From assembly GCA_033442325.1 (NCBI GenBank), contig JAWQFM010000002.1, positions 275,954-339,953 on the forward strand: a stretch of DNA of 64,000 nucleotides. Direction: 5' to 3'. A model generated the notes under the pieces. It was not told where the DNA came from, did no database searches, and saw nothing but the letters and a program-made list of their open reading frames with translations. Below, in pieces: positions 1 through 64,000 of this stretch (position 1 is the stretch's first letter; each line of letters starts with the position of its first letter). The translations under genes and the position numbers were made by a program. Source of the stretch: Salpingoeca rosetta (taxonomy: Eukaryota > Protista > Choanoflagellata).

Positions 1-3
1 GTG

Positions 4-44
<41 letters not shown>

Positions 45-477
45 CATTCGCTAGTTTGTTTGTTCGTTTGTTTGTGTCTGTGTTTCAGTGCACCTGAAGG
101 GGTTGCTTGCTTCGGCTTGGCAATGCAGACGTTCTCACGCGACCCCAACACCCACTCGTTGTTGCATTGTACTGCACGTTCTTCTTCACATGGCAGGCCA
201 TGTGCGAGTGTCTGCCTGGCTCAAGCATCACCATGTCTCAACAGACGGTCGCTTCCAACTGAGAATGCTGTTGTTGCTTCGATTCCACTTGTGCTTGTTA
301 CACGTGTAGTGCCTAGGTTTTAGAGTGTGCCACAGCAGAGCAGTCGAGCAGTGCCCCTGCTCTTCTAGCCTGTCAGGCCATCGCAGTGTGTTGTTGCTGG
401 CTTGCTGGCTTGCCATATTAGTGCATCAAATTAAAATTGTGTGAAACCATAATTTGGAAAATCTGGCATATCTTGTG

Positions 478-487
478 CCTTTTCCCC
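478..487 (+). promoter_or_regulatory. Candidate TCT/5'TOP-like pyrimidine initiator of RPS27
   Basis: CCTTTTCCCC about 70 nt upstream of the RPS27 ATG, preceded by an AT-rich stretch. The TSS is not known. Confidence 0.3.
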
Positions 488-552
488 ACAACCAAGGTTT
501 TGTCGAAGGCAACCACCACGAGGAACCCTCGCGTCCACCCACCACCGCCACC

Positions 553-1346
553 ATGCCTGTGAGTCGTATGTGTGTCTGTCTGCGTCCGTCTGTGTCTGTG
601 TCTGCCTGTGTGTCTGCCTGTGTGTCTGTCTGCCTGTGTGTCTGTGTGTCTGTCTGTGTCTGTATGTCTGTGTCTGTATGTGTGTGTCTGTGTGTGTGTG
701 TGTGTGTTTCCGTGCGTACATGCTTGTCTGTATCTGTGTCTGTGTCTTTGTCTGTGTCTGTGTGTACATGTCTCTGCCTCTCCCCGCCCCCTCCCCCACA
801 ATGCCTCCTCCTCTCTATCTCTGTGTGTGTGTGTGTGTGCGTCCATTTCTGTGCGAAACTCCTTGCTTCCTTTCTTGTTGTCGTCTGTTTTGTTCTTAAA
901 CCTTGGTCTCTTTCTGCCTGCGCTGTCATCCTCGCGCGCGCTCGCTCACGCTAACCAACACCAACACACCAACACACACGCACCATGCGTACACGCATGT
1001 ACGCACCAGCTTGCCATCGATCTCCTGAACCCTCGCCCCGAGCGGGAGGCGACAAAGCACAAGCTGAAGCGCCTGGTTCAGTCGCCGGACTCTTACTTCA
1101 TGGACGTCCGCTGCCCTGGCTGCGCCTTCATCTCCACCGTCTTCTCGCACGCCTCCACCGTCGTGGTCTGCAGCAACTGCACTCAGATCCTGTGCCAGCC
1201 AACTGGTGGCAAGGCCCGCCTCACAGAGGGTACGATGATGCTTGCAGAAAAGAGCTATAGAGGAGTGGGAGAGAGTGAAATGAATTGTAGCAGCTGTTGT
1301 TGTTGTTGTTGTTGTTGTTGTTAGTGTTGGTGTTGTTTGTAAGTTC

Positions 1347-1392
<46 letters not shown>

Positions 1393-1419
1393 AAGTTCTT
1401 GTTGTTGTTGTTGTTTGAG

Positions 1420-1459
<40 letters not shown>

Positions 1460-1926
1460 CGTCGTCGTCGTCTTTGTCCTTGTCCTTGTCGTTGTCGTCG
1501 TTGTCGTTGCTGCTGCGCTCACTCCTCTGATTGCAGAGTCATGCCGTCCCCTCTTTCTACTTCTTGCCGTTGTGTACTCTGATCGCGGGTCTATCCGCAC
1601 GCCTTCGTCAATATTGTCTCTGGTGTTCGTTTTTCGGCCAACATCCACTCGCTGTCCTCACGTTGTCACCCCCTCCTTCCCTCCTTGCCGCACACATACA
1701 TACATCCATACATACATCCATCCATCCATCCATCCATACATACATACATACATACATACATACACACATACATACATACATACATACATACATACATACA
1801 TACATACATACATACATACATACATACATACATACATACATACATACATACACACATACATACACGCACATTTTCCCCCTCCCCCTCATTGCAGGCTGCA
1901 GCTTCAGGAAGAAGAAGACCTTCTAA
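553..1926 (+). CDS. RPS27: 40S ribosomal protein S27 (eS27), 3 exons: 553-558, 1010-1229, 1895-1926
   Basis: Spliced product MP|[38 protein letters not shown]...[24 protein letters not shown]|CSFRKKKTF* matches the eS27 C4 zinc ribbon. Both GT-AG introns are in phase. Confidence 0.97.
1295..1460. repeat. (TTG)n microsatellite in RPS27 intron 2
   Basis: Direct reading; an (ATAC)n tract follows at about 1693-1865. Confidence 0.95.
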
Positions 1927-2216
1927 AGCCGCTGGTTGCATTTGAACCGCTGTCTTTGCGTGCGCAACGTGTGTACTGCGTGCGCGGTGCTGCCTGCTGC
2001 GTTCCCTTGCTTGCATGTTCTGAGCTGAGTGTTGGTTCGTCAAGGATCCCTTTGCACCATTGCATGGCACCGCAGTTGTCGCGTCAGTACACACCGCGCC
2101 AAGACACCACACCCGAACCGATTTTGATCACATGTGTGTGTTGGGGGAGTGTTGTTATGTTGTGCATGGCTGGAGTCATCTGAACTGCATCCAACAGCAA
2201 CATCGACAAACAACAA

Positions 2217-2299
<83 letters not shown>

Positions 2300-3995
2300 A
2301 CCACACACACACACACACACACACAATACACACAATACACACGCGTTGTCTGAATTCAGTCGAAAACATGAGGTGGCGAAACTCCTCGGAAACCATCGTG
2401 CATACGCAATCGAAACACGCGAATAGTGGCGTGTGCTGTGTTTTGCATGCAAGCACAAAACCCCGCTTCCCTCAGTTGCTTCACTCGGTTGCTTGCTTCT
2501 GCGTCTGTCACAACAATGTCATGTCGGTCAATCAACCCAAAACACGCAGCACAGCACAACGCCACACCCCGTTGCAGCACCTCTTGTTGCTTCAGCACTG
2601 CGTCCGTGCGACCTTGGTTGCAGCTTTTCCCCCTCGTCTTGCTTTTGTGGCTGCGTGTCACTTGCATCGATTGCGTGATCGGTGCTCGCCACTTGAGGGC
2701 TTGATGCAAGTATCTCGGTTCAAAGTAAGACAAAACCGCGCAAGACGGACCAGCAAGCGGCACCAACGGTAGAACGGTGGGCACTCCCAGCGGTTGTGTG
2801 TGCGTGGAGACACCCAAGAGCACGGGACGGGCTCAAGGGCAAAGAGCGTCAGCAGCAGAAACAGCAGAAACAGCAAGGACAAGGCCAAGTCAAGCAAGCA
2901 GGTGCAGCCAGCGGTCTGTCTTTCGTCGGTGGCGCAGCAGCAGCAAAGCTCAAGCGCAAGCAATCCACGCAAGCAATCCACGCAAGCATTTGCTAGGTTA
3001 GCATCATCCCCATGTGCCAGCAATTGGGCAGTCTGGGGAATGGTGGGGTGGGAATGGGAACGGCTATGAGGGTGGGGTGCGCATGCAGTTCACTTACCAA
3101 CCTTGATTCCGCTGCTGCCCTTCCTCCTTCTTTGATGTGCATGACCATCTCACCCCTTCACCCTCAATGCAACTGTGGCTGCTGGCGATTCCACCCGCCC
3201 ACCTCAACCGAACCCCATGTTCTCAGCTTGTTCTTTGTCAGCACTGGCGCCACTCCAGTCCACAGCTGGTCGAGCGGGTTTGTTTCCTGGTCGCCAAGGC
3301 TTCCACCCAGCCCCTGCCCCCAGTAAGTCAAGAGGAAGTTTGCTTGGGTTCTGGGGTGCTTGTGGTCTTGCAGCCCTTGCATGTGGCATGTGATGGCGTT
3401 GGGCTGCTGTGATTCGGTGGTGCAAGGGTACGGTATGATCAGTACTCTGCTTCAATACATCCTCACTGTGCTCTGCTCGTGGCCATCAACAGCATACACA
3501 AACGCGCATACACACACAGAAACGCAAACACACGCACAAAAACGCGCATCCAGACACGCATACACACACATATAGAGACATGCACACATCCATGCACACA
3601 CTTACAACAACAAACAAAACGAATAAGAAGCGAGCAGAGACACACCCGCTCAACCACACAACCAGCAACCACACAACCAACAACCACGCACGTGGCTCCC
3701 TCTCTGTGTGCATACTGCTCATGCAGCCCTGCACTTGGCCTTTGCGCTTGATTTTATTCTCTCCCCCCCCCCCCCGTTCCCCGCAGATACTTTTCAACCC
3801 TCCACACACCCGCACTCGAAGACTACTCCTACAAGCAAACTAGATCTGCCAACCGCCGTCTTCTCCCTTGCTTGCAGGCAGAGCAAACGGACGATCGAGC
3901 TACTCCTTTCATTCATCTGTAGACCTTCCCAGCTTTCCTGACTCCCTCCTCCCAGCCTCCCAATCTCTCACCCGGGACACACGAAAACAGGCAGC

Positions 3996-4067
3996 ATGTC
4001 TTCCTCTCATGGGACAATGAGCGCAAGCGATGGCGTCTCGTGCGCATCACCCGTACAAGCAGACACG

Positions 4068-4103
<36 letters not shown>

Positions 4104-4152
4104 CCGCAGAAGCACAGGAAGAAGACGAAACAACAACAACAGCAGCAGCAGC

Positions 4153-4213
<61 letters not shown>

Positions 4214-4216
4214 GAC

Positions 4217-4281
<65 letters not shown>

Positions 4282-5918
4282 GACACCAACGACGACGACG
4301 ACGACGACAACAACAACAACTACAACAACTACAACAACTACAACCACAGCAAGACCAGCGCGAGATGAATCGGAGGTGGCGCAGAAATAAGCAGCGACGA
4401 GAACGCTACCGCCAACAACAGGAAGCCCTTTCGCCGCGCGTGCGAGCGGAAATCAGACAAGTGAACCGAAGCGCAGCAAAGCGATATCGCGAGGAAGTCC
4501 ATAAACGAACACGGGCGTGGTACGTGGAGCTGCAGCGCACGCGAGCGCGTAACTTGCAGCTCAGGCGACGAGCCAAGGCCGTGTCCCGACAGCTACGCGA
4601 CCTGATGCTGCAGGTCACCGACAGCGCTGCCACCCTCCTTCCCCTTGTCCAACGCCTCAAACAGGCTCCAGGCAAGCAACACCGTGACCACCACCAACAG
4701 CAACAAGCGGTGCCTGAGCACACATCACAACAACAACAACAACCAACCACCGCAACCGCAAGCAGAAGCGAAGTTGACAACATCGACGACGACGACAACA
4801 GTGACAATGAGGATGACGCACTGGTGCCAAAGGGTATGGAAGGCACTGGGCAGCACAGGCTTGCACGCGTGCTCGCTGCCGCTGATGCCGCAGCCAACCT
4901 CGACACGGGGTCTGCTGATGATTCGTCCTCGCCCGGGAGCGATGACGGCGACGACGGCGACGACGACGACGACGACACCGGTGATGAGGGTGGGGATGGC
5001 GTCACCTTGACACGGGGTTCGAGCGCGATGGGTTTCCCGTCTGCAACATCCCCACTTGCGGGCATTGGGGCTGACCGGCAGACAGCAAAATCAGCGAAAG
5101 CAGTGCATCTGCTTCATCGCAACGGCCACGCCTGCGCAGCAGGCTCGTCACCTACCCGCGGCCACCCTGCCTCGCTCAACCCTTCTTCTTCGCCTACAAG
5201 CAGTGCCGTGACCCCTGCTGGCCATCAGAGCCGCGCCTTCGCCGTGCCGCTGCAAGCGCAGCTCCCCTGCGCGCCACCGTCCACCGTGATTAGAGCCCAC
5301 CAATCATACTTGCAGCCATTCGCAATGTGCGCGCCGCTCACCAGCGCAAGCATGCAGCCCGCATCACAACAACAACAACCACAGCAACAACAACAACAAC
5401 AGCCGCCGTCGCAGGTGCAGCCTCAGCAACAGCTACTCTCTTTTCCAAACGGCCATACACAGTATCCGTCCTCAATTGTGCCGTGGCAGGTTCCTGGTTG
5501 GGCACCGCCGCAACAGCAGCACATGCAGCCCATGCAGCCCATGCCTCCGCTTGTGCCACCGATGCATCAGCAGTATCCTCATCCTCATCATCAGCAGCAG
5601 CAGCAACAAACATTTCTGCTGCACCAACAGCCTCCACTCTCGGCGCTCTGGCCTTCGAGCATCGCAGCGGCGCCAGCGGCGCTAGCGTTGGCCGCGGGTG
5701 CGTGGTGGCGAGCTCCACACCAGCCCAGCCCCGCGCCGGGCACGGGCACGGGCATGGGCATGGGTTCCCAGAGCCAGGCCTTTTCTAATATGCCACCAAG
5801 CATGGGTTCGGCTGCACACGTGCCACCAACAGGCGCACCCACGCCGCTGCCCCACCCATTCAATCCTGCCACGTACACTAGCAGCATTGGAAGCAGCAAC
5901 GACGCCCCGCCGGCGTAA
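3996..5918 (+). CDS. Intronless polyQ-containing bZIP transcription factor (640 aa)
   Basis: Basic region RQVNRSAAKRYREE has the bZIP N-x7-R signature (ATF4-like NxxAAxRYR). A heptad zipper follows (ELQRTRARNLQLRRRAKAVSRQLRDL), flanked by Q/P-rich low-complexity sequence. Confidence 0.75.
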
Positions 5919-6104
5919 CTCAGTGGTGTGGTGGGGTACTCCACCGGCTTCTTGATGCTCGTCACGGTGAAGGCGCCATGGCGACGAGCACACGACAAGC
6001 GCCGCAGCGACAACGCCAATGCGACGACACGCAGTCGGTGGTCATGTGCAGACGTTGCCTCAGCCCATCCGTTCTGGTCGTCAGCTTTTGTTACTGCTGA
6101 CCTC

Positions 6105-6200
6105 CTTCCTTCCTTCCTTCCTTCCTTCCTTCCTTCCTTCCTTCCTTCCTTCCTTCCTTCCTTCCTTCCTTCCTTCCTTCATTCCTTCCTTCCTTCTTTC
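6105..6200. repeat. (TTCC)n microsatellite; (CA)n(CT)n follows at about 6306-6410
   Basis: Direct reading. Confidence 0.95.
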
Positions 6201-6304
6201 CTTCACCAGCCTGCTGGTGTCATTCTCTCGTCTCAAGCTACCAGAGCGCCAGGCGTTGAGCTCTTGTGTTTTACCTCCACTTGTCTGGCCTTACCACAGA
6301 AACA

Positions 6305-6412
<108 letters not shown>

Positions 6413-7240
6413 CGCACACATACAGTCCCCCCCCCCCGCCTCACACACACACACACCCTTACACACACTCTTTGTTTTATCTGCTCTTACAATGCTTGAC
6501 GGTTAATTGCACCATTCTGATAGCCCTCTTTGAAGGAAGCCGATCATTCTAGCTCATTTATATTTCGCGTCCCTCTTTTCAAACTTGCCCCTCGGCCATA
6601 ACACTCTCCTCAAAACCACTGGCGCACTGTCATCCTCTTCTTTCGCCTCCTTCACCTCTCTGATTGTGCCTTCCTGCAAGCGTGAGAAGTACCCAGCATC
6701 CACGTACGTGTCTCCTTTGCGTCCTTCTCTCGCAGGGCACCCAGAGAGGCGCTTCTTCCCCCTCCGCTCTCCTGTCCTGGTCCTCAACACACTTTTACCC
6801 CCTTCTGTCCTTGGTCCTCAGCACTCCACTCCCGTGTCTACTACCATCCCATCCTTCCCTCCTTCTTCCATGCGCACTTATTCAATTCAAGTATTCATCC
6901 TCCTTTCTTTCCCCCCCCCCCCCTTTTTTTTTCTTTCTAGTCCTTGGTGACGGGTCATCTTCTGCCCTGTTTTCGAGTTGCTCTCTCTGCCAGGCTGTTC
7001 TCTGCATCACCCGTTTGTCCTAGCCTTTGAGCTTCTTCCACCCCTGATTACCTGCGCAGTGGAGCCCCTTTTAAGTACACAAAGGAAATGCAAGGCAAAT
7101 TGGTTGTGGCACGAGTGCTTGCGTTTGAGGCTTGTTCCAAATGCACAACAAGACAAACGGACGGAGACAAGTGGTGGAGCGACAACGCAAATCCGTGCTT
7201 CAAGACACCACAAATTGAACCACACACGCGACAACGAACA

Positions 7241-8532
7241 ATGCCAACAAGACCGCAGCCTCACCCCCTGGCACGGACGTGCCTCGTGTTCCTGCTGGCT
7301 GTCTTTGGGTTCTTGGCAGGGGTGCAACACGCGCCCTGCTTGTGCTGGGGCAGAGCGGTGCTTGTGGAAGACAAGGCAACTGGCGCGCTGCACATCAACA
7401 CGAGTGACCCTGCGCACCAGCACGTGTTCATCAACGGCATCAGCACAAGAACTTTGTATGACACGGTGCTGCAACAGCAACGCGTGCTGGAGGCGCAGCA
7501 CCGCATCAACCAGGCGCAGCAGAAAACCATCAGCGCCCTTCAAGCCAGGGTATGCTCCCCTCTGCTCGACACCACAACCATAGACAGCCTGGGTTCAGAG
7601 GACCTCAAATGGGCTGGCGGCGTTCTGGCAAACAATGGGTTGATCTACGGTATCCCGCACAAGGCGTCCGCCGTGCTCATCATCGACCCTTCCACCAACA
7701 CCGCCGACACCACCTCCATCGCCGGCCTCAGTAATAGCGGATACAAGTGGGCGGGCGGCGTCCTGCTTCCAACCTCGGGCAAGATTTACGCGTTTCCGCG
7801 GATGAAACGGCCGTCCTCATAATCGATCCCATGACCAATACCGCCAACAGCGACACCATCACCGGCCTGCCTTTTGGCGGCAGCAAGTGGCTCAGTGGCA
7901 TCCTCGCCGACAATGGTCTCATCTATGGCATTCCATGGGACTCCACCTCGGTTCTCATCATCAACCCCAGCACAAACACGACGGACACAAGCACAATCTC
8001 CGATCTGGACACCAGCGGCAGCAAGTGGTACGGTGCCGCCATCGCCGGAAACGGCCTCATCTACTCCATGCCGCGCAATGCCCAGGCTGTGCTGATCATT
8101 GACCCTTCCAACAACTCCGCGGATGTGTCCACCATTAGCGGATTCCCCAACGGCGGAAATAAATGGCAAGGAACCGTGCTTGCAGGCAACGGCCTCCTGT
8201 ATGGCATCCCGTTTAGCGCGGACGCCGCACTTATTGTGGATCCCACCACGAACACAGCCGACACAACTACCCTCGCCGGTCTGCCGTCAGACACATACAA
8301 GTGGCGTGGCGGTGCTCTCGCCACAAACGGGGTCATCGTCGCTTTTCCGAGCCGTGCATCCGGCGTCCTTCTCATCGATCCAAGCACCAACACGACCGAC
8401 GTCAGTACTTTGGCGGGTCTTCCAGCGGGCGGGGAAAAGTGGTTTAACGGCGTGTTGGCTGCAAACGACCGCATCTACGCCATTCCGCATCGATCCGAAG
8501 AAGTTCTAATTGTTGCAACCTCCAGCTGCTAA
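7241..8532 (+). pseudogene. Secreted protein: signal peptide, short beta-rich N-domain, coiled coil and seven ~46-aa repeats (predicted 7-blade beta-propeller); one-base frame break at about 7799 (pseudogene or assembly error)
   Basis: ORFs 7088-7822 and 7747-8532 carry the same repeat, KWxGGVLAxNGLIYGIPxxxxxVLIIDPxTNTxDT. At TTT CCG CG GAT GAA, one extra base restores the repeat register. Hydrophobic N-terminus CLVFLLAVFGFLAGV. Confidence 0.8.
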
Positions 8533-8631
8533 TCGCTTGACGCGCTGGGCGGAGCGAGACAGACATTGTGTATGCGTGCGTGCGTGCGTGCATGTGTGTG
8601 TGTGTGCGTGCGTGCGTGCATGTGTGTGTGC

Positions 8632-8725
<94 letters not shown>

Positions 8726-9834
8726 AATGTGCATGTGTCCAATGTGCGTGCACGTATGTTGGCTGAACTTGGGGTTGGCATATTTGACCAGCCTTGGACG
8801 TGTGCATGCAAGGCTGATGCTGCCTTTGCTGGTGCACTCGGACATATGCCTGATGCGCGTGTGTGCGTGTGTGTATTCGTGTCTTTTGAATAGCTGAGCG
8901 AGCATTTGATGATGAAAAGAATATAAGAGTATCGAGTGAACAAGGCTGTGCATGAACCTGTCAACAATGCCCGTGCTGCTGCACTCGGGAGGGGGGGGGG
9001 GAGATTGTTTAAGGGTGTGGTTGGTGGAGCGTGTGTTTGAGTAAATGGGGCGCCTGGCTGTAACGGTTGGCCCCTGAGGGTAAGAACTACAAGGAGATGG
9101 GAATGCGGAAGGGGGGGGGCAAATAGGCGGAGACTGCTTTGAATATCTGTCGTGAACACGGACGGTGGAAACAAACGGATGGGCATCATCCATGTGTTGA
9201 CTTTGATGGTGCTGCTGTGTGGCATGTGTGGTTGGATGGTGTCTTTGTTGTGGCTGCGTTGGTCGTGTGTACTTATCAAAGGGACAGCAGCTAGAAAACA
9301 TGGGTAAAACAAAGCAAACGAGCTAGCCATCTTAGCATCTTGGTCCAGACAGACCAGGCACGAGAAGAGAGTGCAGGACAGGTCACAGACGCGGACAAGA
9401 AGAAAAAAAGGTGGGACAAGGAACAAGAACAGGAAACAGGAAAGACGAGTGGCGCGCCCGTGCAGAGCAACAACGCAGAGCACGGCGACAGGCCAGGGCC
9501 TACGTGCAGTCAAGCACTCTGCCCAATGCCCAAGAAACATAGACAAGGAGGAGTGCTCCACAATTGCATGCACACACACACACTGGCAAAACAGAACAAA
9601 ACAAACAAGCACGCATCAGCGCCCTCGCACAGTACCAGAGTGCCCGTGTTCGATGCCCATACACATGAATCACATGTAAAGAAACTGTCGACTCCCAAAC
9701 CAACAGCATCACACCAAGAGCAACACAGAGTCGTGTGCTTAGACAAAAGGGCACGCTTTTTCCTTGCGCGCAAGCATACTGTGCTTGTGGGCAAACAAAG
9801 GTTGCCCAAGGGCCTCGTGCCGGTCACGAAGGAG

Positions 9835-10491
9835 CTAGACTGTAGATGAGTCGTACGTTCGCGACTGCGACATGTCAGAAAGCCGCGTGTATGTGGACAA
9901 TGACGGCGACGCCGTCCGCGGTGCACTGGTGCTCGCTCCTGGGATGCGGGAGATGCCTTTGCTGCTCGGGTTGCGTGGTGTCGACATGCCAGAGGGCATG
10001 AGCTGCTGGCAGTGTGCAGCGAGACGCGGAACGTTAAATGCGCCAGCACACGCCGCAAGCTGCGGAAGCATGTCCGTGCTGCTGACCGCCACACGACCCG
10101 TGTGCATGTAAGCAAGGAAGGCGTCAAACACGGAGGGGCTCCACTTGTCGATACGAACGGCCCGGCGGCTTGGTAAAGTGGCCGCAGGCGTGGGAGGCAG
10201 CGGCGCCGTCACGTTGCTTGCTAATGCTGCTGTCGAGTGTGACACTGGGAGGGCCGCATCAATCATGGCTGCAAGCACGCGGCTCTGGTGGCACAGGACC
10301 GCCGACATGCCGTAGAGGGGAGGGTGGCCTGGCGCGAGATGGAACTCCACATCGCATGTTGCAGCTGTGCGCTCGAGTACAGGAGCAGCGCTGGTCAAGA
10401 CAGCAGATATTGAGATCTGTTGTCGGTGATCGATGATCATGGGCGGCACGTCAGAAGAATGGGAAGGAGGAGAGCCAAGCGAATGTTGTTG

Positions 10492-10553
<62 letters not shown>

Positions 10554-12370
10554 GGTGGTGGTGGTGTTGGTGTTGGTGTTGTTGTTGGTGGTGTTGTTGT
10601 TGTTGTGTCCGGACCCACAGCTGCTGTATCATCTGCTCCCGTTGGCGACATGCATCAGCTTCGCCAAGTGGGGAATGGAGTGCACCCTGTACGTGTGTCG
10701 GCTGAGGTATCGTCGCTGGTTGTACTGGTGGGAGGCTCGAATGAGTCGACGAAAACAGGGCGTGGCCTTGGAGCAGGCCCGAGGGAACATAGTCGTCCAT
10801 CCCATGCAACGACCTGCCAACTGTGGAGGCCCTATGCTGGTCCCCGTGCTGGTGATGACGGTGGTGGTGACCGCTGTCGCCATCGCGCTGCTGAGATGAT
10901 GGTTTTGGATACTGCGTGGCCCTGTAGTCGATGGTGGATTGATAGGGCGCTATGCTGGACCCATCGCGCGCTGTGGCCTGGCGATCACGCGCATCTGCGT
11001 GCCCAGCCACTGCGCTGACGTGCCTTCCCATGCTGCCGCGGGAACCTGGGCGACCGCTCTCAGTTGTGTGGTTTGTGATGGGGTCCGATGTGGCGGTGTG
11101 GGATGAGGTGGAGTGTGACGAGGCAGAGAGTGATGGTCGTGAGCCAAGCACCCTCCGTCGTAGCCGCTGGAGAAGGGTGGTCCTGCGACGCTCAATCGGC
11201 GAGGTGGCGCGCTGAGATCCCCGGCCAGGTGCAGATGTGTCTGTTCCGGTCATATGAATTCAAAAAAAAAAAAAAAAAAAAGGGGGCAAGCGGCAAGGGG
11301 AGCAACGCGGATAGGTTCATGGCAGGGAGATCACGTGTGAGCGGCCTGATCACAGAGAGCAAGAGCTGTGGGTGATGTTATCCAACGAAGTACCCGCACA
11401 CGCACACGCACACACACACACACACACAGACACACACACACACACACACAACACAACACGTGCAGATGGCTGCGTAGGTGAACAGGACGCTCCAGGCACA
11501 AGTTGTATGAAATGAGTCCAAAATCCACACGCCAGCAGGTGCTTATGCACTTCACCGAGGAGCAAGAACATAACAAAGCAGAAAACAAAGGCCAGGGATA
11601 AGGGGCGAAGCAACGACCGATGCAACACCACATCTCTCACTCTTGCCCCCCCCTCCCTGCTCACCTGCGCTAGCACTTCGGCGCGCGGCGTGGGATGAAT
11701 GCCTTTTCTCCTTTTTCTCATACTGGTCATCTGTTGAGACGCCGGTCATTTTCTGTACCAATCGCGCGCAAGCAGCACAGTGCTCCGGCTCACAGGGCTG
11801 GTGTGGTGCGTGGTCGCCTGTGCGTGTGTGGGTGCTGTGAGAGAGTGCATGCAGCCGCCAGACGAGCTCCTGCACCACGCGTTCGTGCGTGAGCCCGCGG
11901 GGAGCAGGGCACGTGCCGGGCGAGAGCTTGAGGGCCAGGTGTTGCTGCTGCTCGTGGTGCGGCTGCCAGTGTTGCTGCCGTTGCTGTTGCCAGTGCTGTA
12001 CGTATGTCTGCGGTGGCTGCCTCACTGGTGGTGCGGTGCTGACATCACGATGTCCGACAAGAGCTGTGTCTGACAAGGGGCGCCCAGCGTCTGCATCTGT
12101 CTGCGGACAAAACGGCTGCATGTCAGAAGCCACTGCCTGCAGCACAACTGCTGGCTGCCTTTGCTGCTGTCGTTGCTGCGAAGGGCAGGCGGTGGACGCA
12201 AAGCCGGCAAGGGGTGCAGCCTCGCTGCCGGGGTGACTGGTGGAGGCTGAGGGGCTGCTGGGTGTCAAGGGCATCACTGCGTGTGTTGTTGATGCTGGGA
12301 ACCACTGCTGCGATGGCTGTGCATGGTGTGCCTGGTGTAGTGCATGGCGTGCAGGCGTCCTGTCGGCCAT
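9835..12370 (-). CDS. BTB/POZ domain protein, probably 2 exons (12370-11665, 11240-9835)
   Basis: C-terminal CDVEFHL...LYGMSAVLCHQSRVLAAMI...VRIDKWSPSVFDAFLAYMHTGRV...QLAACAGAFNVPRLAAHCQQLM is a typical BTB. Donor GCAG|gtgagc and acceptor aacag|AC are both phase 1. Confidence 0.75.
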
Positions 12371-13034
12371 GCTGTTGCCATGTGGCACTGTGATGTCGGG
12401 TTATCGTGGCAGGGCTTGATCAGTTGATCAACGGGCGGTGATCTGCTCGGAGTCGGATACGAAACAGAGTCAATGCGCTGCTGGTTGCCTTCTGCCTCGT
12501 ATGATGGTATTGCAGACCGATGTCTGCTCGCTGATGCAGGAACGACGCAAGGGGTTTGCGAAGGGATTTGATCAACAGGGGATGAATGTCATGTCACAAA
12601 GCACAAGCGAAAGGCCAAGGAAGCTTCTGTGGTTCGCTTGTTGCTCGCTCTTCTCCGTGCTTTATCTCTTGCTGCTCAAGCCACACGACGCACACACACC
12701 AATGAGCTCCTGGAAGTTTGGTTCCGTGGCTGGCGCTTTGATTGTGATTAGAGTTCCAAGAAAAGCGGACATGTTTGGTTTCCACGAACCGGGCAAATGA
12801 TGTGCCCTGTACGCATTTAAAATGGGCACGATGACGACCAACATTTTGTAGCGTGAGTGCGAATTCGCGTTTACTGCATTCAAGCGCGCATGCGACGTTG
12901 CGAAGTGGGCACGACACGCAATTTGACACAAAATAAAGCAATTCTTGCGCCTGCCCTCAAGTCGTGTACAATGCGACCGCTCGACCTACGTTCTTCTGAT
13001 TCATTCGTTTATTGCTTTGGTGGTGTAGTTGTTG

Positions 13035-13360
13035 TTAGGTGTGGAAACGACGCAACAGCACGTCCATGCGTGAGTGGAACCGCGGGGATGTGATGCGCGC
13101 GTCTGCCCTCAGCAACGGGTTTGCCAACGCCTATGCGTGCGTTAGGGTGTGTGTGTGTGCATGCGTGAGTGAGCGTGTCGGAAGGCAAACAAAGGGCATG
13201 AAAGAAAGGCGAATAAAGATCAGCAGCATGCAGAGTGCAACGCGCAACTCTCTGTGACCCCATTACAGGGTGCGTTTGAACCGCACAATTGTCCCTCAAG
13301 CACAAGTCTTTGGTGGTGTCTTGGTGCGCAGCACTACACACACACACGCACACACACACG

Positions 13361-13416
<56 letters not shown>

Positions 13417-14181
13417 TGACCTTTGTGTAGAGCTCGTGAACGTCCTGGAAAAAGCCCTTGATGACATCATCTGCTTTCATGTCGTGCACCAGGAGGAAGC
13501 GTGTCTTCCCATTCACGGGAGTTCCCAGAAGTGTGCGTAAAGTCGGTTCCAAGAATCAAAGAGTGGCAAGGGCAAATAAGCAATCCCACCAAGCGTTTTC
13601 ATCACACATGCGTGGCGTTGGCGCGTGTGCGTGAGCAAGTGCGTCGTGTGAGCGTACGTGAGTGACCTTGTCTACAAATCAACGTGCGGTAGTCGGCCAG
13701 CACACGCAACGACACATACAGTCAGGCCAAGCGCAAAACAAAAAAAAATATATCGAGGGACGCCATACGCCCAGCTAGACCGCCAGCCATGCTTTCCTGG
13801 ACATGCATACACATACATATACATACAGGCCCGCAATGCACACAACAGCGTGGAACAAACCTTGCTTGGGGTAACGTAAGCAGAGACCATCCATTCGTTG
13901 AACCTATCCACCACCTTCAGGTACCTGTTGAACAACACAAACACGCGCGTGCGTGTGTGTATGTGTGTGTGTATTGAGAGTGAATGTGTGTGTGTGTATG
14001 CGTGCGTATGCGTGTTGTACGCGAGCGGTGGGGATGGCCAGGGAAAGGGAGCGTGCGTATGAGTGGCTTATTGGGGGAGGGCGTATTCACAGACATGTGC
14101 GCGCGTGTAACAGTGAGAGAGCCGAGGAATGAAGAACCAAACAGATGTACACAAGTCCGCAGGGAGATGGCCCAAAGCACC

Positions 14182-14255
<74 letters not shown>

Positions 14256-15011
14256 CGAAATGCTGTCAACGTGCATGCACACACAAACACACGCATGCTG
14301 ACATACGGCATGAAACACAACCACACGCCGCATGCACAGATGCGCACACACACACCCACACACCCACACCCACCCACACACACAAGTAAGCAAGTCAATC
14401 AAAACAAACACACAACATTTGCGTACATGTCCTTTGATTTCCACAACTGTTGATCCACAGCATCCAAGGCCGAGTGCGCTATGAACTGGTGAAGGTGCTT
14501 GCTCTCATCCTGTCGACCAAAAGCCACAGACACAGACACAGACACAGACACAGACGCGCACAGGCACGTACAGACACAGACGCAGACACAGACAAACACA
14601 TACGCGCGAGACGAAAACATAGCCACCCAAGAAAGTGACAACGTGCACACACATCCATGCACACGTTGTGAGCAATCGAGATGGTGGACAGTGTTACTGC
14701 AGCATGGTGTCTGGGTTGCAGCAGTTCACGATTCGCAGCCCACAACCATGCGAGCAAGCACGATGAGGACAGCACATGCAGACGAACTTCATGGTAAAAC
14801 ATCCCGCTTGCCCCACACAAAATGTCTCACCATCAATACACACACACACACACACCATGCACTCATGGCTCACCCTCTTGTCGTCTTGTGCGGGAGCTGC
14901 ATTGCCAAAGCTTTGCTCGTACAAGGGCTTGTCATTGGCAGACACAATCACAAAGTAACACCCCCCACCACCAATACCACCGCTGCCGTTGTTGGACGAA
15001 GTCATCGCCAT
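13035..15011 (-). CDS. TRAPPC2: Sedlin / TRAPP complex subunit 2, 5 exons
   Basis: Exons read YFVIVSANDKPLYE; HLHQFIAHSALDAVD; YLKVVDRFNEWMVSAYVT; TRFLLVHD...IKGFFQDVHELYTK; ALANPLL...ITSPRFHSRMDVLLRRFHT*. Confidence 0.93.
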
Positions 15012-15042
15012 CTTTGCTGAAAATTTATCGGTATCATCGCAA

Positions 15043-15297
15043 CTATTCTGACTCTACGCTGTTGTGGACGTGGAGTTGTTGTTGTTGCCGCCACCTGGTG
15101 CACAGCAACAGCACACGCTTGAGCTGCCCCTGCTTCTGTCGGAGAATGGCCTCAATCTCTCCTGCTCGTGCGTGTGGGTTGGGGGGGGGAGAAGAAGTAT
15201 GCGTTAGACAACGCTGTCCACAGGAACAGAGAGACAGAGATGCGAAGCCATAGGGAGACACACAGACACAGACACACAGTGACACACACACAGACAC

Positions 15298-15344
<47 letters not shown>

Positions 15345-15351
15345 CACACAC

Positions 15352-15421
<70 letters not shown>

Positions 15422-16707
15422 GTGCTGTGTCTCTCACCGCGGTCTCTGCAGTCTGCCTCGACATCAAGGAGATCCTGAAGACTGGCAATCTCCAGACGAA
15501 GGTCCACGCCATGCTGTAGTATCTGCCTCATCTTCACCAGGGCCGTCTGCACATCTTGCTCTCGCCCTCTCGCAGTACCGCAAGCACCAACACCCAAAGT
15601 GGCCACGGCATTCCGCGTGAGGTCGTGCTTCATCGCCGTTGTGTTCGCAACATCCCCAGGAGCCCCAGTCGATGTCGCTCTTAATCCCCCATGCATGGGC
15701 AGGTGCTGCTGATGTGAGGCGAGCGCGTTTGGCCATAATGGCGGCATTGGTGGTGTTGACACCTGATTCCCGCCACGGCCTGGCATGCCTCTTGCTATCG
15801 CTGTCTTCTTCATCCGCGCTCGCCTCAACACCGGCGAGAGACGCATTGGCACGGCCTCATCCCACCGTCCACTCCCATCGCCATCGCCATCATCACTTCG
15901 ATCACCACCACCATCACCACCACCATCGGTACCAACACGACCGGCATCACGCTCGCCTTCAGAGTGCTCATGGAGCACACTACCACCGGCGCGACCACCT
16001 GCCCCAGCCCACATCCACACACGGGCGCAGCTCCCATTCTCACCCGTCGCACCATGTCTTCTGCCTTGTCTCCAAACTGCCCGGCGGTGGCGGGCACGGC
16101 CAACAAATGCCCGCCATCTGTATACTGCCCAGCGCATGAGGTGGTGCCGCCGCTGCTCCCGTCGCCCGCCCTCGGCAACAACACGAGCGTCAATCGCACG
16201 CGCCCGTGTATCGGCCAACTTGCCACATGGAAGGGGACAGCACAAAGCATGGGTGTGAGTGAGTGAGTGAGTGAGTGAGTGAGTGAGTGAGTGAGTGCGT
16301 GAGTGAGTGAGTGAGTGAGTGAGTGAGTGAGTGAGTGAGTGAGTGAGTGAGTGCGTGAGTGAGTGAGTGAGTGAGTGAGTTTGCGTTCTTTTCGTTCTCT
16401 TTTCAACAAGATAAATCAAATCAAACCACAACACCACAACGCAAAGCCACACGCTCACCTGGACGATGTGCTGAAGTCCAATGCGCTGCAGCTGTGCTGT
16501 CCGCCACTCGAGCACCCGCTGTCGCAGCGCGGCGTGGTGCCGGTGGCAGTGGTACGACTGTACCAGGCGCGCGAAATATTTGCGTTGGAGCCGAAATGCC
16601 CACATGGACAGCGCAAGCCGCTCCATGTCTGACAGGTGAGCAGGTGTGGTGTGACAGTGGGGGGGGGGGCTAGTGTGAGACGAACATGGAGCAGTAGTTG
16701 TCAGTGT

Positions 16708-16762
<55 letters not shown>

Positions 16763-19743
16763 TGTGTGTGTGTGTGTGGGTGTGACGGCAGTTCGAAGCC
16801 TGAATGGACAGACTGCACAGGCAATCACACCAATGGATGGAAGGTAGCAAAACAACCAAGATGAGACACGAACGAAAATACAGATATACAAACCAATACA
16901 CAAGCACAGATATTTACACAAAAAAGACACACAGTGAATGCGCTGTTGCTGTAGCCAGCGTTGCCGCCAGATGCGAAAGACGGCCCGCTGCGTCCGACAC
17001 GCAGTCCAATCTTTCGCCCTGTTGTGATGGCGCAGACAAGCAAGGACTGCAGTGAGAATCAGCGAGAATCGACAAAGGGTGAAAAAAGAGCAGAGGCCAG
17101 CCGGCACACAGACACACAGACACACAGACACACAGACACACACATACACACATACACACATACATACACACATACATACACAGACACAGACACAGACAGA
17201 CAGACACATATACAGCCCTACCGCTGGGCAAGGGCACGCTTGTGGCGTTGGTGAAGAACGTGTGTACGCATACTATCCACGCTCCGCCGCAGGAGACGCT
17301 GGCGATCGTGTGCACAGCTGCGTTCCCACTTTGCGCGCGCATGTGCTTGTAATACACGCCCACGCCGCCATGCATTCAAACACGATGCCAACCGCTTCCA
17401 GTCCCGTGCACGCGTGTGTTGCTCGCAAGCACGTGCCAGTGCCTGCTGCTTCGCGCGCGTGTGCGCAAGTGCAGATTGCATGCGACGCAATGCCGTTCTC
17501 ATCACGGCGGCGTTGTGGTGGCCGGCTGCCTGCCGTGCTGCGTTGCACCGCGCACGCCACAAATGCAGATATCGCCGCTGCAGCTGCAGGTGCCTCTGCT
17601 GCATTGCACGGCGTGTTGACAGTCGCTGCGTGCGCATGTGTGCAGTGAGCGCGCGCCACCTGTCCCACACCCGGCTCTCAAGGCGCTGCTGCTGCTGTCT
17701 CGTCACGTGCACGGCCACGCTGGCAATGTGCTGTCGATGCTGAAACCTCCCCTGCCACCGCCGCCACGCCACAGCCACCGCCCACCGCTCGTGTGCAGCC
17801 GCTGCGCATGTGTACACGTGTTGGAGCTGCAGCTGTTGCCTCCACGCGCCGTGCCAACGCCGCCACGCCGACCACACCAGCCACCCTTCATGCTGGCACG
17901 CCGCCACCTCCACCTGTGCCGCTCGCACGCGTTGCTGCTGCCAGTGGCTGCGCCACGTGCGAAATGCGCGAACGAGCACCGTGCCTGCAAGCAACGCATC
18001 GGCGTCTGGCAGGAGCTCCCTCTCCTTCATTCGCCCGCGCGCGCGCTCTCTCCAACGGTCAAGCGCGGCGCTTTGCACATGACGCCATCGAAACGCGGTG
18101 GACGCCCTGTCCAGTGCGCGTGCGTGGCGCCTTTCCTTTGTCAGTGTTCGCCAGTGCGCGAGGCAGGTTGGCACCGCCTTCATGCGCCAGTGATGGTCTG
18201 CAATTGCCGACAGCGGGGCGATGCGTCGTGCTGTTGTCAGTGCTTTGTGCCACGCCAGCCACGTACGCGTGAGGGTGGAGCGCTGGTGGTGCCTGATGGC
18301 GGTGATGACGCGTGGCTGCATGGCAATGGCCTCTTGTTGGTCGTGCGCCAGCCGCCACGCCGCTAGCGCTGTTGAGAGGAGGTTGTGGCGCCTGTGCGCA
18401 TAAGCCGCGTGTTCGCGCTCGCGTGACTGCCGAGCGTGATGTGCACGCACGCGCATTGCATGGAGCGTTCGCAGGAGCAGCAGCGGCGCCCGCACGCGGG
18501 TGTGGAAATCTGCCGTCATGCGTGCATCTGTCTGCACAAGCTGCAGTGTTGTCCGCCAGCGTGACATGGTGTTGCGGCACACATGCCGGCGGTGTAGCTG
18601 CAGTGCCGTGTTTGACATTGCGCGCACGCGCTGCTGATGGGCAGCGTGCGCCCTCCAAAGGTGCAGGTGGCGGCGCTGGCAATGAACTGTCCTGTCGAAG
18701 GTGTACGACGCGAGGCGCGAGTACAGGTGACGAACAGCTGCCAGGCGCGCTCGCCACCGTTGCAGGTGCTGGTGCGCACGCAGGCGAGCAGCGATGGGCT
18801 GCAGGGTGGCGGCTCGCTCGGCAAGAAGGCGCTTCTTTGCACACGTGCACCACCAGCGCTGCAGGGCTGCACGCGCTCGCACCGCATCCATGTGGGGGTG
18901 GCTGGCTTGCTCCAGGCGTCGTAGCTCAGCGACGAGGTGTAGTCGGCGCTGCCAAAGGCGCAGTGCAGCGTGCATCTGCATGGAGCGATGGAAGGCGTTC
19001 GCGGCATGGCCGTCCGCCTGGCGCTGGCGGAGCAGCTGCTGCCGCTGGCGCCACAGCTCAAAGGCTTGCTTCATGAGCAGGGCATCACGGAAGCTGTTGG
19101 CCACGGCGTAGTTTGCCAGGTCCTGGCGCCGTTGCGGCCGCAGTCGCAGCCAGCGATCCCAGCATCGCCGCAGCATCATGTGTCTGTGGAACACCTGGGC
19201 GCGGATGCCCCGCCTCCACTCGGTCGTTTCTTGGCTCAGCCGCAGCTCGTGCGCTGCCGCCGATAGGAGCGAAGAGCCTGCTTCAGGCGACATTGGGCTT
19301 GGGCTTGGGCTTGGGCTTGTCTTCCTCGCAGCTGCTGTTGGTGTTCCTGTGGGTGGTGTAGGCGTGCTTGTGATTGGTGATTTTGTTGTGCCCGGTCGTG
19401 CAGCTGATTGGTTGCGTGCAGCAGTGGCATTGCTAGAGTTCTTTGGGTCGTCTGGTGTTGTGATAGTTGTGCCAAGGTTGTGCTTGGCGCGGATCAGCTG
19501 CAACAATGCGGCTGCGTCCACAGCTGCTTCATCATCATCTTCTGCTTGCAGCGGTTGTTGGTGCGGTCGTTGTTGTTGTCTCTGTTGTTGTTGTTGCAGT
19601 GGTTCAGACAGTTGGGGTATGCGGCTTTCCCATGAGGTAGGGAATGCAGTGTCATCGGCGGCGGTTCTATGCTGTGAACTGCTGTCAGTCACCGCGGCAG
19701 TGCCAGTTCTGTGACCAGCACCGTCTCGGTCATGGCTCGCCAT
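15043..19743 (-). CDS. SFI1-like centrin-binding repeat protein, about 5 exons
   Basis: More than 15 Arg/His-rich ~33-aa helical repeats ending in (L/F)xxW(R/K), e.g. LLMKQAFELWRQ, LLSTALAAWRL, VLVRAFRTWRS, LASCLNAWRR. The last junction G|GAGAG is in phase. Confidence 0.78.
16255..16380. repeat. (GAGT)n intronic microsatellite
   Basis: Direct reading. Confidence 0.95.
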
Positions 19744-19957
19744 CCCATCCCCCAACCACAGCCAAGCAAGCACAGCGACAAGCAGTGAGTGGAGTTGTGG
19801 TGCGCCGTCTTGTTGCCTTCTTCCGCCTTGGTGCCGTTAGTGAAGATTGGTCATATTTCCCGATACTTTTCATGAACCACAACCAAAGACGATGGGCCTG
19901 AGCGACATCCTGCTTGCAGCGTGAGCGTGCTGCTGTTGCATGCTATGCTGTTGGTGC

Positions 19958-20955
<998 letters not shown>

Positions 20956-20959
<4 letters not shown>

Positions 20960-21979
20960 AGCAGCATCTCTTGGGAGCTGTCACCGTTTGCCGCTGGCAC
21001 AGCCGAGACTGGTGGCACCTGTGCTGACGACGATGCTGCTGTTGCTGCTGGTGTTGTGCTGGACTTGGCAGCAGAGGCCGTGGATGTGTTATTTGTCTTC
21101 AGTTTTGTCTGCAGCAGCCGAGCAGTGTGCACACAGTCACCATGTTCTTCCTGCATTGTGTGAGGTGTGGCGGTGTTGGACGGTGTTGTGGTGAGCAATA
21201 CGGTGGATGGTGGTGGCAAGGAGAAGCGAGATCGTGATGGCGAGGGGAGAGCAGTGGTGGTGGCAAGGGTGGTGGTGGCAGTGATGAAGGTGGCAGTGAT
21301 GGTAGCGATGGTAATGGATGCGTGCGCGTCACCGCACGGCGTTGGGAGGGAGAGAGAAAGCAAACGGCGACGGGATGCGAGAATGAGTTGAGTTGATACC
21401 AGTTACAGTGTGTGTGCGTGCATGTGAATATGAGTTGTTTAATGCCAGGTCTGCGCGTGTGTGTGTGTGTGTGCATAAGTAATACGAACCTTAAAGCCTT
21501 CCATGTTGTCAGCAATGGTTTCATACACGCTGAATCTGAATGACAATCACCATCAACCAAGCGTGTGAGGGAGAAAGGCCTCGACATGCACACATGCGAG
21601 AGAGCAGCAGCCACTTTGGGCGTGTGTGAGTGTGTGTGTGTGTGTATTCTCTGTGTGTGAACAGTTCGTAGAGGGGCATCTGTTGCTGGTTGCATCAACT
21701 CACTGCTGTGCTGCGCCCTTGATGTCACCGTGCTCAAAGAGCATGACAGCGTAGTTGATGTGTGTGATGGGGTCACTCCTGTCCACGGCATGAGCACGTG
21801 AGGGCGCGTGAGTGTGATGCGAAACCACACGACCAAGGCCATACAGGGTACATGGGCACGCATACACATGTGCGCACAGGAGGTGAGAGGGAGACTGCAT
21901 GTGCGTGTGCTTGTGTGTTTGAGTAATGCTCTCTCATCTCTCACACACGTACACACATACACGTACACACACACACACA

Positions 21980-22010
<31 letters not shown>

Positions 22011-22040
22011 GTACACACACACACACACACACACACAGAG

Positions 22041-22090
<50 letters not shown>

Positions 22091-23388
22091 GCACACACGG
22101 GTCGAGTTGGATTGCGCGCTTGAAAGCGGTGTCTGCGCTCTCTGGATCCTTGAGATTGTGCAGGGTGACGCCAAGCAGGCCATACGCGGGCGCAAACTTC
22201 GGCCGGAGCTTCACAGATGCGCTGAAGAAGTGGTAGGCGGAGGCGTGCTGGCCAACGGTGAGGTGGACCAGACCGAGGTTGAACGCAACCATCCACTCGA
22301 ATGGAGCAAGGTACGCTGCACGCTTCAGGCACGCAATGGCCTAGCAGTTGTGGTGGTGGTGGTGATGACGAAGGTGGTGATGAGAGAGAGAGAGAGTGTG
22401 TGTGTGTGTGCGTATGTGTGAGGAGGGAGAAGGGACACGCCATTGTGCGTGGCATGCATGTTGATGTGGTTGCGATGTGGGTGTGAATCGTGGACAAGAG
22501 GAATATAACAAGGGAGAGCAGCGCAAAAAGAGGATGTGGCGACGAGCTGGCGAACAAGAGTCAACTATAACTGGGGATGCAAAGGGACAGAATGTCCACA
22601 TTGCAAGAAGAGGCGCCTGCCAGTAACAGTGGTTGCACAACGCACCGCCACATATTTCTGCTTTCCAAAGAAGCACATGCCAATGTTGTTCCACAGCTCT
22701 GCTGATTCTGGCGTCAGCACTGTATGTGTGTGTGCAGTGTGCGTGTGTGCATGTGTGTGTGTGTGTGTGCATGTGTGTGTGTGTGTGTGCGTGTGAATGT
22801 TCGAAGAAGGTGCAATGAGAAATACAGCCACGATACCGCAATCTCCCATCTCCACCCCACACTCCACACCCCAATACACCCCCGCGTGTGTACGCTGCAC
22901 CTGCCGAGATGCGGTATTTAACGAGTGCGACGTCGTAGTCCTCGTTGTCTTGGATGATGGACGCAGCGGCGAGAATTGCCTGTTGTGCGCAACATGGCCG
23001 GTGGAGGTTGCGATAAAGGAGAGGAGGCGAGGGGTTGAGTGTAGAGAGGTGTACATGGGCAGTCGGAACAAGCACGAGCGGGTTCTGCTGCGTACACGGC
23101 TGATGGCACAACACAACAAATCCACGACATCTGGAAGTCATATGCATCGATCACCACCACCACTACCACCACCACATGCAACATACACTCCAACCATCAC
23201 CACCAGCACCAACACCAGCACCACTGCCACGCCGACCGCCATCACGCCACCGCACCCGTGTGTCGCGCGGATCGTATGTGAGGCAGGTGCCAAAGAGCTC
23301 AAAGGCGCGACTGGGCTGCCCCATCCGCAGATACAGCAGCCCAAGACTTGTCATGATCTCCGTGTCCTCGGGAGAGATCCTGCACCAC

Positions 23389-23466
<78 letters not shown>

Positions 23467-24007
23467 CGGAAGAGGTGTAACACACAGCCCACAGCACGCT
23501 GCCGGCCACCAGCACCAAATGTCAAACCCTCACGACGATACACCTCTCCATGACACCACCCCCCTTCCCCCTCGTCTCCACTGTCGACGCGCAACTGCAA
23601 CAACGGGTGCGCACTTGAGAGCCTCCTCGTATGCCTTGGCAGCACCGGGCAGATCCGATGTGAGGATGCGAACACGCGCCAGCTGCTGCAGCGACAGCGC
23701 ATTGTTGTAGATGGCGAGTGCGCGCCCAAGCAGCTGCTCGGCCTGGTCGTATTGCTTCAGCCGCACGTGGCACATGCTCTTGTCGTGGTGTACCCGCTGC
23801 AATACGCAGGCGAGAGTTGAGAGCGGGGGGGGGCGCAATCACCGTGTGGATGCACATGTGTGTGTGTGTGTGAAAGTACTTGTGTGCGTGATTTCTGTGT
23901 AAGCTGCGCTTGCTGCACGGGTGCACTGCCACCCCCACTGTTTCCGCACACTCAGACAGGGGGCGGAATCACCGTGTGGATGCACATGTGTGTGTGTGTG
24001 AAAGTAC

Positions 24008-24041
<34 letters not shown>

Positions 24042-25450
24042 TTTCTGTGCAAGCTGCGCTTGCTGCACATGTGCACTGCCACCCCCACTGTTTCCGCACA
24101 CTCAGCACCGAGGAGCAACAAGTAGGTGGTGATGCCTTACCCAGCTGCTGACGCCAATCTCTGCGGCCTGGTCAAACACGTCCAGTGCCGCCCGGAACTT
24201 GCCGCTCAGATACCTGCACGACGTGTAGTGATGTGTGTGTATGGGGGGGGGGGTGTGGGTGTTGTTGTTGTTGTTGTTGTTGGAGGGGGGGGGGGAGCGT
24301 GTTCGTAGAGACACATAGCCATGTGTTATTAGAGGAGGAAAGAAATGCAAGCAACCATGGACAAGGGCACAGAGACAGACAAAAGCGAACAACTAGGCAT
24401 GCACACAGACAGACAGACAGACGGACAGACATACACACAGACACACGCACACAGACATACACACAGACACACGCACACACACACACGTACATACACACAC
24501 ACACACAGACGCAGACGCTCAGACACGGCGTACAGGCAGCGGGCGATTTGGAGTGCAGCGTGGTGGTTTGTTGGTCGCAATCTGAGGACTTCCTGGAAGG
24601 CGGTCTGGGCCTCCTTGAGCTGTCCTTGGGCTTTCAGGATCATCCCTGTTGGTGATATGGGGAAGGAGAATGAGTTGCAGAAAGAGGGCCGCATTGCATG
24701 TGGGCAAGTCATGCCCATGGTGCAGCCTGCGACACTACACACAGGCATCACACACGCACGCACACATCGTTAACACACGCACACACACACAGACAAACAC
24801 ACAGACACAAACATGTCATGAAACCAGGCTCACCTCGAACATAAAGGGCATAGTCGCACTGACTCTGGGACCGTTGAAGTGCGAGCTCGATGAGCTTCTG
24901 TGAAAAGGTTCAGTTGAGTCAAAGGAGACAAGATGATGAGGCTGGTTTGTCGGCGACAGATTGACATATGCGAGACCGTGCATGAGAGAGACACTGATGG
25001 CGAGCCAGAGTGTGCATGTCACTGCCCTCTTCCCAAGCCTGCCTGAGTCCGAGCACGCTTCACGTACGTCGCAGTCATCGAAGCGCTGCTCCGTGTACAG
25101 CTGGTGAATGCGCCAGTTCAACGCATCGTAGTTCTCCAGCTTTGACTCTGCACAGGGGGGAGGGGGTGTGGTGAGGCAGAGGTGTGTGTTGATGGAGGGG
25201 AGTGAGAGAGAGAGAGGGGAGAGGTGCCAGGAGCCCGACCAACAATCCACACCAGCACAACAAGCAACACACACCGCACAACAATCCCTCATTCACCGTT
25301 GTCAGGCATACCTTTTGATCTTGCCGCCCTCCTTCGCCGCCTCGGCTTTGACCCTGCTGTGGATGCTGTCGTGGAAGCAGCCGCATCACTTCCTTCCTCC
25401 TCCTCCTGCTGCTGCCGGGCTGGATCTCCAGCCTCGCCCTTGCCATCCAT
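20956..25450 (-). CDS. BBS4: Bardet-Biedl syndrome 4 protein (BBSome TPR subunit), multi-exon
   Basis: Exons include [25 protein letters not shown]...[79 protein letters not shown] and INYAVML. Confidence 0.95.
23837..24105. repeat. Tandem duplication of a ~120-140 bp unit inside a BBS4 intron
   Basis: aatcaccgtgtggatgcacatg...gaaagtacttgtg...gcactgccacccccactgtttccgcacactcag occurs at about 23837-23956 and 23967-24105, differing mainly in TG tract length. Confidence 0.9.
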
Positions 25451-25563
25451 CTTCACTCCCTTGCCTCTGCTGGCTGGTCCTTGCAACGGCGGTATCGCTT
25501 CTTCTTGTTGTCTTGTGTGTATCTCTGCCGCCACTTTCAAAGTTTTCTCGCGTTTGTGTGTGT

Positions 25564-25576
25564 GTTGTTTGGCAAC
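25564..25576. promoter_or_regulatory. X-box-like (RFX) element in the BBS4/DNAAF3 bidirectional promoter
   Basis: GTTGTTTGGCAAC contains the strong half-site TGGCAAC (GTTGCCA on the minus strand) and lies centrally in the 251-bp gap between two ciliary genes. Confidence 0.55.
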
Positions 25577-25701
25577 GGATACAAGCCAACAACACGCAAG
25601 ACCACCAACACAGCCGAGCAAGCAAGCAAGCTACAAAGGGAGCAGCATCAGACAGCGACCAACAACAACAACAACAGTGCCAGTGCAACTTGCGGGCCAT
25701 C

Positions 25702-26052
25702 ATGAGTGAGGGTGTGGGGCGCGTGGCTTGGTGGGGGCTGTCCCCCGCGATGGACCCTGTGACGACGCTTTTGGATGCCGAGGTGGTGCAGGCGGACGGA
25801 GACGAGCCCATCAACGTGCTGCTCGTTGGGGCGAGCGACTGCCGCCACATGCTGAAGATGTTGGCTGCTGCAAAGCGAGGCGACCCGCCATACAACAAAG
25901 GGCGGCAAGTGAACGTGTATGTGGTGGAGAGTCGCATGGAAGTGGTGGCACGCCACCTCCTCTTGCTCAGCATCGCTATGAAGCCAACAGAGGTAATGAA
26001 TGGACAGCCAAGGGAAGCGGGGGAGGGGGTTGGTTGGCTCGTACTTGTTCAT

Positions 26053-26110
<58 letters not shown>

Positions 26111-26465
26111 GCGTGTGTGTGTGCGTGTGCGTGTGCGTGTGCGTGTGCGGGTGCGTGTGCGTGTGCGTGTGCGTGTGCGTGTGCGTGTGCGTGTGTGTGT
26201 GCGTGTGTAGTTGTTGTGCGTGTGCGGATACGCTTACCTCGTTTGTTAATGTACCTGTACCACCTTACAAGTTGCCGTTCACAACGGTGTGATCTGCTCA
26301 TGCTACAGGAGCTTGGGTTGCAAGAGCGCACCCATCTCTTCCTCGAACTCTTTGGGAACAGTCATGTCCGGTGAGCGGCCAGTGGTCAACAACGATAGCA
26401 GCGCTTGCGCGCATATCCACACGAAACACGAAAGCATGCTCATTCCATACGCACAAGTGCACTCG

Positions 26466-26524
<59 letters not shown>

Positions 26525-27352
26525 GCATTGCATTTGGCAGACCTGTGACCAACGAGTTTCTGTGCCAAGAAGCGACCCGCCTCATCCGGCTGGTACGTTT
26601 GCCAGCCACAGAGTGTCGTTGTTATGTTCAGTGATGTGATGCATTTCATCTGCTTTGTGATTCACCAGCTCGCAGTTGACTCACCGCCCCCTCGTCTGTC
26701 TGTCTGTCTGTCTGTCTGTCTCTGTCTCTGTGGTACAGGTGACGGACCCCGATGAGATGCAGCAACAGATGCCGTGGTTCCGCATCAACCACCTCAAGTT
26801 TCGCGAATGCGATGACTTGGAAGCCATTCTCAAGTTCTGGCGCACCGATGACACAGAGTACGCAGTCTTTGGTCGTGTTTTGTGTGTGCACGTGTGGTGT
26901 GTGTGTGTGTGTGTGGTGCAAGTGTGTACACGTGTATACACGGGTGAATACGCAGACACATGTGCATATGTGTGGATGAGTGTGGCGCTTCTGTCTTGCC
27001 CTCACGAACGCTGTTGTTCGCACGCTTCTGACCATCAGGGTGTTTCCCATCGCAGCACACTGGGACGAGCGCCTACGCAGGTAGCCATTGCAACAATGCA
27101 CACACACATACACATACACGTAAGCGCACACATTTGCGTATACACAAAAGAATACACACACACACACATTTACGCACACATTTACGTACACGCCCACACA
27201 TGCCACCGGCTGTACCCTCACTTCAACACCGCGCTCGTGCCAGCTTCTACAAGCAGCGGTATGACGTGCGGACGAATTTGTACGACTGGGACTATTCGAT
27301 GAACATCAGCGAGAAGGCGCCCATCATTAACGCCAGGCAGTTTGCACGATGG

Positions 27353-27422
<70 letters not shown>

Positions 27423-29702
27423 TGTGTTGCGAAAAAAGATGATCGCCCTAACCTTGACGTCATTGCATTTGAGGGGAATATCAACACACGTACTGTTGAG
27501 CATCATTATGATCATCACCGTCACAATCACCGTCACAATCACGACCACTGTCACCAGGGAGACGGGCCTTGCCTTTGAGCTGCACGACACGACATATGAG
27601 ATTCCAAACAGAACGCTCGCCTCTGGCGAACTCCTCAAATCGGTACAGCGCTTTCTTGCCCGCACCTGTGCCTGTGTGCGTGCGCATGTGTGCCGTGTGT
27701 GTGTGCCGTGCGTGTGTGTACGTGTGTGTGTGTCGTGTGTGTCGTGCGTGTGTGTGTGTGCTTGTGAGTGCGTGTGTCGTGCGTGTGTGTCTGCGTGTGT
27801 GTGTGTGCTTGTGAGTGTGTGTCTGTGTGTGTGTGTGTGTGTGCACTCAGGGCTCACGCATGCCTGCGCCCTGCGGAATGTGTGTGTGCGTGTGTGTGTC
27901 AGCGGGAAGGGACGGTTGCACGGCGCGGGTATTGGGGCGACATCCTGACAGGTGAGATGTCACACATTGTGCATCGTCGCCAACACGGAAGCAGCAGCCA
28001 TCATTTCGTGAACCACGTTCAATAATAGTGCTTTCCCCCCCCCCCCCAACTGAACACACAACAGGCGCACCGATGGCACATCCATGACGCATCTCTGACA
28101 CACACACACACACGCACACAAAATTATACACACATGACACAATTGCCACCACCACCACTCTCTGTTTCCCATAGGGCCGTATGTCTCGTTTGGAATTGAG
28201 CCCACGAACGAGAAAATGTTGGAGAAGCGCAACGACCAATACGTCAAGGTTTGTACATGTGTGTGTGTGTGTGAACGTCTTGTGTGCGCACGTCTTCAAG
28301 ACCCAGTGCACGTGTTAGCCAACATGCATGTGCTGTTGTTCCTAGTCGTGCATGTACGTGCACACTCGCGTGGTGCTGCTGAACCATGCACCTCACCTTT
28401 CACCTCCTCCCCCCCCCACTTCCATGTGTTGCGGCGCGTGTGTTGACAGAGTGCGGTGGATGTGTCTGAGGACGAGGTGTCGCAACTAATGGCCGAACTC
28501 CTCCCGGCAGCAGAGGCGGCAGATGACACAGGTGGGGGTGTGGTGTGGTGCTGGTGGTAATCGCTTTGTTGGCGTGATAGTTGTGATTGTTGTGTGATAA
28601 TTGCGGTGATGATCGTGAGGAAAGTGAATGGTGTGAGCACACACACACACACATACACATGTACGCACGCATACACACATGTATACACACATGTACGCAT
28701 GTACGCACGCATGCACGCACACACACATGCGTGTGCAGGAGCGCGAGTGACGATCCACGTGCTGTCTCCCAACAGCTTGGAGACGCTGACGAGGAAGCGC
28801 AAGTTCCAGCACATGTTCCACGCCATGTTCTTCTCCAGCAGGTTCGCTCGCATCTCACGAGAAATCGTACAGTGCCAGGGATACGTGTATGTGGGTATGT
28901 GCGTGCGTGCGTGACTTGGCTGTCTCGGCGACACACACACACACACACACATACACACACTCTCACACACACATACACATATGCACATGCACGCACACGC
29001 ACACACACACACATACACACACGCACATGCACACACACACACACATACAAACACCAGCATGGCGCATTTGCTGTCGCCGGATGTGCAATTGGCGGCAAAG
29101 CCAAACGCGCGGCTGTTGATGGAGACGGGCAAGTTTGTGCTCGCACTCAACAAAGAGCAGACGCAGCAGTACCTCGACAAGGTCTGGCGTGAATGTGTGT
29201 GTATGGATGTATGTATGTATGGATGTATGTATGTATGGATGTATGGATGTATGTATGTATGTATGTATGTATGTATGTATGTATGTATGTATGTATGTGT
29301 GTATGTATGTATGTATGTATGTATGTATGTATGTATGTATGTATGTATGTATGTATGTATGTATGTATGTATGTATGTATGTATGTATGTATGTATGTAT
29401 GTATGTATGTATGTATGTATGTATGTATGTGTGTGTGTGTGTACGCGGCAAGCCCCACGTCCTCACATTCCCACGTTCCCACGTTCTCACTCACGTTCCC
29501 TCTGTCTCCCCATACACCGTGCTTGCTCGTGTTACGCTGCTGCAGACTATTGAACTGGCGCAAGCGGCTGGATTCAGGTGTGTGCAGGCGAACATGAATG
29601 GTGAACAATCATGTTTGCTGACTGCGCCAGCGCTTGACCTGCACAGTTCATATCCATCGCGCCATGCCCTCACCCATGACACACACACACACACACGCAC
29701 AC

Positions 29703-29754
<52 letters not shown>

Positions 29755-29830
29755 TTGCAGCCCCGTGAAACCGCCGACTGTGAATGATGCGGTCTATGTG
29801 TGCAAGCGCAACGAAGATGCATCGCAGTAG
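25702..29830 (+). CDS. DNAAF3: Dynein axonemal assembly factor 3 (PF22), multi-exon
   Basis: MSEGVGRVAWWGLSPAMD, INVLLVGASDCRHMLK, EVVARHLLLL, ELGLQERTHLFLELFGN, LKFRECDDLEAI, RYDVRTNLYDWDYSM, RETGLAFE, PNRTLASG, RGYWGDILTGPY. Confidence 0.93.
29200..29430. repeat. (TATG)n intronic microsatellite
   Basis: Direct reading. Confidence 0.95.
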
Positions 29831-30255
29831 TGACCATGCTGACGTGTGCGTGTGCGTGTGTGCGCGTGTGAGTGTGATATTCACATGTATTCGCGTGTGT
29901 ACACCACCACTCATACAGAGAAAAGAAGCACGACGACACTGACAGAGCAAGCGGGCAAGAAGCGCTTACAGACCATACGTCACAGCGCAATCACAACCCA
30001 CAGCCACCACACGCAACACACCACAGACACGCAACAGCACGGCACAATGGATTGTGTGAAGACAGTCCAAAAAGCTACTCGAGCGACAGCAAAGACCCAT
30101 GTTGTGGGGGGGGGGGAATTGTTGCAAACACGGCCATCAGACATCAAACCAGCAACAAGACAAGTGACAACAGCAGCGCTAACCCCAACAACTGTGCCAG
30201 CCATGCAATGCAGGGGACTTGCGATTGTTGCTGGGCAGGTCTTGTTGCGTGCTGT

Positions 30256-31115
<860 letters not shown>

Positions 31116-31441
31116 TGTCCGACGTTCGCGACACCACAAAACAGCAACAAATTATGGTATTATTGCCGCATCAAATCATTACACTTTTTTGTATCGTGCT
31201 GTGTGTTTGTGTGTGTTTGTGTGTTGTGCTTTTTCCCTCACGCCACATCACCGTGACCACACCAGCGTGTGCGTTGATCTCTCGCTCCCTTCTTCCTGTC
31301 CCTGAGGAGAGCCCTTGCTTGATCTCTTCTCCACACTACACCACACCACACCACACCACACCTGTCGTTCAGCAGCACCCTCTTCAATCACTCTTGATCC
31401 CGCCTCCCCTCTCGCCTTGCGCACACGCAACGCAGCCAAGC

Positions 31442-32992
31442 ATGGATGTCGATGCTGGCAACAATGGGGATCTGGGAACAGCAGCGGCACTGGGTGCTGC
31501 AGGCGGATCTGGGTTTGTCCTGGCGTACCTGCTGGTGGCGCTGCTGTTTGCGCTCCCATGCTCTGTCCCGTGCCTTGATGCAACCATGAAGTGCATTGGG
31601 TGCGAGGGCTGCCCGGATGACTGCTGCGCTGGGCCGCACGAAGACGAAGAGGAGGAGGAGCTCATCCACACGCACAAAGCACACGAGAAGCAGCAACACG
31701 ACAACAGAGGATACCGGCCCCTGCTTGGCGTCAACGGCAGCGGAGGCGTTGACGATGATGAAGAAGTGCAGTTTGAGCGCGTGCGGTACCTTTCCAACGC
31801 GTCCTCCTACCGCCTGCATGAGCGCCTCTTGGACAACAGCGCCCCCGTGGTGTCCCAAACCCAGCAGCATGTGCCCATGAACGAGCAGCCAGATGAGATG
31901 CCTGGCACAGCATCATCGTCGTCGGTGGCGCCACCACCTCCCCCTCCACTCAGCCGGCCTCCCGCGCCAATTGTCACGGTCGAGCCTGCTGATGGCGGCG
32001 ACGACGACTACCGCGCCGGTAGCCACGTGGACATGGAGAGCGATGGTGTCGGCCACAGTCATGACAGCGACGGCGACGGCGACAGCGGCGGTGGTGGCGG
32101 CGGCGGCGGTCATTTTGGCACGTTCCTGATCCTGGTGGAGCTGCTTGCCTCCATCCCGGAATCCTTACTGCTGGCCGTGGCCTTGTCCGAGGGCAAGACG
32201 CCGTCTGCGATCCTGGCATCTGTGATCATCCTCAACTTTGCTGCTGGGTTTGCCATGTTTGTGGACTTGATTCGGCCAGCAGCGACATCAGGCAAGGCCT
32301 ATGGCCGGCGCGGGCACAAGGAGTCGCGCATCCACCAGCTCATGTTCATCGCCACGTCTGCAGCCGCAGGCATGCTCATCTTCTCTGTTGCAGCGGAGGT
32401 GTATGTGGAGTTTGAGGAGACGGATCCAGACTGCCAGCGCGTGGAATCGTACACGCCGATGCTGGAGCTGTTTGCTGGCACGGCGTTTGGCGCGTTCCTC
32501 GTTATTCTGCTGGTGTGGGTGAGTGGGTCCCGCTATGCCCACCGCTACAAGGACAAGCTCATGCGCGCGCTGTCACGCTTGCGGCGCCGCTCATCACCAT
32601 CATCATCGTCGTCGTCGTCGTCGTCGTCGTCGGTGTGCAGCCTGAGCAACGCGTACATCAAGGCACTGCTGCTGGTGCTGTTTCTGTCCCTGTGGCTGTT
32701 CATGCTCACCATCTTTGGGTTCCTCATTTTCTCCAACTCCTCTGGTGGCAACCACAACTTCACGGAGGGCGTTGGTGGGGGTGCGTTCCTGTTCACCATT
32801 GGGGGCACGCTGATACCGGAGGCGCAGAAGGCGTCGCGCCTAACGGGATGGTCGTCGCTTCGCAAGGAGATTATCAGCGCAGTCACATTCTTGGTTGGCT
32901 TCCTGGCTGCCGTCGTTGTGGTTGTGCTTGCAGAAGAGGATCACGTGTGCATCCCCAAGAACGCCGTCGTCACAACAACAGCCGCACCTTGA
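31442..32992 (+). CDS. Divergent ZIP (SLC39/ZupT-like) multi-pass membrane protein, intronless
   Basis: About 8 hydrophobic segments. ZIP-like motifs LLASIPES, ILNFAAG, GGGAFLFTIGGTLIPEA and TFLVGFL are present, with a Cys/His/acidic loop after the first TM. Confidence 0.65.
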   Translation: MDVDAGNNGDLGTAAALGAAGGSGFVLAYLLVALLFALPCSVPCLDATMKCIGCEGCPDDCCAGPHEDEEEEELIHTHKAHEKQQHDNRGYRPLLGVNGSGGVDDDEEVQFERVRYLSNASSYRLHERLLDNSAPVVSQTQQHVPMNEQPDEMPGTASSSSVAPPPPPPLSRPPAPIVTVEPADGGDDDYRAGSHVDMESDGVGHSHDSDGDGDSGGGGGGGGHFGTFLILVELLASIPESLLLAVALSEGKTPSAILASVIILNFAAGFAMFVDLIRPAATSGKAYGRRGHKESRIHQLMFIATSAAAGMLIFSVAAEVYVEFEETDPDCQRVESYTPMLELFAGTAFGAFLVILLVWVSGSRYAHRYKDKLMRALSRLRRRSSPSSSSSSSSSSSVCSLSNAYIKALLLVLFLSLWLFMLTIFGFLIFSNSSGGNHNFTEGVGGGAFLFTIGGTLIPEAQKASRLTGWSSLRKEIISAVTFLVGFLAAVVVVVLAEEDHVCIPKNAVVTTTAAP

Positions 32993-33084
<92 letters not shown>

Positions 33085-33752
33085 CGTGTGTGTGTACTCT
33101 CTTGTATCCCCGTACCCCCCCCCCTTCTCTCTCCCTTTTATCCATGCACCACTCTCCTTGTGCTCTTTCTCTCTTTCCTCTCCCTTGTATCCGACCCGGT
33201 GCTTCGTTACCATTTCCACCATCAGTCATCATCACGTAGGACCTGCTTGCTTGCTTGCTTTGTGCTTCCCCCCAAAATCGATCCCTTGTGTCTCTCTCTT
33301 GCCAGTTTCGTGCTCTCTCTGTGTGTTAGCTTGCGACTGTCACGTCATGTTCCCATCATTGTCAGTCATTTGATTGATTGGTGGTGTTGTTGTTGTGTAA
33401 TGGGCGAGAGAGATTAAACCGAAACCAATGCAGGTGAAGCGATGACAACAAAGCGTCGTCAAAAATCATCTCACACAGCAGGAACAGTAGTGGTCATTGC
33501 ATTAGCAAGGGTAACGTGGCAGGCGAGCGAGGTCATCATCGATCGTACACAATGTGCTTGCAAGCATGCGTGCAGGAGGCAAAACCAAAACACAAAACAG
33601 GGAGGTGCAGTAGTGGTGTTGAATGAATCAAAGGAAAAACGAAAAAACAAAAAAACATAAGGGTGGCACGTTTCAAGGTAGGGAAAGCACACGGACACAG
33701 CCGCAGAGAGTGAGGCCGAGGGGGGGGGGTCAGCACCTCACGATGATGATGC

Positions 33753-36005
<2,253 letters not shown>

Positions 36006-36214
36006 TCACATCAAACGAAGAAGAAGCAAGCGATGCTGCCGAAGACGCAAGCAGGTGCGAGAAGCAACCAGCCGCGCTGAGATGCAACCAGCACAGTCAT
36101 CATGTGCTGGAAGCGCAGAAGCAACCAGAAGGCAATCAGTGACAGTGCTGATTGTTGCTTCTGCACCAAAACGAACGAAGCAGACAAGAATGAGTCAGCG
36201 AAATTTGGGGAAGG

Positions 36215-36221
36215 AAAAAAA
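36215..36221 (-). terminator. Pol III oligo-T terminator of tRNA-Ala
   Basis: T7 run on the minus strand 8 nt downstream of the tRNA 3' end. Confidence 0.8.
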
Positions 36222-36229
36222 GTCAACCG

Positions 36230-36302
36230 TGGAGCTGCCGGGTATCGATCCCGGTACCTCTCGCATGCTAAGCGAGCGCTCTACCACTTGAGCTACAGCC
36301 CC
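36230..36302 (-). tRNA. tRNA-Ala (anticodon AGC)
   Basis: GGGGCTGTAGCTCAAGTGGTAGAGCGCTCGCTTAGCATGCGAGAGGTACCGGGATCGATACCCGGCAGCTCCA folds as a cloverleaf with the G3:U70 Ala identity pair. Confidence 0.97.
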
Positions 36303-36541
36303 GATTTGATTCGGATGAGAAATCGGTGAGGTTTGCGGTTTATTTATGCTCCGTGGGGAAGAGAGAGGGGGAAGAGAGGAGAAGAGAGGGGAAGAGAGGG
36401 GAAGAGAGGGGAAGAGAAGAGGTACGGAGAGAATGCGATGCACACACACACACACATCGATGCACACACACAAACACACACACACACACGCACACACACG
36501 CACACACGCACACACACACGCATCGACACGCGTAGGGTTGA

Positions 36542-37099
36542 TTAGTGCTGTGTTGGTGTGGCGGGCACCAATGCGGCCAGGGAGCGCTTCTGGTCATCTG
36601 GGAGCCGTGACAACTGAATGAAGAACCTGTGGCATAGCTTGCACTTGCCTCCAGAGGCAATCTTCATTCTGCCTCGACAGTGTTCAACCCCAGAAACCCG
36701 AAACGTGAGCGCACAAAACCGGGGGAGGGAACGAACAAACACACACACACACACACACAAACACACACAACACACACACACAAACACACACGCATGCACA
36801 CAAACACACACAACACACACACAACGCACACACCGCACACACAACGCACAAACACAAACACATACACAACAAGACTTTGTACCATCGACAAAACCATGCA
36901 CGCATCCTCGTACACACCTAAAGACAGCTCTTCCTCACACGCACACTTACGCGCATTTCTGACAGGCCAAGAAGCAGCCACAAGGCATGGCACGGTACTC
37001 CACAGGAACCTTCTTGCACAGCTTGCAGGTCGCGCCTTCCTTGGTGGTGGGTAACCGTGGCAGCGAGGCCATGAAGTCATCGTCCTCGTCTGAGCTCAT
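36542..37099 (-). CDS. Small (91 aa) RING-like zinc finger protein, 2 exons (37099-36951, 36668-36542)
   Basis: The in-phase splice GC|gtaagt...cag|A completes C-x2-C-x11-C-x-C-x3-C-x2-C-x9-C-x2-C. Confidence 0.75.
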
Positions 37100-37202
37100 C
37101 GCGATCTTCTTGCCTGCTGTTTGTTGTGTTTTCCGGGTTGGTTGCGGAGAAATAGCGGTCACACTCATGAATTTTCAGCACTGTGCTTAACGTGAACGAT
37201 CG

Positions 37203-37798
37203 ATGGCGGACAACAACCACCAGCACAGCCAACAACGCCGCCAAGTGGCACTGCGCATGTTGTTGTGTTGTGATGCGCAGCGCAGCGATGCTCGCGTTGT
37301 GGACGGCTGTGTGCGTGGTCTTTGCAACATGCCAGACAGCAGCACAGCGTCGGAGACGCAGGGTGCTGCTGTTCCTGAGATGATGATGATGATGATGCGC
37401 GTGACTGCGCGACAACGCGCGCTATGTGAGCACGTCACCTTCATGACAAGGTCGCCCATGCAGTCATCGTCGTTGCCGCCTGATGCACACCACGCAGTGT
37501 CTACCACGGCTGCGGCACTTGCGAAACGGCTCCACGCCCGTCCCCTGACACTCCTTCACGACAGCGCAACAAAACTCCCAGCAGCAACAGCAGCAACCAC
37601 AGCTGCACAAGTGGACCGCGCGACATCGCTGTCATTGAATCTGCTACCGCAGCAAACCAAGCCTGACACCATCGGCGCTGCACCCGCCGCCCTCGTGCGG
37701 CAGATTCTTGCGGGTCACACCGGCGCTGCCACTGTAACCACAACAAGCACACAACAGCAACCACACGCTGGCGCTGCCACTGTTACCACAACAGGCGC

Positions 37799-37885
<87 letters not shown>

Positions 37886-39266
37886 GCAGCAGCAGCAGCA
37901 GCAGGAGCAGACGGAACAACAGCATGTGAGGAAGAAGGCAAAAGTCTTGTCTGAAGCTGGTTTACACGAGGAGCGGAGCAACATATCAACAGAAGCATCC
38001 ACGAAGCACGCGCATTTGACCGGAAGCGATACACGGCACACGTTGCCACCTCCTTCAACCGTGCCATCCACGCAGGCCCCATCACGCCATCAGGTCAGCC
38101 GAATGGGTTCCCCAGCCACCAGCCCCGTGCGCCCGACACAAGCGCCCTTGTCGTCAGGCACGCCGGGCGTGTCCATGCCCTCGCCTCGAAAGGTGCAGGC
38201 CCTGGCACTGCAGCTTCAGCGCAGGTGGGCCACAGCGGCATCAGCAGCTCCGCCATCCACGTCGTCATCCTCGTTGGCTCAGACAGCGGCAGCAAACCAG
38301 CCGACCACTTCTGCCGCCACGACAGCGATGCTTGCGCTGAACAGCCCCGCACCAACTGGACTGCACCACACAGCCCCTTCTTCCGCAACGCAAAGCCAGA
38401 CGCATCTTGACGACTGGGCGCACGTGCTCTCGCGCGTGGACGTGAGCACGTGCGAACGCCTGTGTCGCCGTGTCTTTGCCCACGCCATGCAGCAGGTGCA
38501 GTCGGAAGAACAGCAGCAGAAGCGGGCATCAACAACTACCCCTGGTGAAACAACAGGCGCACATGCTGCACCAAAACCAACAACCACAGCGATACCAGCT
38601 GCTTCAGCGACAGTGAATGCAAAGGGCACGTCCGAGGACAACCAGCAGCTGTCGTTACGCATGCAGACGCTTGCTGTCGCTGTCACCAGGGACATACCCC
38701 ACATGACCACGAACGGGTTGCCACACGACCATGCTGTCGCCATCCTGCACACGCTCGTCCTCCCTGCGTGCCTGGCGCTGGCATCCGCACCCTCCCGCGC
38801 GCTTCAGCAGGCCCTGCTTGACTCGGCAGCGGCGCGACCGCAAGCGGTGGTTGACGGCGTGATTGCGCCACTCATGACATCGCCCGGCGGGCTTGGTGTG
38901 CCCCAGCGCGTGCTTGCTCTTCAGGTGGCACGTGCCCTGTCAGCTGCACCTGTAGCGCAGGCGGCCCTTTCGCGCGTGGCAGCTGCGATTGTTGCCTCGT
39001 CCACGCCGCTCACGGACAACATGTGTGAGGTGCTCGCCGCCATGGCGGGGCTGTGTGACGCTCCAACACAGACGCAGCTCGCAAGCATCGTCTCGTTGCT
39101 GTCGTACGCAGCAGTGCCGCAAGCCGAGTCCCTGCGCTTTGCCAAACTTGTGCTCGCTGTTCTTCAGCTGCAAGGGGTTGTGCAGTACCACGGGGCGGCG
39201 ATGAAGACGGTTGTTGATGCAAACAAGACATTTCTGCGGCGAAAGCTGGCTGCTTGCTTGGCGTGA
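37203..39266 (+). CDS. FANCE: Fanconi anaemia group E-like protein (FANCE C-terminal helical domain), intronless, 687 aa
   Basis: LVLPACLALASAPSRALQQAL...VIAPLM...GVPQ and SLRFAKLVLAVL...NKTFLRRKL resemble the FANCE C-terminus (recalled: SASRLLTTAL, SMAYAKLML, NTTFLRKSL). Confidence 0.7.
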
Positions 39267-39679
39267 CTTATCGCTGGCTTGGTTGGTTGGTCGGTCGGTC
39301 GGTTGGTGAGTTGGTGTGTTGGCCGCAACTGTTGCCGTAGGCGATTGTGTAACGTTGTGTGTTGGGCCTGGGCTTGCTCGTGTTCTTGGCCTTGATGTCA
39401 GTCATCAAGTCTGTGCGTTTATTATTAGGTTGACACGTGTACGCATTCATGCACCCATGCATTTGAATTGAAGCAAATAAAAGAAGCAGCTCGGTGACAA
39501 ATAAACCGTACCAACGGCTTGTCTAGTGTAAACTTTACACACACACACGCAAACATGTTGACACACACACACACACACACGCAAACGTGTTGACACACAC
39601 ACACACACGCAAACATGTTGACACACACACACACACACACACACAGACACACAGACATTCTCCCTCCGCTTGTGTGCTA

Positions 39680-40681
39680 TCACCATCGTCCTCGAGGGCG
39701 TTTCGGCGCCATCATCCCATATGACGACGATGATAGGGCGGACATGCCATGGTGTGATCGGTGGTATGAGGTTGCCTCTTGCGCCGTCCGCTTGGCACTT
39801 TCATGGCCGCTGTGCGCGTGGTAACTCACACTCGCCCTCTCGCTTCGGTGACTCCCGCTCCAACTACTACTGGTGCTGGTGCTGGCGCTGGTGCTGCGTC
39901 TGCTTACATCGCGGCCACCACCGCCACTTCTGGCACCACCCCACTCGCCACCGCTTCTGCTGCCTCTGCTGCTGCTTCTACTGCCACTGCCGCTTGTCTC
40001 GCCATTTCTGCCACTACCATTCCTGCTTCGACGGCTGCTGCTGCTGCTGCTCGAGGTGGTCCCCTTGCTTGTGGTGTTGGCCTCAATGTCGGCCGCCCTG
40101 ATTCGAATCAGCTGATTTGCAAGTGCTCGCATGAAACTGTGCAGCCGCTCATGCTTCCTGCCGCCTTCCTGCTGTTGCCGTTGCCGTTGCTGCTGGTGGT
40201 GCTGGTGGTGCTGGTGCAGGTGGTGGTGCAAGTCGTGGCTGTGGTGGTTGGTTTGTCGCCCGTGCTCAAGAAACGCATTGACGGCGGTGACGGTGATGAG
40301 AAACACAAACTGCACCAGCGACGGGTGCTTGGAGCCCCACTTGTCTTCAAAAGGGTCGACACTGCGAGAGAGGAAGTCGTGGTCAGCCAGAGACAGGCGG
40401 CCGCGAAAGTACAGGCTGGCGTCCTCAATGGGGAAGAAGGCGACATCTGATCGCCCGTTGCGGGCCGGAAACACATCCATGCGTGTCACAAGGCCACTCC
40501 TCGTGCAGACTTGGCACACGTGCCCTGTGCATGCACGCACGTAGATGTTGTTGATGGTGACGATGTGAGCACAAGGAGGCGCAAGGGTGCAAAGAAAGAG
40601 CCAAATTACATCGACTCAAACATACACATCAAAAGACGCACGCGGTCGCACTGATATAACACACACACACACACACACACA

Positions 40682-40767
<86 letters not shown>

Positions 40768-40777
40768 GACACACAAA

Positions 40778-40813
<36 letters not shown>

Positions 40814-40826
40814 GACACACAAAGAC

Positions 40827-40858
<32 letters not shown>

Positions 40859-40861
40859 GCA

Positions 40862-40902
<41 letters not shown>

Positions 40903-42489
40903 AAGACAATCACGTACGGGTCTTGCGGTTGGGGATGGCGGCGGCGAGGCGATGGCTGTCGAGCGTGCAGAACGGTTCAACAACCGCGGGAAGCGTGGTG
41001 GTCGTGTGTTCGGCACGGGTGCCAGCCCCAGTGCGCTGCATGTTGGCATTCCACTCCTTCCACAGCTCGCCCACACCTTTGGTGAAGCCGTTTGTGTCCC
41101 TGCTACCACTACTGCCGGTGCTGGTGCTTCTGCTGCGACGGTGTTGGTGCGATGGGCTGTTCAATACGGTAATGCGAAGGTTGTTGCTGATGTCCACGAA
41201 TCGGCGCCACGTCATGAATCGAGCCAGGCACTGGGACGGCGCCATGGCCGTTGGATCGTCCGCGTGCGTGTTGGGCGGCGTTGCGAATCTCTCCTCCGCC
41301 GTCAAGCTGCCACATGCGACCACAAACCCGAGGCCGACGTACTGCAGAAGCTCAACCAAGGTGAGCGGCAGTGCTGAGGCGTTCTTCTTGTCGAGCTCGC
41401 CTTGGGTTGCCGGCACCACCGATGCTTGTAGAAATGTGACGGGAAGGAAGCGCAGGAACACATCCAACTCCCTCAACGGCTGTTCAGCCGCCACAATACG
41501 CGGTACTGGTGCTGGTGCTGGTGCTGGTGCTGGTATCACGGCAGAGAAGGAGTGCGGCGAGGGGTCGAGGGGCTGGCGGGTCGTGGCGGTGATTGGCAGC
41601 GGTGCCACATCGGCATCACGGTTGGATGCACGCGACGAGGAGGACGAGGACGGCAAGGAGGAAGAGGCCGAACTTGAAAGAGGAGAGGTGGAATGAGAAG
41701 ACACACCGCGTGTCCGCAGATGAGCGCGTCGACTGCTACCCGTGCTGGTGTCTGTGCTGGTGCCTGTGCTGGTGCCTGTGCTGGTGCCTGTGCTGGTGCC
41801 TGTGCTTCTGAAGCGTGCCGAGAGGAGGAGGAGGAGGAGGAGGAGGAGAGTGGCTTGGGGGGTTGGTCGTGGATGTACGGCAGGGCCTCGGCCTCGGAGT
41901 CTGCCTCTGAATCGTCGTCGGCGGAGTCGGCTTCGCTGTCGGTTGCCTCGCTGTCATAGTCGTCGTGCATGGCTGCTCTGGCCTGTGGCACGCGCGATGT
42001 TGCTGTTGCAGTTGTTGTGATGAACCCGTCAGCGTCCATTGGAACGTGGTGGCGGTGGTGAGGGTGGTGGTCGTCGTCGTGGTCGTTGTTGGCGATGGCT
42101 GCGAGTGCGGTCTGTGTGGATGTCGAGCTTGAAGGGCGGCTCGGTTTGCACCTGCTGCCTTTCTTCTTGCGCGTGGATGCGACTGTCTTCACGTGGCACG
42201 GCACGACGTAGAGCTGGGTTCCGTCTGCGGTTTTCACGACGATCATGTTCTTGGGGCGGCTGCCGACGTCCATCTCCTTTGCCTTGCCATCGACGACGGT
42301 GAGCTCGTGCACGTAACCGTCCGAGTCTGTCGGCAGCTGCTGTGCGAGGTCCTTTGGGTACAGCCACTTTCGCTCGCAGAACACCTTGCTGCGCTTTGGC
42401 AGCCGCTTCTTCTTGTTCTTCTTCCGCTTTCGTCGTCGTGGGTGCGTCACAACAACAGTAGTACTGCCACCCCCTCCACTCAATGGCAT
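39680..42489 (-). mobile_element. piggyBac transposase-derived gene, internally deleted and catalytically degenerate, with an intron (40917-40525) and an unresolved frame change near 41700-41850
   Basis: Ordered piggyBac-like motifs: DVFLRFLP, LTLVELLQYVGL, FMTWRRFVDISNNL, WNANM, CTLDS, then SGLVTRMDV, LYFRGRLSLADHD, EDKW, QFVFLITVTAVNAF, FMRALANQLI. No TIRs or TTAA TSD recognised. Confidence 0.68.
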
Positions 42490-42556
42490 GGTGGCGTCAG
42501 CGCTGCTTGTGTTGTGTAGTGTGTAGTGTGTGTGTAGTGTGTGTATGTGTGTATGT

Positions 42557-42628
<72 letters not shown>

Positions 42629-43035
42629 TGCTTTGTCGCTGTCTCGCAACCACCGTTCTCGTTGTTGTTGTCCGCAACGTCCAAAGAAGATTTTTCGCCA
42701 TGTGCGCGCTTGCTGCTTTTGATTCCTTCCTTCCTTCAGTGTGACATCTTGACTGACATGACACACACACACACACTCACAGCAGCGCAACAGCACAACA
42801 CGTACTCACGTAGGCACATGGCATGCCAGCAAGAGCAAGCAACCCACCAGCTCTCTCCCTCCCTGCTCATGATCACATGCACGCACGTACATGCATCTCT
42901 CTTCTTCTCAAAGAAGTTCTGTACACACAAACAAGCAAACACACCAAACAGCCAAACGAGGGGCGCCATTCCACACGACAGGGTTGCTTCTTTCTTTCTT
43001 GCATTCATAGATGCTTCTCTATGCTTGTCATTCAT

Positions 43036-44899
43036 TTAGAGGCAGGGGTGGGAGAGGTACTGGGTCGGGGTGTCGGCACAGGTTGCGTTGCCTTGAACAA
43101 GATAGATGGAGTTGTCTGCGCAGTTGCACAGGGTGAAGCTGGTGAGGTTCCCGCTCGAGACGGCGTCTGGTCGCCGCAGCTGGCGCAGGTTCAGGAACAT
43201 CCCGTCACCCCCGGCGTTGAAGCTCGACTCCAGGAAAGGAATGGCGGTGACAATGTCGTTTGTGTTGACAAACGTCAGGTTGTTCCCTGGCCCGCGCGCT
43301 CGCACGTGCACGTGCCCGTGGGTGCTGCTCAGCGTGGTGTCGAGGAACGATGTTGCAGTCAAGCTGCGGTCCGATGTCACCACCAGTGGCTCCCCTGCGT
43401 TTGCTTCAATTCGCGTCGCTTCCACCTGCATGCAAGGCACAATGGTTCGGGGGAGGGGCAGCAAAGCGGAAAGATGAGGAGGAACCAAGGAGCACAGTGA
43501 GAGAAACTTTACGAGTACTCTCTCTGCCACGTGCATGCATGCAATAGCTGGTTTGAAATGCGGCCATCGCACTCACGCCAGCGATGCCAAAAGAGAGAGG
43601 GGGGGGAGCCTCACACACACACACACACACACAAACACACACCCGCATACACACGCACACACACACATTCACGCGCGCCTCCACTCTCCACCCTTCCCAA
43701 ACGACCTTTGCCTTTGTTCCTCTTGTCTGTTTGAGTGCACACAAACCTGTGGGCGAGCGGTGATGTTGTTTTCGATGACGAGGGCCTCGGACGAGAACTG
43801 TGTTTGTTCCGCATCACCAACAAAGTGCGCCGTCGATGAGTCCTGTTGCGCAGCGAATCGACCGGGGCAGAGTCGTAGTTGAGTTGGTGTGCACATGATG
43901 GATGAGTCATTGAGCGGCAGAGAATGGCTTGAGCAAGGGTCTCAAAGAGCAGAGCGCCACAAAATGGTGCTTGGCTTGTACTCTTGTACTCACTGGCAGT
44001 CCAACTCAACGGGCTGACCTCGGGGGTGACGCGAAGGCGCGGAGAGCTCAGGTGAACGTCTGCGCCGCCAACATCAAGGGTTGACTGGGATGACTGCGAT
44101 TGGCTCAGCGCCCGAAACCGAACCTACCCATCGTGCGTGAGAAAGGAAGGAGGTGAGTAAGTCAGGGAGACAGAAAGGACGGAAGACGGAGGGAGAGACA
44201 GGGAGACAAGAAGAAGGCATGCTCGTGCCAGCAACGCGTACACAGTACACACAGGCACACACTGTACACACGCACACGCATGCATACTCACACGCACACG
44301 CGTACATACTCACACCCGCACACGCGTACATACTCACACACGCACATATACACCCGCACCTGATCAGATCTGAAGATTGTTGGATTCTCCGGTGCACCGC
44401 GAACAATGTAGACTTCTGCCTCACCCCGCACAAACACTTCGTCTGCACCAAACTCGTGCAGGAAGCCCACGGTGTCGCCATCAATGACCATGGCGTGCAT
44501 GCCGCGCGAGTCGATGTTGAGCTGGTTGATGATCCAGATGCTGCCGATCAGTGCGGTGATGGACAGCAGCCCACACAGCACCACGAGGCCAACGACGCAC
44601 CACAGGCGCCGCCGCCGAAGACCAACGGGATAGGTCTCCACAAGAGGGTCGTCCTGGCCCTGCACGTTGAACCCAGAATACCTGCACGTGGTTGTTGTCG
44701 TTGTTTGAGTGAACAAGTCTGTGAGTTGTTGCGCGTGCATTTTGTGCATGCGCGCTGTAGTGCTTGCAAGCACGGGCATGGAAAAGCTGAGCAAGAAGAG
44801 CATAGCGATGCGCAAGCAGGCGAGCAGGCAAGCGGGCAAGCAGGCAATCAGGCAAGCACGCATACAACTTTGCACACACGCACGCACGCACGCACACAC

Positions 44900-44967
<68 letters not shown>

Positions 44968-45138
44968 TCATACGCACCATGACTTGCTGCCTGGAATGTA
45001 TTTGCTTGATCCTCTTCGAATGCGGCCGGAGGTGCCATAGAGCGCATCGTCATCTTCTCTGCGTGGAACCACTTTCCGCTCTGGTGGCGCGTTCTTGGTG
45101 TGCACCGCACCTCTCTCAAGGTACCGTCGCTCCGACAT
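43036..45138 (-). CDS. SGCB: Beta-sarcoglycan-like type II membrane protein (357 aa); exons 45138-44978, 44681-44360, 44123-44019, 43842-43747, 43425-43036
   Basis: GLRRRR followed by a single TM, then LNIDSRGMHAM; ATRIEANAGEPL; C-terminal Cys cluster FTLCNCADNSIYLVQ...C...PCL (recalled SGCB: GLRGRK, TERITSNATSDL, YKLCMCADGTLFKVQ...NPC). All four introns are GT-AG and in phase. Confidence 0.82.
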
Positions 45139-45604
45139 CCTTTTTTTTGGGGGGGGGGGAACAGATGCGGTTGGCAGAACGTGCCATGTGCAAAGTGGGT
45201 GATTATGCTTATGAGAACGAGAACGCGGGCGTTGGTGGTTGAGCATCATCAGCCATACACCAACCAACAGCACACAGGTGCAAAGCACACGTTCTCATCC
45301 ACAGCACATCACACCATACCACATTATCACAGGCCCACACATACCTGTTCCAGCCTGCTGTGCTGCTTTCAGTTCGCGCAAGCCTTGTTGATATGGATGG
45401 GGTGGATGGGATGGTGCTCGCTTCTCTCGCCTGCTTCTGCCCTGCCTGCTTGCTTGTGTTGCTTCTTGCTTGCTTCTTGTTGCTTGCTTTGTTTCCGTTG
45501 CAAAACATGCAAACCGCACCTCTTCCTCGTCAGTTTTTCCTTTTCCCCCCTATTTTTTCCGTTGCTTGCACGCAAGCACCAAAGACGAAGCGCACAAACA
45601 AAGC

Positions 45605-45634
45605 AGTCGCTGTCGAGTCGCTGTCGAGTCGCTG
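45605..45634. repeat. 11-bp tandem repeat (AGTCGCTGTCG)x2.7 in the sarcoglycan intergenic region
   Basis: agtcgctgtcg agtcgctgtcg agtcgctg read directly. Confidence 0.85.
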
Positions 45635-45713
45635 CCACTCTCAAGCTCACCTCACACACACACCCACCCTCGCTCACATCACGCACACACACAGACACAG
45701 ACAGACAGACACA

Positions 45714-45758
<45 letters not shown>

Positions 45759-45805
45759 AGACACACAGACGGATCAGCGCATCAACAAACGAGCTCACGA
45801 GCACG

Positions 45806-46789
45806 ATGGCAAAGGATTCGTATGTGGTGAACCCTTCGCCGCCACAATCGCCAAGGCGGCGGAATGTCACGCAACGCAGCAACGGCAACAACACCCAGTC
45901 AAACAGGTTCAACACCAGCACCAGCCGAGCTTCAAACCTGTCCACGTCGTCGCCAACCTCACAGGATGACCTGGACCACCACATGGTGAATGTGCTGACA
46001 ACGCGCGTTGGCATCTACGGCTGGCGCAAGTACTGCCTGTACCTGAGCGTCCTCTTGCTCGTCTGCCTCAGCATCATCAACCTGGGCATGCTGGTGTTCA
46101 TCTTCCGTGTCATGGACCTGAACGAGGACAGCGCGGGCCCGCTGCACTTCCAGGACCAGCGCCTGCTTGTGCGCGGCCGCGCCGAGTTCACCAACGGCAT
46201 TCTTGCGTCAAACATCTCCGGCTTCGACAACTCCACCCTGCTTGTGGAGAGCAACCAGCAGATCATCCTGCGCTCCTTTGAGCCTGTGGGCAACGACCGC
46301 AGCGAGCTGGTCATGGACGGCGTTGCCGTGGACGTGGGCGCGCGTACATTTGACCTGAGCTTCATGGGTGACACCTACTTCTCCACCAGCCAGGCCGAGA
46401 CGCGCATCACGTCCAACGACGTGGTCGTCCACACAGACACGGGCATGCGCGTGCGCGGGGTGGTGCAAACCTCGACCATCGCCAACTCGTACGAGGACGC
46501 CGAGGGCCTGACCCTGCGCAGCGTTGGGCAGGAGCTCCTGCTCACCGCCACGGAGAACGTGACCCTGGAAAGCACCACCAACAACGTCAACATCAATGCC
46601 TTCCAAGGCGTGCACCTGGAAGCAGAGCAAGGCGACATTGTGCTCAGCGCAGACAACCTGGAGTTGCAGAACCTGCCCACAGCTGCGGGCCCCAGCAACG
46701 CTTTTGCGCTTTGCCTCTGCACGAGTGGCCGTCTCTTCCGGGTGGACTCCTCCATCACCTGCGAGGACGGCGCAGCGACCCTCTGCTAA
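45806..46789 (+). CDS. Gamma/delta/zeta-sarcoglycan-like type II membrane protein (327 aa), intronless CDS
   Basis: VGIYGWRKYCLY...IINLGMLVFIFRVMDL...GPLHF...LLVRGRAEF matches the delta/gamma/zeta signature (GIYGWRKRCLY, LEGDSEF). C-terminus LCLCTSGRLF...TC...LC; several N-x-S/T sequons. Confidence 0.93.
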   Translation: MAKDSYVVNPSPPQSPRRRNVTQRSNGNNTQSNRFNTSTSRASNLSTSSPTSQDDLDHHMVNVLTTRVGIYGWRKYCLYLSVLLLVCLSIINLGMLVFIFRVMDLNEDSAGPLHFQDQRLLVRGRAEFTNGILASNISGFDNSTLLVESNQQIILRSFEPVGNDRSELVMDGVAVDVGARTFDLSFMGDTYFSTSQAETRITSNDVVVHTDTGMRVRGVVQTSTIANSYEDAEGLTLRSVGQELLLTATENVTLESTTNNVNINAFQGVHLEAEQGDIVLSADNLELQNLPTAAGPSNAFALCLCTSGRLFRVDSSITCEDGAATLC

Positions 46790-47342
46790 TCCCCTTTCCC
46801 TCCCTTACACTCTCTTGATAATAGACCTACGTTCTACCATGTTCCAGCGTCTTTGCGTGCATGTTGTGCTTCGAGATGCGAGCTGATGATGCACGAGGGT
46901 GAAGGAGGGTGAAGGAGCAAAAAGGGTGGTGTTCAGTGTGTGTGCGCGTGTGCTGTGCCTGTGTGCGTGCGCGTGTGTGTCTGTGTACATGATTGTGTGC
47001 TGTGCCTGCATGTGCACTGCAAGTCGGCATGTATGCTGGTATGTCTGTCTTTCTTCGTTTGCAACGAATGGGTGGGAGTAGTGGAGTGTGTGCGCGTGTG
47101 TACAGAAGCTGAGAGGAGGAAGGTGAGGAGAAGGGACGGCTGGAGAGGGTGGGTGCCTTGAGTCCTTGAGTGAGTTTGCGTCGGTGTTCATGTTGTGGTT
47201 GCGCGTGGGTGCGCTGTCTCGCTGTGCTACTGGCCAATGTCAGAACGTAAACCCTTAAACCATCATAGCCTTGCGCGAAAAACGGCGCAATCTCAACAAC
47301 AACAACAGCGACGCAACAACACAGCAACAGCAAGAGAGAAAG

Positions 47343-49218
47343 ATGGGCCGAGATGATAGCAGCAGCACGCCCGAGCCTGCTGCGCGGTGGATAAGCACCC
47401 CACCAGGGCACCACAGGCCACAGGGAGCATACACGCACACAGCAGCGATACTGGCGCACGTACAACGCCAAAGGGCGCTGGCAGCGGCTGTGGCGGAAAC
47501 CACGGAAACCACGACAACCAACAGCAGCAGCAGCAGCAGTGGTGGTGGTGGTAGCAGTGATGCACAGCGACATGGTGCAGGCGCTGCTGTGGACTCTGAT
47601 GGCAAAGCGCTCAGCAAGACGTTCCAACCAGCTGTCATTGACTGGGAGCACATTGACAAGACCCGCTTCTACACCCTCGCCCCTCTCGCAGGCATCCTCA
47701 CTCGCATCATCCTCTACCCAACAACCCTCGTCAAGACGCGCCTTCAAGTGCAGAAGCAGGTGTGTTCATGTGTGTGTGTGTCTGTGTGTGTCTGTGTGTG
47801 TCTGTGTACGTGTGTGTGTGTCTGTGTGTGTGTGTGTGTCTGTGTGTGTCTGTGTGTGTGTGTATCGTGCGTGTAATGTAGCAGGGGCAGTCGTATACAT
47901 GAGCTCACGCTGTGACGCTGGTGTTGACGACAGCGCTCATTCTACAACGGCACGGTGGACGCGTTCCGGAAGATCATCAAGTATGAGGGCGTCCGTGCCC
48001 TCTACAAGGGGTTCATGCCAAACCTCCTCAACGTCGGCGCCGGCCAAGTGTAAGTGTGAATGTGTGTGCGTGTGTGTGTGTGCGTGTGTGTTCATATGTG
48101 TGCGTGTGCGTGTGTGTATGTGGGCGTGTGCATATATTGGACTGTCTCAACTCATACACATGTGCGTACTTGCTCTCGCAGATACATCACATCGTATGAG
48201 GGCCTGAAGGACCAGCTGCAGCCGTTCATCTCCAGCGAGTTTTCACGCAACTTGCTTGGCGGCGGCCTGGCCTCTATGGTCTCCCAGGTCGGGTTGCGAT
48301 GCTGCAATGCGCCCGCGTGGCGACTGCAGCTGCAAAGTGACAACTGGACTTACCAAACACTCGCCATTCAGCACACACACACACACACACAGACACACAC
48401 ACACAGACACACACACACACACAGACACGCACAGACACACACACAGACACAGACACACACACACACACACACACTCTCTCTCTCTCTCTTTTCTCACCCC
48501 TCACGCCCCGCTCTGTCTTTCTCCCCCAACTCAACCCCCCCCCTCTCTGTCTCTGTCTCTGTCTCTCTCTCAACCACACCCGAGCAGACGATTGTGGTAC
48601 CCGTGAACGTGGTTTCCCAGCGGCTGATGGTTCACGGACAGTCCATCACCATGGGCGAGCGCATGGAGCCGCTGACGGCGCGTGCACTCGTCAGGCAAAT
48701 CTACTCATCGCAGGTGTGGCGTCACTTCACATAACCTGCACTGCCTGATACATGCTTGACGTGCCGTGCATGTTCTCCTGTCGTGCAACCACACGGCGGT
48801 CTCGTTCCCTCACCACCAACACCACTCATGCATCCCTGCACCTGTCACATCACGTCTACGTAGGGTCTGCGAGGGTTTATGAAAGGCTACTGGGCGTCTG
48901 TTGCTGCATTTGGCCCGAGCAGCGGCCTCTGGTGCGTGAGCTGTGCCATGCATCGCTTATTCGTGAATGTGTGTGTGTGTGTGCAAGTATATCGATAGGC
49001 ATTCCAAGATGCACCCATTTCCGCTCGTTAGCGCACTCCTTCACACGCGACTTTGCTTGTGCGTGCACAGGTGGGCATCATATGGCGTCATCCGCCGGTG
49101 GCAATCAGGTGCGTGTACTTGTCATGTACCAACATCGGTCACGCGCTTTTTTTTGCACGCGCAGTCGTGCTTCTCGGCACAGCCTTGCACTGCAGTCCAC
49201 ATTCAGGGTCATACGTGT

Positions 49219-49291
<73 letters not shown>

Positions 49292-49531
49292 AACAAACAG
49301 GTACCGAGGCAGTGCGCCAAGGAACGTACACGATTGCGCTGCAGGCGTTGGCGGGAGCGATGGCTGGAGCCATCACGGCCGTCACCACAAATCCACTCGA
49401 TGTTGTCCGCGCACGGCTCCAGGTGATGGGCTGTCTGTAGGCGGTGCTGAGGTGCTGAGGTGCTGTGTGTAAGTGTTGTCGGTGAGGTGGTGTGATTCTG
49501 GGATGTGTGCATGTGAGGTGTGTGTATGTTG

Positions 49532-49606
<75 letters not shown>

Positions 49607-50182
49607 TCAGTGGCTGTGTTTGAGTCGAGGCTACAGCGAATTGCAATTGCGGCTGGGCACGCATCATCACCTCACCATGCACCACACTGCACGTTCGCCA
49701 CCCATCTTATGTCACCAGGTGGAGGGGCGTGCTGGCGACAAGCGTGGGTGGGCGACCATCTTCGGGGAGCTGTGGAAGGAGGAGGGTGTTCGTGGCCTCT
49801 TCAAGGGCGTGTCTGCCCGCGTGTTTTACATGGGATTCAACAGCCTGCTCATGATCACCACCTACGAGGTAATACGTTACTTGAACGTGTGTGTGTGTGC
49901 GTGCGTGTGTGTGTGTGCGTGCGTGCGTGTGTGTGTGTTTGCGTGAGAATGTGTGTGTGTGTGTGCGCGTGTGGATGTGTGTTTGCGTGAGAATGTGTGT
50001 GTGTGTGTGTGTGTGTGTCTGTATCGAGAAATGGTGGCTCCAATGACATCCTAACCCTCCGCTAATACCACCACCGCCATCACCACCACCATCATCCCCA
50101 TCACCACCAGACTGTGAAGCGGTTGAGTCTGCGTGAGGACGCCGTGACGGAACAGGACGTCGCACTCGAGGCGTGCTCCTGA
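47343..50182 (+). CDS. SLC25A44: Mitochondrial carrier SLC25A44-like, multi-exon
   Basis: [12 protein letters not shown]...[15 protein letters not shown]|[14 protein letters not shown]; three carrier motifs [16 protein letters not shown] and PLDVVRAR. Confidence 0.9.
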
Positions 50183-50675
50183 ACACACACGCAGACACAC
50201 ACATACACACGCACACACACACATACACACGCACACACACACACACACGCATACACACACAATTGCAGACACACACGCACAATTGCAGACACACACGCAT
50301 ACATGTATCCAGGCAGATTAGGTGTTCAGGTTACAAATGCCAACGGTCACTGACGTACTCACTGCACACATTATCACTCATGCCACACAGCGTGCGTGTA
50401 TTGTGTGGGTGGGGTAATGTGTAGTTGCTTGTTAGGCTGGCTGGTTAGTGCCACTGCGTGTGATGTGGTTTCGGTGACAGAAGAGGGAAGAGCATGCAGT
50501 GGACTGAAGCAATGATTGGTGATTGGTTGTTTATGGCACCAACTGGGGTGTTGTTAATGAAAAGACGAAAAGGCAAGACAAACACCGCAGATCGCGTCCG
50601 TGCCACAGCACGAGCTACGATGCGCACCACGCACGGACCACCCACCCACACATTTGACAGAAACACCACTACGTG

Positions 50676-50729
<54 letters not shown>

Positions 50730-50784
50730 CAGACAGACAGGGTGGGCCTAAACATTCAAGTCTAAAGGTGTGATGGAGACAGTG

Positions 50785-54401
<3,617 letters not shown>

Positions 54402-54655
54402 CCGGCCCTCTGTGTCACCCGCGATTATTGGTTGAAAATTTTCACAAATCCTCACAACTTTGCTTGTTCCGCTTGGTGTTGGTGGTGTTGTGTGGTGGCT
54501 GCCTTCAAGCGAGCCAGCTAGCTTGGCAGCCTTCGATTGTTGCCTTCTTGCCTGCTGTCGCTCCCACGCTTTTGCGTGCCCTGCTTGTCTTGGGTTGGTT
54601 GGTTGGTCGGTTGGTTGGTTAGCCTGTTGACAGCTCGGGGGGCAAACCAACAAAC

Positions 54656-61394
<6,739 letters not shown>

Positions 61395-61423
61395 TGCGTG
61401 CGAGCGCTTTTTGTGACACGTGG

Positions 61424-61550
<127 letters not shown>

Positions 61551-61815
61551 AGTTGTTTTGTGTGTGGCGCGACGTTGTGGTGTCACTCATGGAATGAGCC
61601 AGTGGTGCTGGTTGGGAGGTGTGTTGGTTTGAGGTGCAGAGGCATGTTACACCGTCACTGTCGACTTGTTGTCTCGTCCGCACGAGCAGTTGTTAGCTCT
61701 AGTTCAACGCACTGTACAAACGAATGTTGAAGATTGATGTGATCGACTTGTGGTAAGGAGCAAAGCCACATCAAGATATCAAGAAGATCAGGAAGATCAG
61801 GAAGATCAACACTTA

Positions 61816-61878
<63 letters not shown>

Positions 61879-61948
61879 ATTTTTTTCTTGCGTGCACATT
61901 GCACTACTGTTGCACATTGCTTTGCTTCTGCTCTCGTTGTGTTGCTTG

Positions 61949-62999
61949 ATGGAGGAGGCAGCGAGGGTGTTGAAGCGCCCAAAGTCGGAGGGCGTGCTTG
62001 GCGGACAAGAAGAAGAAGAAAGAGAAGGACAGAGGGTCACGCGGGCAAGCGCAAGGCGAAGGAAGCAAGCACAATCCAAGGAACACAAGAAGCAGGAAGA
62101 CACGTCAATGGCGATGACGAGTGCGGCGCGGCGGCACATCCTGATCACGGGCAGTCCTGGAACGGGCAAGTCAACGCTCGTGTCGAAGCTGATTGCGCGC
62201 TTTAAGGACAAGGGTGTTCCCATGCAAGGGTTTTGGACCAAGGAGGTGCGGCAGGGCGGAAACAGGATTGGGTTCGACGTGGTGACTCTGGACGGCAAGG
62301 TGAGAAGGATGTATGGGACAGAGGGGTGTGCAGTGTGCGTGCGTGTGCGTGTGTTACTGCGGAGTCACGGTGCGCGTGCCACCGCAATTGATTTGTTGCC
62401 ATGTGCACGTCCCACATGAAGACATGACGCTGGATAAGCCTCACGGTTTGTCAGTCTACGGCCACCCACAACTGCCTACTCTCTTGCTCCAGTGTTTGTT
62501 GTATGTACTCCTGTACTCACATCCACCACGCCTGCACACCTTCTCTGCTTGACTTTGTATCGCACAGGAGGGCGTGCTGAGCCGTGTCGGAGCCAAGGGC
62601 CCCCGTGTCGGCAAGTATGGCGTGAACGTGAAAGAGTTTGAGGAGCTTGCCCTGCCGTGCCTTCGAGCGGGCCCAGTGCAGAAGCAGGAGCAAGGCGGCG
62701 AAGAAGCAGGACAGCAGGGACGACAGCGGCAAGCAGTGCGCCTTGTGGTTGTGGATGAGATTGGCAAGATGGAGCTCTTCTCGCAGCCGTTCATGACAGC
62801 GTACAAGGGGCTGCTTGATAGCGCGGCTGACCGTGGCGTCGTAGTTGTGTCCACAATCGCCAAGCGGGGCCAAGGGTTTATTGCCGAAGTGAAGAGCAGG
62901 CCCGACGTTGACCTGCACGAGATAACGCGCGCCAACCGCGACGCCAAGTTTGAAGAGCTTGCCTCCACTCTCCTGCGCCAACTTCGCCCCTCATCATGA
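61949..62999 (+). CDS. NTPCR: Nucleoside triphosphatase THEP1/NTPCR, 2 exons (alternative start at about 62108)
   Basis: ILITGSPGTGKST (Walker A), GFWTKEVRQGGNRIGFDVVTL, RVGKYGV and VVVDEIGKMELFS (Walker B). Confidence 0.93.
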
Positions 63000-63338
63000 G
63001 CAGGGGAGTGGAGAAAGAGGGGACGGAAGGGGGGAGTGAGGGGAGTGAGAAGTAGGAGAAGGAGAACGGACTGGACTGGACTGGGGTCAGCGAGAGAGCA
63101 AGAGAGGTAGAGAGAGAGCAAGAGAGAGGGGAGAGAGAGGGCGAGTCGTGGTGTCAGTGTCCATCCATATCCGTTGCTTTGTTCGCTGGCAAGCGCGCGG
63201 TTTCGTTGACATTTTCCCATAAATTTCACACCGTCAACAGCCACCAGTGTGCAACAGCGCCACAGCAAACGACACACACATCGACCTCCCACACTCCACC
63301 ACTCCACCACTCCACCACCAACCGAACGAACACCGACC

Positions 63339-64000
63339 ATGGCTGGCGACTTCCCCGTGGGCACGAAAGTGTGGGCAAAGTGGAGCAAGACGTTCTACCC
63401 TGGAAAGGTGAGAAAACCAACAAGCGAGTTTGACTGCTAGCGAATGGTGACCGTGGCGGTCAACCCTCGTGTTGGTTATGGTGGTGTCGTGGTCCATTCA
63501 ACAAACACGCATGTTTGTGCCACCAACAACGTCGCTTACCCGCACACACACATCTGTACAGGTTTGGGAGCCAACGGCGGAACAGAGCGCTGCCATGCCC
63601 AAGAGCAAGCCCTACTTTGTCTTTTATTACGGCGCCCCGATCAACGCATGCTTGTCAGTCGTCTCGATGTCGTTGTGGCGCGCTTGGTCGTCATGGCTTG
63701 TAGCTCTTTGTGGCTTGCGCCCACACACAACCATGCACGCTTCTTTCCTGCAACATGCCTCACCCACACACCCCCTCACACACGCACACACTGTTGTTGC
63801 AGTGGTCACCATTCCAAGAAGGAGCTGCATCGCTTTGATGACGAGGAGTTCACTGCCAAGATGAAGGTGTCCGCAATGCTGTCGCACGTATCGTGTCGGT
63901 TATGGCTCTGAAAGAGACACTGTCTGCAACATGCGTTGGCCACACGTTCTCATGTTCGCCAAGTTCACCGCACTGCTCATATCCATGCCCATGGCTGTGC
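63339..64000 (+). CDS. PWWP-like domain protein, 5' part only (runs off the window)
   Basis: MAGDFPVGTKVWAKWSKTFYPGK|VWEP...YFVFYYG matches the PWWP pattern (VWAK...WP...V...YxVxFFG). Confidence 0.65.

What the first reader, a model, noticed from the sequence alone, without database searches (positions are those of the whole stretch)
43036..46789. Head-to-head pair of beta- and gamma/delta/zeta-type sarcoglycans: a candidate pre-metazoan sarcoglycan complex
Seen: two different sarcoglycan-family genes face away from each other with 667 bp between their ATGs (45138 and 45806). Both keep type II topology, a beta-rich ectodomain, N-glycosylation sequons and the C-terminal LCxC...C...C cluster. 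Established: in animals beta and delta form the assembly core of the sarcoglycan complex within the dystrophin-glycoprotein complex, and the human genes are unlinked. Inference: in an apparently unicellular holozoan, both partners are co-regulated from one bidirectional promoter. They could form a minimal hetero-oligomer for membrane-cortex mechanics, the collar, or colony ECM attachment. The inverted layout could preserve the duplication that split the two classes. I cannot confirm whether the homologs themselves were reported before; the linkage is the point to test. Head-to-head pairs are common in this window, so orientation alone is weak evidence.
Basis: partly seen in the sequence, partly recalled or inferred. 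Interest (0 to 1): 0.88.

Follow-up and report, generated by a model that had tools for sequence, protein, structure and literature searches.

The report
Conserved divergent sarcoglycan gene pair, choanoflagellate
The choanoflagellate Salpingoeca rosetta keeps its only two sarcoglycan-family genes back to back on a shared promoter, an arrangement also found in three other choanoflagellate-type genomes, so a two-part sarcoglycan assembly probably existed in animals' closest relatives; whether one partner is a true beta-sarcoglycan is not settled.

Summary
The window is Salpingoeca rosetta. It holds two Sarcoglycan_1 genes head to head, and they are the only two in the 55-Mb genome.

- **Plus gene:** 45806-46789, one exon, 327 aa. 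It is clearly gamma/delta type (141-152 bits to solved gamma/delta chains, 25 bits to beta).
- **Minus gene:** PTSG_10962, five coding exons plus a 5' leader exon, all junctions confirmed by RNA contigs. It is a full-length but divergent family member. Its scores to beta, gamma and delta chains are about equal and change order with the profile used, so "beta-type" is not shown.
- **Expression:** both genes are transcribed. Their 5' ends run into one CA/GACA microsatellite of about 130 bp. Contig depths are nearly equal in two studies.
- **Linkage:** the divergent pair is also found in Monosiga brevicollis and in two further choanoflagellate-like contigs. No neighbouring gene is shared with this window.
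- **Complex model:** two delta-type chains plus one second-type chain scored 0.74, best control 0.00. A like complex is solved, so this shows likeness, and it cannot separate hetero- from homotrimers.
- **Partners:** no Pfam hit to dystroglycan, dystrophin, alpha-sarcoglycan or sarcospan.

Both proteins are already in public databases. The conserved linkage appears unreported. The decisive four-clade tree could not be run. Interest is moderate.

The parts
45806..46789 (+). Gamma/delta-type sarcoglycan gene: single coding exon, 327 aa (P0001). Type II membrane protein with the GIYGWRK juxtamembrane motif, a transmembrane Asn (N92) and a C-terminal four-cysteine cluster.
   Evidence: ORF. Pfam Sarcoglycan_1 163 bits. 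Solved gamma/delta chains 84-92 bits for the single protein and 128-152 bits for the clade profile, against 25 bits for beta. N92 is invariant in 7 orthologues. Unspliced RNA contigs cover 45776 to beyond 47200.
44978..45138 (-). Second sarcoglycan gene (PTSG_10962), first coding exon with the conserved start codon (MSERRY...); cytoplasmic N-terminus.
   Evidence: Splice junctions 45138/45344 and 44976/44679 in RNA contigs. Orthologues from M. roanoka, S. infusionum and H. gracilis begin at this methionine.
44360..44681 (-). Second gene, coding exon 2: juxtamembrane PVGLRRRR motif, transmembrane helix and start of the ectodomain.
   Evidence: Pfam Sarcoglycan_1 54.9 bits, profile 2-84. Junctions. 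The motif is conserved in 9 sequences.
44019..44123 (-). Second gene, coding exon 3 (ectodomain). It uses the donor GAG|GTCAGC, not the stronger-looking GTGAGT 25 nt downstream.
   Evidence: Junction 43841/44018 in RNA contigs and in 2 raw reads. Matches the public protein.
43747..43842 (-). Second gene, coding exon 4 (ectodomain).
   Evidence: Junctions; model.
43036..43425 (-). Second gene, last coding exon: end of the ectodomain and the C-x-C...C...C cluster, with the stop codon.
   Evidence: Pfam Sarcoglycan_1 30.9 bits, profile 178-258. Junction 43423/43745.
45344..45648 (-). 5' leader exon of the second gene, followed by a 205-nt intron (45139-45343). It carries an in-frame upstream ATG at 45508, which the public model uses to give a non-conserved 55-aa extension.
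   Evidence: RNA contigs X10 and X4 and 6 raw reads show the joint 45138/45344. Upstream ATGs listed.
45649..45775 (.). Shared divergent promoter region, mostly a CA/GACA microsatellite. Transcript contigs of both genes run into it from either side.
   Evidence: Minus-gene contig reaches 45648 with 65 more letters; plus-gene contig reaches 45776 with 62 more letters. Stranded raw reads of opposite sense meet in bins 45418-45719. Sequence.
42788..43035 (-). 3' untranslated region of the second gene.
   Evidence: RNA contig X4 record 3 extends to 42788 and beyond into a repeat.

Best explanation
The locus holds the only two sarcoglycan-family (Sarcoglycan_1) genes of Salpingoeca rosetta. One is a well-conserved gamma/delta-type subunit. 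The other is a faster-evolving second subunit. They are transcribed in opposite directions from one very short shared promoter region. This divergent pair has been kept in several choanoflagellates while the surrounding genes changed. Shown here: family membership, gene structures, expression, the shared 5' region, and conservation of the pairing. Inferred: the shared promoter keeps the two subunits in step, and the two type II membrane glycoproteins co-fold into a three-chain transmembrane bundle plus extracellular triple beta-helix like the animal beta-gamma-delta core, for example two delta-type chains and one second-type chain. I found none of the animal partner proteins in this genome, so the tower would work without dystroglycan, dystrophin, alpha-sarcoglycan or sarcospan, probably as a surface or matrix-facing structural element. 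It remains open whether the second subunit is the orthologue of animal beta-sarcoglycan or a choanoflagellate-stem duplicate.
For: Family and gene models. These are the only two family genes in the genome. Gamma/delta identity of the plus gene. The two clades are homologous over their full length (hhalign probability 99.4%, E 3e-21, 257 columns). Expression, splice junctions, abutting 5' ends and near-equal contig depth (20.3 vs 26.2 in a 2011 study; 685 vs 763 in a 2024 study). The same head-to-head pair occurs in M. brevicollis scaffold CH991545.1 (about 740 bp between starts), in a JGI metagenome contig (about 0.95 kb) and in two Logan contigs of one relative (about 1.2 kb). None of the other genes on those contigs has a homologue in the 64-kb window. 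Both paralogues occur in at least five craspedid species. Three-chain model: ipSAE 0.74 (runs 0.72-0.75), best of 3 controls 0.00, about 1300 contacts, partner pLDDT at least 73, runs agreeing in at least 92% of contacts. That mark was reached by 51 of 78 solved complexes and 2 of 108 mismatched pairs. The chains fold poorly alone (AF2 mean pLDDT 41 and 48, a different method with shallow alignments). The animal core is a co-folded beta-delta-gamma triple beta-helix with a three-helix transmembrane grip (PMC12871233).
Against: The complex prediction may draw on the solved animal complex (8YT8, 9C3C). By the tool's own calibration it does not tell which family member binds, and homotrimers were not tested because only one job was allowed. 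Contig depth is a poor measure of expression, and only two studies plus two low-depth raw runs were seen. Exact transcription start sites are hidden by the microsatellite. Short divergent intergenic regions are common in this compact genome, so the pairing could persist passively. The transmembrane Asn that mediates helix contacts in all three animal subunits is kept in the delta-type clade but is absent from the S. rosetta second subunit. The absence of partner proteins rests on exon-by-exon six-frame Pfam searches of low sensitivity. Earlier notes of this scan claim a dystroglycan-like gene and an alpha/epsilon-sarcoglycan-like gene elsewhere in this genome.
Confidence: 0.6

Rival explanations
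1. One reading: the second gene is the true orthologue of animal beta-sarcoglycan. The beta versus gamma/delta/zeta split would then predate the choanoflagellate-animal divergence, and the inverted pair would preserve the original duplication.
For: Only one ancient duplication is needed, and animals also have one beta class and one gamma/delta class. The juxtamembrane motif of the second clade (P-V-G-L-R-R/K-R/K-R) aligns with beta's T-G-L-R-G-R-K rather than with the G-I-Y-G-W-R-K of gamma/delta. One of three profiles ranks beta first in both solved sets (47 vs 43 and 38 vs 31 bits). UniRef's automatic name is 'Beta-sarcoglycan'. The second clade lies outside the choanoflagellate delta-type clade, which has 96/95 support.
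Against: The other two profiles rank gamma first or level with beta. The single proteins do not match beta significantly. The second-clade profile scores choanoflagellate delta-type proteins (22-62 bits) at least as high as beta. A tree of three clades without beta sequences cannot place the root. The shared motif amounts to two residues.
Confidence: 0.45
2. Choanoflagellate-stem duplication: an inverted tandem copy of a gamma/delta-like gene arose after the split from animals and then diverged quickly into a lineage-specific partner. Animal beta arose independently.
For: The second clade evolves about twice as fast as the delta-type clade between the same species (branch sums 0.99 vs 0.53 and 2.47 vs 1.25). 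It has no consistent preference for beta. An exhaustive phmmer search of 1.84 billion representatives found only 13 relatives; the five I could trace are choanoflagellate proteins, the rest metagenome or run-assembly fragments, and none is a known animal protein. The adjacent inverted layout is what a local duplication leaves.
Against: It needs two independent origins of a divergent partner subunit. It also needs an early rate burst beyond the present twofold difference to explain a stem of about 2.7 substitutions per site. The G-L-R motif is shared with beta.
Confidence: 0.4
3. The two proteins do not work together. Each forms its own homotrimer or acts alone, and the linkage is a passive relic that survives because a sub-kilobase intergenic region is rarely broken.
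For: Homotrimers were not tested. The prediction tool passes close cousins of a true partner (10 of 12 in its calibration). No shared 8-mer was found among the four intergenic regions.
Against: Only this adjacency survives between the S. rosetta window and the three other loci. The two transcripts have near-equal depth in two studies. Where I could look, species with one gene also have the other. The animal homologues are obligate hetero-oligomers.
Confidence: 0.2

Closest known systems
Animal gamma/delta/zeta-sarcoglycans (SGCG, SGCD, SGCZ; solved chains 9c3c_g, 9c3c_d, 8yt8_G, 8yt8_D)
   Same: The plus gene shares the G-I-Y-G-W-R-K juxtamembrane motif, the transmembrane Asn, type II topology, ectodomain length and the C-x-C...C...C end. 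It aligns end to end at 84-92 bits for the single protein and 128-152 bits for the clade profile.
   Different: Its cytoplasmic N-terminus is longer and Ser/Asn-rich (about 70 aa). The gene has no introns. It comes from an organism with no muscle, and I found no canonical dystroglycan or dystrophin in its genome.
Animal beta-sarcoglycan (SGCB; solved chains 9c3c_b, 8yt8_B)
   Same: The minus gene has the same family fold by Pfam (116.7 bits), a G-L-R-basic juxtamembrane motif, a long cytoplasmic N-terminus and a four-cysteine end. It is the divergent partner of a gamma/delta-type subunit.
   Different: It has no consistent score preference for beta over gamma or delta. The S. rosetta copy has no transmembrane Asn. 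The spacing between its last two cysteines is longer (11 residues). Orthology is not shown.
Beta-gamma-delta sarcoglycan core of the dystrophin-glycoprotein complex (PDB 8YT8, 9C3C)
   Same: The predicted three-chain assembly has contacts along the transmembrane helices and the whole ectodomain (about 1300 contacts). This matches the described three-helix grip plus co-folded triple beta-helix.
   Different: There are two gene products instead of three, so one must be used twice or the stoichiometry differs. No alpha-sarcoglycan, sarcospan, dystroglycan or dystrophin was detected by Pfam.
Trimeric beta-helix spikes of phage tails and type VI secretion (VgrG C-terminal DUF2345)
   Same: The delta-type ectodomain gives sub-threshold DUF2345 matches in S. 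rosetta (28.6 bits) and M. brevicollis (26.4 bits), against a cut-off of 30.7. The ESM Atlas structural neighbours of the second protein include phage tail-tip proteins.
   Different: The scores are below Pfam's cut-off and the Atlas TM-scores are 0.25-0.36 on a poor model. This is a likeness of repeat architecture, not evidence of common descent.

Membership tests
Sarcoglycan_1 (beta/gamma/delta/zeta sarcoglycans, Pfam PF04790) | Full-length match to the family profile above the curated cut-off of 32.5 bits | tested here: met
   Plus gene 163.3 bits, profile 1-256 of 259. Minus gene 116.7 bits, profile 2-258 of 259. Orthologues 67-183 bits.
Sarcoglycan_1 (beta/gamma/delta/zeta sarcoglycans, Pfam PF04790) | Type II single-pass topology: cytoplasmic N-terminus, basic residues before one transmembrane helix, no signal peptide | tested here: met
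   W-R-K and R-R-R-R lie directly before the single hydrophobic helix. AF2 helices span 70-109 and 74-112. No dedicated topology predictor was run.
Sarcoglycan_1 (beta/gamma/delta/zeta sarcoglycans, Pfam PF04790) | C-terminal cluster of four cysteines (C-x-C ... C ... C), plus N-glycosylation sequons in the ectodomain | tested here: met
   Plus gene: C303, C305, C319, C327 and 3 ectodomain sequons. Minus gene: C328, C330, C344, C356 and 4 sequons. The cysteines are invariant in both clades.
Sarcoglycan_1 (beta/gamma/delta/zeta sarcoglycans, Pfam PF04790) | [quoted passage not shown] | tested here: inconclusive
   Present and invariant in the delta-type clade (N92). Absent from the S. rosetta, M. 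roanoka and S. infusionum second-type proteins, and present near that place only in H. gracilis.
Sarcoglycan_1 (beta/gamma/delta/zeta sarcoglycans, Pfam PF04790) | Co-folding of three chains into an extracellular triple beta-helix | tested here: inconclusive
   The predicted 2+1 assembly scored ipSAE 0.74 against 0.00 for the best control. This is a prediction only, a like complex is solved, and homotrimers were not compared.
Gamma/delta/zeta-sarcoglycan subclass | Closer to solved gamma/delta chains than to beta, with the G-I-Y-G-W-R-K motif | tested here: met
   Plus-gene clade profile: 128-152 bits to gamma/delta and 25 bits to beta. The motif is invariant.
Beta-sarcoglycan subclass | Groups with animal beta-sarcoglycans rather than with gamma/delta/zeta | tested here: inconclusive
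   Three profiles give gamma 38 / beta 29 / delta 28, beta 47 / gamma 43 / delta 30, and gamma 53 / beta 47 / delta 41 bits. Only the G-L-R-basic motif favours beta. A four-clade tree could not be built because no animal beta sequence could be obtained.
Dystrophin-glycoprotein complex | Partner proteins in the same genome: dystroglycan, dystrophin, alpha/epsilon-sarcoglycan, sarcospan | tested here: not met
   No six-frame match for PF05454, PF18424, PF09068, PF09069, PF05510, PF20989 or PF04103. Sensitivity is low because matching is exon by exon. Earlier scan notes s1-436010 and s1-436518 claim divergent homologues, which I could not check.

The most novel reading that the evidence does not exclude
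The sarcoglycan triple beta-helix tower is older than animals and older than the dystrophin-glycoprotein complex. In choanoflagellates it would be built from two subunits encoded by an ancient divergent gene pair. That pair would be the fossil of the inverted duplication that created the beta and gamma/delta/zeta classes, kept together by selection for balanced expression from one promoter. Animals later unlinked the genes and recruited the tower to dystroglycan.
Probability: 0.3. Interest if true: 0.72.

Novelty: new member of a known kind. Interest (0 to 1): 0.52.

Why it matters
Sarcoglycans are known as muscle-disease proteins of the dystrophin-glycoprotein complex. Adams and Brancaccio 2015 (PMC4582122) describe sarcoglycan as restricted to cnidarians and bilaterians, but their search used only alpha-sarcoglycan as the query. 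A 2023 review places some sarcoglycan classes in sponges (PMC10293626). This locus shows that the beta/gamma/delta family is present, expressed and paired in the sister group of animals, in a genome where I found no canonical dystroglycan or dystrophin. That separates the origin of the sarcoglycan tower from the origin of the complex. It also offers a genetically tractable organism with only two subunits in which to ask what the tower does by itself. The conserved shared promoter is a simple, testable case of stoichiometric control of an obligate hetero-oligomer.

Tried and rejected
- **Protein database searches.** The three word-index searches returned only choanoflagellate and metagenome relatives. 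The one exhaustive search, made with the second protein, returned 13 hits and no known animal protein. No animal SGCB, SGCD, SGCG or SGCZ sequence therefore entered the session.
- **Three-clade tree.** It cannot be rooted, so it does not date the duplication.
- **Profile scores against solved chains.** They change order with the profile used, so I reject them as a classifier for the second gene.
- **AF2 monomer models.** Both were too poor (mean pLDDT 41 and 48), so no fold search was run on them.
- **ESM Atlas.** It confirmed the family only, with a mix of beta-like and zeta-like neighbours.
- **Metagenome scan with the delta-type profile.** It gave 30 loci. Most are first-exon matches in intron-rich, probably animal, contigs, and none held a second family gene. 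L004 (1.4 kb upstream) and L011 (2.4 kb upstream) show no partner, which may reflect short flanks or divergence.
- **Shared promoter motif.** No 8-mer is common to the four intergenic regions.
- **Gene identifiers in papers.** The identifiers PTSG_10961 to PTSG_10963 occur in no searchable paper.
- **Alternative splice donor.** The perfect GTGAGT donor beginning at 43993 was considered for exon 3 and rejected. It breaks the frame, and the RNA uses the GTCAGC donor that begins at 44018.
Full report
**What is there.**
The window lies at C2:275954-339953 of a 55.4-Mb, 68-contig genome. The public protein matching the minus-strand gene is PTSG_10962 of Salpingoeca rosetta, so the organism is a choanoflagellate, not an animal.

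On the plus strand, one uninterrupted frame runs from the ATG at 45806 to the stop at 46787-46789 and encodes 327 aa. Pfam Sarcoglycan_1 matches it at 163.3 bits over profile positions 1-256 of 259.

On the minus strand, a spliced gene starts at the ATG at 45138 and ends at the stop at 43036-43038. I read five coding exons from the sequence: 45138-44978, 44681-44360, 44123-44019, 43842-43747 and 43425-43036. The product is identical to residues 56-412 of the public model. The whole protein matches Sarcoglycan_1 at 116.7 bits over profile 2-258.

A six-frame search of the entire genome with PF04790 finds these two genes and nothing else.

**Transcripts.**
Contigs of two RNA-type runs from different studies (2011 and 2024), and raw reads of two 2026 RNA-seq runs, were laid on 42700-47200. 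Every coding junction of my model is present in the contigs.
- This includes the weak-looking exon 3 donor at 44018/44019.
- A sixth junction, 45138/45344, shows a 205-nt intron in the 5' leader.
- The upstream leader exon reaches at least 45648.

That leader holds an in-frame ATG at 45508, which the public model uses to add 55 residues. The orthologues of Microstomoeca roanoka, Salpingoeca infusionum and Hartaetosiga gracilis all start at the methionine that corresponds to 45138. The extension is therefore probably leader, not conserved protein.

The plus-gene transcript is unspliced from at most 45776 to about 47235. The minus contig carries 65 further letters beyond 45648 and the plus contig 62 letters before 45776. 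Both therefore end inside the CA/GACA microsatellite at about 45660-45775. Stranded raw reads of opposite sense meet in the same bins.

The two 5' ends are thus at most about 130 bp apart and may overlap. This is a genuine divergent promoter, though exact starts are hidden by the repeat. Contig depths are 20.3 vs 26.2 and 685 vs 763. That fits balanced expression but is a weak measure.

**What the two proteins are.**
The plus gene is plainly of the gamma/delta kind.
- Alone, it hits the solved rabbit and mouse gamma and delta chains at 84-92 bits and beta at 25 bits.
- A profile of seven choanoflagellate orthologues gives 128-152 bits against 25 bits.
- It keeps the G-I-Y-G-W-R-K motif and the transmembrane Asn (N92, invariant). 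That Asn makes helix contacts in the solved complex (PMC12871233).

The minus gene is a full-length family member but divergent.
- Alone, it matches no solved sarcoglycan chain significantly.
- An exhaustive phmmer search of 1.84 billion representatives finds only 13 relatives.
- Those I could trace are from M. roanoka, S. infusionum, H. gracilis and Monosiga brevicollis, and a run-assembly fragment comes from the same run as the Barroeca monosierra delta-type gene. The rest are metagenome or run-assembly fragments without a named organism.

Three successively richer profiles of this clade score the solved chains as follows:

| Profile | Gamma | Beta | Delta |
|---|---|---|---|
| A3 (4 sequences) | 38 | 29 | 28 |
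| A2 (7 sequences) | 43 | 47 | 30 |
| A4 (18 rows) | 53 | 47 | 41 |

The order is not stable. The A3 profile also scores choanoflagellate delta-type proteins at 22-62 bits.

The one beta-like trait is the conserved juxtamembrane P-V-G-L-R-basic-basic-basic motif. HMMER aligns it to beta's T-G-L-R-G-R-K. UniRef's automatic name, 'Beta-sarcoglycan', is a lead and not a test.

In a maximum-likelihood tree of 20 sequences, the second clade is monophyletic (100/100) on a long branch. It is not nested in the delta-type clade (96/95) and evolves about twice as fast. A recent duplication is excluded. Without beta sequences the tree cannot say whether the duplication predates animals. I could not bring animal sequences into the session, so that test is left as the first next step.

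**Linkage.**
This is the strongest new result.
- In M. brevicollis (scaffold CH991545.1, locus L040), a single-exon delta-type gene (8940 to 7963, minus strand, 326 aa, 182.6 bits) faces a second-type gene. That gene's exons begin near 9674 on the plus strand, about 740 bp between starts.
- A 12-kb JGI metagenome contig (L041) has the same layout with about 0.95 kb between starts.
- Two Logan contigs from one more distant relative (L005 and L006; delta-type 40% identical to S. rosetta) have it with about 1.2 kb.
- None of the other open frames on those three loci has a homologue anywhere in the 64-kb S. rosetta window. The pair has stayed together while its neighbourhood turned over.
- No 8-mer is shared by the four intergenic regions, so no common regulatory element can be named.

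**Do they bind?**
A three-chain job used two copies of the delta-type protein (residues 62-327) and one of the second protein (residues 66-357 of the conserved form).
- It scored ipSAE 0.74 (runs 0.72, 0.74, 0.75) against 0.00 for the best of three controls.
- There were about 1300 contacts along the transmembrane helices and the whole ectodomain.
- Partner pLDDT was at least 73, and the runs agreed in at least 92% of contacts.
- The tool's mark was reached by 51 of 78 solved complexes and 2 of 108 mismatched pairs.

The tool warns that a like complex has been solved, so the pass may be from memory, and that a pass does not tell which family member binds. Each chain alone gives a poor AF2 model (mean pLDDT 41 and 48). 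That fits obligate co-folding, but the method and alignments differ. I therefore treat hetero-assembly as likely by analogy and not as shown.

**Partners.**
Six-frame Pfam searches of the genome found nothing for dystroglycan (PF05454, PF18424), dystrophin EF-hands (PF09068, PF09069), alpha/epsilon-sarcoglycan (PF05510, PF20989) or sarcospan-type CD20 (PF04103). This agrees with Adams and Brancaccio 2015 for dystroglycan and dystrophin. The searches match exon by exon and are insensitive. Earlier notes of this scan report a dystroglycan-like gene and an alpha/epsilon-sarcoglycan-like gene on other pieces of this genome. I could not locate or test those, so they stay as leads.

**Comparison with what is known.**
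- Only three searchable papers hold both 'sarcoglycan' and 'choanoflagellate'.
- Suga et al. 2013 list sarcoglycan among complex components in a figure I could not read.
- A 2023 review places some classes in sponges.
- Both S. rosetta proteins are in public databases with Pfam assignments.

Presence of the family in choanoflagellates is therefore database knowledge. The conserved divergent pairing and the shared promoter appear not to have been described.

**Verdict.**
- Right: the family, the non-animal host, the gamma/delta identity of one gene, the shared promoter and the conserved linkage.
- Unproven: the beta identity of the other gene, the age of the duplication and the physical complex.

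I file this as a new member of a known kind, with moderate interest.

Noticed in passing
window 45139-45648 (minus strand): The public model PTSG_10962 (412 aa) starts at an upstream ATG at 45508 in a 5' leader exon and reads through a 205-nt intron junction. The 55-aa extension is absent from three orthologues, which start at the methionine matching 45138. The leader also holds a one-codon upstream frame (ATG TGA) at 45679 if transcription starts that far up.
   Followed up: partly
window 45660-45775; also 43592-43678, 44868-44973 and 42700-42787: Long CA and GACA microsatellites sit in the shared promoter, in two introns and in the 3' region of the second gene. The one in the promoter stops transcript assembly from both sides and hides the start sites.
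   Followed up: no
L040:9674-11530 (Monosiga brevicollis CH991545.1): The public M. brevicollis model MONBRDRAFT_23397 (P0019, 236 aa) looks mis-built. It lacks an upstream exon that matches profile positions 27-54, and its C-terminal third does not align with the family, although open frames further on match profile positions 225-346.
   Followed up: partly
window 46505-46672 (P0001 residues 235-288); L040:7963-8940: The delta-type ectodomains give sub-threshold matches to DUF2345, the C-terminal beta-helix of bacterial VgrG spikes (28.6 and 26.4 bits, cut-off 30.7). The Atlas structural neighbours of the second protein include phage tail-tip proteins. This points to a shared trimeric beta-helix repeat architecture.
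   Followed up: no
L011:2463-3329, L012:309-1193, L015:1075-2178: Intron-free gamma/delta-like sarcoglycan genes lie on low-GC (37-39%) metagenome contigs. They form their own clade outside the choanoflagellate delta-type clade, with no second family gene within 2.4 kb upstream in L011. The source organisms are unknown.
   Followed up: partly
L040:12060-12299 and L041:7503-7736: A small gene just downstream of the second-type sarcoglycan gene is 83% identical over 42 residues between M. brevicollis and the metagenome contig. It has no counterpart in the S. rosetta window.
   Followed up: no
L007 (TARA ocean metagenome scaffold) and P0002 (Logan contig): Marine metagenome and run assemblies hold close relatives of both S. 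rosetta genes (72% identity for the second type, 69% for the delta type). An S. rosetta-like choanoflagellate carrying both genes is therefore present in ocean samples.
   Followed up: no
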